NCBI GenBank assembly: GCA_965197475.1
Contig: CBDANF010000003.1
Span: 3,392,001-3,456,000 of the forward strand
Direction: 5' to 3'
Source of the DNA: Candidatus Poribacteria bacterium
GTDB lineage: Bacteria > Poribacteria > WGA-4E > WGA-3G
Length of the DNA: 64,000 nt
Shown here: piece by piece, positions 1 through 64,000 of the stretch
Position numbering within the stretch: position 1 is the first letter of the stretch
How the letters are laid out: each line of letters begins with the position of its first letter
Position numbers and translations under genes: made by a program
The notes under the pieces: generated by a model
The model's database searches: none
Seen by the model: the letters and a program-made list of their open reading frames with translations, nothing else
Told to the model about the DNA's origin: nothing

Positions 1-183
1 AACGGACAAGGAAAAGTACCTGAAATCTCTTGGTCTACAAGCGGACATACCGTCAGCAATGTGCCACTATACGGTTGGGGCAAGAATGCTGAACATGTTG
101 AAGGAGTCATGAACAATACGGATCTGATCAAAGTAGTGTTTGGCAACGGTGACTTGAGTGATGTCCAACTCACCCTATTTTAG
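1..183 (+). CDS. Alkaline phosphatase family protein, C-terminal fragment (runs off window start)
   Basis: Frame 1 reads ...ISWSTSGHTVSNVPLYGWGKNAEHVEGVMNNTDLIKVV...TAG, matching the W-x-T-x-GHT...VP...G...G-x-x-D/NNT end of alkaline phosphatases. Confidence 0.6.
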   Translation, partial: NGQGKVPEISWSTSGHTVSNVPLYGWGKNAEHVEGVMNNTDLIKVVFGNGDLSDVQLTLF

Positions 184-827
184 ATCCGCCTATGAGTAAG
201 AGTATGTTGTCTAACATAGCACGCTGAGAAATCCCTCGCGTGTTGAGCTGCATTTGTGGACGACATAATACCAGACATCACTGCAACCCCGGATGCGCCC
301 GCCTCCAAACATTCACTAACATGTAACGGTGTAATCCCACCAAGCGCGAACACAGGCAACTTGACCTGCTCTACCAACTTTTGGAGATTTACTATTCCAA
401 CCGACGGTCCATATCCCGGTTTGCTTTTTGTCGGATAGATTGGACTATAGGTTACAAAATCTGCGCCTTCAGCCTCCCTTTTTTTAGCACTATCAACACC
501 GTGTATTGAGCAGCCAACCAGAAAATCGTCGCCTGATTGTGCTTTCACTTCCTCAACAGATTTATCAATGTCGGGCAAATGAACGCCTATAGCACCTACA
601 TCAACCGCAACTTGCACATTGGTATTGATAAATAGACTTGCGTTGTTTGTTCTACACAACTTTGAAATGGGTTGCGCTAACTCGTACAAAGCAATATCAT
701 CTAAATCCTTTTCACGTAACTGGATTGCTTTGACACCGGCATCTAAAATTTCAGAGATAACTGTGAGTAAAGGCTTGGGTGCACACTGAACTCTGTTGGT
801 GATAACGTAAAGTTTAAAATCGATCAT
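180..827 (-). CDS. thiE: Thiamine-phosphate synthase (ThiE/TenI family)
   Basis: LYVIT, IQLREK, GVHL, SPIYPTKSK, PVFALGGI, GVAVMSGI motifs. Confidence 0.85.
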   Translation of the reverse strand: MIDFKLYVITNRVQCAPKPLLTVISEILDAGVKAIQLREKDLDDIALYELAQPISKLCRTNNASLFINTNVQVAVDVGAIGVHLPDIDKSVEEVKAQSGDDFLVGCSIHGVDSAKKREAEGADFVTYSPIYPTKSKPGYGPSVGIVNLQKLVEQVKLPVFALGGITPLHVSECLEAGASGVAVMSGIMSSTNAAQHARDFSACYVRQHTLTHRRI

Positions 828-830
828 TTG

Positions 831-2204
831 TTAAGATGAAACTCGACGAAGCCTTGCAGCGAAAGTGCCATCAACACTGTGTTCGTGGGGAAACGTTTGG
901 AGAAATCCTTCTGGTGTTATTGCACTCTGTGGCACATCAGGTAAAAATTCACCCGCATGTTCTACAGTAAACATAGGAAATTTCTTCAAAAATCGGTTGA
1001 TGACTTCCTCGTTTTCCTGCGGTTCGATTGTACAAGTGCTGTAAACTAAAATGCTACCATTTTTAATATGTGGGGCAGCATTTTCCAAGAAGTAATACTG
1101 AAGGTCGTTGAGGGCACAAAGTTGATTAAATGTTTTGTTCCAACGGATATCTGGATGCCGTCGGAGTGTACCGAATCCTGAACACGGAACATCAATTAGC
1201 ACGGCATCTGCAGCGTTGATGAAACTAAGATCCGCTTTTGCGGCATCTATTGTTCGAGGTTCCACGTTTTGAACACCGATACGTTTGCAATTTTCTCGTA
1301 AAATAGCAAGTTTCTTTTCTGAAATATCAGCGGCGATAATCTTTCCAGAATTTTCCATCATACACGCTATGTGCGTCGTCTTACCCCCTGGTGATGCACA
1401 CAAATCCACCACTAATTGGGAGGATTCCGACATGAGAAGATGTGGGACTAACATCGCACTTTCGTCTTGCACATAGAGATCATTACGATTAAGCAGATCT
1501 TTTAACGTTTTCTCACCAGTAGAATGGGAAATTTCATCGTAGGTGGTGATTGATCGGTTTTCAACCACAATTCCATCTGGCGTGATTTTTGAAATTGCAG
1601 TAGATAGCCCACTTGATTTTAGAGATTCGCAAAGTTCGTCGCGATCTGTTAGAAGGGAATTCACTCGGAAAGTAAGCGGAGCCACCTGATTACTCGCTTC
1701 ACAGAACGCCAAAGTCCAAGCGAGTCCGCGCGCTTGAACCCACCTTTTGATTAACCACTTCGGATATGATAAGGACAAAGATATATGTTCTACTGGGTGA
1801 GTGTCAAGTGAAGGATAGGACAATTCTGAACTCTTGCGTTGAACGGCACGCAAAACAGCATTGATAAAACCCGTGGTTTTCCGATTATCTTTTGTAAGTT
1901 GGACGGTTTCAAAAATAGCAGCGTGGGCGGGGATGCCATCAAGGTGTAATAATTGAAATGCACCGAGTCGGAGGATCGCGCGATGCTTCACATCCAATTG
2001 AAACCGGGGATTGACAAAATGTTCCAGCACCCAATCCAACTGGTTTTGCCACCGAACAACGCCATACACAAGAGCGTTTGCCAATCGGCGTTCGCGACCG
2101 TTTAGCGTGTACTGCCTGAATGCGTTATCAACGACAGACGAAATTGACTCATCAGTCTTAGAAAGGTCTAACAGACATACCAATGCGACTTCGCGTGCGT
2201 TCAT
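831..2204 (-). CDS. rsmB: 16S rRNA m5C967 methyltransferase RsmB/Sun
   Basis: NusB-like N-terminus; VQDESA, DLCASPGGKT, DVPCSGFG, LVYSTCT motifs. Confidence 0.95.
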   Translation of the reverse strand: MNAREVALVCLLDLSKTDESISSVVDNAFRQYTLNGRERRLANALVYGVVRWQNQLDWVLEHFVNPRFQLDVKHRAILRLGAFQLLHLDGIPAHAAIFETVQLTKDNRKTTGFINAVLRAVQRKSSELSYPSLDTHPVEHISLSLSYPKWLIKRWVQARGLAWTLAFCEASNQVAPLTFRVNSLLTDRDELCESLKSSGLSTAISKITPDGIVVENRSITTYDEISHSTGEKTLKDLLNRNDLYVQDESAMLVPHLLMSESSQLVVDLCASPGGKTTHIACMMENSGKIIAADISEKKLAILRENCKRIGVQNVEPRTIDAAKADLSFINAADAVLIDVPCSGFGTLRRHPDIRWNKTFNQLCALNDLQYYFLENAAPHIKNGSILVYSTCTIEPQENEEVINRFLKKFPMFTVEHAGEFLPDVPQSAITPEGFLQTFPHEHSVDGTFAARLRRVSS

Positions 2205-2317
2205 GTTTTATTCTTCCTAGACGCTAACGATGCTACAGGCATGATTTCAAACCGCACCTACCAGAGAGATGTACTCTTGATTGATTCAAGTATATAGGGC
2301 AATTAGTACTGATGTAA

Positions 2318-2590
2318 TTAGGCAGATTGTGCAGTGAGCGTGTTTAACTGACGCGTGATTCGGGATTTTTGGCGATTCGCCATGCCTTTTTTGATGACAC
2401 CTTTACTGGCGGCTCTGTCAAGCAAACTCGCGGTAACTTTGCACAATTCTTGTGCCTTTTCCACGTCACCTTCCTGCAGTGCTAATTCAGCATTTTTGAG
2501 CGAAGTTCTGAAAGTGGTTTTACGGTGTCTGTTCCGCGTTCGTTTTTTGGCATCCGCGCGTGCATGTTTCTTTGCAGATTGTCTATTCAA
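2318..2590 (-). CDS. rpsT: 30S ribosomal protein S20
   Basis: N-x-x-SAKK...RNR...LDRAASKGVIKKGMANRQKSR; AGGAG RBS ahead of a TTG start. Confidence 0.95.
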   Translation of the reverse strand: MNRQSAKKHARADAKKRTRNRHRKTTFRTSLKNAELALQEGDVEKAQELCKVTASLLDRAASKGVIKKGMANRQKSRITRQLNTLTAQSA

Positions 2591-2686
2591 AACGTAAAAC
2601 TCCTTTTAAATTTATCTTGGCTTTATACCTTCCTTAATGATACCACAAAAATCTGTGTTTGTCTATTTTTTCTTTGAGTTTACTGC

Positions 2687-2717
2687 GTTTGTAGTCGCGC
2701 AATTCATTACGCCTCTT
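2687..2717 (+). repeat. GTAG-type REP palindrome, family A (GTAGTCGCGCAATTCATTACGC)
   Basis: 31-nt exact reverse-complement copy at 53485-53515; related copies near 37072-37095 and 43790-43814. Confidence 0.8.
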
Positions 2718-2797
2718 GTTTATAATACCAAATTAAATTGATTATTCATATACCGCGTAAATCCTGGTTCAGACAATTAAGATTATTTGACCCACTG

Positions 2798-4408
2798 TCA
2801 CCGCATAACAGCCACCTTTTTCACGAGGGTATATGTTTCACCTTTTACATCGACTGAAATATAACAGATATAAATCCCTGCCGATACGGCTAACCCATAG
2901 GCGGTTTGCTGATTCCACCATGTCCGCCAAACCCGTTTGTTGAGTCTGTCCTCTACCCCCTCGACTCTTTTAATTAAGCTACCGTGAACATCGTAGATGT
3001 GAACCTTCATACCAGTAATTTCCAGATTTCCCTCAACGCGGAATTCTGTTGGATTGTTGGAACGTACAGGATTAGGGGATATGATTACATCTTTCCATAC
3101 GAATGCTTCTTCTAAAACGACAGATCGCTTCACTGAAGTAGCACCCAGTGGATACCGTGCTATGCCAAGCAGGGTATTTACCCCAGGAGCCAGCGGAATC
3201 GTTGCTGTGTAGGTTTGATTTTCTCTATCTAACTTTGCCTCCACACCGCTTGGATGAAAAATAATATCAATTGGAAAATCGGAACGGAATGTGCCATTGA
3301 TTTGCAGTGGATTCTGTTTGACGATATCGGGTAGTTCAAACGTAATCTGTGGCATTTGCCGTTCAGGTTGGAACATATCAGTGAGGAGACTATCCACTGT
3401 GACAAGCAAAAGTTGTGTAATCTTTGTCACCAAACGGAAGTTGATCTTATCAACAGTATCGCGGAATGTATGATAGAAAGGATTGACATCGTAGTTTTGC
3501 GAATCACGCCACGGTGTTGAACTTTCAATTAATGTGACTGCCGGATAGCCTGAATCCCAGAAAGGTTTGTGTGAAGAGATGTCAATAAATTCATCCTGCG
3601 TTCGCCGAATTTTCAAGCCGATGTCATACCATGAGTTAGAAATTATGAGCGCACGACTTAACCATGCTGAATCTCTGTTGGAAATTACTTCAACAAGGTC
3701 ACTTTTCCAGTTGAACCCAATCATGTCTAAATTAAAAACGGCGGCAATTTTTTCGGAATCCGGTGTGCGCGTTGTCGTTGAAAAATTGTTGTGGGGATTT
3801 CCATTTCCAACTGCTTCTCGGACATAGTTGCGACTCCCCAAAAAACCGAGTTCCTCGCCACCCAAAGCAATAAATTTTATTTCATGATTATATTCATACT
3901 GACTTAGGATATTGGCGATTTCCAACATTGCCGCAACACCTGTGCCGTTTTTGTTTGCTCCGGGCGCACTTGATGCCAAAGGATTCCAATTCGGTTCACG
4001 TCCGGCTTGCGTGTCGTAATGTGCACAGATAATAAAGACACGTTTGCTTGATGAAGTCGGCTTCGGTGGTAGAACTGCTACAACATTCCGAATACCGCCA
4101 ACGATCTGCTCACTCACTTGTAGCTGTCCGGAGCTGCGAAACTTAAATTTGATGTAATCTACAACGTTATCTGTCGCTTTCCGATGATGTGCACTGCGTG
4201 TGCGGTAAGCTAGTTCATTCGGATGATACGAGATATTTTCCTGCAGTGCCGTAACATGGGAAACTAACGCATCGGACTTCACCTCAGTAATGAGTTCATC
4301 TCCACGCTCAGCATTTACCGAAATTGAGGGAAAAAGTGTGAATAGAAAAATTGCGTAGGTTTGCGCTATTAAGAACTTATAGGGTAGACACTTAAATTGG
4401 CTTGACAT
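2798..4408 (-). CDS. Secreted M28-family peptidase-like protein with C-terminal FlgD-Ig/secretion-type domain
   Basis: Signal peptide; IICAHYDT, PGANKNGTG (usual DD replaced), GEELGFLGS, NLDMIG, YHT..D; C-terminal ISPNP...IYD..G.LI...W...VSAGIY. Confidence 0.8.
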   Translation of the reverse strand: MSSQFKCLPYKFLIAQTYAIFLFTLFPSISVNAERGDELITEVKSDALVSHVTALQENISYHPNELAYRTRSAHHRKATDNVVDYIKFKFRSSGQLQVSEQIVGGIRNVVAVLPPKPTSSSKRVFIICAHYDTQAGREPNWNPLASSAPGANKNGTGVAAMLEIANILSQYEYNHEIKFIALGGEELGFLGSRNYVREAVGNGNPHNNFSTTTRTPDSEKIAAVFNLDMIGFNWKSDLVEVISNRDSAWLSRALIISNSWYDIGLKIRRTQDEFIDISSHKPFWDSGYPAVTLIESSTPWRDSQNYDVNPFYHTFRDTVDKINFRLVTKITQLLLVTVDSLLTDMFQPERQMPQITFELPDIVKQNPLQINGTFRSDFPIDIIFHPSGVEAKLDRENQTYTATIPLAPGVNTLLGIARYPLGATSVKRSVVLEEAFVWKDVIISPNPVRSNNPTEFRVEGNLEITGMKVHIYDVHGSLIKRVEGVEDRLNKRVWRTWWNQQTAYGLAVSAGIYICYISVDVKGETYTLVKKVAVMR

Positions 4409-4616
4409 AAGAATAAATTTTTGATATTATGTAAAATCAGATGTAATAATTCTATTGAAGCAATTTACGGTAGTTCTATAAATTGGTTCGCATGACAACG
4501 CCTCATCTTCAACGCATTGCACAGAATAGTGTTAACTGCTCTGCACTTCTGGCAATAACATCTTTGATTTTACCAGTTTTCTTGAGAGATTGCAAACAAA
4601 GATTCGGAGTGCCATT

Positions 4617-5576
4617 ATGCCAGCAAACCTGCCTCCAACATACTATAAACTCAAACATCAGCATGAAGCAGCCAAAACGGATGCGGAGCGGCTCAGTCTG
4701 TTAGAGGAGATGCTGCGTATTGTTCCGAAACACAAGGGAACGGAGAAAGTCGTATCGGATCTCCGAAAACGTATTGCTGTACTGAAAAAAGATTCGTCTG
4801 GAAAAGGGGGTAAGAGTTCAGGAAAAAGGGGAAATAGTGAACATATTCCGAAGCAGGGAGCTGGGCAAATTGTTATGTTCGGTCCACCAAATAGCGGAAA
4901 ATCGCTGATGCTCGCCAATTTCACAAAAGCAAAATCTGAGGTGTCGCCGACACCATATACGACAACGATACCAGTCGTTGGGATGCTGTCTTATGAAAAT
5001 ATCCAATTCCAACTGATTGATACGCCCTCTATTATGCAGGATTTTATTTCCTCAACGGTGTTGACATTGGTTAGGAATGCCGACTTGTGCTTGGCGGTCG
5101 TGAGTCTTGCGAGTGATAATCTGTTAGACGAATTAGACATAGTACTAACAGTACTGAATGATCAAAAAGGCGATGCTGAGGATGATGCGACAGAATACCT
5201 CGTCGTTGCTAATCAATTGGACACACTGGGTGCATCAGATAGGTTAGAAATTCTTACCGAGTTTTATGGAGAAGATTTTCATATTTATCCGATTTCTGCT
5301 GAAACAGGCGAAGGTAAAGATGCTTTATTGCAAGCACTCTACGACACGTTGAACATCGTCCGTGTTTATCCGAAAGCTCCGGGCAAACCGATAGACCGCG
5401 ATGACCCTATTGTTCTTCAGCACGGTGCAACTGTACTTGATGCTGCCCTCGGCTTACACAAAGATTTTGCTGAATTCAAGTTCGCACGGATATGGGGACC
5501 CGAATGGCACGATGGTCAACCCGTCAGTCGTAACGATGTAGTTTATGATGGAGATGTCGTAGAATTTCATTTATAA
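4617..5576 (+). CDS. OBG/DRG-family GTPase with C-terminal TGS domain
   Basis: MPANLPP start with GGAG RBS; PKHKGTEK, GPPNSGKS, PYTTT, LIDTP, ISAETGEG, DGDVVEFH. Confidence 0.85.
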   Translation: MPANLPPTYYKLKHQHEAAKTDAERLSLLEEMLRIVPKHKGTEKVVSDLRKRIAVLKKDSSGKGGKSSGKRGNSEHIPKQGAGQIVMFGPPNSGKSLMLANFTKAKSEVSPTPYTTTIPVVGMLSYENIQFQLIDTPSIMQDFISSTVLTLVRNADLCLAVVSLASDNLLDELDIVLTVLNDQKGDAEDDATEYLVVANQLDTLGASDRLEILTEFYGEDFHIYPISAETGEGKDALLQALYDTLNIVRVYPKAPGKPIDRDDPIVLQHGATVLDAALGLHKDFAEFKFARIWGPEWHDGQPVSRNDVVYDGDVVEFHL

Positions 5577-5637
5577 GCGTTTCCTATTTGAAACATGCTA
5601 AGCAATTTATGAGAGATTTTAAATACGGAGGAAAGTT

Positions 5638-5886
5638 ATGCTAACCAAAATCCAAAAATCAGAAAATAGCGATGGCATCTATTTTACGAAGAATATGTTG
5701 GAAGCAGCACAAATGAACGTAGGGGACGAGGTCCAGGTTACGGTACAGAACGGTAGGATTATTATTGAATCTGCTGCTCAAGCACTTAGACGAACCGATT
5801 TTCAGACATTACTTGCCGAAATGCCAGAGGACTATCAACCAGAAGAAACAGATTGGGGCAAGCCGGTTGGTAAAGAGGTATGGTAG
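5638..5886 (+). CDS. mazE: AbrB/MazE-type antitoxin
   Basis: AbrB-fold N-terminus, C-terminal DWGKPVGKEVW typical of MazE; abuts mazF. Confidence 0.85.
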   Translation: MLTKIQKSENSDGIYFTKNMLEAAQMNVGDEVQVTVQNGRIIIESAAQALRRTDFQTLLAEMPEDYQPEETDWGKPVGKEVW

Positions 5887-6231
5887 ATGCCAAGATATAT
5901 TCCAGAGAAGGGAGATTTCGTTTGTCTATCTTTTGATCCGCAATCAGGATATGAACAAAAAGGTAGATGCCCGGCATTGGTCGTCAGCAACACTTTATTT
6001 AATATTCACACCCAGCTAGCTATGGTGTGTCCTATAACCAACACATTCAGAAATGTTCCGTTCCACGTAAAAATTCCATTGAAGTCTTCACTTACAGGAT
6101 ACATTATGGTAGAGCAGATTAAATCTGTTGATTATGCAAGCCGTGATGTTGAGTTCCTTGAAAAGGCATCCACTTGGCTCATTGACGAAGTCCTAAGTGT
6201 GTTAGATGCGTGTCTATATCTGAATTCATAA
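5887..6231 (+). CDS. mazF: PemK/MazF endoribonuclease toxin
   Basis: YIPEKGD, FDPQSGYEQKGRCPALVVS, VCPIT, EQIKSVD. Confidence 0.9.
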   Translation: MPRYIPEKGDFVCLSFDPQSGYEQKGRCPALVVSNTLFNIHTQLAMVCPITNTFRNVPFHVKIPLKSSLTGYIMVEQIKSVDYASRDVEFLEKASTWLIDEVLSVLDACLYLNS

Positions 6232-6284
6232 TCTTGTAGATGGATTAAGACAACATACCTAAAAAGTATACAAACTCAGTTGAA

Positions 6285-7859
6285 ATGAAATACAAAAAAG
6301 ATCAACATCCATATCTAATATATTCGCTGCTCATCCACATTGTTTTGCTGTTTTGTGTGTGGTGGCTTTATCCGAAAGATGAATTGCGCACGCCTTTCAG
6401 AGGGGGGTTTATCGTTAACATTTTTCAGATGCCTCGTCCTGCTGTAGTAAAGCCACCAGTACAGGTTGAAGAATCACCCGCTCCTATTGTAGAAAAGGTT
6501 GAAAAACTGCCCGCACCCCCGAAACCCCAAGTTAATTTGAACACCGATTTGCTAACAATTGAAAGTGATCAACCGTATCTCTCCACTGATCAAATGCGTA
6601 GGCAGGAAAACCTGAATGTTCATCGAAAGCCAGGAGGCACTGTTACAAACGGTACTCCTGTTGTTCCGAACCCTAAAATATCACAAAAACTCAATGTTCC
6701 CACTAAAACTGATAAGTTTAGTCGTGATTTGATTGCTTTGTCAGCCGCTTCTGAAACAACACAGGAGGTCCCTCAGGCAGATACGAGTCGTATAGCATTA
6801 GATACAAATGATGCTTTAGGTGGTGTATCGCCGACGGTTGGTACGCCGAAGATTTACTACGGAAGTCGACGCGGTGATGTGCTCCGGGCACCAGGAATGG
6901 GCAATGCATGGGGTGGCGGTAGTTATTCTGGTGAAGGCAACGTTAGCGCAATTTATATCAAAATGATGAAGGCTATCGCGCAAGAACTCACAGCAGCAAC
7001 GACCACAAAAAAGGTTGATATCGTTTTTGTCCTTGATGAAACCGCGAGTATGATTGACAATATACGCGGTATCCGAGCATATTTTGATTTCATTTTTGAT
7101 GCCTTCAAACGGGATGGTCGTGATGCCAATTATGGGTTGGTAACATTTACGGATAAGGCTAAAACTTATGGACAGACAGATGACCTCGGCACTCTCAAAA
7201 ACTGGCTTTTTAAGATAGACGTAGACCGAGGCGGAGACATCTCGGAGGCAGGATTAGATGCACTGATGACAGCCGTCCAAAAGATTAAATTCCGCCGAAA
7301 CGCGCAACGTTTCTTCATCCTCGCAAGTGATGCTGCATTCCATGACGCTGATTTTGATGGTAGGTCTTCTTATAGTCTGGATCAGGTGATTGAAACCTTG
7401 CAAAGGGAACAAATTCGCGTTGAAGTAATTGGTCTGGATTACCTGCCGATCAAACAAATTGCTATGGGGACAGGCGGCACTTGGCGCGCAATTCCTGGGA
7501 AAGGTTTTCTCGAATATGTTCCGCCATTAACTTTAACGGTCAAGATGTTATCTAAATTAGGCATTCTCAGTGTTGATGATAGCAATGTTGGTGATAAAAT
7601 CACTGTGTATGTTAACAATCCACCGCGTCCTAAACAGATAAAGCTGACGTGGAAGGTGCTCAACCCTTTGGGGGAGAGATGCTACGGCCCCTTCACGCAG
7701 AAAAAAGATATTCCAGATGATACTTCAACAGCGATAGAATTGACACCTGAACTTGATAGGGCTGCATTTCAGACTATTCCCGGCATCTATACCGTCATCT
7801 ATCGCCTCGAAAATGATAAGGGAGACAAAAGTATTCTCCGAAGAACACTAACATATTAA
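6285..7859 (+). CDS. Membrane-anchored von Willebrand factor A domain protein with Pro-rich linker
   Basis: N-terminal SLLIH..TM helix, Pro-rich spacer, MIDAS-like DIVFVLDETASM, GGDISE, ILASDA. Confidence 0.75.
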   Translation: MKYKKDQHPYLIYSLLIHIVLLFCVWWLYPKDELRTPFRGGFIVNIFQMPRPAVVKPPVQVEESPAPIVEKVEKLPAPPKPQVNLNTDLLTIESDQPYLSTDQMRRQENLNVHRKPGGTVTNGTPVVPNPKISQKLNVPTKTDKFSRDLIALSAASETTQEVPQADTSRIALDTNDALGGVSPTVGTPKIYYGSRRGDVLRAPGMGNAWGGGSYSGEGNVSAIYIKMMKAIAQELTAATTTKKVDIVFVLDETASMIDNIRGIRAYFDFIFDAFKRDGRDANYGLVTFTDKAKTYGQTDDLGTLKNWLFKIDVDRGGDISEAGLDALMTAVQKIKFRRNAQRFFILASDAAFHDADFDGRSSYSLDQVIETLQREQIRVEVIGLDYLPIKQIAMGTGGTWRAIPGKGFLEYVPPLTLTVKMLSKLGILSVDDSNVGDKITVYVNNPPRPKQIKLTWKVLNPLGERCYGPFTQKKDIPDDTSTAIELTPELDRAAFQTIPGIYTVIYRLENDKGDKSILRRTLTY

Positions 7860-7862
7860 TAG

Positions 7863-7887
7863 TAGTAGGCACTCCGCGTGCCGTAAC
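7863..7887 (+). repeat. REP palindrome family B (TAGTAGGCAC..GTGCCGT)
   Basis: Hairpin just after the vWA gene stop; related copies at 20108-20131 and 25585-25611. Confidence 0.75.
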
Positions 7888-7929
7888 CAGAGTAGTATAG
7901 GCGGGCTCCGCAAGGTTTCCATAACCAAA

Positions 7930-9096
7930 ATGAAAGATCTAATTTTTGAACAGTGCCATCATCATTTTAACGACATTGTCGCTATCCGACGCGATATCCA
8001 TCAGCATCCTGAACTCGGTTTTGATGTTGAACGCACCGCAGGGATTGCCGCTGATGCGCTTGACGCACTCGGCATCCAAGTCAAAACCGGCATCGGAAAA
8101 ACAGGGGTTGTCGGTGATTTTGAAGTTTCAGGTGCAACCAAACGGATCGCGTTGCGCGCAGATATGGACGCGCTCCCAATTCGAGAACTTACGGATGTAC
8201 CCTATAAATCGAAGATTAACGGCAAAGCGCACCTATGCGGACACGATGCACACACTGCGATGCTCATCGGTACCGCCAGAATTTTATCGCATCTCGAAAG
8301 TCGGCTCAATGCCAATATCCGATTCATCTTTCAACCGTGTGAGGAATCGTTCCCAGGTGGTGCACAAGCAATGATATCAGATGGCGCACTGGATGATGTT
8401 GACGAAATCTACGGTATACATGTCTTTCCGCTTTATGCTGTCGGCCAGTATGCCACTTGTGCTGGTCCGATGCTCGCGCAATCGGATACCTTTGAGATTA
8501 CTATCACAGGAAGAGGCGGACACGCTGCTTTTCCACACCTTACTGTTGACCCGATTATCCTTGGCACACAGTTTGTAAACGCTGCACAGTCAGTTGTTTC
8601 AAGATATGTGGATCCGTTAGACTCTGCGGTTGTCAGCATTACACAGTTCCAGGGTGGAGATGCTAAAAACGTTATTCCTGCCTCTGTAACACTTGGTGGT
8701 ACGGTACGAACTCTGGAAAAAGAGGTTCAAAAACGGGTTAGGGCACAGTTGGAAAACCTACTTGCTGGAATTGCAAATGCCCACAATGCAACTTATACTT
8801 TCACTTACCAAGAGGGATGTCCAGTCACCTACAACCATGAACCATGTGTTGACACAGCAGTCTCCTCAGCGCAGGCTTTAGTTGGAGAGGAAAATGTCAT
8901 TTTTCCGATATCCCCAATACTTGGAGGCGAAGATTTTGCCTGCTACTCACAGAAGATTCCTGCCTGTTTTGTGATGGTCGGTGCGGGGAATGAACAGAAA
9001 GGTATCGTTAACATGTGCCATCACCCGCAGTTTGATATTGACGAAACCTGTATGATATACGGCATGGCACTCACTGTGAGTCTGGGTTTAATGTGA
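7930..9096 (+). CDS. M20D amidohydrolase
   Basis: HQHPELGF, RADMDALP, HLCGHDAH, FQPCEE, GRGGHAA, GGEDFA, HHPQF. Confidence 0.92.
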   Translation: MKDLIFEQCHHHFNDIVAIRRDIHQHPELGFDVERTAGIAADALDALGIQVKTGIGKTGVVGDFEVSGATKRIALRADMDALPIRELTDVPYKSKINGKAHLCGHDAHTAMLIGTARILSHLESRLNANIRFIFQPCEESFPGGAQAMISDGALDDVDEIYGIHVFPLYAVGQYATCAGPMLAQSDTFEITITGRGGHAAFPHLTVDPIILGTQFVNAAQSVVSRYVDPLDSAVVSITQFQGGDAKNVIPASVTLGGTVRTLEKEVQKRVRAQLENLLAGIANAHNATYTFTYQEGCPVTYNHEPCVDTAVSSAQALVGEENVIFPISPILGGEDFACYSQKIPACFVMVGAGNEQKGIVNMCHHPQFDIDETCMIYGMALTVSLGLM

Positions 9097-9119
9097 TAAC
9101 AAGATTATAGGGAAGGAAA

Positions 9120-11426
9120 ATGGACAGTAAAATGCTACAATCAATTGCCTACTTGAAGCGAATTTCAATCTCAGTGCCAATTGTAATGCTACTCCTCTTT
9201 GTTGGCACCTATGTTTTTGCGCAGGTACAACCTAACGATGATGCAGCGGCAAGAATTCGGACATTAAACGCTATTCAGGATGCAAACGATCACTATTACA
9301 AAAAACGGTACTCGGAAGCGATCAAAGCATATCAAGCGTTGCTTAAAACCAAACTGAGTCGGAGCCAAAAGGATTCCATGCGCCTCATGCTGGGTCAGAG
9401 CTACACGAAACTTGGCGAAGACGCGGAGGCACGCCGCATCTTTAAGGAGATTATAGATGACGATCCTGATGGGTCTTACGCGACACAAGCCGTACATCAA
9501 CTCTCTAATCTGTATCGGCAACGTTATCAGTTCAAAGAGGCTATTGTACTATGTAAGCACATTGTGAAACAACATCCTGACAGTGCTGCGGCTGCAGTTG
9601 CTGCTTACCTTACTGCGTACTATCAATATGTAGAAGGCAAGTATGAAGATGCCATGGCGAGTTATAAGTCTTTCTTGAATAATTATCCGAATTCAATCTA
9701 TCGCTCAACTGCAGTGAGCAGTCTTGTTCGCCTATATACGCAAAATGAACGCTTTGCTGATGCCGAAAAACTTATCACGGAACGGATGAAACTTAATCCG
9801 ACTGATACAACCCTTTTAGAGGAGCTTGCAAACTTATATCAACAACAGGGAAAGTATCAGAAAGCATTGGAACTCTATAAGGATGTGCTTGAAAAGAATC
9901 CTGCAAATACATCTATCCGACAAAAACTTGGTTCTCTCTATGCTGAACTTGGCAACAAGGAACAGGCAATAGCTGAATGGAAAAAATTGGTAGTAGGTAA
10001 TTTTGATCAACATCAGCAGCTGGGGACAATTTACCTATCTCACAAAATGTACACTGAAGCGATAAAAGCGTTTCAGCAAGCGATTAAGGCGAATCCGAGA
10101 TATGGGTACCTCTATATCCAGCTTGCGGGAGCTTACAATATTCAGGGAGATATTGAAAAAGCGGCCGCTACCTATCTTGATGGGTTACAAAGCATCGGTC
10201 CGAGCGGCAGTCAACGTACATCAATATGGAAAGCGATGCTTGAAATTTATCAAGGCGAACGACAAAGATTCCTCCGTGAAAAACTGATTGCCCAATACCG
10301 AAAAGTCTATCAGTCTGCTCCGCAAAATCTAAATAACGCGTTGACTTTGGGGGAATTGTTTTTCTATGCAGACCAACTTGACGAAGCACTTAAAACGTTC
10401 ACGCAACTCCACCGAAACTATCCCACTTCAATTGACGCAACATTGGAAAGATTCGGAGATGTTTTAGAACGCAACCAAAACCCATCAGCAATTGATTTTT
10501 ATAAAAAACTGTTGCAGCTTTCAAGAGACATAAGGATACTCACAAATACACGATATAAACTTGCAAAACTTTACCGAAATGCAGAGCAGTGGGGTGAGGC
10601 AGCCAATATCCTAAAGGAATTAGGCATGAATAGTCCTGCTTCCATTGACAGTCAACTCCTGCTTGCACAGATTCAATTGCGTGGTCTTCATGATCCCAAA
10701 GCTGCGCAAATGACGCTCCAACCACTGCTTGCTAAACGTTTAATTTCTAACCAATATACGGAAGCGCAATTGCTACTTGCAGAATGCCATATCCTTCTAA
10801 AAAGATATACCCTTGCAAGGCAGGACTTGACTCCCATAGCCGACAGTGTCAATCGTTCAAGTGCAGCAGCACGCAAACTAATTGGCGACTCGTACTTCTT
10901 CGCCACAGAATTTGAAAACGCTGTCACGGAATATAGAAAGGTGATCCGTATCTCGCAATCAGATAAACTCACGAACGATGCACTTGAACGAATTGTCCTA
11001 ATCCAAGACAATCAAGACTATCTCACCATACCGTTAACTGACTATGCTAACGCGCTGCAGCTCTACATGACCGGTGACATCAAAGCAGCGACAACACAGT
11101 GTGAAGACACGATTTCACTCCATCCGAAAGCACTTATTGTTGATGATCTGTGGATGCTTCTTGGTTCAATATATCGTTCCCAACATGCTTATGGTGATGC
11201 TATTCATTCATATCGACAGGTCGTTTCGCAAAATAGTCCCTTAGCAGCGGAAGCTCTAACGCAAATCGCAGAGATTTATCATAAAAAGAGAGATTTCACG
11301 AATGCTCTGGATACCTACACGACACTGCTCACAACATATCCGGACAACAGCATTGTTCCATATGCACGCCAACAATTGGACAAAATTACCAAGTTAATGA
11401 AAAGCACAGATTCCAATTCCCCTTGA
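9120..11426 (+). CDS. Secreted tetratricopeptide repeat protein
   Basis: Signal peptide followed by many TPR units (A..Y...L...P, LG..Y). Confidence 0.85.
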   Translation: MDSKMLQSIAYLKRISISVPIVMLLLFVGTYVFAQVQPNDDAAARIRTLNAIQDANDHYYKKRYSEAIKAYQALLKTKLSRSQKDSMRLMLGQSYTKLGEDAEARRIFKEIIDDDPDGSYATQAVHQLSNLYRQRYQFKEAIVLCKHIVKQHPDSAAAAVAAYLTAYYQYVEGKYEDAMASYKSFLNNYPNSIYRSTAVSSLVRLYTQNERFADAEKLITERMKLNPTDTTLLEELANLYQQQGKYQKALELYKDVLEKNPANTSIRQKLGSLYAELGNKEQAIAEWKKLVVGNFDQHQQLGTIYLSHKMYTEAIKAFQQAIKANPRYGYLYIQLAGAYNIQGDIEKAAATYLDGLQSIGPSGSQRTSIWKAMLEIYQGERQRFLREKLIAQYRKVYQSAPQNLNNALTLGELFFYADQLDEALKTFTQLHRNYPTSIDATLERFGDVLERNQNPSAIDFYKKLLQLSRDIRILTNTRYKLAKLYRNAEQWGEAANILKELGMNSPASIDSQLLLAQIQLRGLHDPKAAQMTLQPLLAKRLISNQYTEAQLLLAECHILLKRYTLARQDLTPIADSVNRSSAAARKLIGDSYFFATEFENAVTEYRKVIRISQSDKLTNDALERIVLIQDNQDYLTIPLTDYANALQLYMTGDIKAATTQCEDTISLHPKALIVDDLWMLLGSIYRSQHAYGDAIHSYRQVVSQNSPLAAEALTQIAEIYHKKRDFTNALDTYTTLLTTYPDNSIVPYARQQLDKITKLMKSTDSNSP

Positions 11427-11454
11427 TAGTACATGCCACAATTTATTCGATGCG

Positions 11455-13118
11455 ATGGAAAATACTTCACACCTCCTATTCATCTGCGCGCTATTTTTCA
11501 CATACCTTCTGCCCTTAAACGCAGATGAACCAACGATCCTCTTTACCGAACAGACTGAAGCAGCTGGAATCCATTTCAGACATATCAACGGAGCATCCGA
11601 ACAGAAATATCTACCCGAAACGATGGGAGCTGGTTGCCTATTCTTTGACTATGACAATGACGGTTTCCCTGATATCTATCTTGTCAATAGTGGTAAATCT
11701 TGTGAGAACGTTTCTCAACCCCGTACCCAACCTGATGAGATGAACGTTCTTTATCATAACAATGGCGATGGAACGTTTACCGATGTAACTATACAATCGA
11801 GATTTCAGGAAAATTTTGGTTATGGAATGGGTTGTCTCTCCGCTGATTACGACAACGATGGCGATGCAGACTTGTATCTCACCAACTTCGGAAGGAACCA
11901 ACTCTATCGCAACAATAGCGATGGCACTTTCACAGATGTTACAAACAATGCTGGTGTCGGCGATTCACACTGGAGTGTCAGCGCGTCCTTCGGAGACTAT
12001 AACCTTGATGGATATCTCGATCTGTATGTGACAAACTATCTCGATTATCATGTTAAAACTGCACATGCCTGTTCACTGCAAGGCGTTCATATTTACTGCG
12101 GCCCACACGAATACCCAGGCGCACCGGATACGCTTTATCGCAACAACGGCGATGGTACTTTTACAGATGTCACTACAAAGTCAGGGTGCGTAATGCTGGA
12201 AAAGGGTTAGGCGTTATCTTCACAAATTACAACAATGATGGCTATCCCGATATTTTCGTGGCAAACGATGCTGTCCAAGATTTTCTTTATCGCAACAACG
12301 GTGATGGAACATTTACCGATGTTGCAATCACAGCAGGGATTGCATATAATTCAGAGGGACGCGCAACGGCAAGTATGGGGATTGCAAATGGAGATTACGA
12401 TAACGACGGTGTTTTAGACCTTTTTGTTACAAACTTTTCGCTGGAAGTCAACAGTCTTTTCCACAACGATGGCAATGGATTTTACACAATGACTACGTTT
12501 GAAACAGGACTTGCAGAGCCCAGTTTCTCACAACTCGGTTTTGGTACACAATTTCTTGATGCCGACAATACCGGCACTTTGGACCTTTTCGTAGCGAACG
12601 GGCATGTATGGGACAACGTCTCGCAAATCACACCATCGCTATCCTACAAACAGACATACCAATTTTTCAGTAACACCGGAACAGGAAATTTCAAGGAAAT
12701 TTCTAAAGTAGCAGGAAAGTTTTTCACACGTCCAGTAGTTGCGCGCGGCACCGCCATCGGTGATTACGATAAAGATGGGGACACGGATATTCTCATCACA
12801 ACTTGTGGTGGAAAACCCATACTTCTACAGAACGATTCTAAAAGGGTAAACAATTGGTTGAAAATCAAATTAGTCGGTACTAAAAACAATCGCGATGGAA
12901 TCGGCGCGAAAGTTTATCTGAAAACTGATAACACAACACAAGTCAGAGAAGTTACTTGTGGCGGCAGCTACGCCTCTGGGAGTAAGCACACGGTTCATTT
13001 TGGGCTTCGCACCCACACAAAAGTGCAATCCATTGAAGTGAAATGGCCAGGAGGACATATCCAAAGGCTTGAGAATCTATCCACAAATCAAATTATCCGT
13101 GTTGAAGAAAACCGTTGA
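11455..13118 (+). pseudogene. CRTAC1/ASPIC-UnbV FG-GAP repeat protein, frameshifted (possibly an assembly indel)
   Basis: DYDNDG and NNGDGTFTDVT repeats, C-terminal NRDGIGAKV/VKWPGG; ORFs 11455-12210 and 12186-13118 join if the G3 run at 12184-12186 is G4 (TTKSGVRNAGKGLG). Confidence 0.85.
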
Positions 13119-13257
13119 GTTTGATGAAATATTCTGCTATGCTGTAGCGCGAGGTCTCTGTGCCTTGCATTCCCTTAAGAACAGACTAAAAAATTTCAAT
13201 TTTATATTGATAAACATCCGTAACTTCCGTTACAATTGAAGACAGGAGGTTATATTT

Positions 13258-14022
13258 ATGAAAAACCGTAACTTTTGGAAAATTGTTGGTTATAGTGCTA
13301 TCATCTGTTTACTCACACCGATGTCTGTGTGGGTAATTACTGCAGATGCAGCTGAATCATTCGGTGACCCGTTTGATGGTGGCGAATTGCAGAATCCAAA
13401 TTGGAAATGGCAAAACGAGCCAGCAAATTGGGATATCAGCGAAACCCACGACGGATTCCTGTACATTAAGACTGATGATGCAAATAGGGATCTCTGGGCA
13501 AACGACATGTCGCATTTCTTATATCAGGAAACTGAAACTGATATGTTTGATGTTGAAACCCGTTTCTTCGCCAGATGGGATACAAATAGCAGTGTAAATG
13601 GGCTGCTTGTAAAAAGCCCTTCTGACAATAATTGGGTGACAATTAAATTCTGGTCAAGAGATGCTGCTAATAGGGGGCACATCCAGTATCAAACCAGGGA
13701 AGCTGGGTTGGAACCGGATGATATACAATGGAGATTTGGTGATTGGGGTGACATCGAAATGTCCCTCCGACTCAAAAAAGAGGGTGATACATACACTGCA
13801 TGGTATAAAGCAATGGATGATGAGGATTGGGTAGATATCGGACAAGATAACTTTGCCCTGACTCCGCCACTTTGGCTCGGTATCTATGCCGGCGTTGCCA
13901 ACGATCAAGGTGGTACGCTTGAGGTTGAATACGAATATTTCCAAGACAATATGAACGAGTTTCCTGTTGAACCGGGTGGTAAAGCAACAACAACTTGGGG
14001 AGCAGTCAAAACCCGATATTAA
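13258..14022 (+). CDS. Secreted ConA/LamG-like beta-sandwich protein with PVEPGGKATTTWGAVK tail
   Basis: GGAGG RBS, signal peptide, DPFDGGEL..W.W, LRLKKEGDTYTAWY resembles GH43 C-terminal lectin-like domain. Confidence 0.65.
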   Translation: MKNRNFWKIVGYSAIICLLTPMSVWVITADAAESFGDPFDGGELQNPNWKWQNEPANWDISETHDGFLYIKTDDANRDLWANDMSHFLYQETETDMFDVETRFFARWDTNSSVNGLLVKSPSDNNWVTIKFWSRDAANRGHIQYQTREAGLEPDDIQWRFGDWGDIEMSLRLKKEGDTYTAWYKAMDDEDWVDIGQDNFALTPPLWLGIYAGVANDQGGTLEVEYEYFQDNMNEFPVEPGGKATTTWGAVKTRY

Positions 14023-14036
14023 GGAGGACAAAAGCA

Positions 14037-15921
14037 ATGCGATGCAGCTTAATCATATTTCTCTGTTTCTGTGTCGTTTCTCCTCTACTGGCTGAGACTT
14101 TCACAGATGTAAGTCAAGTGGCAGGAGTTCATCAGCGAGAAACTCCAATAGATCCGAATTCCGGGGCTTGGATGGGCCCCGGAACCGCCGCTGTAGATTA
14201 CGATAACGATGGCTGCTGGCTTGACATCTTCGTTGTTGGAGATGGTAGTTTACCCAATGCGCTTTACCATAATAACGGTGATGGAACATTTATGGATATA
14301 GCAGCCGAAGCAGGGGTGGCAAACACGCCAAACGGACGCGGGTGCGTCTGGTTTGACTATAACAATGATGGTTGGCGTGATCTTTATGTAACCTGTGCGG
14401 GACCAAACTTTCTCTTCATGAACAATGGGGATAGCACCTTCACAGATGTAAGTGAAGAGGCAGGGGGTCACTGATGCCCAGCACGGTACCAGTGCCTCGG
14501 TTGCTGATTATGACCACGATGGATGGCTTGATATCTATGTTGCGAACTGGGGACGCCCGGTCTCCCTTTTAGTTTTTGATCCTGCTCCCAGAATAAACGT
14601 GCTATATCGGAACAAAGGAGATGGCACTTTTGAAGAGGTAACAGACTCGGCAGGAGTCGCAGATGATGGAATTGCTTGGGGTGCAATCTTTTTTGATTAC
14701 GATGGCGATACATGGGCAGATTTGTTCGTAGCAAACGACCACGGTCCTGATAAACTCTATCGCAACAGAGGTGATGGCACCTTCACAGATGTTTCGGAGC
14801 AATCTGGCATTGTTACGCTCATCAGAGGAAAACCAACTGGTGCGATGGGACTTTGCGTCGGAGACTATGACAACGATACTGACCTTGATCTTTTCGTTAC
14901 AAACTACGATGAAGATCTGCTCTGGCGAAATAACGGTGATGGCACCTTTACTAACGTTGCTGAAGATGTTGGCGTTGCGAACGTAGGTGTAGGTTGGTAT
15001 GCCAGTTTCATTGACTTTGATAACGATGGATATCGCGACCTTTATGTTGTCAACGGTGATGTAGATAATTCGCAAAAGACAAACCGTAACCGTCTCTATC
15101 ATAATACTAAAGATGGAAAGTTTGTAGATCGTTCCGATGCGTTCAATACAACTGTTGATACCGTCGCACGTGGTGCAACTGCTGGAGATTTTGATAACGA
15201 TGGCGATGTCGATTTCTTTGTCGTCAACAACACTGGCAATACACTTCTTCTAAACGATCTTGATCCTCCATGGCGGTCCAATTATCCTGCCCTTCGGCGC
15301 AACTTAGCTAAGAATCAACGTCTCAAAATTCGTTTGCATGGAACAAAAAGCAACCGCGATGGCATCGGCACACGGGTTGCAGTGAAAGTAAGGGACTTCG
15401 TTCAAACGCAAGAATTAATCTGCGGCACCGGCTTTCTCGGTAGCGACAGTTTAGAACTTGAATTTGGACTGGCAGGTGCTAATAGAATCGATTCAATTAC
15501 GCTGACATGGCCATCTGGAATTGTCGAAACTTATGAACACCTATACGCATCAGACCTGTTCATTTTTACTGAAGGAGAAATGCAAAAGTTTGTAGTCGCG
15601 GTTGAACCAACAGGAAAACAGGCGACAACGTGGGGAAAGATCAAAACTGCAGAGGTGTTTCAAAACTATCCTAACCCATTTAACCCTGAAACGTGGATAC
15701 CGTATAATCTTTTTGAATCCAGTGATGTGAAATTTTCAATTTTTTCTCAGAGTGGAGATTTGGTACGAGAATTTAAAATTGGACAACAATCGCGTGGTGA
15801 AAAGAAATTATATTGGGATGGCAAAAACGCAAATGGCGAAACTGTTGCCAGTGGAATCTATTTCTATCAGTTTAAGGCTGGCAATACCCAAAGTGTGCGA
15901 AAAATGTGGTTAATGAAATAG
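14037..15921 (+). pseudogene. CRTAC1/ASPIC-UnbV FG-GAP protein with VEPTGK..TTWG motif and NYPNPFN C-terminal domain, frameshifted (possibly an assembly indel)
   Basis: AAGGAGG RBS, signal peptide; two ORFs join if the G5 run at 14463-14467 is G4 (VSEEAGVTDA). Confidence 0.85.
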
Positions 15922-16078
15922 ATTTGTACTATAATTTTACGCATTCAATCGTTTTGGACTTGAACCTTGCGTCATCTGAGGGTTAACGCTGGTTATGTTT
16001 GACGAGTTTATTTGACAAAATATTATTATGATATTTATGCTAATAGGTAACACAAATCTCACCTTGATGGAGTTACAT

Positions 16079-16201
16079 TAACGTGAGCTCGGTGTAAGAG
16101 AAATGAAGTTTTTAATGCCTTGAATTCTACTCTCAAAGCCACGGTAGGTGCGGTTTCTAACCGCACCGATGCCCAAAATTACTTATACTGAACTCACGTT
16201 A
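16079..16201. mobile_element. MITE with 20-bp TIRs containing a GTAGGTGCGGTTTCTAACCGCACC REP
   Basis: TAACGTGAGCTCGGTGTAAG ... CTTATACTGAACTCACGTTA; same TIRs at 49604-49756. Confidence 0.75.
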
Positions 16202-16327
16202 CATTATGAACTTCGACAGCAAATATAATCAAACGATAATAGAAGACATCATATTATTTCACAATCGTATACTAGGCGATTTAGCTTCGAGTCATTCAGG
16301 GAGCCGAGCAGACAAAGAGTATACGCA

Positions 16328-17167
16328 ATGGACAAGAGTGGGATTATATCAACCCGAAAAATTTCAAGGTTAAATTATATAAGAGGATATAACACAAAAC
16401 CCACAGAGGAGATGTTTGCAAAAATAGAAAGAGTATCACGATATTCAATAGATTCTGTAGTAAGGGGCGAATTTACATCTCAGTCCATAAATGAAATTAA
16501 ATTACTAACTTCCTATTTTATATCAAATGATCCATCTATTAGATCATGTTTTTATAAGATATTAACAAAAGGTAAAGAATCAGAAAAAGAAGAACAAGGC
16601 ACACTAAACCTATTGAAACTTATGTATCAGATACTAACAAAGTGGGACTTTATAATCCATAGAATAAAAGAGGGTGTTAATCAATATCAAAAATATATTA
16701 CAAGTGACAGACCAGTCTACCTAGATTCAATCCAATTCAGTCTTTTATCGTATGTATCACCAAAAATACATGTGTGGCAAACAATGCAGGAAATAGCACA
16801 AGAAATAACAGATATTGAGGTTGCAAATAAATTGAAAAAACAGGCGCACCATGAGTTAATGGAGGAAATCAAAAATATACAAAGGTCAAAGAACAAGTTA
16901 ATATGTCAGCGGATATTCACTGAAAATATAGATAAAATTGAACCTATATCAGTATTTTTAGTGTCTGAAGACATGATGATAACTTTACCTCTTAACCCAT
17001 ATACAGTCATACATTTTTATCAAAATGAAAAACAAAAAGAACTTATTAATAACCAGAAATTAATAGTGCAAAAATCAAATATGTTACAGTTAAATAATTG
17101 CGAAAAATATGTAATAAGTCATAGTGAAGATATATTAAAAGAGTTAAAAAAGATACAAACTAATTAA
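16328..17167 (+). CDS. DUF4238-like protein (passenger gene); true start uncertain
   Basis: In-frame upstream sequence from 16229 reads RRHHIISQSYTRRF, like the DUF4238 N-terminal HHxVPQxYLRxF motif; YITSDRPV and TLPLNP motifs. Confidence 0.65.
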   Translation: MDKSGIISTRKISRLNYIRGYNTKPTEEMFAKIERVSRYSIDSVVRGEFTSQSINEIKLLTSYFISNDPSIRSCFYKILTKGKESEKEEQGTLNLLKLMYQILTKWDFIIHRIKEGVNQYQKYITSDRPVYLDSIQFSLLSYVSPKIHVWQTMQEIAQEITDIEVANKLKKQAHHELMEEIKNIQRSKNKLICQRIFTENIDKIEPISVFLVSEDMMITLPLNPYTVIHFYQNEKQKELINNQKLIVQKSNMLQLNNCEKYVISHSEDILKELKKIQTN

Positions 17168-17453
17168 GTTACTTTCTTGCCAACATCGTGCCAAGGGTGA
17201 ATAATCCGTTATACTATTACGGTGTGTAATTGCGATGTTATTAAGGCTTTTATCTGTTGTTAGGTATGTATTATCAACTATATTAGCATGTTTGATAGTG
17301 CTTGAAATATACTATGGTGCATCAAAATATCGGAAGTGATTAATGCAAAAATGTACTTTCATAACAACCTACCGAATTTCCTAAGTCCAAAACGGCTAAT
17401 TGCGTAATTTTATGCTTACTAAAACCGAACTGATTAAGTAATGGGAGAAAAAA

Positions 17454-17723
17454 ATGGCTTTAATAATAGAACAAGGCGAGGTAAACAACGGTGGCATTGT
17501 TTTATCTAAGCCTTTGTCGTTGCCAGAAGGCACCAAAGTCCGCATACAAATTGAACCGATTGACACTGATGATAGCCAAAGCACGACATCCGATGATCAC
17601 GAAGACTTTACTAAATTGCCTTGCTTTGGAATGTGGGCTGACAGAGAGGATATGCGCGACAGTGTTGCATGGGTTAGAAAACAGAGAGAAAAATGTTTAG
17701 AACGAATAACACGAACGGAATAA
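17454..17723 (+). CDS. Putative antitoxin (DUF104/AF2212-like)
   Basis: G.V.NG.IVL..PLSLPEGTKVRI and FGMWADREDM..S..WVR; overlaps a PIN gene. Confidence 0.7.
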   Translation: MALIIEQGEVNNGGIVLSKPLSLPEGTKVRIQIEPIDTDDSQSTTSDDHEDFTKLPCFGMWADREDMRDSVAWVRKQREKCLERITRTE

Positions 17724-18091
17724 TTGATACCGATATTCTTATTGATGCTATGAACGGTGTTGGAGAGGCAATCGGATTTTTGGCGGAAAGGGAAACGGAA
17801 AAAATTGAGATTAGTATCGTCTCTGCTATAGAATTAACCATTGGTTGTCGGAATAAAGATGAGATGAAGGAATTACAGAAATTTCTTCAAAAATGTATCC
17901 TTTTACCTATAACTCCTACCGCGTCACAAAGTGCTCTTCAACTGATAGAATCGTACTATCTGAGTCATGGACTTCTCATGGGAGATGCACTTATCGCAGC
18001 GACAGTCATGGAGCGCGGTGCAACCCTTTATACAAAAAACACTCGCCACTTCCAAATGATCCCAAGATTAGCAATTATTCGACCTTACTGA
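17693..18091 (+). CDS. vapC: VapC-family PIN domain toxin
   Basis: IIDTDILID, SAIEL, DALIAAT, LYTKNTRHF. Confidence 0.88.
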   Translation: MFRTNNTNGIIDTDILIDAMNGVGEAIGFLAERETEKIEISIVSAIELTIGCRNKDEMKELQKFLQKCILLPITPTASQSALQLIESYYLSHGLLMGDALIAATVMERGATLYTKNTRHFQMIPRLAIIRPY

Positions 18092-18119
18092 ACTATAAGG
18101 AAGAAAAGAGGTATTCGCT

Positions 18120-19013
18120 ATGGAAAGCATATTTCTGAGATGGTGGGGGTGCGGTGCATTTGACGCATGTTTTGGCGATGTAAATATCGCATTTGATCCC
18201 TATTTGTTCAATAAGAACTTAGCGGATGCCGAACCGATATATGATTACATCTTCATCTCCCATGAGCATTTCGACCACTGCCACCCCGCCACCTTACAGA
18301 AATTGTGTTGTGGCACACGTTTTAAAAAGTTATTTGTTAATTCTGGATGCATCACGCCTGCCCTGCCCATCAATGAAAAATACGGGGATGCTGCCTTTGA
18401 ACGCGACCTACCGATAACCAAGCATGTCCCTGCCAATAAAGTCCAGATACTATACCCCAAACATCTCAACGACAAGCAAGGCACGTCCCGTTCATTTCAA
18501 GGTTCAGAGATACTTGACCTCGGTCCTATTCACGTCGAGACAATTGAAAGTGGCGAGAACCAAACGCCTGATTTGCCAACAAACGGCTATTTCATTACAC
18601 ACCTTGCAAAGAATGTCTCTATCCTACACATCGGTGATTTGCACGAACCGTATCCAGCACTGGCAAACCTCCAAAGTAAAGTTGATTTCCTGATTCACAT
18701 GAAACTTGGTCTCGGTGCTGGGCTTGCAGATCGGCTAATTAAACTGATAGAACTCATCCAACCCCGTTTCATGATACCGACACACTATCGCACTAATCGA
18801 AAATCGGATCCGATACCTGAAGGGCATTGGCCTCCAAACGTCACCGATGAAATGGCGTTCATTGAGTCAATCCGTGAAATTGTAGGAGAGAAAACCAACA
18901 TATTTCCTTTTACTGCTGGAATAGAATACGAAATTAAAATGCCAGAGAAACAGGTTATCTGGAAATGGGATTGGTTTAACACATGGACTGTTCCGCCTTG
19001 GCGTAAAAACTAA
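18120..19013 (+). CDS. Metallo-beta-lactamase fold hydrolase
   Basis: W.G, FDPY, ISHEHFDH, HIGD, IPTHY. Confidence 0.85.
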   Translation: MESIFLRWWGCGAFDACFGDVNIAFDPYLFNKNLADAEPIYDYIFISHEHFDHCHPATLQKLCCGTRFKKLFVNSGCITPALPINEKYGDAAFERDLPITKHVPANKVQILYPKHLNDKQGTSRSFQGSEILDLGPIHVETIESGENQTPDLPTNGYFITHLAKNVSILHIGDLHEPYPALANLQSKVDFLIHMKLGLGAGLADRLIKLIELIQPRFMIPTHYRTNRKSDPIPEGHWPPNVTDEMAFIESIREIVGEKTNIFPFTAGIEYEIKMPEKQVIWKWDWFNTWTVPPWRKN

Positions 19014-19081
19014 TTAAAGCGAATAGCAATTATTGCATCTATCTTGAATGTCCGACTTTAACAAATGGGAGTACACGTATT

Positions 19082-20104
19082 GTGTCAACAACCTCCAAAG
19101 TTCGCGTTGCTTTCTACGGATGCGGAAATTTTGCAAACCGAACCCGAATTCCGAACCTTTTACAGCAGGATTCCGTTAATATTGTTGCAGTGTGTGATAG
19201 TAATGTGAAAACGGTACAAGAAACAGTGGAACGTTTCAACGGCGCACATGTCTACCATAGCGAGAATGGTGGTGCACACGAAATGCTTGATACGCAAGAT
19301 TTTGACGTGTTATACTCTATCGTGCCAGCTTATGTACGGACTGATGTTGAAGTCATTGCTGCGGAAAAAGGCATACATATTTTCAGTGAAAAACCGCAGG
19401 CACTTACAATGCAGGTGGCAAATCGAATTGATAAAGCAATTCAGCAATCAGGGGTTATCAGTACTGTCGGGTTTCGCGAAAGGTACCGCCCGATTTTCCA
19501 AAAAGCACGCGAATTTTTGGCTGATAAAAAGGTCGTCCATGTCCGCTTCCAAAGTTATGGGAGACTACCGTCTGCAGCGGGGAGCGAAGCAAAAACGTGG
19601 TGGGCAGATATGAATAAATCGGGTAGTCGCGCTCTTGATTGGGGTGTTCATGCGACAGATTATAGCCGTTTTATGACAGGATTGAACGTTGTCCGTGCGC
19701 AAGCGTTCTATTGTGAACGCTCAGCTTATGCCACGCCGCTATCGTCTATTTTCAATTACTGCTTTGAGAACGGTGCTACGATGACACTCAACTTTGTTTC
19801 TGCTGGTACGAGTCCGAAAGACGAACCTTGGTTTACCGTTTTCTATGAAGGTGGACATCTTGCAATCTACCGATACGACAAGATTGAGGTAAACGGTGAG
19901 AAGTTTTATCAGGCAGAGGAATTTAATCCGTGGTTAGAACAGGATAAAACTTTTATCCGTGCTGTTCAGACAGAAGATGCAAGTATATTACAAAGTGATT
20001 ATCACGATGGACTTTTCTCTTTAGCACCTGTTTTAGCAGGTTGGGAATCTGCACGCCGCAATGGAGAATGTATTGATCTGGATTCATTCATGAATGTTTC
20101 TTAA
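19082..20104 (+). CDS. Gfo/Idh/MocA family oxidoreductase
   Basis: GCGNFA, HIFSEKP, GFRERY, LDWGVHATD. Confidence 0.9.
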   Translation: MSTTSKVRVAFYGCGNFANRTRIPNLLQQDSVNIVAVCDSNVKTVQETVERFNGAHVYHSENGGAHEMLDTQDFDVLYSIVPAYVRTDVEVIAAEKGIHIFSEKPQALTMQVANRIDKAIQQSGVISTVGFRERYRPIFQKAREFLADKKVVHVRFQSYGRLPSAAGSEAKTWWADMNKSGSRALDWGVHATDYSRFMTGLNVVRAQAFYCERSAYATPLSSIFNYCFENGATMTLNFVSAGTSPKDEPWFTVFYEGGHLAIYRYDKIEVNGEKFYQAEEFNPWLEQDKTFIRAVQTEDASILQSDYHDGLFSLAPVLAGWESARRNGECIDLDSFMNVS

Positions 20105-20107
20105 TAG

Positions 20108-20190
20108 TAGTAGGCACACTCCGTGTGCCGTCAACCATACAAAAGATCAGTAATATTTACATGTGCGGTAGGCGCGCTTTGTAAGCGCAC
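20108..20190 (+). repeat. Two REP palindromes: family B (20108-20131) and family C GTAGGCGCGCTTTGTAAGCGC (20168-20188)
   Basis: Family B identical over 24 nt to 25585-25608; family C matches the reverse complement of 53533-53553. Confidence 0.75.
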
Positions 20191-20602
20191 GAATAGGGGC
20201 CATTGAGAACCAATTATACAATAATTATGCAAACTCATTAACTGATATTTCTCAAAAGCACTCAGAAATCAGTATCTATCTATGGTCTCTCAATACGCGG
20301 TTATGAAAATGCTAAAAAATACTAATTGATAAACCTCCATTATGTGAAAAAAGCACTTTATTTTCAATACAAAATAGAATAAATTGTCCATTAAATGGGT
20401 TTTTTATAGGTATTTCGTATTGATGTTATTAGGTTTAGAGGAATTAGAAAAACTTCACTCATGTAAAATGTGTGTGCGTTTGTTTTCACGAAGTCAATGG
20501 TCATAGGGGTAAAAAGTTTCATTTGCACTTATTTTTTACATGAGCCGAACAATTGTGAGAAATGTCAGATTAAGATAATTTAATTTGGAGGATTAATAAA
20601 AT

Positions 20603-20818
20603 ATGGATGCAAAACTAAAAAAGATACAGATCACACCGATGAAGTTTGACAAAGACGGTGACGTGCAAAAAGAGGAATTTGCAACCCTCACAATAGAGGT
20701 TCCGATGGATAGTGCAGGGCAACGCGAAGCAATTGTGTCAGTGCTACAACTCCTTAGCCGAGAGTGGGTTGTTCTGCACGTTGAAGGTAAAACTCCTGGA
20801 GCTGTGGGAACCGCTTAG
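20603..20818 (+). CDS. Small hypothetical protein (71 aa)
   Basis: GGAGG RBS, protein-like composition, 7 bp before the next gene. Confidence 0.7.
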   Translation: MDAKLKKIQITPMKFDKDGDVQKEEFATLTIEVPMDSAGQREAIVSVLQLLSREWVVLHVEGKTPGAVGTA

Positions 20819-20825
20819 GTCAACC

Positions 20826-21959
20826 ATGAAAAAAAGTTATCTCTTTACGCCAGGTCCAACGCCAATTCCGCCAGAAGCGTTGTTAGCAATGGCGCAGCCG
20901 ATTGATTACCACCGAAGTGAAGATGCTATAGCGTTAATTAAAGACGTTTTGGAAAAACTTAAACACGTTTTTCAAACTGACAATGACGTTCTCTTCTTGA
21001 CATCGTCTGGAACAGGTGCAATGGACGGAGCAGTTGCTAATCTATTGTGCCGAGGTGATAAAGTTATAGTTATTCGAAGTGGCAAATTTGGTGAACGGTG
21101 GGCAGAAATCTGTGAGGCTTATGAGATTGAAGTTATCCCTATTGATGTTGCATGGGAAGATTCAGTCGCACCTGAAGCAGTGGAAGCACAGTTAACCACT
21201 CATCCGGACGTAAAAGCGGTTTTCGCTACACTTTGTGAAACGTCTACAGGGGCTTTGCACGACATTCAGGCACTCGCGCGTTTAACACAATCCAGTCCAA
21301 CGCTGCTTGTTGTTGATGCGGTTAGCGCACTCGGTGCAGACGATTTACAGATGGACAATTGGGGTGTTGATGTTGTCGTGTCCTGTTCACAAAAAGGTTT
21401 GATGACACCACCGGGTCTCGCTTTCGCTGCGCTGAATCGTCGTGCATGGGAAGCGGTTGATCGTTCTGACCTGCCGAAGTATTATCTTGATTTCCGCAAG
21501 GCGCATCAAAGTGGACTTGAAGGTTCAGTTCCCTATACACCAGCTATTACGCTCCTTACAGCACTGCAATGTGCGCTAAATAGAGTCTGTGTAGAGGGTA
21601 TCCGAAATACCATTTCTCGCCACAACCGTATGGCTATTGCAACACGAAGTGCTGTTAAGGCGATTGGACTGCCGCTATTCGCAACATGCCCTGCCAATAC
21701 ATTAACTTCAATCCGTTTACCTGAAGAAATTGATGGAAAAGCATTTGTTAAGATGATGCGAGAAAAACACGGCATCACGTATGCAGGTGGACAGAGTGAT
21801 TTGAGTGGTAAGATCATTCGTATTGCACACCTCGGCTGGATGAACGAAAACGATGTTATCGTTGCTATCTCTGCTTTTGAGAGGGGTTTAGCAGAAATCG
21901 GCTATGATGTTGCCCTTGGTGCGGGTGTAACCGCTGCACAAGAGGTTTTTAGAAAGTAA
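20826..21959 (+). CDS. Class V aminotransferase (alanine-glyoxylate/serine-pyruvate type)
   Basis: LFTPGPT, SSGTGAM, ETSTG, VVDAVS, SQKGL..PPG, RIAHLG; start moved to the ATG at 20826. Confidence 0.92.
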   Translation: MKKSYLFTPGPTPIPPEALLAMAQPIDYHRSEDAIALIKDVLEKLKHVFQTDNDVLFLTSSGTGAMDGAVANLLCRGDKVIVIRSGKFGERWAEICEAYEIEVIPIDVAWEDSVAPEAVEAQLTTHPDVKAVFATLCETSTGALHDIQALARLTQSSPTLLVVDAVSALGADDLQMDNWGVDVVVSCSQKGLMTPPGLAFAALNRRAWEAVDRSDLPKYYLDFRKAHQSGLEGSVPYTPAITLLTALQCALNRVCVEGIRNTISRHNRMAIATRSAVKAIGLPLFATCPANTLTSIRLPEEIDGKAFVKMMREKHGITYAGGQSDLSGKIIRIAHLGWMNENDVIVAISAFERGLAEIGYDVALGAGVTAAQEVFRK

Positions 21960-21971
21960 AGGTAATAAAAG

Positions 21972-22949
21972 ATGAATGTAGTTCCAAAAGAATTTATCCG
22001 CGTTATGCCAGATACAATGCAAGGTTTCATCAGTGAAGCTTTCCAGAAGGCAGGGACCTCGGAGGAGGGTGCTGCGCACATGGCTCACCTGCTTGTTCTC
22101 ACTGATCTGCGCGGTGTGTTCAGTCATGGCACGTGGCAAACGCCGGGATATGTGGGAATGATGCTTGACGGCAAAGTAAATCCACGTCCAAACGTCCGAT
22201 GCATTGATGAATCCCCGACGACGGCGGTCTATGACGGCGATGGCGGTATGGGACATTTTGCTTCGTATCATGCTGCAAAGGCAGCGGTCAAAAAAGCCAA
22301 AGAGATGGGATTAGGTGCTGCAACGAGTCGGAATCACTTCCACTTTGGGAGTGCTGGCAAGTATTCACGGCTCGCGCTTGAAGCGGATTGCGCCGGGTTT
22401 GCCGTCTCTTGCCACCGTTTTCGCCACAGCCCTGGCGGTGTGATTGCCACCGCAACTGGAGCTTCGCCGATGAGTTTTGCGATTCCGGCGGGCAACCAGC
22501 CGCCCATAGTCGCCGATATGGCAACCGGCATTGATGCCAGGCTGCCGTTAGAACAGGCGTTTGAACAGAGTCCCGCTGCGTTCTTCAAGATGTTGGGTTT
22601 GAGTCATGTGAGTCATGCACTCGGGGGGTTTATGGCAGGCATCTGGCTATTTGATAAGCCTCCAGATCCCCCAACAATCTGGGAAGGTGCCAATCAAGGT
22701 GCTTTCATTGCAGCGATTGATATTTCCCGGTTCCGACCAATTGACGAGTATAAAGCGGAGATCGACCAACATATTTACGATGCACGACAGATGCGACCTG
22801 CACCGGGTTATGACCGAGCGGATCTGCCCGGTGGATTAGAATGGGAGCGCGAACGGGAATGGGCAGAAATCGGCATTCCGGTTGGCGAGGCACATCAGGA
22901 ACAGTTGAAAACAGTTGCTGAACGAGTTGGCATTCCTCTACCATTCTAA
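21972..22949 (+). CDS. Ldh_2 family (malate/L-lactate/sulfolactate-type) oxidoreductase
   Basis: DLRGVFSHG, DGDGGMGH, NHFHFG, DMAT, LPG..E. Confidence 0.88.
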   Translation: MNVVPKEFIRVMPDTMQGFISEAFQKAGTSEEGAAHMAHLLVLTDLRGVFSHGTWQTPGYVGMMLDGKVNPRPNVRCIDESPTTAVYDGDGGMGHFASYHAAKAAVKKAKEMGLGAATSRNHFHFGSAGKYSRLALEADCAGFAVSCHRFRHSPGGVIATATGASPMSFAIPAGNQPPIVADMATGIDARLPLEQAFEQSPAAFFKMLGLSHVSHALGGFMAGIWLFDKPPDPPTIWEGANQGAFIAAIDISRFRPIDEYKAEIDQHIYDARQMRPAPGYDRADLPGGLEWEREREWAEIGIPVGEAHQEQLKTVAERVGIPLPF

Positions 22950-23092
22950 ATGCTGACTTCTATTTTATTAACCCTACTTTAATTAGTGGGAACATGCTTG
23001 ATACATAGGACTGATGGAAGAATAGTAGAAAGGAAAGGGAACAATGCGTCTATTCTCATTTACTTCTTGACTTCACACTTCCCGATAAGAAT

Positions 23093-24367
23093 ATGTCTGA
23101 AACCACACTATTTGATGTCTCTTATGAACAGCGAAAAAAACCACTGCTGACTCAAACGTTGGAAAGACTCCGCCCCATCTACAGCAAGTCAGAACTTAAC
23201 GTCTTACGGATAGACAGCACAAGTCGAGAAGGGTTATCGCAACGTTCAGGGCGGGGGTTTGTCAATCGTGACATTCTTGAAACCGTTCTGGGAAATCTAT
23301 TGGAATGCGTTGCCCCAGGATCTCACAATGCCCCACATCTTTTTAACCAAAAACGTGAACTTTCGGAAGCGATCGAAGAGGTAGCAGATCAGTTGTATGC
23401 GATGGTCGCACAATCGTTTTTGGCAGTTACGGACGAAACACATCTGGGTGTTGCCCTTGAAACTGCTTTTTCACTCCTCTGGGAACTGCCTCGACTCAAA
23501 AGTCGCGCACTTTGGAATCGTTTCGCATCCCTCAAAGATCCGGCTGTCTGGGATGCGTATCTCCTACATAACGGTATCTCTCGCGAAAAACTTGCAGCTC
23601 TTGATTTCCGTTCCCAAATTGACAACGCAATTAAGGAACGAAGTTTTGACCCATATCAAGATTTTCTCGGCACTTTGAATCTTGCTTCCGTTTTTGAATA
23701 TCAACTTCAACTGGTAGTCAGCACTTATCCTGGGTGGCGCGTGCTATTCTACCACGATGTGGCACACGCTTTGACGCGTAGCGAACCACCGGATGATAAT
23801 CCAGACCTCCACAGAATCCCGGTTCCGTTGTTACCGCGTGCTATTTCGGAACTCGGCGGTCGTTATTACCAAGCCGATTTACATCCAGAAACCCAGATAG
23901 GCGATGCCAATCTATTAGAACATCCACATCGTGGTGTTACGACCGGTCAAACTGGTATTATCGGTTCTGGGTGCGTTATCTACCCTTGCACACTTGGGGG
24001 GTTGAGTGTGAAAGTGAAGCAACGACACCCAGTCATCGGCGACTTCGTGGAGATAGGCACAGATACAAGCCTCCTCGGGCCAGTCCAAATTGCTGACCGC
24101 ACGACTATCGGGACAAATACCGAGATTTACGGGTTTGTTGAAATTGATCAACGGTGTCGTATTGGTTCATCGGTTGTCATCGGAACTATCCGCGGTGCAG
24201 CAGAACATCCTGGGAAAATTATGATTGGAGATGAAGTGCGTATCGGTGACGGCACTGTTATTGAAAATACATCTGAAATGGATTTGATTATACCGACACG
24301 GGCGCAGATTCCTGCACGAAGCCACGTGGCAAATGATGGCTTTGGGTTTCCCAGATATGTAACATAA
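23093..24367 (+). CDS. Serine O-acetyltransferase-like hexapeptide-repeat protein with long N-terminal region
   Basis: DLHPETQIG, TLGG....RHPVIGDFVEIG...LLGPVQI, extra left-handed beta-helix repeats. Confidence 0.65.
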   Translation: MSETTLFDVSYEQRKKPLLTQTLERLRPIYSKSELNVLRIDSTSREGLSQRSGRGFVNRDILETVLGNLLECVAPGSHNAPHLFNQKRELSEAIEEVADQLYAMVAQSFLAVTDETHLGVALETAFSLLWELPRLKSRALWNRFASLKDPAVWDAYLLHNGISREKLAALDFRSQIDNAIKERSFDPYQDFLGTLNLASVFEYQLQLVVSTYPGWRVLFYHDVAHALTRSEPPDDNPDLHRIPVPLLPRAISELGGRYYQADLHPETQIGDANLLEHPHRGVTTGQTGIIGSGCVIYPCTLGGLSVKVKQRHPVIGDFVEIGTDTSLLGPVQIADRTTIGTNTEIYGFVEIDQRCRIGSSVVIGTIRGAAEHPGKIMIGDEVRIGDGTVIENTSEMDLIIPTRAQIPARSHVANDGFGFPRYVT

Positions 24368-24487
24368 AAATGTATTTGAGTTTACAGTATCAAGGTTACA
24401 GACCTCTCCCACCAGATCACTTATATGTTAGGATTATACCATCTCCTGTAAGATTGAAAATAGAATAGAGGTTAAGACGGACGAAAT

Positions 24488-26071
24488 ATGAAGAAAATTG
24501 AACGCGCGCTCATCAGCACTTATGACAAAACGGATCTCATAGAGATCGCAAATGTGCTTGTGGAATGCGGTGTTGAAATCCTTTCCACTAGCGGTACAGC
24601 CCGACACCTCCGTGAGACTGGAATTGAACTCATTGATGTCTCTGACTATACCGGTTTTCCTGAAATGTTAGACGGAAGAGTTAAGACACTTCACCCTAAA
24701 ATCCATGGCGGATTGTTGGCGAAATGGGACAATTTGGAACACGCAGCGCAGGCAAAAGATAACGGCATAAAACCGATCGACATGGTGATTTGCAACCTCT
24801 ATCCGTTTGAAGCAACCGTTGCTAAACCCGATGTCACACTTGAGGAAGCAATTGAAAATATTGACATCGGCGGACCGACAATGATTCGCGCTGCAGCAAA
24901 AAATTACAGGCACGTTGCAGTCCTCACAAATCCCAATCAATATCCACGAATTATTGCTGATTTAGATGCCAACGATGCATGTCTATCCGAAGCGGGACGA
25001 TTTGAGTTAGCAAAAACAGCGTTTCTCCACACCGCACATTACGACAACGCAATTTCTACCTATCTTACCAATTTGGAAACAGATGGAGAATTCAGCGATA
25101 TTCTGACGCTCCGTTTTCAGAAAGCTGAATCGTTAAGATACGGTGAAAATCCGCACCAAAGTGCTGCTTTCTATAAGACTGAAACTGCACCTGCGCCATG
25201 TGCTGCATGGGCAAAGCAGCTGAATGGATCACCGCTATCGTTCAACAACATTCTTGATTTAGATGCCGCCTTAGAGATTGTTAAGGACTTTAAAACCCCT
25301 ACCTGTGCAATCATCAAGCATAATAATCCGTGCGGGCTTGCGACTGCAGGCAACCTACAAGATGCCTTTATAAACGCCCTTGAATGTGATAGAACTTCTG
25401 CTTTCGGTTCAATTGTCGGTTTAAATCGAAAAGTGACAATTCAGACAGCAAACACGATTCGCGATGCTGCAAAATCAGGAGTGAAAATTGAAGCGATAAT
25501 CGCGCCGAGTTACACCGAAAAAGCATTGCGTGCATTGTCTCGTGTTGAAAACCGCCGGATCCTTGAAACAGGACCGTTGCATAATAGTAGGCACACTCCG
25601 TGTGCCGTAACAAATCCCATGCAAATGCGTAATGTAACCGGCGGCGTGCTTGTTCAAGAACAGGATACGCATAACATTGAAAAAAGTGGCTTACAATTTG
25701 TCACTAAACGTAAACCCACGGACAAAGAGATAGAATCTTTACTTTTTGCCTGGAAGGCATGTAAGCATGTCAAATCCAACTGTATCCTGCTTGCTCAGGA
25801 CACACAAACGGTCGGCATCGGTGCGGGACAGATGAGCCGTGTAGATGCTGCTATTATTGCTGTCCGGAAGGCGGGTGAAAAGGCAAAAGACTCAGTTTTA
25901 GCTTCTGATGCCTTCTTTCCATTCCCTGACGGTGTTGAAATTGCTGGAGAGGCTGGCATCCGTGCAGTCATTCAACCCGGTGGCTCAGTAAACGATGCGG
26001 CTGTGATTGAGACTGCGGACGCTTACGGTATGGCAATGGTGTTGACAGGTGTTAGACATTTCCGACATTAA
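24488..26071 (+). CDS. purH: Bifunctional AICAR formyltransferase / IMP cyclohydrolase
   Basis: [51 protein letters not shown]. Confidence 0.97.
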
Positions 26072-26195
26072 TTCTGAAATTGTTTGATTATATTCAGTTT
26101 TGTGGTATACTTCAAAAAAGATAGAACACCACTTACAGAGGTGTATTAATCTGCTTGCCTATCGTTAAAATATTTTTTGCGCAGGAAAATGAAAA

Positions 26196-27368
26196 TTGCC
26201 TACCACATTCTCACTCCCTCCTACAATCATTACAGGTGCTGGTGCATCTAAAAAAGTCGGTGAACAAGCAAAACGACTCGGTGCTACGAACGCACTCATC
26301 GTAACAGACCCAGGCATTGCCAAAATTGGATATACCGACCAAATTGCCCAATACTTGCACAATGCTGAAATAGCCACCTCTATCTTTTCTGATGTCACAC
26401 CCGACCCAACGTTACATAACGTTACGGACGGACTAAAGCAATACCTTGCCGAAAACTGCAATGTGATAATAAGTCTCGGTGGAGGCAGCGCGATTGACTG
26501 CGGAAAAGGCATCGCCATGAAACTCACCAACGATGGCGAATTTGCTGACTATATGGGTGTGGACAAAATCCCCAATCCAGGTGCTCCATTGATTGCGATC
26601 CCTACTACCGCTGGTACAGGAAGCGAAGTTTCTAAAGTCACCGTTGTTACTGATACAGATCGTAATGTCAAAATGATGCTGAGTAGTGCGTGTTTACTTG
26701 CATCTGTTGCACTGGTCGATCCGTTGTTATCCCTCACAACCCCGCCGCACCTGACTGCTGCTGTTGGCGTTGATGCCTTGACACATGCAATAGAGGCATA
26801 CATCTCAAAACGCGCCCAACTGATGACAGATGCACTCGCATTGAAAGCAATCGGATTGATTTCAGGTTCATTGCGACAAGCATGGGCAGATGGAGAAAAC
26901 ATCCCCGCCCGAACAGATATGATGCTCGGTGCGTCAATTGCAGGTATGGCGTTCAGCAATTCATCTGTGGCATTAGTCCACGGCATGTCCCGACCCATCG
27001 GTGCATATTTCCATATTCATCACGGTTTATCAAACGCTGTGCTGCTGCTTGATGTGATGGAGTTTAGCGTTGTCGGTGCGCCAAAACGTTTTGCTGATAT
27101 TGCGCAAGCAATGGGTGAACCGATTGAAGGATTGTCCCCGATGAAACAAGCAGATGCAGCGATTTCGGCAGTGGAACGTCTTGTCAACGATATACAAATG
27201 CCGCGTCTTGGAGAAATTGGTATTGATGGAGAGAAGTTTGAGCAGGTTATTGATCAGATGGCAATTGATGCAATTGCAAGCGGGAGTCCAGCAAACAATC
27301 CTCGTCAAGCTTCGGCAGAAGAGATAGTGGCACTGTATCGGAAATGCTTCTCCCAACGAAGTACATAG
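26196..27368 (+). CDS. Iron-containing alcohol dehydrogenase
   Basis: GGGSAID, PTTAGTGSE, DALTHAIE, HHGLSNA; ATG at 26189 is one base out of frame across an A4 run. Confidence 0.92.
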   Translation: MPTTFSLPPTIITGAGASKKVGEQAKRLGATNALIVTDPGIAKIGYTDQIAQYLHNAEIATSIFSDVTPDPTLHNVTDGLKQYLAENCNVIISLGGGSAIDCGKGIAMKLTNDGEFADYMGVDKIPNPGAPLIAIPTTAGTGSEVSKVTVVTDTDRNVKMMLSSACLLASVALVDPLLSLTTPPHLTAAVGVDALTHAIEAYISKRAQLMTDALALKAIGLISGSLRQAWADGENIPARTDMMLGASIAGMAFSNSSVALVHGMSRPIGAYFHIHHGLSNAVLLLDVMEFSVVGAPKRFADIAQAMGEPIEGLSPMKQADAAISAVERLVNDIQMPRLGEIGIDGEKFEQVIDQMAIDAIASGSPANNPRQASAEEIVALYRKCFSQRST

Positions 27369-27447
27369 ATACGCAAGGTTTGCACATACCGAAGTAAATT
27401 TAAAAGTGTTCTGAAGTTTAAAACTAAAGGCGTGTAAGAACAGAATA

Positions 27448-29004
27448 ATGGCACAAGTACCAATTATTGAGATGCGCGGCATCGGTAAACGATTTGGACA
27501 GGTACAAGCTAACGATGCCGTAGATTTTACGCTACAGCGCGGTGAAATACACGCTATTGTTGGAGAGAACGGCGCAGGTAAATCTACGTTGATGAAAATC
27601 CTTTACGGATTATATCAATCGGACGAAGGGGAAATCTATGTTGATAGACAACCTGTTACTATCCCAACACCGCGGCGAGCAATGCGTCTCGGTTTAGGAA
27701 TGATTCAGCAACATTTTACATTAATTCCTGCTTTCACTGCACTTCAAAACATTATCCTCGCAAAAGAGACATGTAAATTCGGAACCCTCCTGGATTATCA
27801 AAAGGCTGAAGATGAAGTAACAGAACTCGCTGAACAAGTTGGGTTTGATGTGCCTTTGAACACTCCTATAGAATCCCTACCCATTGGCGCACAACAACAC
27901 ACAGAAATCCTAAAAGTCCTTTACCACGGTGCCGAAATCTTGATTATGGATGAACCGACTGCTGTGCTTGTCCCACAAGAGATTGAGGGGTTGTTTGAAT
28001 GCATGCGTAGTCTTAAAAAAGAGGGTAAGAGCATAATCATCATAACCCATAAACTTGATGAAGTGATGACGATAGCCGATACTGTTACCGTGATGCGCCG
28101 CGGGAAAGCCGTGGCGACATCTTCTATTTCCGATACTAATCCAAATCTGTTGGCGGAACTAATACTTGGCGAACCAGTCCTTCAAAGCTCAATAGAGCGA
28201 AAGGAAATCGACCAAGAAAATCCTATGCTACACTTAGAAGATGTAAAGTTAAAAGCTGGGACAGGTAAAAACCTACTTGATGGAATTAACCTTGATGTTT
28301 TCTCAGGTGAAATTGTTGGAATAGCAGGTGTAGAAGGAAACGGGCAAACGGAACTGATTGAAGTGCTTACGGGGTTGAAACATATTCAGCATGGGAAAAT
28401 CACCTTAAACGGAGAATCTGTCATCAACGCATCACCAGCAGAATTCCGAGAAAAACACGTCGCGCATCTGCCTGCAGATAGACATCGCCACGGGGTTAGT
28501 CTAAATAACCGAATTGATGAAAATTTTATTATTGGGAAACATAAACAGAAACTGTTTTCTCATAACGCAATGCTAAATGCAAAAAACATCCAACGATTTA
28601 CGATAAACGCATTGGACAGATACCAGATTCGAGCTGGAAATATTGCAGAACCGATCAAAACGCTCTCCGGCGGAAATCAGCAGAAGGTTGTCGTTGCCCG
28701 TGAATTGTCCGGCGATCCTTCCCTTATCATTGCTGCACACCCGACGCGTGGTCTGGACGTTCATGCTGCGAAATTTGTTCATACACGTCTTATTCAGGCA
28801 CGTAACCGTGGAAAATCAGTTTTACTTGTGTCCTCTGAATTGGAGGAACTACTTCACCTCAGCGATAGGATAGCGGTTATGTACAATGGCAAAATTGCTG
28901 GAATTGTCATACCTGCCGCTGATGATGAACTTGCCAGTGATTTGCAGGAAACAGATAAGCAGAAACTCGGTGCCTTAATGCTTGGATTGTCTTTAGAACA
29001 TTAG
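27448..29004 (+). CDS. ABC transporter ATP-binding protein (nucleoside/sugar CUT2 type, two NBDs)
   Basis: GENGAGKST, MDEPTAVL, GVEGNGQ, LSGGNQQK, PTRGLD. Confidence 0.93.
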   Translation: MAQVPIIEMRGIGKRFGQVQANDAVDFTLQRGEIHAIVGENGAGKSTLMKILYGLYQSDEGEIYVDRQPVTIPTPRRAMRLGLGMIQQHFTLIPAFTALQNIILAKETCKFGTLLDYQKAEDEVTELAEQVGFDVPLNTPIESLPIGAQQHTEILKVLYHGAEILIMDEPTAVLVPQEIEGLFECMRSLKKEGKSIIIITHKLDEVMTIADTVTVMRRGKAVATSSISDTNPNLLAELILGEPVLQSSIERKEIDQENPMLHLEDVKLKAGTGKNLLDGINLDVFSGEIVGIAGVEGNGQTELIEVLTGLKHIQHGKITLNGESVINASPAEFREKHVAHLPADRHRHGVSLNNRIDENFIIGKHKQKLFSHNAMLNAKNIQRFTINALDRYQIRAGNIAEPIKTLSGGNQQKVVVARELSGDPSLIIAAHPTRGLDVHAAKFVHTRLIQARNRGKSVLLVSSELEELLHLSDRIAVMYNGKIAGIVIPAADDELASDLQETDKQKLGALMLGLSLEH

Positions 29005-29060
29005 CACACTCAGTGGTTAGCATTTTGATAAAACAGCACCTTAACTTTGAGGAAACAACA

Positions 29061-29909
29061 ATGATAATTGATTCTCATACACACGCATGGCCCCGCTGGC
29101 CTTACCAACCTCCTGTCCCTGATGATGAAAGCCGTGGAATAGTTGAACAACTCCTCCATGAAATGGATTTGCACAACGTTGATCAGGCAGTCCTTATCTG
29201 TGCACGCATTGATAGAAATATCGACAATAACGACTATGCTGCGGAATGTGTTAAACGCTATCCTGAACGACTTATTCAGTTCGCCGATGTAGATTGTTCT
29301 TGGACAGAAACATATCACACCGATGGCGCAGCTGAGCGGCTCAAAACCGAAGTGGAGAGATATAAACTCAAAGGTTACACCCACTACCTCAGAGGCGATG
29401 ACGATGGCAGTTGGTTCTTTTCGGAAGAGGGACAACGTTTCTTTCAAACAACAGCAGAACTTAGACTAATTGCAAGCATCGCTATGGGAAGTCATCAACA
29501 CGTTCCGCTCCGTAAATTAGCAGCACAGTTCCCCAAGGTTCCCTTTCTGTGCCATCACATGGCTGGTGCGCGGGCAGGTGAGGAACATCCTTACCCGCAA
29601 CTCAAAGAAGTGCTTGCATCTGCAAATGTTCCAAATATCCACGTGAAGATGTCGGGGTTTGCTTATGTCTCACAGGTTTCGTGGGACTATCCGTATTCGG
29701 ATACACACTGGATTGTTCGTGCGCTTTATGAACATTTTGGTCCTGGTCGCCTGTGTTGGGGATCAGACTATCCGGTAGTCCGCAATTTTATGACCTATCA
29801 ACACGCACTTGAGGCGTTCCGCACCCATTGCACCTTTATCCCTGAAACCGACAAAGCGGAAATATTAGGTGGAACCCTTCACAGATTGTTATCTGAAGCA
29901 GGATTATAG
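29061..29909 (+). CDS. Amidohydrolase_2 family protein
   Basis: IIDSHTHAW, HHMA, VKMSG, FGPGRLCWGSDYP, ILGGT. Confidence 0.88.
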   Translation: MIIDSHTHAWPRWPYQPPVPDDESRGIVEQLLHEMDLHNVDQAVLICARIDRNIDNNDYAAECVKRYPERLIQFADVDCSWTETYHTDGAAERLKTEVERYKLKGYTHYLRGDDDGSWFFSEEGQRFFQTTAELRLIASIAMGSHQHVPLRKLAAQFPKVPFLCHHMAGARAGEEHPYPQLKEVLASANVPNIHVKMSGFAYVSQVSWDYPYSDTHWIVRALYEHFGPGRLCWGSDYPVVRNFMTYQHALEAFRTHCTFIPETDKAEILGGTLHRLLSEAGL

Positions 29910-30012
29910 TTTTCTTGATTTTTTAATAACATTCTGGTATAATAAAATTAAAAGAGCAGTTCCGTTTTAGCATTTAGAAAGGCGAATCTGAAATCAGAAG
30001 GGAGAAATTGTT

Positions 30013-30666
30013 ATGAAAAGGATCATTGTTTTTACAACCTTGGCACTTATCCTAATATCTGGGTTTGCAATTGCTACAGAAAACCCGATTGTGCAAGGTG
30101 AGTATATAGAAGCCCGGTCAGCAAGTGTTTATGTCGGCGCATGCCATTTCGGTGCGGAATTTGTGGAAGGTGGTAAAGAGGCAACACTTGTTTGGAACAT
30201 CCATAATGGCAGTTGGAACAACGTCGCATTAGATGGATTAACCGTTGTTGCTGTTGTCAGTGCCAAAAACAATTTGGCGATTGATACAAAGACACGCAAG
30301 AGTGTATTGTATGTGGACGCAAAAGCCACACCAGAACAACGCGCTGCGCTCACCAATATGCTTGTCACGAAACGTTCTGATGTTCTCGGTAAAGTTGTCG
30401 CAACGCAAATCGCCCCCACCACATTTACCAAAAAAGGAACAAAATACGATGTGACGGTTGGGAAAGTGTTTACATTATCTGCGAATCGTTATCCGTGCGC
30501 CAAATGCACACAACCCCACCAAATTTGGTATGAACCGTTAACAACAGTTCAAAATGCGATTGTGGGAAAATCTGAAATCTATCGCTATAAAGATACGCAC
30601 TTGCCAGTTAATTGGCAGCAAGGCGATGCAGCCAATAACGTCTTTGTCGGTAGTTTTTCGATGTAA
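30013..30666 (+). CDS. Secreted DUF1326-like protein
   Basis: Signal peptide; GEYIEAR...GACH, I..G....V.LDGL, YVD..ATPEQRAAL. Confidence 0.7.
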   Translation: MKRIIVFTTLALILISGFAIATENPIVQGEYIEARSASVYVGACHFGAEFVEGGKEATLVWNIHNGSWNNVALDGLTVVAVVSAKNNLAIDTKTRKSVLYVDAKATPEQRAALTNMLVTKRSDVLGKVVATQIAPTTFTKKGTKYDVTVGKVFTLSANRYPCAKCTQPHQIWYEPLTTVQNAIVGKSEIYRYKDTHLPVNWQQGDAANNVFVGSFSM

Positions 30667-30674
30667 CGTATCAA

Positions 30675-30708
30675 CGTCTGTAGTTGCCTTGTGGGGTAAC
30701 TACAGACG
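30675..30708. repeat. Long hairpin (REP-like or terminator)
   Basis: CGTCTGTAGTTGCC...GGTAACTACAGACG immediately after the stop codon. Confidence 0.6.
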
Positions 30709-30896
30709 CTATTTACACGCATCATAATCGTGGTTTTATAACTTGCCCCTTGATATCCTCCTCTTTTTCTAAACTTTTAGTTCAATATGGTACGGTTTTT
30801 ACAAACCATTGGCATACTACGTCTAATGAAATAATACCATATAAATTTACGCAATGAGTAGTTTTGGACTTGATAAATTTGAGAAAAATTTTTCAC

Positions 30897-30925
30897 TTGA
30901 CAAAATCCTGCCAGTATAGTATCCT
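30897..30925 (+). promoter_or_regulatory. Sigma70-type promoter inside the IS1595 left end
   Basis: TTGACA-17 bp-TATCCT. Confidence 0.6.
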
Positions 30926-30933
30926 ATTAACAT

Positions 30934-31012
30934 CACGAATTTTGGTAGAGAATGTTAGCCGCGTCGCAAGGCGCGGTCTCTACCTCAACCGCCTAACATC
31001 GGAAAATTCGTG
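30934..31012 (+). ncRNA. Candidate structured RNA (nested stems, GCAA tetraloop, pseudoknot) upstream of a DUF805 gene
   Basis: CACGAATTTT/AAAATTCGTG, GGTAGAGA/TCTCTACC, CCGCGTC-GCAA-GGCGCGG, crossing ATGTTAG/CTAACAT. Confidence 0.6.
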
Positions 31013-31067
31013 TGTGTGAATTCGTGAATCAATGCAACACATTTCATATATTTTATGGACTCACACA

Positions 31068-31588
31068 ATGGAGTCTTTGCATCTAAAACCCCATTGTGCT
31101 GTGTCCTATGCCAAAGGAGTTTAGGATGCACAAAAAAGTTGGACCTGGTGGCGTTATTCTTAATCCTGTAAGCACACCACCGTGGGAATCACCAATAGAT
31201 GAGGTTATAATACCTCCAGCATTGTCACGTCCAGATGAATTTAAAACCAACTGGAAACAATTGTCGTTTTCATTCAAAGGTAGAATAAACCGAAAAGACT
31301 TTTGGATATATTTCTTAGGTACTGGTTTATTATACATAACTTTTTGGGGCATTTTTGATATATACAGTAGGTGAAATTGCGTATTACGCTTTTATGATAC
31401 CAATTAGTATCGTGAAATTCTTCTGGTGTGATAACGCTGTTATCGTGAAACGATGCCATGATTTTGGTAGATCTGCTTGGTATCTTATCCTATTTTACAT
31501 ACCTCCGATTGGTATAGTCATTTGGTTTATGCTTGCTTTCAGTAAAGGTGATCCCGAACCAAACAAGTATGGCAACCCACCTAAATAA
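31068..31588 (+). pseudogene. DUF805 (YhaH-like) membrane protein, frameshifted
   Basis: FSFKGRINRKDFW in one frame and VKRCHDFGRSAW...GDPEPNKYG in the next; shift in homopolymers at 31341-31356; possible second shift at C4 31089-31092. Confidence 0.8.
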
Positions 31589-31637
31589 CCCAACAACGAG
31601 GGGACTCTGTCCCCTCTAACCACAAAGGAGAAATCCG

Positions 31638-31889
31638 ATGAATAATTTAGTCCAAGAACAACAAGGACAACTTCAACGAAAAGAAGATATTCAGAAAGGA
31701 GTAGCAGAACTTTTAATTACTCCACTTCTGGATGACCTTGAAAAAGCATATAACGATTTTAAAAGTAAAGATTTAAAATCTATCCATCAACTAACACAGG
31801 CTTTGAGTATATTTGTGAAAAAGACAAATGAAATTAATTCACAAGTTAGTTATGTGAATAGTGTTCTTAATTATCTTTCACAGAATTAA
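31638..31889 (+). CDS. Small hypothetical passenger protein (83 aa)
   Basis: AAGGAG RBS, helical composition. Confidence 0.6.
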   Translation: MNNLVQEQQGQLQRKEDIQKGVAELLITPLLDDLEKAYNDFKSKDLKSIHQLTQALSIFVKKTNEINSQVSYVNSVLNYLSQN

Positions 31890-32052
31890 CCTTTTGACAC
31901 ATTTCATCAATAAGATGAAGACCTTTGTTAAGTCTTTTTGTGTCACCGATATTCGTTCTTTTTACTAAATCAGTCATAGGACCGCGTAGGAATTGGATAT
32001 GTTGTTCTTTACTGCGTGGTCCTTCTTTTCTTACTTCAATTTGTTCACTCAT
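31867..32052 (-). CDS. Small hypothetical protein coupled to the transposase stop
   Basis: ATGA overlap with the transposase stop codon. Confidence 0.5.
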   Translation of the reverse strand: MSEQIEVRKEGPRSKEQHIQFLRGPMTDLVKRTNIGDTKRLNKGLHLIDEMCQKVNSVKDN

Positions 32053-32929
32053 CTCATACTTTCATTGACAAACTTATCAAAGATGCTGTCAACGCTCCTA
32101 TAGTTATACTTATAGCACGCTTCCGCCACATATAGCGGTGTGTATCCTGTCTGATAGTGGTGATGACTTCCATACCAAGCGCGTTTGAGAAGCGACCAGA
32201 AGCCCTCAATCGTGTTCGTATGGACATCACCCTCAGCAAACTGCACCTTGTGGTTGATAACAGCGTGCTTCATTTCTTTCCCAATAGCGTTGTAAGCCTG
32301 ATATTCATCGGTTATTAGTTCCGATTTTTTAGGTTTACAGCACTCCGAATAAACTCAAGGATAGTGCGTCCTGTGAGGTTGTGTGCCACTTGTGCGACAA
32401 CCCTACCTCCACGCTGCACTGCTCCTATTATAGCAGTTTTTTCAGTGCCTCTGCCACGTTTATGTGGTTCATCATCTTCACGTTTGTTCTTTTTACGAGG
32501 TTTACCGCCAATATAGGTCTCATCTGCTTCAATGATACCTTGTAGTAAAGCCCCGCCTTTCTTCGCCATTTCAGCACGGATACGAGTCATTATAAACCAT
32601 GCTGTCTTTTGATTCAAGTCTAAATCGCGCGCAAGTTGATGACTTGACAAACTTTTCTTCGCATTCGTTATCAACGAAATAGCTAAAAACCACTTCTGTA
32701 ACACTACCTTTGTCCCGTGAAACACCGACCTGCACGTCACCTTGAAACTCACTTGGCACTCGTGGCAGTTCCAACGACCGATACGACCGATCTTTGTCTC
32801 CTCACGCCTGCCCACATGACCGCTTTCACAATGCGGACACACAGGTTTACCTCGCCAACGAATCTTCTCTAAATGCGAAATACAACTCTCTTGATCCGGG
32901 AAACGTTCCATCACCTTCAACAAATCCAT
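32049..32929 (-). pseudogene. IS1595-family transposase, frameshifted in an A6 run
   Basis: CPHC...C..C zinc ribbon, IEADETYIGG, then ITDEYQAY, VINH, HTNTIEGFWSLLKR in a shifted frame (T run 32325-32330). Confidence 0.9.
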
Positions 32930-33345
32930 CAGATAACTCCTTGAAATAGGAGTTGCTTTTTCTGACGGACTTCTGATACAATATCAGATAAGATTAAACC
33001 TTCAGAAAGCAACTCTGCTTTTTGGGTTAATTGGGAGGCTACAACCTCCCTTTTTTCTTATCTATATTATACCATATAAACCCAGTGGACACAAGGCTTT
33101 ATAGCGATTTTTAAAATTTTTTATCAAGTCCAAAACTACTCATTGCGTTTTTTAATCGTGTATAAAACATCACAGATAAAAAATAAATGCGGTCATGATG
33201 CAACCGGTATGCAAATTTTTGATAATGGTATACACAAAACTTGGTAAATTATAGGTTAATTAATATTGTACTGCCACCGGAAATTCGGGCCGCTCTCTAA
33301 GACAAGATTATGGTATAATATCCATCTCCTTGAAAGGAGTATCCG

Positions 33346-33636
33346 ATGGCGAAACGAAAACGAAGAAACTTCACCCCCGAGTTTAAAGCCGAAGTTGTTC
33401 TTGAGGCTCTCAGCGTTGAAAGTTCCCAAGCAGAAGTGTGTCGGCGACATAACCTCATCGATGAACAACTTTCAAAGTGGAAGCGACAGCTTCTTGAAAA
33501 AGCGGCGACCCTCTTTGAACCCGCTGATAAACAGTCTGATGCCTCTGCGGAGCGGATCGCCCAACTTGAGCAACTCGTTGGGCGGTTGACCTTGGCACTT
33601 GACATCCAAAAAAAAGCCTCAACTTACTTGAGTTAG
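33346..33636 (+). CDS. IS3 transposase OrfA
   Basis: RRNFTPEFKAEVV HTH plus leucine zipper. Confidence 0.92.
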   Translation: MAKRKRRNFTPEFKAEVVLEALSVESSQAEVCRRHNLIDEQLSKWKRQLLEKAATLFEPADKQSDASAERIAQLEQLVGRLTLALDIQKKASTYLS

Positions 33637-33641
33637 CCTCG

Positions 33642-34472
33642 ATGGAGCAGCGAGAAATGGTTACGGCATTACGGACAGACTTTTCGGTTCGGCAGATATG
33701 TGAGACACTCGGTTTCAACCGAAGCAACCTCTATTATCACTCCAAGCAGGCCCCGTGTGAAGCGGGCCTCCAGGATGAAATAGAGACGTTATCTTTGCTA
33801 TATCCAACATACGGATATAGGCGTCCCACACAGTTGTTGGTGCGTAGCGGATACACCATCGGGTATAAACGTGTTGCCCGATTGATGAAGTCCGCCAACC
33901 TCTCGGTTTCTGTCAAGCGTGTCTGTCAAACCACGACATCCGTTGCGGGTGTGCGTCCCTGGAGCAATCGCCTTGAAAACCTTGATGTCTCCCGATGTGA
34001 TCAGGTCTGGGTGGGCGATATCACCTACGTCCGCCTCAAAGGACACTTTATCTATGTTTGTCTGCTCATGGATGTCTTCACTCGCATGATCAGAGGGTGG
34101 TATATCAGTCAACACTTGACGCAATCTCTAACGTTGAAACCTTTGGAGACAGCATTATGTCAAAATGTCCCAGAGATCCATCATTCTGATCAAGGCGTTC
34201 AATATCTTTCAAATGCGTCCATCTCACTGCTTAGGCATCATGGGATTGAGATTTCAGTCGCCCGGAGAGGGTGTCCTTGGGAGAACGGATATGCTGAAAG
34301 ACTTATCCGCACGCTCAAGGAAGAAGAAGTTCATCTCAACGACTATGAGGACATCCACGAAGCGAGAGCCCGCATTGGGCATTTTATTACACAAGTATAT
34401 AATCACAAACGCCCTCACTCTGCGTTAGGGTATTTGACACCTGTGGAATTTGAGCAAAAAAACTTGTCTTAA
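33642..34472 (+). CDS. IS3 transposase OrfB (rve DDE)
   Basis: YGYRR, WVGDITY, HHSDQGVQY, ENGYAER..RTLKEE, YN..RPHSALGY. Confidence 0.95.
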   Translation: MEQREMVTALRTDFSVRQICETLGFNRSNLYYHSKQAPCEAGLQDEIETLSLLYPTYGYRRPTQLLVRSGYTIGYKRVARLMKSANLSVSVKRVCQTTTSVAGVRPWSNRLENLDVSRCDQVWVGDITYVRLKGHFIYVCLLMDVFTRMIRGWYISQHLTQSLTLKPLETALCQNVPEIHHSDQGVQYLSNASISLLRHHGIEISVARRGCPWENGYAERLIRTLKEEEVHLNDYEDIHEARARIGHFITQVYNHKRPHSALGYLTPVEFEQKNLS

Positions 34473-34511
34473 CTTTGCTAAATTTTGGTCTGAATAAACG
34501 GTAGCACTTCA

Positions 34512-34902
34512 ATTGGTTATCTTGAGAAAAATGGAGGTTCAAAAACCCTCCTGTCGTTGCCTCTACATTCTTGCGGTGGTCTATCTTTGCAATGCACTGT
34601 AGGTTTTGTGTATTCCAAATCTTTACAACACCATCAAAATTACTGGTTGCAATCAATTGTGTGTCGTGCGAAAAGATAACAGCAGAAAGCATCCCGCTTT
34701 CTGTATCAAATAAAGCGATCGGTTTCAGCGATGATCGGTCATACAACCAACAACCTATAAGCGTTGCGACAGCAAGATATTTACCATCAGCAGAAAAGGA
34801 CATATCCTTTACTCGTCCTCGCGCTAATCTACCGATCGCACCTTCAGTAAGGTGCCAAGTTGTCTCATCCGTGTCAACAGACTGCATTTGATTATCTTGC
34901 AT
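34512..34902 (-). pseudogene. WD40 repeat protein truncated by IS3
   Basis: W.L.EGAIGRLARG N-terminus paralogous to the upstream gene; frame runs into the IS end after FSQDNQ. Confidence 0.85.
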
Positions 34903-34989
34903 GAATTTTCTCCTCATAGCAATTGCTAACTTGTTTAGGCACTAAGTAATAACCTAATGCCTACTATTGACAAATAAACAGGGTAAGGT

Positions 34990-36996
34990 TTATGAATTTA
35001 TGAAGGGTTTCAGATTCCAGAGGTAAATCGCACCATCATGTCCCCCGCTTGCGAGAACGGTGCAGTCCTGGGAAAATGCGAAGCACTGTACATCAGTGGT
35101 ATGTCCCTTGAACGTGGTGATATTCTTACCTGTTGCGACTTCCCATAAACAGATGGATGTCTTTTTTAGTCCACCTTTCCACCAAGCACCCGCAACCAAA
35201 TATTGACCGCACGGCGTGAAACGAAGTGTAATTGGTCGCTGATTCTCTTCCGATTGTGGAATCGTCATAAGCGTTTTGCCGTCTGTTGCATCCCACAGAA
35301 CAATCTCGTTCCAAAATCCACCAGCGATTATGTTGCCATCTGGTGAAAACGTTATTCCCGCCTGGTAACTGTTATATCCTCCCCGTTCCGGCGTAGTTAG
35401 GGGTAACTGGGTAATCTGTTCTTCAGCATCAACATCCCATAATAGAGCGGTTCGTTCTTGTGGACGACGCACTATAGGGATACTTGCAAGCCGCTTTCCA
35501 TCGGCACTCAATGCCAACGCATTAACATATTCTGCGTGTCCTATAAGGACGGCACACTTTTCCCAGTTTCCTCCATCGTTTATTTCATTAGATGAAGGTG
35601 TGTACTCCCACACATAGATGTTGCGATCTTTGCCAGCACGTGCCAACCGTTGACCTGTCAGTGCTAACGCATCGGTCCCCGTTCCCGATGACAACCCAGA
35701 TTCAGGGATAGGGATTTCAGCGATGGATTCACCGCTTCCAAACTCACATACCTCTAATGTTTTTTCGTCTCCGCCAACAGCAAAGATTGTCCCGATTGAA
35801 GTCGGGTAAACATCACGTATACTATTGAGCAGTTCTTTTTCGGTCAGATGTCGGACACACTGACTTGAAACATCCCATAAAACCGTGTTCCTACCCCAGT
35901 AGGCAGTCACTAACGTTTTTTCATCCGGTGCGAAGACTAATGAACCGACAGTCCCAGTGTGTCCCTGAATAGTCGGGCATGCTTGAGCGATGGGTCTACC
36001 TTCTATCCAGACTTTGATTTCACCACTATCAGTATAGGCGAATTGTGTACCACTCTCCGAAAAACGAACAGAACTACCCTTGCTCTGATGTTCACATGTG
36101 TCGATTTTTTCGCCTTTTTCTAAATTCCAGACTTCAAGTTTAGGCTGAGATGGAAAGACTACCGCGGCTATTAATTCACCTTCCGGTGTATAATATGGAT
36201 GTATTTGAGCATCCTCGTGATCGGTATAGGTTTCCTCAAGGTTTCCAGTCTCCACGTCCCACACATGTAACCTTCCTTCTGAACCAGTGGCAGCAAAAAA
36301 TCGTCCACACGGCGAAAAGCAATGACGACCCCACCTTTCAGTCCAATCAAGACGAGTGATTTGTTCTCCCGTTTCTACCTGCCACACTGCAATGAATTCA
36401 GCGGTACGGTTTCTATGATCGTAACACGTCCCTGCCAACAAACTCAAATCTGGAGAAAAGTAGCTTGGATAGATGGCATTTATGGATTTGATGTCAGTAT
36501 CACTTAATTTCATTTCTATTTCATTTTTTAACGTGCCGGTGCGCGGACACCAGATATAAACCCTCCTGGTGGGATAATTGAAAGCGACGAGTTGTTCTCC
36601 ATCTTGAGAAAAGATCGGTTTTATAGAAGACAAACGAATCTGCCCTTTCGGTAACTCCATCTCCGCAACACACATCTGATTATGGATGTCCCACACTCTG
36701 AGTGCTTGGAGATATGTATATGCAGCAATCCATTGACCATCGGGCGAAAATGTAACTTTGTCAATATACCCTCTATCTGTTTCCCACAGGGCAATAGGGG
36801 ATAACGTGGCGTATTGATAGATCCAAAGCCCCATAGTTGATCCAACAGCGAAGTACTGTCCATCCGGTGAGAATTCCATATCCCGGACACTACCGCGTCC
36901 TAATCGGGCGATTGCGCCTTCGGGAAGTGCCCATTTAGATACTTCGCTATCGTCAAAATTAAACGGAATAGGTGTTTGTATTTTTGTGGATTCCAT
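34990..36996 (-). CDS. WD40 repeat protein
   Basis: WALPEGAIARLGRG start; FSPDG, GHT, LASGGHDGAIYLW repeats. Confidence 0.92.
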   Translation of the reverse strand: MESTKIQTPIPFNFDDSEVSKWALPEGAIARLGRGSVRDMEFSPDGQYFAVGSTMGLWIYQYATLSPIALWETDRGYIDKVTFSPDGQWIAAYTYLQALRVWDIHNQMCVAEMELPKGQIRLSSIKPIFSQDGEQLVAFNYPTRRVYIWCPRTGTLKNEIEMKLSDTDIKSINAIYPSYFSPDLSLLAGTCYDHRNRTAEFIAVWQVETGEQITRLDWTERWGRHCFSPCGRFFAATGSEGRLHVWDVETGNLEETYTDHEDAQIHPYYTPEGELIAAVVFPSQPKLEVWNLEKGEKIDTCEHQSKGSSVRFSESGTQFAYTDSGEIKVWIEGRPIAQACPTIQGHTGTVGSLVFAPDEKTLVTAYWGRNTVLWDVSSQCVRHLTEKELLNSIRDVYPTSIGTIFAVGGDEKTLEVCEFGSGESIAEIPIPESGLSSGTGTDALALTGQRLARAGKDRNIYVWEYTPSSNEINDGGNWEKCAVLIGHAEYVNALALSADGKRLASIPIVRRPQERTALLWDVDAEEQITQLPLTTPERGGYNSYQAGITFSPDGNIIAGGFWNEIVLWDATDGKTLMTIPQSEENQRPITLRFTPCGQYLVAGAWWKGGLKKTSICLWEVATGKNITTFKGHTTDVQCFAFSQDCTVLASGGHDGAIYLWNLKPFINS

Positions 36997-37510
36997 TAAA
37001 TCTCCTTTATTTTAAATCTTTATAGTCTATCTAATAAATCGTAAGCTTGATTTACAATACGCAGCAATTGTATAAGCACAATTCATTGTGCGTTATAGGT
37101 TGGGTTAACACTGTGAAACCAGCAAATTTGGGATTTATGAGATACGTTCTAATAAAATAGACACTTCAAGGCATAGGTGCCTCGCGCTGCAAAGGAACAG
37201 GAAATGGGTGGTAAGAAAGTTATTCTTTATATTGAAAATCAGGTGAATAAGGTAATCAACTGAACTCTACTCTCAGTAACGCGGATGCGTAAATATATAG
37301 TCAAATAGGATGAAAAGTCTACTCGCAACTATACATCTGTTTCCCTATTGGGATGACATTCGGTGCGATGAAACTAAACACAAATTGAAGATATTTCCTT
37401 TATAGGAAAGATATTGTTGGGTGGATAATGACAAAAACTATACAAAATCTGATTAAAATGTGGGGTTGGATGTTAATTAATCGGAATGGTTGGAGAATTT
37501 AAAAAAGAAA

Positions 37511-37584
37511 TGGGCTTACCTGGAATCGAACCAGGGACCTCGCGCTTATCAGGCGCGCGCTCTAACCTTCTGAGCTATAAGCCC
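37511..37584 (-). tRNA. tRNA-Ile (GAT)
   Basis: Reverse complement GGGCTTATAGCTCAG...CTGATAA...GGTTCGATTCC...TAAGCCCA cloverleaf; CCA not encoded. Confidence 0.97.
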
Positions 37585-37698
37585 ATAGGAGAAGGCAGAA
37601 AGCGTGTTTTTTGAAAGTTAAATAGGAAGTCGTAATATGCCTTGTAAGATAAAGAGCGTATTGAACAAGGAGATTGTGTGAGAATTCCCTTGTTAATG

Positions 37699-39258
<1,560 letters not shown>

Positions 39259-39378
39259 GTATTGAAGTACATCTTCAAATAATTGAAGCGCACTCACAAG
39301 CTATATAATAGGCACGTCACGTTCACTATTTAACTTTCAAAGAACAACTTCACCTTCCTGAATCGAAAGGTAATGTTA

Positions 39379-39407
39379 ATTATACACCCTAAAAGTAGGT
39401 TTGTCAA
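39379..39407 (-). promoter_or_regulatory. rRNA promoter
   Basis: Perfect TTGACA-17 bp-TATAAT; boxA-like TGTTCTTTGAAA downstream. Confidence 0.9.
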
Positions 39408-39563
39408 ATAAAATTGTAAAAAAAGCATAATTATGCCAAAAATTATGTGTATTAATGAATTTAAGCGTTTATATCAACTTGTGATCGTGGAATAGAGGTA
39501 TTTCATCCGCAGAATTCATTAATACAAGCGGTTAAATGTCCTGTTTTAGAGTTTAACGCATCT

Positions 39564-40262
39564 TCATTCCTCTACATTCTCTGGTTCTTGAACCTGGATA
39601 CTAATGTGGACTGGACCATCACCTCCAAGAGCTTTTACCTGATTGATCTGCGTAAGCACATTCATCAATTGTCGGCGGCTTTCATGCTGTTCCTCGGGCA
39701 AAACCTGAATCCATGCCTCAAAAAGCGCGGTAACCTCCTCAAGTTGAACCGGACGACCAGACATCTGTTTCAGTTTGTCAATTATCGCTTCAACTTCGGG
39801 AGATGGACCGAACTTCTCCGTGAGATGTGCCTGTGCCTTTTCAAAGTCTGCAGCTTCAGCATCCTCGTCAAGCAGTGAGCTGATTTCTTCTGGTATCCCA
39901 AACGCGGGAAGTAGGGACGTAGCATCGAACTCGGACGCAGGTTCAACTGCCTTTGCCATTTCTGCAGGCATTTCCTTTGCTTCTATGGTTTTAATCAACT
40001 CTGGCTCAACTACAGGTTTTGGTTCAATCTCAAGATTTTCGTTAACTGATTTTGGTGATAGTGCCGACTTAGACTGTTCGGAAGGTTTAATTATATCGTT
40101 TTCCGAAGCAGGGCCAGATGACGTAGTGGATTGGGGAGGTTCCCGAATGTCTGATACGAAACGATCATAACTCCATCGTGAGAAAAAATGGGTGCCTGCT
40201 AAGAGAAGAATAGCGATAATTACCATGCCCCCGATCACCCTTAAATCAAGTTGTTTGAACAT
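39564..40262 (-). CDS. Hypothetical membrane-anchored acidic protein
   Basis: AGGAG RBS, N-terminal TM helix, low-complexity linker, helical C-terminal domain. Confidence 0.7.
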   Translation of the reverse strand: MFKQLDLRVIGGMVIIAILLLAGTHFFSRWSYDRFVSDIREPPQSTTSSGPASENDIIKPSEQSKSALSPKSVNENLEIEPKPVVEPELIKTIEAKEMPAEMAKAVEPASEFDATSLLPAFGIPEEISSLLDEDAEAADFEKAQAHLTEKFGPSPEVEAIIDKLKQMSGRPVQLEEVTALFEAWIQVLPEEQHESRRQLMNVLTQINQVKALGGDGPVHISIQVQEPENVEE

Positions 40263-40531
40263 TGTCTCTCCTTTCTCTAAAGTAGTTAATTCACGATAGG
40301 ACATTTTGGTGCGCGATATGCGTGCCGAAGTGCCACGTCTTTAAAATGACACACTTGATATATCAAAATGTTCCAATATATTGTAATGTTTGTTCATTCA
40401 ATTTGTGCGGCAAGAGTCGTGACCGGGAGGTCGCTCCTACAGAAGATGTGTTGGTGTTGGCAACGGTATCCGATATCTAAACAATTTACCCACAATTGAA
40501 AATAGACAGAACAGTAGGGTTAATTGGAAGT

Positions 40532-40801
40532 TTATCTGACACCGCCGCTGATGGCAGGCAGAAAATGGAGTTCTGCGTCTTCGTCAACGCGTTCACGCAA
40601 ACCTTCTCGGATGAGGATGCCGTTAAGATAGACAGCAATCCCAGGGCGAATTCTACCACCTTCACAGAGTTTTTCTTTTGTTCCTGGGTAACAGATCTCA
40701 AGGTTGTCAATAACCTCTCGGATCGTTGTTCCGGAGATAGTGACGCTATCTTCACCATTTGTTAGGCTGCGCATGAGTGCGGGAATAGCTACAATCGGCA
40801 T
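40532..40801 (-). CDS. MoaD/ThiS-family sulfur carrier
   Basis: IP..MRSLT.G, GTTIREVI..L, LPAISGG (followed by VR). Confidence 0.85.
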   Translation of the reverse strand: MPIVAIPALMRSLTNGEDSVTISGTTIREVIDNLEICYPGTKEKLCEGGRIRPGIAVYLNGILIREGLRERVDEDAELHFLPAISGGVR

Positions 40802-40914
40802 TGGAGGAGTTCCATTAATTATGATGCTGTCAGCATAAGTATTTTAGACTTTCATGTATCGGGCGAGGCAAGGATACCTCACCCGATACATGAAAGCTCC
40901 GAATACGAAACGAA

Positions 40915-43170
40915 TTAGATTTTGCCCATCGCTTTTAGGAGGCGGTCGGGGGACATCGGTAATTCAGTCATGCGGATACCGACAGCATTATAAATTGCAT
41001 TGGCAATCGCAGCGGGTGGTGGGACAATCGGAACTTCACCGACTCCACGGACACCATACGGATGTCCTGGATTCGGTACCTCTACGATAACAGCGTCAAT
41101 CATCGGCAGGTCTAAGCAGGTCGGCATACGGTAATCAAGGAAACTTGCGTTTGTCATTGTGCCTTCTGCGTTGTAGATGTATTCCTCGTTTAATGCCCAA
41201 CCGATACCTTGAACGACTCCACCCTGAATTTGCCCTTCAACATAACTCGGATGGATGGCTTTCCCCGCATCTTGCGTTGCGGTGTAACGTAGAATTTCAA
41301 CCTTGCCGGTTTCTACGTCCACTGCCACATCAACAACGTGTGTTGCGAATGCGCCGCCAGCTCCTGCGGGGTTCATTGTGGCTCTGCCAATAACGGGACC
41401 GCCGGTTTCACCGAGTCTCGCAGATAGGTCACGGAAACTAATCTGTTCCTCTTTACCGTTGATACTTGAAAATTCGCCATCAGAAAACTGCACATTAGCT
41501 TCATCAACATCCCAGAGTTTTGCAGCACGAGCAATCATCTGTTGGACTACATCTTGTGCTGCTTCATAGGCAGCATAGCCAGTCGCATAAGTTGTGCGAC
41601 TGCCGCCAGTCACAGCAGTGTAGCCGATAGAATTAGTATCAACAACGGTTGGGTTTACCGATTCAGCGGAAATACCAAGTACTTCCGCCGCTTGCATCGC
41701 AATTGAGGCACGGGTGCCGCCGATGTCCGTAGAACCTTCAACGAGGTTAACTGTGCCATCGGGGTTGACGTTAATTGTAACGCTGGATTCCAAACCTATG
41801 TTAAACCAGAAACCGGATGCAACACCGCGTCCATGATATTTTTTCCCATTCGGTGCTGCGTAGTGGGGATGTGTCTTTGCCGCTTCAATCGTTTCAATAA
41901 AGCCGATGCGCGGGAAAACAGGTCCGTCTGCGCGCCGATCCCCTTCTTTAGCACCGTTGCTAAGACGTATCTCAAGCGGATCTATGTTTAGTTTTTCTGC
42001 CAGTTCGTCAAGCACGGTTTCTGAACCGAACGCTGCGTTGGTCGCACCTGGCGCACGGTAGGGAGCAGTCTTCGGTTTATTGACAACAACATCGTAGCCA
42101 TCAATTAGGACGTTTTCAATGTTGTAGGGTGCGAAGATACACATTGCACCTGCACCGACAGGTGAACCGGGATATGCGCCTGCTTCAAAGACGAGAGATG
42201 TTTGGGCAGCGGTGATTTTGCCATCTTTGGTAGCCCCCATCTTAACCGTAATATAAGACGCGGGGGTCGGACCTGTGCCTTCAAATACATCGGCACGGTT
42301 CATAAGGACTTTAACAGGTTTACCGGTTTTCTTCGCAAGTAGTGCCGCGACAGGTTTAACGTAAACGTTGATCTTACCGCCAAAACCGCCACCGATCTCC
42401 AATGGAACAACCTTGATTTTGGAAATCGGGTATTGTAGAATTTCGGCAAGTTGTTCACGAACGGTAAACGCGCCTTGCGTGCTACACCATACCGTTAAGT
42501 GTCCATCGGGATTGTAAAGTGCTGTGGCGTTGTGCGGTTCAATATATCCTTGATGAACGGTGCCGGTAACGAATTCTCGTTCAATCACGATATCTGCCTC
42601 GTCGAAGCCTTTTTCAATATCCCCTTTTTTAAACTGGAGGTGACTGGCGACGTTGCTCGGTTTGTCACCTGTTTCACCAAGTGAAGATGTTCTCAAGCTT
42701 TCATGGAGTATGGGTGCATCTGGTTCCATCGCTTCGCGCACTTCTAACACAGGCGGCAGCACCTCATATTCAACATCAATGAGTTCACACGCTTCTTCGG
42801 CGATATGCGGATTCGTTGCTGCGACAGCGGCGATGGCGTGTCCCTTATAAAGCACCTTATCACTTGCTAAAATGTTATCGCAAAGATATTTGAGATTAAC
42901 TGGACCTTCCCCAAGGTCTGCCATTTTGTCCTCTGCCGCGGGCAGGTCTTGCGCAGTGACAACACCTTTAACACCAGGCTGTGCTTCGGCACGGCTTGTG
43001 TCGATTGAGACAATTCGTGCATGGGCATGCGGACTCCGGAGGACCCTGCTGTGCAGGAGTCCGGTAATCTGAAAATCAGCCCCATAAATTGCCCTACCGG
43101 TGACTTTATCAACGCCATCGTGCCGGATGGGTCGAGTTCCGATAACTTTATACTCTTTCTTTTCAGACAT
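40915..43170 (-). CDS. Xanthine dehydrogenase-family molybdopterin-binding subunit
   Basis: DKVTGRAIY, RSPHAHARI, GGGFGGK, YRAPG, EGQIQGG, GVGEVP; start set at MSEKKEY with AGGAG RBS. Confidence 0.95.
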   Translation of the reverse strand: MSEKKEYKVIGTRPIRHDGVDKVTGRAIYGADFQITGLLHSRVLRSPHAHARIVSIDTSRAEAQPGVKGVVTAQDLPAAEDKMADLGEGPVNLKYLCDNILASDKVLYKGHAIAAVAATNPHIAEEACELIDVEYEVLPPVLEVREAMEPDAPILHESLRTSSLGETGDKPSNVASHLQFKKGDIEKGFDEADIVIEREFVTGTVHQGYIEPHNATALYNPDGHLTVWCSTQGAFTVREQLAEILQYPISKIKVVPLEIGGGFGGKINVYVKPVAALLAKKTGKPVKVLMNRADVFEGTGPTPASYITVKMGATKDGKITAAQTSLVFEAGAYPGSPVGAGAMCIFAPYNIENVLIDGYDVVVNKPKTAPYRAPGATNAAFGSETVLDELAEKLNIDPLEIRLSNGAKEGDRRADGPVFPRIGFIETIEAAKTHPHYAAPNGKKYHGRGVASGFWFNIGLESSVTINVNPDGTVNLVEGSTDIGGTRASIAMQAAEVLGISAESVNPTVVDTNSIGYTAVTGGSRTTYATGYAAYEAAQDVVQQMIARAAKLWDVDEANVQFSDGEFSSINGKEEQISFRDLSARLGETGGPVIGRATMNPAGAGGAFATHVVDVAVDVETGKVEILRYTATQDAGKAIHPSYVEGQIQGGVVQGIGWALNEEYIYNAEGTMTNASFLDYRMPTCLDLPMIDAVIVEVPNPGHPYGVRGVGEVPIVPPPAAIANAIYNAVGIRMTELPMSPDRLLKAMGKI

Positions 43171-43183
43171 AAAGACGCTCCTT

Positions 43184-43654
43184 TTAGGTAGCTGCGGCTG
43201 CATCAAGCACAGCGCGGACGATTTTATCGTAACCGGTACAGCGGCATAAATTTCCAGCCAACCAGTATCGGATTTCATGTTCCGTTGGGTTTGGATTTTT
43301 ATCAAGTAGGGCTTTTGCACTCATAATAAAACCTGGGGTGCAAATACCACACTGTAGTGCTGCGTTTTCGAGGAAGGCATCTTGGATCGGGTGCAATTTA
43401 TCTGGGTCAGCGAGTCCTTCAATGGTTTCAACAGATTTACCATCAGTTTCTACGCCGAGGACAAGGCATGAGTTAACGAGTCTACCATCAAGAATAACAC
43501 TGCATGCACCGCAGTTCCCGTTGTTGCATCCCTCTTTTGCGCCAGTGAGGTGGAGTTCATCTCTGAGGACTTCCAGTAGACTTTGCCGAGGTTCGCAGAG
43601 AAATTCTACCGCTTCGCCATTGATTGTGGTTTGAACGTGCGATTTTCTCGCCAT
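43184..43654 (-). CDS. Mo-hydroxylase 2Fe-2S subunit (CoxS/XdhC type)
   Basis: KEGCNNGNCGAC, QCGICTPG, GNLCRCTGY. Confidence 0.95.
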   Translation of the reverse strand: MARKSHVQTTINGEAVEFLCEPRQSLLEVLRDELHLTGAKEGCNNGNCGACSVILDGRLVNSCLVLGVETDGKSVETIEGLADPDKLHPIQDAFLENAALQCGICTPGFIMSAKALLDKNPNPTEHEIRYWLAGNLCRCTGYDKIVRAVLDAAAAT

Positions 43655-43699
43655 AGTATCGGTTTCCTTTCGTATTTATAGTAGATTTTTGAATTACTT

Positions 43700-43815
43700 C
43701 GGCACTCTGCAGTAGGCGTGGTTAAGAACCTTGTCTACCGCAGAGTGTCTGAGGCGCAGCATGCCACACGCACATGCTGCCTGGATTTGTCAATGAATTG
43801 CGCGACTTCAAACGC
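43700..43815. repeat. Cluster of REP-like hairpins
   Basis: GGCACTCTGC-GTAG hairpin-GCAGAGTGTC; GCAGCATG...CATGCTGC; family A copy AATGAATTGCGCGACT. Confidence 0.6.
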
Positions 43816-43855
43816 CGCAAATGCCAAGAAAATGTTTGCTTATTTTCATAATTCG

Positions 43856-44203
43856 CTATTTTAGAATAAGCATTCTACGGGTAGCCGTAAAATCGCCCGC
43901 TGTCAATGTATAGAAATAGAGACCGCTTGCCACAGGCTCACCTACGGCATTCCTGCCATCCCAATACGCAGCACGGCTCTTGGCTTGGTACATACCGGCT
44001 GGCTGCTGTCCCAAATCCAGTTTCCGAACTAAAGCACCATTCGCAGCATAGATCGTGAGTGTGACATCTGCCGGCTTCGCAAGGTGATAAGGTATCCATG
44101 TTTCGGGGTTAAATGGATTTGGATAGTTTAGCAGCAGTGCGTTTTTGACTGATTGTAGTCGGGGATTTGTGGTTGTGCCAAGATAGAGTAGTGTTTGTTG
44201 CAT
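43856..44203 (-). CDS. Stand-alone FlgD-Ig/T9SS-A-like C-terminal domain (probably a remnant)
   Basis: LLLNYPNPFNPETWIPY...YWDGRNAVGEPVASGLYFYTL...RRMLILK with no cargo domain or signal peptide. Confidence 0.7.
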   Translation of the reverse strand: MQQTLLYLGTTTNPRLQSVKNALLLNYPNPFNPETWIPYHLAKPADVTLTIYAANGALVRKLDLGQQPAGMYQAKSRAAYWDGRNAVGEPVASGLYFYTLTAGDFTATRRMLILK

Positions 44204-44212
44204 ATATACCCT

Positions 44213-44857
44213 CTATAGTGATTTTTTGACTTGCGGAAAATCTTGTGGGCATAAATTCGGTATGAAGTCACCAATAAATGTCACTATTTTTATCACTTCA
44301 TCGGGAGAAGTTTCAAACCACTTTGTCCCTTTTAATTTTCTCCCTTTATATTCCTTCCGTTTGCGCTTAAATATCTTCAGGGTTTCATGTATTTTCGTTT
44401 CCAATTCTTCGTAGTCATCATTCATTTTGATAATGAGTCCGATTGTAGGGTCTTTGAGCCATTGATCTGTTTGCTCATTAACTCTTTCCTCAACAGTACG
44501 AGCAGTTGAACCGACATTGCATAGCCAAATAGCACTTCCTTCCTGTTCTACTTGGCGGTCATAGAAAACATATACTTTTCCCTCTCCTTCTCCGAAAATA
44601 CGTTGAGATAATGGATAGATTTCCCAAATATCATTTTGTTTAGGAATCTGTTTTACATACCCCCCTGATTTCAGGCTCAACAGAACATTACTAATTACGC
44701 TATCCACGTATGTACTATCTTCAGGTGGAAGGTGCTTTTTCACTTGTTCCTCGATCTCTGTTATACTAGCTGTTCCTTTCAATTCATTTTTGATAATTTT
44801 TTTAACACTTTTTCCAACTCTACTACGATCTTCATAGGTATTCTTTGTCTCGGACAT
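44213..44857 (-). CDS. GIY-YIG superfamily (T5orf172/MUG113-like) protein with N-terminal winged-helix-like region
   Basis: GKVYVFY...NVGST.R.VEERV...LETKIH..L...KWF; AGGAG RBS. Confidence 0.65.
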   Translation of the reverse strand: MSETKNTYEDRSRVGKSVKKIIKNELKGTASITEIEEQVKKHLPPEDSTYVDSVISNVLLSLKSGGYVKQIPKQNDIWEIYPLSQRIFGEGEGKVYVFYDRQVEQEGSAIWLCNVGSTARTVEERVNEQTDQWLKDPTIGLIIKMNDDYEELETKIHETLKIFKRKRKEYKGRKLKGTKWFETSPDEVIKIVTFIGDFIPNLCPQDFPQVKKSL

Positions 44858-44874
44858 TCCATCTAAACTCCTTT

Positions 44875-45668
44875 CTATTTAAGATTGTTGAGTAAGCGTT
44901 CAATTTTATTTTTGAGTTGTACATCGCCCTCTTTCGGTACAAACTTCAATGCGGAACGCCAATCCTGTTCCGCCTCATCTATTCGATCAAGAGCTGCCTT
45001 TGCCAGTCCCCGATAGTAATAAGCCTCTGCATTATTAGCATTTTGTTTTATCTCTGCATCAAAATCCGAGATTGAGGATTCATATTTCCCAAGACAGTAT
45101 TTTGCAAAACCACGCTCATAGTAACCAAGAGCAGGCAACTTCTTACCCGCATTGAGTTTTATAGCCATATCAAAATCCGAAAGCGCAGCCTCATATTGCT
45201 TAAGGGATACTTTCACCTGCCCCCGAAGGTAGTATATATCGCCTCAGAAGAATTGAGTTTTATCGCAGTATCAAAATCCAAAAGCGCAGCCGCATAATCA
45301 CCGAGTTTTTGCTTCACTATTCCACGAAGGGTGTAAACATACGCATCATCGGGGGTAAGACAGATAACATTATCATAATCAGAAATCGCAGCCGCATATT
45401 CATTTTCTTCTTCTTTTGCAACCCCCCGCTCAAGAAGTGCTTCTACATGATCAGGATTGAGACGGATCGCAACATCAAAATCCGACATCGACGCTTTGAA
45501 TTGACATAGAAACCCCTTTGCCACACCCCGATAGTAGTAGGCTTCTGCGAAGTTAGGATCAAGACTTATAGCGGTATCATAAGCCTGAATCGCAGCCGCA
45601 TATTTATAATGTGCTGCCTCTGCTTTCCCCCGATTTAGATAGACTTGTGCTGAATTCGGAACTGACAT
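44875..45668 (-). pseudogene. TPR protein, frameshifted
   Basis: AY..RG.AK...AI.DFD.AI.LNP repeats over two frames; one added base in the (TA)n at about 45232-45239 restores EAYIYYLRGQVK. Confidence 0.8.
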
Positions 45669-45726
45669 GGTTTATCTCCTTTACTTCCATTAACAAGCTG
45701 TCCATTTTGTTATCCTTCTTGGTTTA

Positions 45727-46236
45727 TCAATCAACAGCAACTGTTTTGGATTTCAAACCACCATTACTTAACTTAATTTCCGCCTGCTTGTTAATTGACA
45801 AAGTTATCTTTTTGCCATTAGGTAGGCGCATTTCAATTTTGGGGAGGAGATCCTTTAGACTCAATGTTAGTTTTGACACGGTTTCTAATTTTCTATTGGT
45901 TCTTTTTAAATATTCAAGGTCTCTAAAGTCTCTCTTTGGATCCCCCATGATTTGTAACAATTGTGCAACGGATTCCATATCCATGAATACTATTTCATCT
46001 GGTGATAATATCAATTTATTCAGGTTTTCATCACTTACATGGACGATGTTATTATTTATGAATACATGGTCTTCGGAGTTTTCATCCCCTACAGTAATAC
46101 TTTCACTAACAATCAACTTTTTAACCCGTGCAACTTCGTCTTCAGCGTTTAGGTTATTCATGGTGCCGATAAAGTATCCGATAGACGCGATAAGCGCGCC
46201 CAGTGCCATATATGCTAATTTCTGTTTTAAAATCAT
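45727..46236 (-). CDS. Hypothetical exported/membrane-anchored protein
   Basis: GAGGAG RBS; KQKLAYMALGALIASIGYFIG N-terminal helix. Confidence 0.7.
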   Translation of the reverse strand: MILKQKLAYMALGALIASIGYFIGTMNNLNAEDEVARVKKLIVSESITVGDENSEDHVFINNNIVHVSDENLNKLILSPDEIVFMDMESVAQLLQIMGDPKRDFRDLEYLKRTNRKLETVSKLTLSLKDLLPKIEMRLPNGKKITLSINKQAEIKLSNGGLKSKTVAVD

Positions 46237-46409
46237 AGTTATCTCCTCTTATTAGTGTTATTTGTACGGGGGTTTACATCTCCCCGCAGAACGCGTCATA
46301 ATCTACTTATAGTTTGTATCAAATGACCCCATGAGTTATACTATTAGTATTCGTTAAACTAACGAGTAGATGTCCTCGGATCCCCGATAATCTATTCATG
46401 GAGGTCAAT

Positions 46410-47210
46410 ATGAACCGCAAGAAGGATACCGCTTACGGTATCACTCGGCTCGAATCCAAGAATGCCAGAGCCGCGATTATTCAGAAGATTTCAGCAGACT
46501 TTAATCTCATGCCTCTCGTTGCTGAAGCCTACTATAAACAGATTTCCACCTACTTTGAACAACACGCCGATGTGCACCTGACATCAGGGCAAATCTGCTA
46601 CGAGGCAGTCGCCGCAGAGGAACCCGCAGGTAAACATATCGCTTTAGCGAAAAAAGTTTCCTGTCGGCTAACTCTCAATGACACAAACGCCGATCTTGAA
46701 GTCTTAGCGAATTATGGTCTCGCAGGACTCAGACGGCATCGGATCCTCCGATTGACCCAAGAAGCTTATGACCAAGATGCCTTACTGAGCTACGAGGATT
46801 TAGCTGTATTATTAACCACCAGTCCTGCTACAGTCAAACGCGACATTCGACACTTGAAGCAGGATAGGTATTTCGTTATGACGCGCGGGACGAAACACGA
46901 CATGGGCCCCGGCACTTCTCATAAAACCCAGGTCCTGGAGTTATATTTCAAAGCCTATACCTTCACCGAAATCGAGAAAAAGACGAACCACAGCGAACGA
47001 GCTGTCTACCGCTACTTGAAAGACTTTACACAAGTCGCTACGCTCCATCATCAAGGCTTTCCTAACGCACAGATACGCCTGATCACACATCTATCTGACC
47101 GGTTGATCCGCGAGTATCTCTCACTCTATGAGGAATACCAACACACAGATCGCATGACCCAACTCCTTCACCCAGAACCTGAGGACACAAAAAAGGGGGA
47201 CCTCTCATGA
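46410..47210 (+). CDS. DUF1670-family protein A
   Basis: GGAGG RBS; EAYDQDALLSYEDLAVLL..S..TVKRD HTH, TRG..HDMG...SHK, TNHSERAVYRY. Confidence 0.8.
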   Translation: MNRKKDTAYGITRLESKNARAAIIQKISADFNLMPLVAEAYYKQISTYFEQHADVHLTSGQICYEAVAAEEPAGKHIALAKKVSCRLTLNDTNADLEVLANYGLAGLRRHRILRLTQEAYDQDALLSYEDLAVLLTTSPATVKRDIRHLKQDRYFVMTRGTKHDMGPGTSHKTQVLELYFKAYTFTEIEKKTNHSERAVYRYLKDFTQVATLHHQGFPNAQIRLITHLSDRLIREYLSLYEEYQHTDRMTQLLHPEPEDTKKGDLS

Positions 47211-48091
47211 GCAAACCTCTAACCCGCACGCAAATCAACGAGAAGAAATTCAGACGCATCAACGATAAGTCCCTACGACAGTTGCTGATCCATCGCTTTC
47301 TCAATGACTACGGGTATGACAAAGGCGAAGTCACGGCGACTGCCATTGTTGATGACATTCTCAAGACCGTTGAGGACTATTTCGTAATTACCCTCCCTTT
47401 GGAGAAACTCGCCACGGGCGACTCACTCCCTGAGGAGCGATACCTGAGTTATGGACACCTCGTTTGGATGGCTGTCCCCATTGAGGAACATCCAGAGAGA
47501 GGAAAATCCATCGTCAAAACCCGCATGAAACCTGTCATCCTGACTTACCTCGCCGCAGAGGATATTGAATCGTTTCGCAATGGCTTTACCTCCCGGCAAC
47601 TGCGGATCAATCGCTTGGTCCGCTGGTGTCATCAAGCTTATGACCAAGGGGCATTATTGACCCAACTCGACTTGGCAGTTTTGCTCAATGTCTGTGATGC
47701 TGTCGTCAGTGATTATGTCAATGAATGGCAAAAAACCACTGGAGAACTCTTGCCCACCCGTGGCAATATCCATGACTTATCGGGTGCTATTACCCACAAG
47801 AAAGAGATCATAACCCTCTATCTTCAAGCACATCTCACCCCCAGGATTGCCGCAAAGACCAAACACTCTAAGGAGGCAGTTGACCGATACATTCGCGATT
47901 ATGAGAGCGTCAAAGTCGTGCGAACCGCTACCGCAGATATTGACAAAATCTCACAGATCACCCGACTTTCTAAACGCGTCATCTCTCAATATCTCGACCT
48001 CATACCGCAGCACCAACTCCAAGCCATAGATGCAGACCTTGCCAATTCAGACTCAAACGATGAAGCCACTCACCAAGGAGAAGCCCAATGA
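47207..48091 (+). CDS. DUF1670-family protein B (paralogue of A)
   Basis: ATGA coupling; QAYDQGALLTQLDLAVLL, PTRGNIHDL...THK, TKHSKEAVDRY. Confidence 0.8.
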   Translation: MSKPLTRTQINEKKFRRINDKSLRQLLIHRFLNDYGYDKGEVTATAIVDDILKTVEDYFVITLPLEKLATGDSLPEERYLSYGHLVWMAVPIEEHPERGKSIVKTRMKPVILTYLAAEDIESFRNGFTSRQLRINRLVRWCHQAYDQGALLTQLDLAVLLNVCDAVVSDYVNEWQKTTGELLPTRGNIHDLSGAITHKKEIITLYLQAHLTPRIAAKTKHSKEAVDRYIRDYESVKVVRTATADIDKISQITRLSKRVISQYLDLIPQHQLQAIDADLANSDSNDEATHQGEAQ

Positions 48092-48158
48092 GACCCTAAT
48101 CCTATGTTCCCGACGAACTTTACTTCGCAAAACCGGGGCAGGTGCCTTGAAAATATGG

Positions 48159-48187
48159 TTGACAACCGCTACTGGTTTTGCTATACT
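48159..48187 (+). promoter_or_regulatory. Near-consensus sigma70 promoter in the element right end
   Basis: TTGACA-17 bp-TATACT with no RBS-led ORF downstream. Confidence 0.75.
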
Positions 48188-48193
48188 TTAGAC

Positions 48194-48298
48194 ACGTTTA
48201 TCGCTAAACGCATCATTTCTCAAAGAGGATGCTCGCGATCCCAACGCAACCCACTCATCAACGATCGCTGGGAAGCCAATAAACATCAGCCTTCCAGC
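48194..48298 (+). ncRNA. Candidate structured RNA from the DUF1670 element
   Basis: Four adjacent hairpins start right at the predicted transcription start. Confidence 0.45.
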
Positions 48299-48318
48299 TA
48301 TCCTATGGTCATTTGATA

Positions 48319-48463
48319 CTATTTCATTATCAACATCTTCCGCGTCGCGGTGAAGTCGCCTGCGGTGAGTGTATAGAAATAAACACCGCTTGCCACAGGT
48401 TCACCGACTGCGTTTCTGCCATCCCAATACGCAGCACGGTTTTGAGTTTGATAAATCCCAGTA
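48319..48463 (-). pseudogene. 3-prime remnant of an NYPNPFN-type C-terminal domain gene
   Basis: GIYQTQNRAAYWDGRNAVGEPVASGVYFYTLTAGDFTATRKMLIMK*, similar to 43856-43997; its TAG overlaps the element TIR. Confidence 0.8.
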
Positions 48464-48466
48464 GAA

Positions 48467-49345
48467 TTACGCTGCGTCTTTGACTCTTTGAATTGCTCCA
48501 TTAAGTGCACGTCGCGTCAGGACACCAACGAGATGTGTTCGTTGTTCGGCAGTGCCGCGCATGTCGCTAATCGGACGGGCGATAGATTGTGCGGCTTGTG
48601 ATGCTTCGTCAATAGCGGCATCAGAAATTTCTTTCCCAGCGAGAAGCGCGCTGGCTTCCTCAGCAAAGAGCGGCGTGGGAGCGACAGCACCGAGCGCAAT
48701 GCGGGCAGAGACAATCCGCTGTTTCGCATCATCTAATACGACAGCGGCACCTGCACCGACGACCGCAATATCCATTTCGTTGCGCGGGATAAATCTGAGA
48801 TAGTAGGAGCTGGAATTTTGCTGCGGTGATGGGACTTTCACAGAGACAAGTATCTCACCTTTTCCGAGTACAGTCTGTCCGGGGCCGGTGCAGAAATCTT
48901 CAACAGGTACTTCGCGTTCTCCATTTGAACCAGCGATGACACAAGTAGCGTTTAGGACAATTAGAGGCGGTATACAATCGGCAGCAGGTGAAGCGTTGCA
49001 AAGGTTCCCTCCTACCGCAGCGCGTCCCTGAATGGCGGTGCCTCCAATAATTTTGGTTGCATCTACTAAACCGGGATAAGCATCGCAAATTACATCCACA
49101 GCATAAATCTGATAGCACGGCACCGCAGCACCAAGGGTCAACCCTGTTTCCGAGTCATAGGCTAATACATTAACTTCAGGAATGGATTTGATGTCTACCA
49201 TCCAGTCTAAAGTACGTTTGCCTTCTCTCGCTTGAACGATGAGGTCCGTGCCACCAGCGAGAATTCGGGCTTGGTCACCTTTTTCATCAAGCAGTGCGAC
49301 AACTTCAGATACCGTTTTCGCAGCGATATACTCAAATGCTTGCAT
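48467..49345 (-). CDS. Mo-hydroxylase FAD-binding subunit (CoxM/XdhB type)
   Basis: LAGGTDL, GGNLCNASPAAD, RIALGAVAPTP, PISDMRGT; start at MQAFEY with AAGGAG RBS. Confidence 0.95.
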   Translation of the reverse strand: MQAFEYIAAKTVSEVVALLDEKGDQARILAGGTDLIVQAREGKRTLDWMVDIKSIPEVNVLAYDSETGLTLGAAVPCYQIYAVDVICDAYPGLVDATKIIGGTAIQGRAAVGGNLCNASPAADCIPPLIVLNATCVIAGSNGEREVPVEDFCTGPGQTVLGKGEILVSVKVPSPQQNSSSYYLRFIPRNEMDIAVVGAGAAVVLDDAKQRIVSARIALGAVAPTPLFAEEASALLAGKEISDAAIDEASQAAQSIARPISDMRGTAEQRTHLVGVLTRRALNGAIQRVKDAA

Positions 49346-49603
49346 GGCAACAATCTCCTTCATTTTAATACTGGATTATCTGTTATTTTTAATTAGATTA
49401 TACCACAAATGCGAAAAGATGCAAGTTTTTTCGTTGATGCCATACCGATCCTCTTTTTACTTTGGAAACCTACAGAATACTATACACATTTGACGTTGAT
49501 CCACATGGTTTTTTTAAAGGTATTACCCGCTTTTGCAGGCTAAAATACCAAAACGAAACTTTTTTCAAAAAAATTTGCGTTTTGCTTTATTTCGTGTTAT
49601 GAT

Positions 49604-49756
49604 TAACGTGAGTTCGGTATAAGTCTACTTTCACAAGTTCGTGGGTATTTTTCCACTGATTCCCCCTGTTTTAGGGGTTTAGGAGGTAAAAAACAGGTAA
49701 AAAATCCTTCTATCTATACCGAAACTCACGTTATTTCTTACACCGAGCTCACGTTA
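49604..49756. mobile_element. MITE with 20-bp TIRs and a duplicated right end
   Basis: TAACGTGAGTTCGGTATAAG ... TATACCGAAACTCACGTTA (49715-49733) ... CTTACACCGAGCTCACGTTA. Confidence 0.75.
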
Positions 49757-49918
49757 ATACTAGAACGACTAAAACATTACTTGCCAATATGGGTACCCTT
49801 TATCTAAAATTAAATTTAGGTAGTAATGGTTTAGTCGCCAGGGTGCCCTAACTTTTTAAGTGGACACCCAAAGTGACTAACGAATACGCCACACCATGCG
49901 CAAGTGTGTCATAACAAT

Positions 49919-50959
49919 AGACATTATAATGATTTAAATAACAGGAGTTTCATAACGCCAGGGTCTGAAGTTTAGGCGAAAATTGTGTAAACCACAATAG
50001 GTTTCCATAACTAAATCACAAAACCCTTTCTTCCAATTCCTGAGTTTATCTTTGACAATGCGGCATCTTTTGACACCACTAATCGCATGTTCAACGCGTA
50101 TGCGTATAGACGCTATCTTTCTATTGTTTTCTTTTTCTTCATTCGTCCGTTCTCTACCTCTCGGTTTTTTCTTCGGTTGAATGATGTTTATATCCGGGAG
50201 AACGAAACCCTGAAAACCGGTATCTTGGGACAATGTGCTACCCTGTGGCACACAATAGCCCACCATATCGGCTATGTGTTTGTCATGGTGTCTTCCTTCA
50301 AAAGAAGGTGTCAATAGGACGACTTTGCAGGTCTCATTGATAATCAAATTATTTTTCACTGTATGACATTTCTTTTTACCACTATAATAACCCTTTTGAG
50401 TTTGTGGGTCTTTGGGGCATCGTATCGGGCGTTCGGTGCTATCATGAAAAAAATGTTCTCCTTCTTGATTTTGAGTTGATACTTTTGATGGAGCACATAT
50501 AGGGGCGGGGTCTGTTTCCCGAGATGGCAACTCTTCAAGTTTTGCTAATGCTTTGTTCAATATTGATAAAAGCAAGTGAATCCATCTATTAGCAAGAGGT
50601 TGAGACATACCAAAGAGCGCACCCAATAGAACTTGTTTCGGAGCATCACGCAGGTAAATCAAGATAAATAGCAACATATCTTCATGGCAAGCAAAACGAC
50701 TATTTTTATAGGGTTTATATCTCCGATTTTTGCGTGGTTTGCCATCAAGGGTATGTGTTCGCATATATTCTAAAAAACAACAAGAAAAATGAGGTAATAG
50801 TTCTGTAAACTCTTCTAATGTATATCCGGTGAGGGACAGAAACGCATCAGGTCTGTCCTTGAGATCTTGAAAATTGGTCATGAGTTAACCTCCTATCGTA
50901 AGATAATAAGTCAGTATAACAGAGGTTAACAAATTTAAAACTAATTCATTATAATGTCT
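49919..50959 (-). mobile_element. IS5-family (DDE_Tnp_4) insertion sequence
   Basis: TIR AGACATTATAATGA at both ends; AAT flanks both sides (49916-49918, 50960-50962). Confidence 0.9.
49934..50881 (-). CDS. IS5-family transposase
   Basis: LTGYT..EF..L HTH, DSTERPI, YSGKKKCHTVK, QDTGFQG, RIRVEHAI..VK. Confidence 0.92.
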   Translation of the reverse strand: MTNFQDLKDRPDAFLSLTGYTLEEFTELLPHFSCCFLEYMRTHTLDGKPRKNRRYKPYKNSRFACHEDMLLFILIYLRDAPKQVLLGALFGMSQPLANRWIHLLLSILNKALAKLEELPSRETDPAPICAPSKVSTQNQEGEHFFHDSTERPIRCPKDPQTQKGYYSGKKKCHTVKNNLIINETCKVVLLTPSFEGRHHDKHIADMVGYCVPQGSTLSQDTGFQGFVLPDINIIQPKKKPRGRERTNEEKENNRKIASIRIRVEHAISGVKRCRIVKDKLRNWKKGFCDLVMETYCGLHNFRLNFRPWRYETPVI

Positions 50960-51126
50960 AATGATGTTTGTCGTGGTGCTGCTGTCGGGTGCTTATCTCG
51001 CGTTTGTACGTGTTGAGGTTTAGCGCAGGTGAATCTTTCTTGTCTAAATCCTATTCGCCGAAGGGATCGGAATAACAAAGGTTCACTTTCACCAACTTAT
51101 CGATCTCACGTTCCATCAAGTATATA

Positions 51127-53661
51127 CTAAAAATTAAGTTTGTACAAAAACTTTACATTCCTACCCGGTTCTGGCATCACAGATTTGATGCGAGATAGGT
51201 GATCGTGGTAGGTAGTATCTAATATATTTTCTACCTCAAAAACAAATAGATTTTCAAGCTGCCACCACATAAAATTGAGGTAAAACCCTGCATCATGGAT
51301 GATATATCCGTCTGTTGGCTCTTCAAATTCTCCGAGTCGAGTTTGGCTTGCAGAATAGCGGGAAGTCAGGTGAAATTGAAAAGGGGCTAAAGTATAATTG
51401 AAACCGAATTTTCCATTTAGTGGTGGAATGCGTTCTAAGGGTTCACCAACAGCTTCAAGTGTTCCGTTGACATAACTCATATCTATTTGCACGTTAAAGC
51501 GAGGCAGAATTTCTGTTTCAATGTGCATCTCCGCGCCATTCATGACCACGTCGCGTCCCGTGTATTGATAGATCCACAACCAACCTGCAGCACCGCTTCC
51601 CCACTCTTTCTCACCCGTATTGGTTGGAATAAGGTAACCATGAATGTGATTTTGGAACAGTGTGAGGTTTAGCTTAAATTTGTCGCTTGAATATTCTGCG
51701 AAAAGTTCACTGCCAAACCCGTTTTCTGGTTCCAATTCAGCATTACCGATTTCGTAAGAGTAGACTGCAAGATGCGGCCCATCAGAAAAAAGTTCTTCTA
51801 TACCAGGGGCGCGAAAAGTTTTCATTATAGTTGCACCAGTGTTAATGTTGTGATGCCAGTGGTAGATGCCAGAAACAGCCATTGATAAACCGCCAAAGTC
51901 ACGACGTTCAACTGTACCTGCTTGAATGACAGTGCCGGGGCTAAACGGTTCTGCACGTCTTATATCGTAGCGGATAGCCCCCTGTAACGTTAGACGATCA
52001 AAATCTTGCTGGCTCAGATAGAATCCTGCTAATGCGAATTCACGGGTATGCGGTGTCCAGTAAAACCCTCCTGTTGCGTGATCTCTGTATTCTCCCCACA
52101 TGCCAGTGATAACGTTGTCAAATAGGTATACCATCGCCGAAAAGTTGTGGGTAAGCACACCGAATTCCACACCAAGTGAACCATTTGACTCTAATTCTTG
52201 ATGTTCATAGCGGGTATACGCTGTCTGGAATTTCACTTTATTAATCCACTCATGGTTGAAACGAAACTCCATGTGTGCATCGTAGCGTTGACGGTCAAGT
52301 GCTATGTTAACACCGCTGATATGTCCCTCAGGTGACCCTGGAATACCGTAATCAGAACGGTAACGTCCCCCCGATGCACCGATAAATCCCCATGGTTTGA
52401 TTAGGGAAGTGCCGGCAGAAAAATTGAAATTTGAAAGTTCAGTGTTTTCAAGGACACCTATCGGCGTTTGGGTATCCGAGGCGATACGACGATTCCACTG
52501 AAGATTTCCAGCGAAGTCACCGAGTGGCACCATGAATCCTGTCGTTGCCGTTAGACCGGTATTGACAGATTCGCCTTGAAACGTCAACCTCATGGTAGGG
52601 TGTTCCGGAAGGATTTGAGGGATGCTGTTCCGTTTAACATTGATAACACCCCCTAAGGTGCTGGACCCGTAGATAAGCGAGGCGGGACCGCGGGTAACTT
52701 CAATCCCTTTAGCAGAGGTAGGGTCAATTGCAACAGCATGATCAGCACTTGATGCGGATTTGTCGCCGGTGCGTTCACCGTTTTCAAGGATGAGCAACCT
52801 GTCTCCACCTAAACCTCTAATGACTGGTCGTGCTACAGCCTTTCCCATTGTTCGTTGCGAGATTCCAAGCTGATCCGACAACGTATTTGCTAACGTCATA
52901 CCCATCCGTTTTTCGAGTGTTACTTCATCCAAAGCAATATCAGTTGTTTTCTCATACTGATCAAGTGATCGGTTTGAGCCAAGAACCGTAACCGTTTCAA
53001 GTTGAAATGCTGACAGTTTCAATTCAACCTGCAAATAACTGGTAGATGAATTTACATCTACAACTTGTTCAACCGACAGATAGTCGGATTTGGTGAACTG
53101 AAGTGTATATTGTCCTTCTGGCACTGCTTCAAATTGAAACTGGCCGTTTGCGTCTGTCTGGGTTGTCTTATCTACCTCGATTATACTTACAGTTACCTCC
53201 CCGAGTCGGGAATGACTTTGATTGTCAATAACTTCCCCACGCAGCTGCCATGTTTTAACCTGCTCACTTTGAACGTTTCTGATATAGCAGAACAAACAAC
53301 AAATTCCCAATGCCAGTGCCAATAGGTAGGCACGCTTTAAAAGCACACCATAGGCATCAATTTTAGCGATTCTCCACCCCTGGTAGGTGCGGTTTCCTAA
53401 CCGCACCGAACTTACACAAGATAAATTAACTGCACTTTCCAGTCCGTAAGTTGGGTAGAGCTTGCGAGACCCAACAAATTCCAAAAGAGGCGTAATGAAT
53501 TGCGCGACTACAAACTCGGTTCTTTTCAATGCGCGCTTACAAAGCGCGCCTACGGTCTTGTGGAATATGTAGATATCCTTTAAATTGACACCCATGGCAC
53601 GCTTTAATAGCGCACCTACTGAAGCACATTTACAAATACATGAATCTCCAAAAATACGCAT
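51127..53661 (-). CDS. TonB-dependent receptor (ZnuD-like metal uptake) with REP-derived N-terminal extension; start uncertain
   Basis: CarboxypepD-like domain, ARPVIRGLGGDR, SADHAV, IEVTRGPASLIYGS, RAP..EELFSDGPH, PGRNV, C-terminal F. Confidence 0.9.
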   Translation of the reverse strand: MRIFGDSCICKCASVGALLKRAMGVNLKDIYIFHKTVGALCKRALKRTEFVVAQFITPLLEFVGSRKLYPTYGLESAVNLSCVSSVRLGNRTYQGWRIAKIDAYGVLLKRAYLLALALGICCLFCYIRNVQSEQVKTWQLRGEVIDNQSHSRLGEVTVSIIEVDKTTQTDANGQFQFEAVPEGQYTLQFTKSDYLSVEQVVDVNSSTSYLQVELKLSAFQLETVTVLGSNRSLDQYEKTTDIALDEVTLEKRMGMTLANTLSDQLGISQRTMGKAVARPVIRGLGGDRLLILENGERTGDKSASSADHAVAIDPTSAKGIEVTRGPASLIYGSSTLGGVINVKRNSIPQILPEHPTMRLTFQGESVNTGLTATTGFMVPLGDFAGNLQWNRRIASDTQTPIGVLENTELSNFNFSAGTSLIKPWGFIGASGGRYRSDYGIPGSPEGHISGVNIALDRQRYDAHMEFRFNHEWINKVKFQTAYTRYEHQELESNGSLGVEFGVLTHNFSAMVYLFDNVITGMWGEYRDHATGGFYWTPHTREFALAGFYLSQQDFDRLTLQGAIRYDIRRAEPFSPGTVIQAGTVERRDFGGLSMAVSGIYHWHHNINTGATIMKTFRAPGIEELFSDGPHLAVYSYEIGNAELEPENGFGSELFAEYSSDKFKLNLTLFQNHIHGYLIPTNTGEKEWGSGAAGWLWIYQYTGRDVVMNGAEMHIETEILPRFNVQIDMSYVNGTLEAVGEPLERIPPLNGKFGFNYTLAPFQFHLTSRYSASQTRLGEFEEPTDGYIIHDAGFYLNFMWWQLENLFVFEVENILDTTYHDHLSRIKSVMPEPGRNVKFLYKLNF
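53326..53619. repeat. Array of six REP palindromes from about four families
   Basis: 53326-53349, 53383-53407, 53446-53475, 53485-53515, 53530-53553, 53596-53619; each type has intergenic relatives elsewhere in the window. Confidence 0.85.
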
Positions 53662-53671
53662 GGAAATTTCC

Positions 53672-54253
53672 TTATTGCACAGTTACTGGTATCGGAATTG
53701 CCGTGAAATCGGGATGGTCGCCGTGCAGCAGTTGAAGTTTGATCGTTGTATTGCCTGCTTTTAGTCCAACGACTTCAAAACTCAACTCATATTCTTCTTC
53801 ACCATGCACATCTTCGGCATGCCCATCCTCTTCGCCTTCTTCCGACATGTGGATTTCAATAATGGTTGAATCGTACTCGGTTATTGCTAAACCAAAGGCT
53901 TCCTCATCACCGTGCTCATCTTCTTCAGCATCAGCAATCTCGTCAAGACGCAATCCTTCCTCATGGCGGTCGAGGAAGATAACTTGTACCTCAATTTCGT
54001 CGTTTTCGCCGAGGGTGATCTCCCCGGTTTGAGATTCTTGAAACTGACGATAGACCTCCACACCATCAACTTTAAGTAAAACACCGTCCGCATCAACGTG
54101 AAGCGTTTCCTCTCCCTCATGGCCGTGGTCATCCTTGATAGGGTTGTCATCTTCACCGCAACCACCGATAAAGGGTAGCATCACGACAAAAGTAAGTAGG
54201 AGTAATCGAGAAATGGCTACAGAAAAGTTCCGTTCAAAAAAGTATATAATCAT
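53672..54253 (-). CDS. His/acid-rich lipoprotein
   Basis: GGAG RBS, lipobox IGG-C, DDHGHEGEE, C-terminal LLHGDHPDF. Confidence 0.75.
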   Translation of the reverse strand: MIIYFFERNFSVAISRLLLLTFVVMLPFIGGCGEDDNPIKDDHGHEGEETLHVDADGVLLKVDGVEVYRQFQESQTGEITLGENDEIEVQVIFLDRHEEGLRLDEIADAEEDEHGDEEAFGLAITEYDSTIIEIHMSEEGEEDGHAEDVHGEEEYELSFEVVGLKAGNTTIKLQLLHGDHPDFTAIPIPVTVQ

Positions 54254-54572
54254 TATATTCTCCAATTGTTTACGGCACAAAATACGTGCCTAAAAATTTA
54301 TGACTATCAGCACAAAGTGTGCAGATACAATAATAGATGTATAGGTACAACGATAGCACTTAGGAAGACGCTCGAAAATGTTGCACTTCCTAAACATCCA
54401 TAAACCAGATATGAGGCACAGAAGGAGGACAAAAACAGTGGATACAAAGGCGCGCAAATCTACACAAGAACAGTTGTATCTACACATTGTCCCTCATAAT
54501 GGCTTCTACAAATTCCTACTTCCTGCGCGAAATTATAACTAAAGACAAATTGTATCCTTAGAAATGAAAATC

Positions 54573-54890
54573 TTAGATTGAATTGGAGAATATAGGCGGT
54601 GCCCGACTCTGGATGTTTGCTGTATGGATTAAGGGGAGAAAAACAACTTCGCTTAGTGGAAGCGTTCCACTGCAAAGTATAGGAAGGATTATTGCAATTG
54701 GTTGGATTTCGAACTCGACGTGGGTATTGATGAATACACACGCTACACAACTTTCATCTGAATGTGAAGATTCAGCATGCTCATGCTCATGGTCATGATC
54801 GTGCAGCAGTGGGGTGAAACCGAGCAGTACTACATAACAAACTATCCAAAAAAAAATGAGAATATTAGAAACAAATTTGTCGTGTTTCAA
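54573..54890 (-). CDS. Small His/Cys-rich membrane protein (DUF2946-like)
   Basis: TM helix, HDHDHEHEH, CxxC, C-terminal SRAPP. Confidence 0.7.
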   Translation of the reverse strand: MKHDKFVSNILIFFWIVCYVVLLGFTPLLHDHDHEHEHAESSHSDESCVACVFINTHVEFEIQPIAIILPILCSGTLPLSEVVFLPLIHTANIQSRAPPIFSNSI

Positions 54891-54928
54891 GAATCCGGAC
54901 CTATCGGTAACTGCGTATTATGAAATAT

Positions 54929-54957
54929 ATTATACTATACAAATGGCATGATTTCAA
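54929..54957 (-). promoter_or_regulatory. Sigma70 promoter of the metal-uptake operon
   Basis: TTGAAA-17 bp-TATAAT on the minus strand. Confidence 0.7.
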
Positions 54958-55311
54958 TTGTTTTTAAAAGAGCGTGTTAGGTTGGACATCACTTGCGTTC
55001 AACCCAACCTACGACTTAACCTAAATTCATGAAACTTACTGTTCCACCTCAATGATGACTGTTGCGCGTTTTTAAGGTATTAAATATATTATATACTTAA
55101 ATAATATTAAAGTCAAGTTTAATTTTATTAAAGTTGGGGTTATGAAAGATTTTGACGGTGAGGATAGTTCTCAATTAGCCGTTCTCCAGGTCCGGTAGGT
55201 TCGTGGAGTGTCAGGCGTTTCGCGGTTTTCTTAAATTGATATCTATGGGAGATTTTGACAGGATGGCGTTGGAATAGATTATTCAAATGCTGAGTCTTCG
55301 GTCTATCCCTT

Positions 55312-57216
55312 TTAATCAGCAGCAATAGTTTCCAACGGAGGAAGTTCGGGGTAATTACCTCGTGCATTTCGCCATGCGATGACACCTTCAACTATCATCC
55401 AGAGCTGCAATGCCTCAACGACAAGACCGAACCCGAAGAGAAGATATTTTCCTTCAAATAACCAACCCGATTCCGGATTGAACATCTGATATAGCATTGC
55501 CCAAGCAGGCATGAGGAGCATGACTACCATCGGAAGGAAAGCGAACCAGATTGGCTTGTTACGGCGCACGAGATAGAAGACAATCACCATAAAGGCTAAT
55601 CCAGCCAAGAGTTGATTTGTCGCCCCGAAGAGAGGCCAAAGTGTCAACCCACCACTACCTGGACCACTCGGCCCCTGCAGCAATGCCACTGCAGCTGCAA
55701 GCACCAAAGCGAAAGCAGTAGCAATGTAGCGATTAGTTAAAGGTTTAAAATTGGCAGTTTCTGCTAACTCTTGAATAACGTAACGTTGGAGTCGCGTTGC
55801 AGTATCTAATGTTGTGGCAGCGAAACTGGCAACAAGTACAGCCATTATCGAAATGCTCATCTTAAGCGGAATACCGAGGGAGGCAAGGAAATTCCCACCA
55901 CCATCCACGAATGCACTCACCTTCTCTCTGAGATTGTGACTTGCCCAACCTCCGACGACCTTGGTAGTACCATCAGCGTTTGTCACAGTTGTGGTAGTAG
56001 CATATCGCTCTCTCCATGCATCTTGATTAACAACGGGTTGTGTGCTTCCTTCTTTGACGACTGCTTGGAACGTATAACCTCCTGCACTGGCAGGGTCAGA
56101 GGTGCGGGTGAAAATGCCCATGCCGATACCCGCACAGCACGCAATAATAACGACAACGGCAAGTCCACCCTCAAGCAGCATTGCTCCATACCCAACGTAT
56201 TGTGCATCTCCTTCAGATGCGACTTGTTTACTTGAGGTACCGGAACTGACCATGCAGTGGAAACCGCTCACAGCACCACACGCAATTGTGATAAAGAGGA
56301 AGGGCCAAATAGGCGGGGCATCGGGCGGGATGTCTGAAGCTACTGCGGGGGCAGAAGCAAAAAGGTCCGCTTTACCTGTCAATCCTGCAACAGCAAGTCC
56401 AAGCACTAAAAGAACCAATGCTAATACCAATTCATGGCTGTTGATGAAATCACGGGGTTGTAAGAGCGTCCATACCGGTAGCACTGATGCGATGAAGCAG
56501 TAGACAAAAAGAACTAATGTCCAAATTACAACAACGTTCAAGTAGGTTGGTCCCAGCAGAGGTATTCCTAACCATTTTCCTAAGTCAACAGGCAGGAGAT
56601 ATGCACCGAGTGCCATCGCTAGGTACATGACACCGAGTGCAATGATAGAGGGGATGAGGATATTGCCGCCTCGGCGATAAATCCAGATGCCGATCACTAC
56701 AGCAAGCGGAATTTCTACCCAGACAGACAATACTGACTCAGGATAGTAGGAAAATATTAGGGCTATGACCAAGCCGAAGATTGCAAGGACAATAGTCAAG
56801 CCCATAAAAAGTACGAAAAGGAAAAGAAATTTGGCGCGTGGACCGATCATCCGACCAGCTACCTCACCGACGCTTTGTCCTCGATTACGTAGTGAGACGA
56901 CAAGCGCGCCAAAATCATGAACCGCACCAATGAAAACCGACCCGATAACAACCCATAACAACGCTGGCAACCAACCCCAAAAAACAGCGATGGCGGGACC
57001 GACGATTGGACCGGTACCGGCGATGCTAGTGAAGTGATGTCCAAAAATTATCTCTTTTTTGGTAGGAACATAATCAACATCATCTTTAAGTTCTTCACTT
57101 GGAACCTTAGCCTGAGGATCTAAACCGAAAATCTTTCTCGCTAACCACTTCCCATACGTATTGTATGCAACAATAAAGCCGACAAAACTCAAAACAGCGA
57201 TTATCAGTGTACTCAT
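55312..57216 (-). CDS. cstA: Carbon starvation protein A (peptide/pyruvate transporter family)
   Basis: DYVPT, FGHHFTSIAGTGPIVGP, GAVHDF, TIACGAVSGFH, TTLDTATRL, WPLFGATNQLLA. Confidence 0.95.
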   Translation of the reverse strand: MSTLIIAVLSFVGFIVAYNTYGKWLARKIFGLDPQAKVPSEELKDDVDYVPTKKEIIFGHHFTSIAGTGPIVGPAIAVFWGWLPALLWVVIGSVFIGAVHDFGALVVSLRNRGQSVGEVAGRMIGPRAKFLFLFVLFMGLTIVLAIFGLVIALIFSYYPESVLSVWVEIPLAVVIGIWIYRRGGNILIPSIIALGVMYLAMALGAYLLPVDLGKWLGIPLLGPTYLNVVVIWTLVLFVYCFIASVLPVWTLLQPRDFINSHELVLALVLLVLGLAVAGLTGKADLFASAPAVASDIPPDAPPIWPFLFITIACGAVSGFHCMVSSGTSSKQVASEGDAQYVGYGAMLLEGGLAVVVIIACCAGIGMGIFTRTSDPASAGGYTFQAVVKEGSTQPVVNQDAWRERYATTTTVTNADGTTKVVGGWASHNLREKVSAFVDGGGNFLASLGIPLKMSISIMAVLVASFAATTLDTATRLQRYVIQELAETANFKPLTNRYIATAFALVLAAAVALLQGPSGPGSGGLTLWPLFGATNQLLAGLAFMVIVFYLVRRNKPIWFAFLPMVVMLLMPAWAMLYQMFNPESGWLFEGKYLLFGFGLVVEALQLWMIVEGVIAWRNARGNYPELPPLETIAAD

Positions 57217-57259
57217 AAGCGAAATCCCGACTTTTTATGTAGCAGCTGCAAAAAAACGT

Positions 57260-58429
57260 TTATCGGACTCCAGTTAAAATCTCAAAAGTAAGTTGGTCTA
57301 ACTTTTCGTATCCAAGCCCTTTCTGAGCAATAGTATCCGGTTGGAAATCAATCTTTCTAAGTTTTTCTGTGTTCTCAGCACTATAATTCGCCATAAGTGC
57401 CTCAAGTACAGCATCACCTGCATGCAGTTCAGAGAGAATACCTTGGATCTCAGCGTCTTCATTGAATCGACGCGCTTTTTCTTTCAGAATCAGATAACTA
57501 CGCATACAGCCTGCAGCGAAATCCCAAACACCTTCTTCATCTTCAGTTCGGTAGGCGTGTGCATCAAAGTGTCTATTGCCATCCCAGTTGACATCTTCAA
57601 GAAATTTTACGAGGAAGAACGCGCTTTTTATATTCTCCGATGCAAAACGTAAGTCCTGATCAAAACGGCTCATCTTCTGGTCATTGAGATCAATATGGAA
57701 AAGTTTCCCTGCTTCATAAGCCTGCGCGACACCGTGGATAAAACTCAAACCAGCCATCGTTTCATGAGCGAATTCGGGGTTAACACCAACCATTTCCGGA
57801 TGGTCAAGCGTTTCAATAAAGTGAAGCATATGCCCCGTTGTCGGTAGATAGATGTCACCGCGAGGTTCATTCGGCTTCGCTTCTAAAGCAAATTTGAGAT
57901 CATATTCTTGGTCTTTGACGTAGTACGTGAAGTAGTTCATCGCCTCACGGTTCCATTTTACGGTGTCCGTACCGTTTTTAGCGGCATCTACTTCTGCACC
58001 TTCGCGTCCTCCCCAGAACACATATACTTTTGCCCCAAGTTCAACACCGAGATCAATAGCATTCAACGTTTTCTGAATTGCAAATGCTCTGACCTTTGGA
58101 TCATTTGAGGTAAACGCCCCATCTTTAAAAATTGGATGATAAAAGAGGTTAGTTGTTGCCATCGGCACTTTCATACCGTGATCGGTAAGTGCCTTCTTGA
58201 ATTCACTGACAATTTTGTCGCGTTCAGCAGCTGAAGCATCAAATGGTACCAGGTCATTATCGTGTAAGTTGACTCCGTACGCCCCCAATTCGCTTAATTT
58301 TTTGACGCTATAGGTGGGTTTCAAGGGGGGTCTAACAACGTCACCGAATGGATCACGTCCTGGATTTCCCACGGTCCACAGCCCGAAAGTAAACTTATGC
58401 TCAGGCTTAGGCTGATACTGTTCTGACAT
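57260..58429 (-). CDS. xylA: Xylose isomerase (short class I type)
   Basis: [47 protein letters not shown]. Confidence 0.96.
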
Positions 58430-58570
58430 TCATTAACTCCTATCGTTTGTCGGTTTGCGTTGGATTATAACATATTTCAATAATTTTAGCAAAATATTTT
58501 TTACTTATCGGCAGGGCAATTTAGTTTCGGTTTTTCTACTATATTTTTCACATTTCTATATAAACTACCT

Positions 58571-58839
58571 ATAGGAGCGATTTGCGGATCGTGACCTATT
58601 ACGCATGGTCGCGATTAGGAAATCGCTCCTACAAAGACGGGTCGTGATTAGGAGGACCCGACACGGTCGCGATCCGCAAATCGCTCCTACAAAGACGGGT
58701 CGTGATTAGGAGGACCCGACACGGTCGCGATCCGCAAATCGCTCCTACAAAGACGGGTCGTGATTAGGAGAACCCGACACGGTCGCGATCCGCAAATCGC
58801 TCCTACAAAGACGGGTCGTGATTAGGAAATCGCTCCTAC
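58571..58839. repeat. BIME-like tandem array of GTAGGAGCGA-type REPs (58-bp unit x3 plus partial units)
   Basis: Units begin at 58620, 58678, 58736, 58794; inverted first copy at 58571; related single copy at about 40415-40440. Confidence 0.9.
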
Positions 58840-59162
58840 AGAAGATGATCTGTCTTCGTTACACACCCACCCCAAAATGCCTGTAATAATCCTTTTTTGA
58901 GCAAATTAGGTCCTTTTCAGCGATTTTATCTTGGCATTTGCGTGAGATTTTGGCATAATTAATCATATTAAGTCTATTATTAATTAAAATAAAAATAATA
59001 AGACTTAATAGGATTAACAGGTTCATTTTGAGATTCATAGTTTAGCATTTTAGACCATAAAGCGTGTAACCTGAACTAACCCCTGGATAATTAACGAAAG
59101 TATTGTAAAGAAATTCAAAAATTCTAAATGCCCACGATTGGGCATTTAAGGAGATAAGATCA

Positions 59163-59678
59163 ATGAAAGGATTAGTTTTATTTGCAGCAGTGTTAATCGT
59201 TCTTGGCTCATGTAAAGAATGAGTGCAAATGAAAATTTAACCCGTGTGGCCATTGCCTTCATGAAAATAACCGCACACACCTTTTACATGAGCGTCGTTC
59301 TTTTATCAATTCCATTAACAGTTCAGTCTTCGTTTGTTTCTCATGGCACTAAATATGATCCGATTGCCGGTCGGTATCAAAATGGTATGGTAGGCGAGTA
59401 TCTGCCGAAAACGCTTAAACTGAAAGTTACGAACAACACTACTGGTGTGGCTCTTGAAGGTGTAGAGATAAAGTTTGCAGTCACTCATGCAGTGCTACGC
59501 TGTCACCTCAAGTTACACGTACTAATGAACAAGGAATAGCGGATACCGCGGTGACTGCTGGAAACGTAATCGGTTATTTGACTATTAAGGTATATAAAGG
59601 TATATAAAGTTGAGGGAGGCGAGGCTATAGTTGCAAACTATACTCATTGGATAGTCGGTAGACCGGTCACCGACAGAT
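59163..59678 (+). pseudogene. Degraded 5-prime part of an exported protein gene (Ig-like/Big_1-type segment), cut by IS3
   Basis: AAGGAG RBS, MKGLVLFAAVLIVLGSC then a stop; later frames give QNGMVGEYLPKTLKLKV..GVEIKF and TRTNEQGIA. Confidence 0.5.
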
Positions 59679-60923
59679 TGAAGTGCTACCGTTTATTCAG
59701 ACCAAAATTTAGCAAAGTTAAGACAAGTTTTTTTGCTCAAATTCCACAGGTGTCAAATACCCTAACGCAGAGTGAGGGCGTTTGTGATTATATACTTGTG
59801 TAATAAAATGCCCAATGCGGGCTCTCGCTTCGTGGATGTCCTCATAGTCATTGAGATGAACTTCTTCTTCCTTGAGCGTGCGGATAAGTCTTTCAGCATA
59901 TCCGTTCTCCCAAGGACACCCTCTCCGGGCGACTGAAATCTCAATCCCATGATGCCTAAGCAGTGAGATGGACGCATTTGAAAGATATTGAACGCCTTGA
60001 TCAGAATGATGGATCTCTGGGACATTTTGACATAATGCTGTCTCCAAAGGTTTCAACGTTAGAGATTGCGTCAAGTGTTGACTGATATACCACCCTCTGA
60101 TCATGCGAGTGAAGACATCCATGAGCAGACAAACATAGATAAAGTGTCCTTTGAGGCGGACGTAGGTGATATCGCCCACCCAGACCTGATCACATCGGGA
60201 GACATCAAGGTTTTCAAGGCGATTGCTCCAGGGACGCACACCCGCAACGGATGTCGTGGTTTGACAGACACGCTTGACAGAAACCGAGAGGTTGGCGGAC
60301 TTCATCAATCGGGCAACACGTTTATACCCGATGGTGTATCCGTTACGCACCAACAACTGTGTGGGACGCCTATATCCGTATGTTGGATATAGCAAAGATA
60401 ACGTCTCTATTTCATCCTGGAGGCCCGCTTCACACGGGGCCTGCTTGGGGTGATAATAGAGGTTGCTTCGGTTGAAACCGAGTGTCTCACATATCTGCCG
60501 AACCGAAAAGTCTGTCCGTAATGCCGTAACCATTTCTCGCTGCTCCATCGGGGTTAGCTCAAGTAAGTTGAGGCTTTTTTTTGGATGTCAAGTGCCAGGG
60601 TCAACCGCCCAACGAGTTGCTCAAGTTGGGCGATCCGCTCCGCAGAGGCATCAGACTGTTTATCAGCGGGTTCAAAGAGGGTCGCCGCTTTTTCAAGAAG
60701 CTGTCGCTTCCACTTTGAAAGTTGTTCATCGATGAGGTTATGTCGCCGACACACTTCTGCTTGGGAACTTTCAACGCTGAGAGCCTCAAGAACAACTTCG
60801 GCTTTAAACTCGGGGGTGAAGTTTCTTCGTTTTCGTTTCGCCATCGGATACTCCTTTCAAGGAGATGGATATTATACCATAATCTTGTCTTAGAGAGTGG
60901 CCCGAATTTCCGATGGCAGTACA
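59679..60923 (-). mobile_element. IS3-family insertion sequence, copy 2 (1245 bp, inverted relative to copy 1)
   Basis: Near-identical to 33267-34511 with a few SNPs; orfA 60554-60844, orfB 59718-60548. Confidence 0.95.
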
Positions 60924-61790
60924 ACAATCAAAATGCATAACTTTATACCAGAATTCTACAAGCATTTATTTACAACCCCTTGGAATTCAGGTCTTCCAGG
61001 TGCTACTCAATCTCAAGGAGACTATCCTAGAGGTGTCAAGTCTTTTGAGGTGGTTGATGCCAGCGGTTTCGTAGGTCGTAAATACCTTGCTATTGCAGCA
61101 AGCGGATTAATGGGTGATGATTGGGCAGATCATTCATCAAAAACAAGGAGTCAAATCGACTCTAATTTTACGACGATACGTGCAAATGGAATAACAATTC
61201 AAGAGTATCATGAAATTGATAGTGTTGTAGGTAATGTTATCACTATAAAGTCTCCAACGATGACACCTCTTAATGAAAATTACAGTATCGCGCCCGGTAG
61301 GTTGCAGGAGAACTTTGGATTCGAAGACCTGCATTTTGATACTGCTTTTAATAAGGATTTTGAGCATAATGTTGATCACGGCTGGAATTTCATTAAACTG
61401 TTCGGGGTGTCGCATTCTTGGGTTCGACGTTGTAGATTTTCGAACACAATCTCACCTATTGCACTACAATCCTGTTCTACAGTAACTATATTATCTGTGA
61501 TTATGGATGAGAGATATGGCCATAATTCTATAGGTGGATTAAATGGGACTACAAACTGTTTCTTTGGTTTGTTTGAAGACAATACAAACAAAGGTGCAGG
61601 CCACGGTGCTAGTGCTACAAGTAAATCGGTAGGCTTAGTTTTCTGGGCTAATGGCGGGGATAAAATGACAGGCCCAGATTGCCATGGCGATCAACCACGC
61701 TATACATTATATGATAATTATTTCAGTAGAACACATGAATCAAATAGTGGAGCCGACGATCGTTCGCCTCACCATTTGGACGGTTATTTA
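60924..61790 (+). pseudogene. Internal fragment of a pectin-lyase-like beta-helix protein (DUF4955-like) between IS3 and IS630
   Basis: GFEDLHF, HSWVRRCRF, GHGAS, DCHGDQPRYTLYDN, PHHL; both ends cut at IS boundaries. Confidence 0.6.
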
Positions 61791-62697
61791 TAGTAAATCC
61801 CGTAATTACTTATACACTTTTATAATATCATCAATAGAAGTCTGAGCATTGTATTGACGTATCCGCTTGATGTTGGCGAAATCCTTCTCAATCGGATTCA
61901 ACTCCGGTGAATACGGCGGTAAAAACAACAAACTCACACCGCAATCCCGGATCAATGCCGCCGTCTGTGAACCTTTGTGGAAAGACGCATTATCCATAAT
62001 CACAACATGGCTATCGTCAAGCAATGGACACAACATTTCCGAAAGCCAACTGTTGAAGGCGACCGCATCGCAACTGCCCTTGAAAAGCACAGGTGCTGTG
62101 AAACATCCATCAAGCCGTGCCGCAATCAGCGTCGTGGTGGTATACCGATGGCTTGGCACTTTATCTTCAACACGGACACCTTTCGGGGCATAAGCATACC
62201 GACGGAAAGTGGTTTCAGTGAAACCACTTTCGTCAAGATAAACCGGTTTTTTGCCATGCTCCTGTGTCTCTTGTTGAAGTGCCGAAAGATACTCTTGGCG
62301 TTTTATCGGACACTGTTCTTTGTAGGTCGTTGTCTTTTTTTCGCGTAATATTGAGTTTTGAGAAGGCATAAAAGATGCCGTTTGTTGAAACACCGAAGTG
62401 TTTGGCACGTTCGGCGAGTGTGGAATCTGGGAAATCGGCAACATGTTGCTGAAGTGCGTCATAATCAATATCTCGGGGACCTTTGGGTCCCGGTTTTTCA
62501 CAGGCGAAGGGGTCTTCTGCTTCCAACCAGTTATAGATCGTTCTTCTTGAGACACGAAAAGTGCGTTCTGCGGCGGCTTTACTGCCACCATTATTGATGA
62601 AATCAAGCACGCGTTTGCGTCCATCTGTTGAATATGCCATAATCATAAAGGCTAACATAAATCACAGAAAATGTAAACTTATTTTCAGGATCTACTA
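61791..62697 (-). mobile_element. IS630-family insertion sequence with two-frame transposase (61806-62640)
   Basis: TA flanks; TIR TAGTA(A/G)ATCC; MAYSTD.R HTH orfA, A7G shift site at 62334-62341, YLDESG, IMDNASFH, LPPYSPELNPIE. Confidence 0.92.
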
Positions 62698-62821
62698 TAA
62701 AACTGAGCGCGTGTTGCGCGGTGGTTGGAGTGCTTCACCACAAGGCATCTGCGTTGCCCATCGCTTTCTGCTTTCACCCATGAACACAATCTATGACTAC
62801 GGTTTCCGTTGCGTGCGGTAA
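62698..62821 (+). pseudogene. C-terminal remnant of an FGE-sulfatase (SUMF1-type) gene
   Basis: RVLRGGW....A.R....P......GFRCVR*. Confidence 0.75.
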
Positions 62822-62825
62822 CGCC

Positions 62826-63224
62826 TTAGAGGTAGTAACTCCTTTTCTTGTTCTTTCTTCTATAATAAAAATAAACGCCTACCACACCCGCAATTGCACC
62901 GAATACATCAGAAACCCAATCTGCGACCGTAGCAAATCTGCCAGGAACAAAAGTTTGATGCCATTCATCACTTGCCCCGTAGAGAATTGAGATGAGCGCA
63001 GCAGCAACCCATATCCAACCTGCAGGCAGCCATTTTGGTGTAACGTTCACAAACGCTATAGCCAGCAACACACCGAGAATGCCGTATTCTATGAAATGGT
63101 AGAGTTTGTCAATTGTCAGCCACTCAAACTTCGGCATCGGAAGCGGCGGTTGTTCCATAGACGAAATGACAAAAATGAGTGCCATGTAGAGTAAGGGTGG
63201 TGCCCAATATTTCAATTTTTTCAT
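62826..63224 (-). CDS. VanZ-like membrane protein
   Basis: IF..SS, DKLYHFIEYGILG, YGASDEWHQTFVPGR..D. Confidence 0.9.
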   Translation of the reverse strand: MKKLKYWAPPLLYMALIFVISSMEQPPLPMPKFEWLTIDKLYHFIEYGILGVLLAIAFVNVTPKWLPAGWIWVAAALISILYGASDEWHQTFVPGRFATVADWVSDVFGAIAGVVGVYFYYRRKNKKRSYYL

Positions 63225-63246
63225 AGCAAATTTCGCCAAATCGTCC

Positions 63247-64000
63247 CTATTTTAACGCGTTCAGAATCGCATCCACGTCGTAGACGCAACCACCCCATGT
63301 GCCACCACCAACAGATTGCAATGCTGCCCACAGACGGGTATCGTCAGGTAACGCATCATCCGGTGAGAGGTCGGGGCGCGGTTGCCGTTCTGCTAACGCA
63401 CGTTCCCCCGCAGCCGCACCAAAATGCTCACTGCCATGTCCTACCAGATCAATGCTCCCTTCCAGCCGCAGGGTATCAATCTCAATTTGAATTATGTCGC
63501 CATCAAGCACTTTCCCTATCGGACCACCCGCAAGTGCCTCTGGCCCAACATGTCCGATACAAGCACCTGTTGAGACACCGGAAAATCGCGCGTCCGTTAT
63601 TAAAGCGATTTGCTTTCCAAACGATAGATGTTTGAGTGCTGATGTAAGTTGATATACCTCTTCCATTCCGGTGCCTTGTGGACCACGACAACACAATACC
63701 ATGATGTCTCCAGGTTTCATGTTATTTTTACCTTGACCTTTGAGTGTCTGTATCGCATCAGATTCCCGAACGAACACACGCGCCGGTCCTGTCATCCGAT
63801 ACACGCCATCTGCATCAACAACGCTCGGATCAATGGCAGTGCTTTTGATGACAGAACCCTCTGGTGCGAGGTTCCCGCGTGGAAACGTGACAGTGCTCGT
63901 CAATCCCGCTGCTTTAGCGGTATCTGGACTCAGAATTACTTCATCAGGTGCAACGTTATCCCGTTCTTCAAGCAATTCCCGTACGCGCTGCCGTCGTTCC
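63247..64000 (-). CDS. IlvD/Edd-family dehydratase, YjhG/YagF D-xylonate dehydratase-like (C-terminal part)
   Basis: GNLAPEGSVIKSTAID, GPQGTGMEE, ITDARFSGVSTGACIGHVGPEA, LPDDTRLWAALQ..GG.WGG. Confidence 0.9.
   Translation of the reverse strand, partial: ERRQRVRELLEERDNVAPDEVILSPDTAKAAGLTSTVTFPRGNLAPEGSVIKSTAIDPSVVDADGVYRMTGPARVFVRESDAIQTLKGQGKNNMKPGDIMVLCCRGPQGTGMEEVYQLTSALKHLSFGKQIALITDARFSGVSTGACIGHVGPEALAGGPIGKVLDGDIIQIEIDTLRLEGSIDLVGHGSEHFGAAAGERALAERQPRPDLSPDDALPDDTRLWAALQSVGGGTWGGCVYDVDAILNALK

Follow-up and report, generated by a model that had tools for sequence, protein, structure and literature searches.

A family of covarying, pseudoknotted RNAs carried by selfish elements of Candidatus Poribacteria

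We find that positions 30934-31012 of the window (the whole 64,000-nt stretch of DNA analyzed here, from the genome of a Candidatus Poribacteria bacterium) encode a real, strand-specific, pseudoknotted RNA structure, and that this segment is one member of a large family of structured RNAs of about 75-85 nt. Among the genomes searched, the family is confined to one phylum, the sponge-associated Candidatus Poribacteria. It is carried by at least two unrelated transposon families as well as by free-standing selfish genes, and it is apparently undescribed. The reading that we favor, to which we give a probability of roughly 45%, is that the RNA would be a cis-acting leader at the extreme 5' end of transcripts from mobile and selfish genes, where it may lock the 5' end of the mRNA and gate translation through an exchange of partners in its closing helix, P1.

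Results

The carrier element and its parts

The RNA lies within a 2.3-kb element (about 30844-33148) that is present in four near-identical copies in the 5.7-Mb genome. As the original prediction had it, this carrier is a member of the IS1595 family: its transposase ORFs match the Pfam families DDE_Tnp_IS1595 and Zn_ribbon_IS1595, the latter being the expected zinc ribbon, it is bounded by inverted repeats, and it is multi-copy. The transposase in the window has a 1-nt deletion relative to the intact copy in IS type G, and it is split in this IS type. The location of the RNA upstream of a DUF805 gene, also predicted, is borne out, with the gene itself frameshifted near 31341 in the assembly; IS type G carries an intact 141-aa DUF805 relative. 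Downstream of DUF805, positions 31590-31631 match about 25 other IS copies at 91-95% identity, and Pfam recognizes no family in the 83-aa ORF that follows or in several other cargo ORFs. The parts of the element are as follows.

30849..30877, + strand: left (transposase-distal) terminal inverted repeat; reverse complement of 33120-33148, matching the ends of other IS copies
30897..30925, + strand: sigma-70-type promoter TTGACA-17-TATCCT, pointing into the element; 10/12 matches, a feature that recurs across the family
30934..30943, + strand: P1 5' strand, no more than about 2 nt from the predicted transcript start; 10 bp with 31003-31012
30944..30951, + strand: P2 5' strand (GGTAGAGA), the most sequence-conserved helix; 8 bp with 30977-30984
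30952..30958, + strand: 7-nt bulge between P2 and P3, the 5' strand of the kissing (pseudoknot) helix; pairs with 30993-30999
30959..30976, + strand: P3 hairpin, 7 bp with a GCAA loop; its T.G pair exists on the + strand only
30977..30984, + strand: P2 3' strand, from pairing and covariation
30989..31002, + strand: P4 mini-hairpin, stem CCG/CGG with an 8-nt loop whose last 7 nt (30993-30999) kiss the bulge; the stem changes in sequence from type to type yet remains complementary
31003..31012, + strand: P1 3' strand, from pairing and covariation
31019..31026, + strand: duplicate of the P1 3' strand (AATTCGTG), candidate alternative partner of the P1 5' strand; from the RNAfold pairing and its recurrence in the family
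31064..31098, + strand: second leader hairpin, fully paired but for one A/C mismatch, downstream of the RNA and ahead of the DUF805 ribosome-binding site; seen in the sequence
31126..31588, + strand: DUF805 cargo gene, frameshift-split (ORFs 31096-31374 and 31355-31588); Pfam DUF805 at E = 4e-15 in the second half
31598..31631, + strand: intercistronic hairpin (GAGGGGAC-TCT-GTCCCCTC) plus a Shine-Dalgarno sequence for the next ORF; conserved among several IS types
31638..31889, + strand: 83-aa ORF without a Pfam family, from the ORF list
32049..32929, - strand: IS1595-family transposase, split into ORFs of 204 aa and 74 aa, convergent with the RNA-led transcript; from Pfam
33120..33148, - strand: right terminal inverted repeat, matching the left end

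Promoter and fold in the window

The promoter, with TTGACA at 30897-30902, a 17-nt spacer and TATCCT at 30920-30925, is the best promoter-like site in 30700-32100 and sits exactly where it had been proposed. The same interval holds 5 promoter-like sites against a shuffle mean of 5.2. The match in the window is, taken alone, not above chance, and its weight therefore comes only from comparison with relatives in the family.

P1 begins eight bases after TATCCT and is made of 10 Watson-Crick pairs (30934-30943 with 31003-31012). It is followed by P2, with 8 pairs, and by P3 (30959-30965 with 30970-30976), whose 7 pairs include one G.U and enclose the GCAA loop, while a crossing helix of 7 pairs joins 30952-30958 to 30993-30999. 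These four pairings agree base for base with the original prediction. For the + strand of 30930-31030 RNAfold gives -37.7 kcal/mol, whereas shuffles average -23.7 (z = -4.76) and 0 of 200 are as stable; the - strand of the same interval reaches z = -2.51, with 6 of 200 shuffles as good. Two features had escaped the earlier account. The first is P4, a 3-bp stem (30989-30991 with 31000-31002) that presents the crossing strand as a hairpin loop, and it was recognized because sequence types were compared, in which the 3' strand of the crossing helix is bracketed by bases that form a stem of 3-4 bp. The second is the near copy of the P1 3' strand at 31019-31026, and the minimum-energy nested fold from RNAfold pairs the P1 5' strand with this downstream duplicate rather than with the proximal copy. 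With P4 included, P1, P2 and P4 meet in a three-way junction, and the P4 loop, 8 nt long, kisses the 7-nt bulge between P2 and P3.

Compensatory change across sequence types

The RNA is also present, at 87% identity, in four more IS copies (type B), with the crossing helix changed on both strands in a compensating manner, and IS types C, D and G keep the same helix layout although the sequence of every helix is entirely different. When the 5.7-Mb genome was scanned with a descriptor written for this layout, 28 sites belonging to seven sequence types came up, against 0 in each of two block-shuffled genomes. MAFFT alignments of the divergent types were structurally wrong, and a two-sequence covariance model (R1) was used instead to align twelve types, from which the covariance model was rebuilt as R2; on the source genome R2 finds 27 sites.

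The original prediction had staked its fold on compensatory changes in homologues. With the covariance model that it proposed now built, such changes are present in all of the pairs, the crossing helix included. In a set of 101 matches (96 distinct) from 99 loci, 32 of 32 pairs change on both sides and 98.3% of 3012 base-pair cells pair, as against 72.4% in shuffles, none of which (0/500) reaches the observed value; a control in which the partners were slid by 1-3 columns leaves 35-42% pairing. For the nested helices, which are favored in these counts by an alignment fitted to their own covariance model, all scored pairs covary in P1 (the 7 inner pairs scored, 98.9% of cells pairing), P2 (8/8, 99.5%) and P3 (7/7, 99.4%). 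The crossing helix lies outside the search model, yet 7 of its 7 pairs covary and 96.8% of its cells pair. In P4 all 3 pairs show double changes (in 3, 7 and 23 sequences), and 90-96% of its cells are paired. G.U pairs are restricted to the + strand.

Sequence conservation is concentrated in P2, where several positions are at least 90% conserved, in one position of the P3 loop and in the A-rich strand between P2 and P4 (J2/4). The sole unpaired column to reach 90% is the C at P3-loop position 2, found in 92 of 92 sequences. Positions in the junction and hinges vary, and the junction strands differ among types both in length (0-6 nt) and in sequence. Such a pattern would suit tertiary contacts or a bound factor.

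These data also bear on whether the segment could act as DNA, for example as transposase-binding sites or as single-strand DNA hairpins. It does adjoin the end of the IS, and in TnpB elements it adjoins a left-end hairpin. But it accompanies transposons that move by two unrelated mechanisms as well as free-standing genes, a promoter lies upstream, the G.U pairs would be A.C mismatches on the other strand, and the helices are hypervariable in sequence. We consider a DNA-level element extremely unlikely.

Distribution and downstream genes

R2 matches 104 of 151 sampled genomes of the same phylum, with about 940 matches in all and 1-31 per genome. By family within the phylum, it is found in 88/99 genomes of one family (f1), in 15/26 of another (f3) and in 0/25 from seven others. 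R2 found no match in five genomes of other phyla that carry IS1595 relatives (0/5), nor in 151 genomes of the phylum to which one of these belongs (0/151). At 80 loci encoding relatives of the transposase there are 17 RNA matches in 16 loci, all of them in Poribacteria records.

What follows the RNA is varied. We tallied the first downstream ORF of at least 60 aa with a start within 400 nt, and obtained 92 distinct cases, in which the proportions are not those of a random sample, as 89 extra loci came from the best-scoring matches. Thirty of the 92 encode TnpB (OrfB_IS605 plus a Cas12f1-like TNB domain), 5 encode GIY-YIG endonucleases, and smaller numbers encode DUF805 (3), trypsin-like (2) and CARDB (2) proteins, a DNA methylase (1) and an MvaI/BcnI restriction enzyme (1); the remainder match no family at E <= 0.001. 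There is no common metabolic theme among these genes, and the association with DUF805 is incidental.

In TnpB copies the RNA is preceded by an IS605-type left-end hairpin with the promoter and followed by the gene, whose ORF opens between 2 nt ahead of and 17 nt beyond the 3' boundary of the model match. A hairpin upstream of types H and I was considered as a CRISPR array, which it is not, and it occurs only 3 times in the genome; by comparison with the TnpB-linked copies, it is probably an IS605-type left-end hairpin. We also considered a CRISPR link for one non-IS copy (type H1), which precedes a solitary CRISPR-like repeat with a four-repeat mini-array nearby, but this copy resembles a truncated TnpB element and we take the adjacency to be incidental.

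A different arrangement is seen in IS type J, which is present in at least 8 copies in one genome and has no cargo. The RNA is kept there, and its transcript would enter the transposase gene directly at the 3' end. Type J is explained at least as well by an RNA that has a function in its own right as by a leader.

Comparison with known RNA classes

The Rfam search that the original prediction had proposed, with DUF805, DUF805b, c4-like RNAs and self-cleaving ribozymes as candidates, was run against Rfam 15, and no family matches the RNA. At gathering score the whole 64-kb window yields only SSU rRNA and one tRNA; at E <= 10 the interval 30700-31300 yields three chance-level matches, none of them on 30934-31012; and at E <= 1 nothing falls on the RNA at 11 loci with other sequence types. 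A chance match to a miRNA model in the Rfam search traced the second leader hairpin at 31064-31098, and type B has a related hairpin with a similar loop. A tRNA- or tmRNA-like element was rejected, since ARAGORN found 0 such genes in 30700-31300. A type III toxin-antitoxin RNA was rejected as well: the unit is single, with only a strand of 7-10 nt duplicated, there is no terminator, and the downstream genes are varied. Nor is this the omega-RNA of TnpB, since the RNA lies 5' of tnpB and also accompanies IS1595, GIY-YIG and other genes.

A self-cleaving ribozyme, which had been listed among the possible identities and would trim read-through transcripts, is typically recognized by invariant catalytic-core nucleotides and a cleavage site. 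The compact pseudoknotted fold and its residence in mobile elements are indeed shared with several ribozyme classes. However, no Rfam ribozyme family matches at E <= 10, junction and hinge positions vary so that the C of the P3 loop is the only unpaired column at 90%, and the transcript appears to start at P1, leaving nothing upstream to remove. We regard a ribozyme as very unlikely.

For a riboswitch one might expect conserved unpaired nucleotides that form a ligand pocket and a common metabolic theme downstream. In this RNA conservation lies mainly in P2 and one loop position and the junction strands vary, and alternative partners for P1 are present. A riboswitch-like or protein-binding sensor, in which the kissing three-way junction would bind a small molecule, an ion or a protein of the host or element, is one alternative. 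The architecture recalls purine-type aptamers, with a three-way junction and a distal loop contact, and the conserved P2, the loop C (92/92), the A-rich J2/4 and the choice of P1 partners would all fit. But junction strands that vary from 0 to 6 nt and in sequence, genes downstream that share no metabolic theme, and element proteins that differ from case to case speak against it, and we think such a sensor improbable.

The promoter and a duplicated P1 strand recur across the family

The contexts of 98 distinct members could be compared, and the figures that follow describe the best-scoring of about 940 matches, not a random sample. A sigma-70 promoter of at least 10/12 lies just upstream in 77 of the 98, compared with 0 of 460 control windows. 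Of the 94 members with a promoter score of at least 8, 92 have a -10 box whose end lies 2-9 nt ahead of P1, from which we infer that the RNA begins at about the first base of P1.

Downstream of P1, 74 of 97 members repeat the 7-nt core of its 3' strand at 6/7 matches or better within 28 nt, compared with 8 of 96 controls, and the two copies stand in tandem, 4-11 nt apart. P1 differs in sequence between types, yet the duplicate follows it, and we therefore read the duplicate as being under selection. Where the duplicate and the P1 3' strand differ, pairing is kept at 38 of 81 positions, all 38 by transitions, which is not clearly beyond neutral drift. The predicted duplex with the P1 5' strand has a mean energy of -9.8 kcal/mol for the proximal strand versus -8.7 for the duplicate, and in 27 of 64 cases the duplicate equals or exceeds the proximal strand in stability.

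The duplicate often coincides with a start of translation. An ATG lies in or next to it in 59 of the 98 members (39 have none), and in 36 of those 59 the spacer contains GGA, a loose Shine-Dalgarno proxy taken without a control count. TnpB copies have a Shine-Dalgarno-like spacer separating the two P1 3' strands, and the ATG lies within the distal one. The leaders of IS1595 type have an ATG or GTG at the 3' edge of the duplicate in 13 of 13, opening a short ORF of 3-48 codons; in the window this is a GTG at 31024, formed by the last three bases of the duplicate, which opens a 20-codon ORF. The GIY-YIG copies have no start codon inside the duplicate.

Metatranscriptome contigs

Parts of the element are present in four sponge metatranscriptome runs from one study, as low-depth contigs and not as reads. 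In 3 of the 4 runs contigs cover the RNA and continue into the DUF805 gene (30910-31547 for X1, 30960-31483 for X2 and 30960-31336 for X3), with no differences within the RNA, and the bin at 30700-30786, to the left of the element, is covered in 0 of 4. Such contigs show neither strand nor ends, the element is multi-copy, and carry-over of DNA is possible; the support that they lend to transcription is weak. X1 begins at 30910, 22 nt upstream of the predicted start at about 30932, and this counts against that start. The breaks at 30960 in two runs are probably branch points of the assembly between sequence types, and as such uninformative on the ends of the RNA, and nothing can be read from the stretches of the element that these runs leave uncovered. 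One base is missing at 31341 in contigs of 2 of the 4 runs, which would close the DUF805 frameshift.

Discussion

Why would unrelated selfish genes carry the same knotted RNA? We read it as a leader rather than a free RNA, because no terminator-like site is found in 30700-32100 and because TnpB ORFs start close to the 3' end of the match. As such a leader, the knotted domain would bury the 5' end of the mRNA in P1 and give it a stable, defined terminus. The P1 5' strand could then pair with either of two near-identical 3' partners. Pairing with the proximal copy would complete the junction, and this copy would act as a decoy that leaves the start codon free; pairing with the distal copy would mask the start codon, which usually lies within this copy and belongs to the first cistron, either tnpB or a short leader ORF. 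The balance might be set by the folded state of the kissing domain, or by a factor bound to the conserved P2/P3 region, and with it the translation of nucleases and cargo. In the element of the window, the unterminated transcript would also run antisense into the 3' end of the transposase gene. The knotted domain is intact in both conformers, so domain and swap are so far without a link.

A more ambitious version of the leader is possible, though rather doubtful in our view: the kissing-loop junction may itself be the sensor, of temperature, an ion, a metabolite or a host protein, that chooses between the mask on the start codon and the decoy. The RNA would then amount to a mobilome-wide switch, a portable cassette of promoter plus switch exchanged among unrelated selfish elements of one phylum.

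It is also possible that there is no switch at all, and that the domain is a pure 5' stabilizer or insulator that only protects the end of the transcript from nucleases and gives it a long half-life, with the duplicate as mere redundancy. Several observations would sit well with this. In almost every member the fold starts close to +1 of a strong promoter, it precedes unrelated genes and in type J an antisense transcript without a gene, and its junction and hinge positions are variable, with only the C of the P3 loop reaching 90%. But a simple hairpin would suffice for protection, whereas a strict 7-bp kissing helix, a conserved P2 and a start codon in the duplicate ask for more, and we judge a stabilizer alone to be unlikely.

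The direction of the transcript raises a further model, in which the RNA or its long transcript would pair with the convergent transposase mRNA and limit transposase synthesis, acting in trans or as an antisense regulator of transposition. The promoter in the window points toward the 3' end of the transposase gene, the stretch to 32100 contains no terminator, and in the cargo-less type J the transcript would run straight into that end. If this were the general role, however, one would not expect 30 of 92 first ORFs to be tnpB and another 5 to encode GIY-YIG endonucleases, all in the same direction as the RNA, nor only 17 matches, in 16 of 80 loci with an IS1595 transposase. We hold this model to be quite improbable. 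An antitoxin or a free antisense RNA, both suggested originally, likewise do not agree with the lack of a terminator and with TnpB ORFs that start at -2 to +17 nt around the 3' end of the match. What stands of the original interpretation is the promoter-driven, pseudoknotted RNA on an IS1595 element, with cis-regulation as its best reading; a reading specific to DUF805 is rejected, the antitoxin and free-antisense proposals are not supported, and a ribozyme is unlikely.

The covariation in this family is among the cleanest obtainable. TnpB is the ancestor of the Cas12 nucleases, and an RNA that precedes its gene may show how TnpB nucleases are restrained in their natural hosts. One promoter-leader cassette at the head of unrelated selfish genes points to modular exchange of expression signals within the mobilome. 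If the tandem design of a decoy followed by the real start site proves true, it would offer synthetic biology a switch that is simple and can be tested.

In the literature outside subscription papers and supplements we found no description of an RNA with this fold; supplements of motif surveys may list it under another name. A survey from 2017 reportedly named a 'Poribacteria-1' motif, which, if it is in Rfam, does not match this family. Among the matches listed for TnpB/IS605 leaders, the accessible portions of the papers deal with omega-RNAs, introns and a repressor protein, and contain no 5' leader.

Several known systems resemble the family in one respect or another. The DUF805 and DUF805b RNA motifs lie upstream of DUF805 genes. 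The original prediction had linked the RNA to these motifs, and in the window it has a like position, but it differs in that no Rfam 15 family matches it and that just 3 of the 92 distinct first ORFs downstream are DUF805. The omega-RNA carries the guide, and its locus shares sequence with the last part of tnpB and with the right end of the transposon. Omega-RNA (sotRNA) is described, in the accessible part of the source, as a structured RNA of TnpB elements of the IS200/IS605 and IS1341 types (PMC4615843). The family RNA is likewise a structured RNA on TnpB elements, but it is a 5' leader, as we read it, of about 80 nt, and is found ahead of unrelated genes as well.

Structured 5' leaders of insertion sequences are known, and control of translation starts in IS is exemplified by RNA-OUT and fold-back inhibition in IS10. 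A further case is the 5' UTR of IS200 tnpA with its processed sRNAs, an IS-encoded structured 5' region that, in the part of the paper accessible, controls the start of translation (PMC5435999). The RNA described here would be alike in being an IS-encoded 5' control region. It differs from the IS200 and IS10 leaders in its fold, a pseudoknotted junction with a duplicated strand, and in being common to several unrelated element types within one phylum among the genomes searched.

Three-way junctions held together by a distal contact between two arms are familiar from the purine-riboswitch and hammerhead types. The family RNA would share the contact between arms and, if our proposal is right, the use of P1 as the switching helix, but its contact is a full 7-bp Watson-Crick helix between loop and bulge, its junction strands are unconserved, and no Rfam family matches it. 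Perhaps the closest parallel to the proposed swap is found in mRNAs of the hok/sok type, in which the 5' end has alternative partners hundreds of bases apart, one of which governs translation, and 3' processing flips the switch. In the family RNA, too, the 5' end would choose between two boxes, but here the partners stand in tandem, 4-11 nt apart, and no toxin is involved.

Probable recombination between insertion sequence copies

The four near-identical copies of the IS1595-family element that we call type A (one in the window, the others in the same genome at C2:409816, C3:1593924 and C3:3193152) have exchanged their 8-bp flanks, which lie at positions 30840-30850 and 33148-33160 for the copy in the window. 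The flank to the right of the window copy recurs to the left of the copy at C3:1593924, and the one to the right of that copy recurs, in turn, to the left of the copy at C3:3193152. Because the flanks are swapped in this way, the sequences point to recombination between type A copies that would have rearranged the genome. Insertion sequences are very abundant in this genome. Immediately to the right of the type A element in the window lies a further insertion sequence with two ORFs of 96 and 276 aa, which by its ORF layout is probably of IS3 type. The genome contains more than 30 copies of it, which share 98-99% identity. The coordinates of this insertion sequence and of two RNA genes in the window are as follows:

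33261-34500, two-ORF insertion sequence
37511-39258, minus strand, 16S rRNA gene and tRNA gene

Coding sequences of type A and related elements

In all four type A copies, single-base frameshifts break both the DUF805 gene (window position 31341) and the transposase gene (window positions 32290-32315). Both frameshifts adjoin homopolymer runs, and the base at position 31341 is missing from RNA-library contigs in two of the four runs; the breaks could be real or could reflect errors in the assembly.

Several of the insertion sequence types, represented by C1, G and D1, carry a conserved ORF of 90-127 aa, without a Pfam family, directly before the 3' end of the transposase gene. The ORFs of type A (31638-31889) and of type B appear to be different from this conserved ORF, or barely similar to it. 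After several leaders, the protein encoded by the first cistron is short (about 42-45 aa) and very basic, carries the motif ...RPATTVKET.KP.. and has no Pfam match (about positions 320-454 of locus L009; also loci L011, L097 and L098).

A non-IS copy of the pseudoknotted RNA, type H1 (locus L014, C3:2861900-2865100), is also followed by the conserved 90-127 aa ORF (2162-2545 of the locus, minus strand). Fifty nucleotides downstream of this RNA is a solitary repeat (2814-2850 of the locus, minus strand) related to those of a CRISPR-like mini-array in the same locus, which comprises four 37-nt repeats on the minus strand (about 770-1000) and adjoins a truncated DNA-methylase ORF.

More distant is the IS1595-type element that we call type E, found in six copies (C3:1329700-1330300, locus L012), in which the promoter is followed by a different, long-stem leader at the place where the pseudoknotted RNA would be.

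What the first reader, a model, noticed from the sequence alone, without database searches (positions are those of the whole stretch)
46316..48319. TIR-bounded mobile element encoding only a DUF1670 paralogue pair, with no known transposase
Seen: perfect 13-bp inverted repeats (GTATCAAATGACC at 46316-46328, GGTCATTTGATAC at 48307-48319) enclose exactly two translationally coupled paralogous genes and a non-coding tail of about 220 bp. The unit faces opposite to every neighbour, its right end overlaps the TAG stop of a C-terminal-domain gene remnant, and no target duplication is visible. Known: DUF1670 has no function assigned that I know of, and neither protein shows a recognisable DDE, HUH or serine-recombinase signature. 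Inference: a self-mobilising element of an unclassified IS type in which the DUF1670 pair is the recombinase/transposase.
Basis: partly seen in the sequence, partly recalled or inferred. Interest (0 to 1): 0.9.

Follow-up and report, generated by a model that had tools for sequence, protein, structure and literature searches.

The report
New insertion sequence encoding only DUF1670
This 2-kb stretch is one of about twenty copies of a jumping gene whose only genes are two related proteins of unknown function, so those proteins are probably an unrecognised kind of transposition machinery.

Summary
The unit is a 2014-bp insertion sequence (window 46309-48322). Its ends are ATAG(TTTG)TATCAAATGACC and the inverted ATAGTATCAAATGACC. 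The genome holds 18 full-length copies, one internally deleted copy and one 442-bp miniature, in different flanks; nine copies are 99.5-100% identical. Eighteen of 20 copies sit exactly on the stop codon of secretion-tail (CTD) genes, and the element's terminal ATAG rebuilds the last Lys codon and a TAG stop. A 77%-identical subfamily instead inserts into the loop of a REP-like palindrome. Both ORFs are DUF1670 under strong purifying selection (dN/dS about 0.02-0.19). No other element in the genome uses these ends. The same two-ORF layout and end core recur in a six-copy, 1.7-kb element in an Actinomycetota MAG. No catalytic fold was detected: the proteins model as multi-HTH DNA binders with an unmatched N-domain. 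Mobility is essentially certain. That DUF1670 is the element's transposition protein is likely, but that it catalyses the reaction is unproven.

The parts
46304..46308 (.). TACTT: target-derived pentamer. It is the reverse complement of the original last Lys codon plus the first two stop bases (AAG TA) of the targeted CTD gene. Its last two bases (46307-46308, TT) are the left copy of the 2-bp target duplication.
   Evidence: This pentamer varies among copies that are otherwise 99.5-100% identical: TACTT in 12 copies, TATTT in 5, CACTT in 2, and one aberrant. It matches the native ends of 13 uninterrupted CTD genes.
46309..48322 (+). The insertion sequence itself, 2014 bp, from ATAG to CTAT.
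   Evidence: Boundaries come from 20 copies in different flanks. Orthologous empty/occupied pairs in a sister subfamily confirm them.
46309..46328 (+). Left terminal inverted repeat, ATAGTTTGTATCAAATGACC.
   Evidence: The core ATC(A/G)AATGA(C/G)CC recurs at the ends of the Actinomycetota relatives.
46410..47210 (+). ORF1, a DUF1670 protein of 266 aa counted from ATG 46410. GGAGG lies at 46400-46404. An alternative upstream ATG at 46398 would give 270 aa.
   Evidence: PF07900 E 1.3e-61. Most close homologues are 264-266 aa. dN/dS is 0.06-0.17 in 27 of 28 copy pairs.
47189..47199 (+). AAAAAAGGGGG. A_AAA_AAG sits in ORF1's reading frame 12 nt before its stop. This is either a -1 frameshift site that would fuse ORF1 to ORF2, or simply the Shine-Dalgarno sequence of ORF2.
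   Evidence: Sequence. The motif is conserved in the 77%-identical subfamily, and A5-6G5-6 is present in 10 of 13 distant loci. Indels in copies j and k lie 2-3 nt upstream of the motif, at 47187, and k is a 564-aa in-frame fusion.
47207..48091 (+). ORF2, a DUF1670 paralogue of 294 aa. Its start overlaps the ORF1 stop (ATGA).
   Evidence: PF07900 E 1.2e-60. dN/dS is 0.02-0.19 in 28 of 28 pairs. AlphaFold2 model with pLDDT 87.
48092..48322 (+). Non-coding tail and right end. It is the most conserved part of the element.
   Evidence: 8.3% of sites vary here, against about 25-30% of third codon positions. Its 70-aa ORF shows no coding pattern (variable sites 5/6/8 by codon position). The + strand folds with z = -2.6.
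48159..48187 (+). Outward-facing sigma-70-like promoter, TTGACA-17 nt-TATACT with an upstream TG, ending 135 nt from the right tip.
   Evidence: 11 of 12 consensus matches. A positional equivalent, TTGGCA-17-TATACT with TG, ends 136 nt from the tip of the G035 subfamily element, although the tails do not align.
48307..48322 (-). Right terminal inverted repeat, which reads ATAGTATCAAATGACC on the minus strand. Its ATAG supplies the third base of the Lys codon and the TAG stop of the adjacent CTD reading frame.
48323..48324 (.). TT, the right copy of the 2-bp target duplication.
48323..48461 (-). The target: the 3' remnant of a CTD (type IX secretion / FlgD_ig-like tail) coding sequence. Its open frame spans 48319-48510.
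   Evidence: Pfam CHU_C E 8.2e-6. It is 74-86% identical to other CTD gene ends, against 90-97% within the element.

Best explanation
The unit is an autonomous insertion sequence of a family not yet recognised in the curated libraries searched here. It carries only two paralogous DUF1670 genes, and these encode its transposition proteins.

Shown:
- It is a discrete 2014-bp unit with ATAG...CTAT tips and imperfect 16/20-bp terminal inverted repeats.
- It multiplies within genomes.
- It duplicates 2 bp (TT) on insertion.
- It chooses targets very selectively. In this genome it inserts between the 2nd and 3rd base of the last Lys codon of CTD-tail genes, and its own ATAG restores Lys plus stop, so the host protein is unchanged. 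In a sister subfamily it inserts into the loop of a REP-like palindrome.

Inferred:
- ORF1 and ORF2, each an N-domain followed by a winged HTH, an RG-rich linker and two HTHs, bind the conserved end core ATC(A/G)AATGA(C/G)CC and the target DNA.
- They act together as a hetero-oligomer, or possibly as a frameshift fusion.
- They bring about cleavage and 2-bp-staggered strand transfer.
- The conserved outward promoter in the tail would read across a joined right-left junction into ORF1 if a circle or tandem intermediate forms.

My odds: mobile IS about 0.97; DUF1670 proteins are the element's own required transposition factors about 0.8; they also carry the catalytic site about 0.45-0.5.
For: Copies:
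- The genome holds 18 full-length copies, one with a 232-bp internal deletion and one 442-bp miniature, all in different flanks. Nine are 99.5-100% identical.
- Both ORFs are intact in 14 of the 18 full-length copies. The ORF2 frame is open in all 18.

Selection:
- Variable sites by codon position are 18/21/81 for ORF1 and 13/7/75 for ORF2.
- dN/dS is below 0.2 in 55 of 56 pairs.

Ends and targets:
- 40 of 41 genome-wide matches to the end 13-mer belong to these copies, so no other element uses these ends.
- The 2-bp duplication is shown directly. The empty site reads GAG T7 CTTC and the occupied site GAG T6|ATAG..CTAT|T3 CTTC. A second orthologous pair agrees once the commonest empty form is taken into account, because its G026 ortholog carries a substitution. 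Unoccupied REP copies number 73 in G035 and 41 in G026.
- 18 of 20 copies lie at CTD stop codons, and 15 of those genes have open frames of 698-2999 aa. The genome has about 50 such ends but 31,204 AARTA pentamers.

Distribution:
- G035 has four copies at 99.85-99.95% identity and no Transposase_31 gene.
- DUF1670 is present in 46 of 176 genomes and 7 of 31 genera of the phylum, mostly with even match counts, from 0 to at least 15 matches.
- One Actinomycetota MAG has six copies, 99.65-99.77% identical, of a 1.72-kb element with the same two overlapping DUF1670 ORFs, a related end core and a ...CTAT tip.
- Dozens of close homologues sit on contigs of about 2.0 kb, as collapsed repeats do.
- Natural 2x and 3x DUF1670 fusions exist.

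Protein conservation:
- Both paralogue families keep the same invariant RG..D.G...[ST]HK, H, RY and Y residues.
Against: - No catalytic domain was found. Pfam and NCBIfam give only DUF1670 and HTH families. The model of ORF2 matches only HTH and winged-HTH domains over residues 128-247, with Z at most 6.4. A profile search of PDB sequences found only a designed HTH repeat. None of the 9 long homologues tested carries a known catalytic domain.
- Two closed genomes, G032 and G038, have no DUF1670 gene. They still hold elements with the same ends at CTD stop codons, carrying an Rpn/YhgA-like Transposase_31 gene instead.
- G023 has miniatures of about 460 bp; two of them differ at only a few positions in the alignment. 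No DUF1670 was found there, though the genome is 95% complete in 30 contigs.
- No circle or precise-excision junction was seen, but only assembled contigs could be examined, not raw reads.
- The A-run/G-run motif can be explained as ORF2's ribosome-binding site. One relative has AAGGAGGTG at that position.
Confidence: 0.6

Rival explanations
1. DUF1670 proteins are only the DNA-recognition and assembly part of the machinery. They bind the ends and pick the target, while a ubiquitous host enzyme (a nuclease, recombinase or topoisomerase) does the cutting and joining, as host Xer recombinases do for IMEX elements (recalled).
For: The proteins model as strings of HTH domains, with no recognisable catalytic fold. 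No long homologue is fused to a known catalytic domain. The invariant residues of the recognition helix could simply reflect reading of the conserved end core.
Against: The same two-gene element multiplies in very distant phyla, so the helper would have to be universal. The N-terminal domain, with conserved acidic residues and a beta-hairpin, has no assigned role and was not excluded as a catalytic module, because its stand-alone model was poor. A 2-bp staggered duplication is typical of transposase action rather than of Xer-type recombination (recalled).
Confidence: 0.25
2. The element is non-autonomous cargo. The ends are mobilised in trans by an unrelated transposase, for example the Rpn/YhgA-like PD-(D/E)XK protein found inside sister elements, and the DUF1670 pair are passenger regulators.
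For: Elements with the same ends and the same target carry a Transposase_31 gene instead of DUF1670 in G032 and G038, which have no DUF1670. G000 has one Transposase_31 gene elsewhere in the genome. Miniatures exist in G023 without a detectable DUF1670 gene.
Against: G035 is a single contig, 95% complete. It has four 99.9%-identical DUF1670 copies and no Transposase_31 gene. The Rpn-bearing elements are old: 83-92% alike, with several mutated end cores. They also retain fragments of ORF2 (rows G038 2471212 and 6147026), so they derive from DUF1670 elements. No other element in G000 carries these ends. Passenger genes would not stay intact under dN/dS of about 0.1 in nearly every copy. The Actinomycetota element likewise has only the two DUF1670 ORFs.
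Confidence: 0.08
3. Target choice is guided by an RNA made from the conserved tail, through the outward promoter about 135 nt from the right tip, by analogy with the bridge or seek RNAs of IS110/IS1111 (recalled). DUF1670 would be the RNA-binding recombination protein.
For: The tail is the most conserved part of the element. A near-consensus outward promoter keeps its position in two subfamilies whose tails do not align and whose targets differ. The + strand folds with z = -2.6. RNA-library contigs cover 48166-48324, but DNA carry-over of a multicopy element is not excluded.
Against: There is no shared word of 9 nt or more between target and element in either subfamily, beyond scattered single hits. 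The Actinomycetota element has only about 70 nt after ORF2. No Rfam family was matched.
Confidence: 0.05

Closest known systems
IS3 family, especially the REP-loop-specific members IS1397 and ISKpn1 (recalled, not tested against sequences here)
   Same: A short element with terminal inverted repeats and two overlapping ORFs, the first a small HTH protein. An A_AAA_AAG motif lies at the overlap with the second ORF in the -1 frame. A short target duplication is made. Insertion goes into the loop of repeated palindromes (G035 subfamily).
   Different: There is no rve/DDE RNase-H domain by Pfam and none appeared in the fold searches. The duplication is 2 bp rather than 3-4 bp. ORF2 is a paralogue of ORF1, not a catalytic domain. 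Frameshifting is unproven.
IS630 / Tc1-mariner (recalled)
   Same: A 2-bp target duplication at a fixed dinucleotide. End recognition by a bipartite HTH joined by a basic, AT-hook-like linker; the weak Foldseek rows include Pax paired domains.
   Different: The duplicated dinucleotide is TT, and possibly TC in the Actinomycetota relatives, not TA. No DDE/DDD domain was found. Target selectivity here is far higher.
IS110 / IS1111 (recalled)
   Same: Highly site-specific insertion into repeated sequences, asymmetric and partly subterminal repeats, and a conserved non-coding end.
   Different: There is no DEDD transposase. A clear 2-bp duplication and true terminal repeats are present. No guide-target complementarity was found.
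Integrative elements that rebuild the 3' end of their target gene, such as islands in tRNA genes (recalled)
   Same: The inserted DNA carries bases that restore the end of the interrupted gene. Here the terminal ATAG restores Lys plus TAG in 18 of 18 CTD targets.
   Different: Only 4 bases are restored. No tyrosine or serine integrase is encoded. The element uses many paralogous target sites rather than a single att site.

Membership tests
Insertion sequence (generic definition) | Several copies with identical ends in unrelated flanks | tested here: met
   20 copies in G000, 4 in G035 and 6 in an Actinomycetota MAG.
Insertion sequence (generic definition) | Terminal inverted repeats | tested here: met
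   ATAGTTTGTATCAAATGACC and ATAGTATCAAATGACC. The 13-nt core is perfect, and 40 of 41 genomic occurrences are element ends.
Insertion sequence (generic definition) | Target-site duplication, with empty sites lacking the element | tested here: met
   A 2-bp TT duplication is shown by two orthologous G035/G026 site pairs. Further support comes from 73 paralogous empty REP sites and empty orthologues of copy a in G052, G006 and G002.
Insertion sequence (generic definition) | Encodes its own transposase | tested here: inconclusive
   The only genes are the DUF1670 pair. They are under purifying selection, but no catalytic domain is recognisable.
PF07900 DUF1670 | Match to the Pfam profile above its gathering score | tested here: met
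   208.2 and 205.1 bits against a cut-off of 25.
DDE transposases (IS3 rve, IS630, IS5 and others) | A sequence match to a DDE/rve family | tested here: not met
   No such Pfam or NCBIfam family at E up to 0.01 and up to 1 respectively. The only related hit is a 13.5-bit match to the IS1 model restricted to an HTH stretch.
DDE transposases (IS3 rve, IS630, IS5 and others) | RNase-H-like catalytic fold | tested here: inconclusive
   Fold searches returned only HTH matches over residues 128-247. The N-domain model on its own had pLDDT 63 and a best Z of 3.1.
Serine recombinases (including IS607) and tyrosine recombinases | A sequence match to the Resolvase or Phage_integrase families | tested here: not met
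   No such family appears in the Pfam or NCBIfam output. Tn3 resolvase appears only through its C-terminal HTH (Z 5.6, 44 residues).
HUH (IS200/IS605, IS91) transposases | Y1/Y2 HUH domain; no duplication; subterminal hairpins | tested here: not met
   There is no HUH family hit, and a 2-bp duplication and terminal inverted repeats are present.
IS1/IS3-type recoding | An ORF1-ORF2 fusion made by -1 frameshifting at a slippery heptamer | tested here: inconclusive
   In-frame A_AAA_AAG with ORF2 in the -1 frame. A5-6G5-6 is present in 10 of 13 distant loci. The motif also fits a Shine-Dalgarno site, and an ATGA overlap forces the -1 frame. No protein or ribosome data are available.

The most novel reading that the evidence does not exclude
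DUF1670 is a new class of transposase with none of the known catalytic folds (DDE, HUH, serine, tyrosine, DEDD). It would work as a pair or fusion of two paralogous multi-HTH modules. The family is spread across bacterial phyla and reaches Methanosarcina. It defines a new IS family that makes 2-bp duplications and picks 'harmless' sites, such as stop codons that it rebuilds and REP loops.
Probability: 0.4. Interest if true: 0.9.

Novelty: new variant of a known kind. Interest (0 to 1): 0.8.

Why it matters
It gives a testable function to a widespread domain of unknown function. PF07900 has 982 clusters at 50% identity with E up to 1e-3, found in many phyla. It adds an IS family that curated annotation models do not recognise, so these elements are currently annotated as regulators or hypothetical proteins (names listed).

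If the proteins are catalytic, they are a new transposase chemistry or fold. If they are not, this would be a rare case of an IS that borrows a host enzyme.

The targeting is unusually precise and leaves the host protein unchanged. A sister subfamily switches to a different target. Together these make a natural system for studying how site choice is encoded, and possibly a source of programmable insertion tools.

Practically, the element explains assembly breaks and 2-kb orphan contigs in metagenome bins of this group.

Tried and rejected
- Guide-RNA complementarity. I found no shared word of 9 nt or more between the REP target and the G035 element. There was no consistent match of 9 nt or more between CTD flanks and the G000 copies.
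- Known RNA families. Only two sub-threshold chance-level Rfam rows appeared, both inside ORF2.
- Third gene in the tail. The 70-aa ORF at 48104-48316 has no Pfam hit and no coding pattern of substitutions. I rejected it.
- Defence-system or phage relation. PADLOC and PHROGs gave only weak HTH rows.
- Plasmid relatives. tblastn of ORF2 against the plasmid collection found no match.
- Protein atlas. It returned only DUF1670 clusters.
- Literature. 'DUF1670' and 'PF07900' each gave 0 papers. 'Poribacteria + transposase + insertion sequence' gave 4 listings, none relevant by title or abstract. '8VD6' gave 4 listings, and from the listing the first describes protein design, consistent with the PDB hit being a designed repeat. 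I read no paper beyond the listings. Supplements were not consulted. ISfinder could not be queried, so an existing ISfinder entry for this family cannot be excluded.
- Structure of the N-domain alone. The model had pLDDT 62.9 and the best Z was 3.1, so nothing can be concluded.
- ORF1-ORF2 complex prediction. The tool returned 'no answer' (score 0.24, mark 0.32). This is not evidence either way.
- Reads. Only Logan contigs were available. They show the element at far higher depth than its flanks, and internal-deletion joints (46343 to 48174 and others). They show no circle or precise-excision joint, and contigs cannot show that such forms are absent. The RNA-library contigs covering the element may be DNA carry-over.
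- Copy o is not a simple insertion. It shares 4.37 kb of left flank plus the element with copy n.
Full report
**What is in the window.** The 13-bp perfect inverted repeat is real (46316-46328 / 48307-48319). It encloses two overlapping ORFs on the + strand: 46398/46410-47210 and 47207-48091, with an ATGA overlap. A non-coding tail of about 230 nt follows. Both proteins match PF07900 DUF1670 at E about 1e-61. They are 34% identical over 193 residues. Profiles built for the two paralogue families align over 238 columns with probability 100%. NCBIfam, the library used for prokaryotic genome annotation, has no model that reaches its cut-off.

**It is a multicopy element.** DNA searches of the window's own genome (G000; 3 contigs; 92.7% complete, 7% contamination) found 18 full-length copies, one copy with a 232-bp internal deletion and one 442-bp miniature that keeps both ends. 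All lie in different flanks. Copies a to i are 99.5-100% identical to one another, and the other lineages are 92-97% identical. Of 41 genome-wide matches to the 13-mer at up to one mismatch, 40 are the left and right ends of these 20 copies. So no other element in the genome uses these ends.

**Exact boundaries and target duplication.**
- Aligning the junctions shows constant sequence from ATAGTTTGTATCAAATGACC on the left to GGTCATTTGATACTAT on the right. In the window this is 46309-48322, or 2014 bp.
- The five bases to the left of the element vary even among identical copies: TACTT in 12 copies, TATTT in 5, CACTT in 2, and one aberrant. They equal the native ends (reverse complement of AAR TA) of 13 uninterrupted CTD genes.
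- The five bases after GATAC on the right are always TATTT. The first three (TAT) belong to the element, and only TT is common to both sides.
- The decisive evidence comes from a 77%-identical subfamily in G035, which has four copies of 1999 bp at 99.85-99.95% identity. For two of those copies the orthologous site in G026 is empty.
  - In one pair the empty site reads GAG T7 CTTC and the occupied site reads GAG T6 | ATAG...CTAT | T3 CTTC.
  - In the other pair the occupied site carries two A's before and six after the element, against six in the commonest empty form of the palindrome. Its G026 ortholog carries a substitution.
- The element therefore inserts as ATAG...CTAT and duplicates 2 bp (TT).

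**Target choice.**
- In G000, 18 of 20 copies lie exactly at the stop codon of reading frames ending in a secretion-tail (CTD, FlgD_ig / type-IX-like) domain. Fifteen of these frames are 698-2999 aa long. Three are short remnants, including the one in the window.
- The flanking CTD DNA is only about 74-86% identical between sites, so it is target and not part of the element.
- Insertion falls between the second and third base of the last Lys codon. The element's terminal ATAG supplies the third base and a TAG stop, so all 18 host frames keep their Lys-stop ending.
- A profile built from the occupied tails finds 50 such ORF ends in the genome, 18 of them occupied. The genome has 31,204 AARTA pentamers.
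- Orthologues of the gene next to copy a are empty in G052, G006 and G002 and occupied in G050 and G051.
- The G035/G026 subfamily instead inserts into the loop of a REP-like palindrome, CCGAGTTTT-TTCTTC-AAAACTCGG. That palindrome has 73 and 41 unoccupied copies in the two genomes.
- Specificity therefore differs between subfamilies, which suggests it is encoded by the element.

**The genes are maintained by selection.**
- Both ORFs are intact in 14 of the 18 full-length copies. The ORF2 frame is open in all 18, and in copy k a 1-nt insertion fuses it to ORF1 as a 564-aa frame.
- Variable sites fall mainly on third codon positions: 18/21/81 for ORF1 and 13/7/75 for ORF2.
- Nei-Gojobori dN/dS is 0.06-0.17 in 27 of 28 pairs for ORF1, the exception being a nearly identical pair. 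It is 0.02-0.19 in 28 of 28 pairs for ORF2.
- The non-coding tail is the most conserved segment (8.3% variable sites), and its 70-aa ORF shows no coding signature.
- The tail holds an outward-facing near-consensus promoter, TTGACA-17-TATACT with TG, at 48159-48187. The G035 element has an equivalent promoter at the same distance from the tip (136 nt against 135 nt), although the tails do not align.
- The scan found no promoter-like site inside the left end.
- I infer that in a joined right-left junction this promoter would read into ORF1. That is untested.

**Possible recoding.**
- ORF1 ends ...ACA AAA AAG GGG GAC CTC TCA TGA. An A_AAA_AAG heptamer therefore lies in frame 12 nt before the stop, and ORF2 is in the -1 frame.
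- The motif is kept in the 77% subfamily.
- An A5-6G5-6 run lies 9-15 nt before the ORF1 stop in 10 of 13 distant loci where both ORFs were found. The other three are two loci with a +1 arrangement and one with ORF2 in frame.
- The indels of copies j and k lie 2-3 nt upstream of the A-run, at 47187.
- Two points weaken the case. An ATGA overlap forces the -1 frame, and the G-run is well placed to be ORF2's ribosome-binding site. One relative has AAGGAGGTG there.
- I put frameshifting at about 35-40%.
- Proteins with two or three DUF1670 modules in one chain exist elsewhere.

**Relatives and derivatives.**
- Within the phylum, DUF1670 occurs in 46 of 176 genomes and 7 of 31 genera, mostly with even match counts, from none to at least 15 matches per genome.
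- Full copies at 89-92% identity occur in four congeners.
- G023 carries miniatures of about 460 bp with these ends at CTD stops. No DUF1670 gene was found there (95% complete, 30 contigs).
- G032 and G038, both closed and 99% complete, have no DUF1670. They contain 1.3-kb elements with the same ends at CTD stops that carry, on the other strand, an Rpn/YhgA-like gene (Transposase_31, E 1.2e-29).
- Those elements are 83-92% alike, and several have mutated end cores. They retain short fragments of ORF2 (rows at G038 2471212 and 6147026). I read them as old, non-autonomous derivatives that captured another gene.
- Conversely, G035 has four near-identical DUF1670 copies and no Transposase_31 gene.

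**The architecture is not confined to this phylum.**
- A degenerate-pattern scan of species-representative genomes returned 20 loci from MAGs labelled Actinomycetota, Acidimicrobiia, Thermoanaerobaculia, Saganbacteria and Pseudomonadota. Several are on contigs of 2.3-2.6 kb.
- One Actinomycetota MAG has six copies, 99.65-99.77% identical over about 1.72 kb, in different flanks.
- Each of these copies has two DUF1670 ORFs with an ATGA overlap, an end core ATCGAATGAGCC (compare ATCAAATGACC here) and a right tip ...GAAACTAT. TC lies on both sides, and four of six right flanks share a similar sequence.
- Dozens of the close homologues in the large protein collection come from contigs of about 2.0 kb, as collapsed repeats do.

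**What the proteins look like.**
- The AlphaFold2 model of ORF2 (77-sequence alignment, pLDDT 87) has four parts: a helical N-domain with one beta-hairpin (residues 1-125), a winged HTH, a conserved loop (LPxRGxxHDxGxxxTHK) and two further HTH units.
- Foldseek found nothing at E up to 0.001. An exhaustive structural scan matched only HTH, sigma-region-4 and winged-helix domains over residues 128-247, with Z at most 6.4.
- A profile search of PDB sequences hit only a designed HTH repeat protein.
- The N-domain modelled alone was of low confidence and matched nothing, so its fold remains untested.
- None of nine long homologues carries a known catalytic domain.
- Both paralogue families keep the same invariant R, D, H, K, H, R-Y and Y positions. 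Because the end core is also conserved across phyla, these residues may be DNA-reading residues rather than an active site.

**Verdict.** That this is a genuine insertion sequence is as certain as sequence analysis allows. The DUF1670 pair is very probably its own transposition machinery, at least for end and target recognition. They are the only genes, they are kept intact in nearly every copy, they co-vary with the ends across phyla, and no other user of the ends exists in the genome. Whether they also cut and join DNA is open. My odds are about 0.45-0.5 for a new catalytic class and about 0.25 for a borrowed host enzyme. A passenger role or an RNA-guided variant takes most of the remainder. 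The closest working analogies are IS3-family REP-targeting elements and IS630/Tc1-mariner, but the tested sequence-level hallmarks of those families are not met.

**Limits.**
- G000 is a metagenome-assembled genome.
- Only contigs, not raw reads, could be laid on the window.
- ISfinder and paper supplements could not be consulted.

Noticed in passing
window 43677-48464: The whole 4.79-kb block between coxS (43184-43654) and coxM (48467-49363) is specific to this genome. It contains a 115-aa CTD mini-ORF, a T5orf172 gene, two TPR genes, a 169-aa ORF, the IS and the CTD remnant. In G006, G022 and G002 the two cox genes are only 91-250 bp apart. The block is bounded by two CTD 3' ends in direct orientation, about 80% identical over 121 bp, which suggests it arrived by recombination between CTD sequences.
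   Followed up: partly
G000:C2:1160429-1166900 and G000:C3:845183-851600 (copies n and o): A 6.4-kb segment is duplicated at 99.1% identity. It contains gltX- and glnS-like aminoacyl-tRNA synthetase genes plus a complete IS copy, and it ends exactly at the element's right tip. The cause could be flank transduction by the element, recombination between IS copies, or an assembly or contamination artefact.
   Followed up: partly
L035:742-1692 (G032), L036 (G038): An Rpn/YhgA-like 'Transposase_31' PD-(D/E)XK gene sits inside decayed derivatives of this IS, between its ends. G038 has 10 such genes, and 3 of them (4 Rpn-bearing elements when G032 is counted) lie within these ends.
   Followed up: partly
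G035:C1, e.g. 1894822-1895424, 2032414-2033494, 3456492-3456993: The 24-nt REP-like palindrome CCGAGTTTTTTCTTCAAAACTCGG occurs 73 times in G035. Some copies form regularly spaced runs, about 159, 193 or 352 bp apart. I did not examine what lies between them.
   Followed up: no
window 49934-50881 (-): A conventional IS5-type transposase gene (DDE_Tnp_4 E 9.4e-25, HTH_Tnp_4) lies 1.6 kb to the right of the element. It is unrelated to the element's ends.
   Followed up: no
window 44213-44857 (-): A 214-aa protein with a T5orf172 / MUG113 (GIY-YIG-like) domain lies inside the genome-specific block.
   Followed up: no
window 46343 to 48174 (joints in runs X1 and X6): Community DNA contigs contain internally deleted forms of the element. 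One skips 1830 bp with six other letters in between, and others skip 1918-1949 bp. Miniature derivatives therefore circulate in the sampled community.
   Followed up: no
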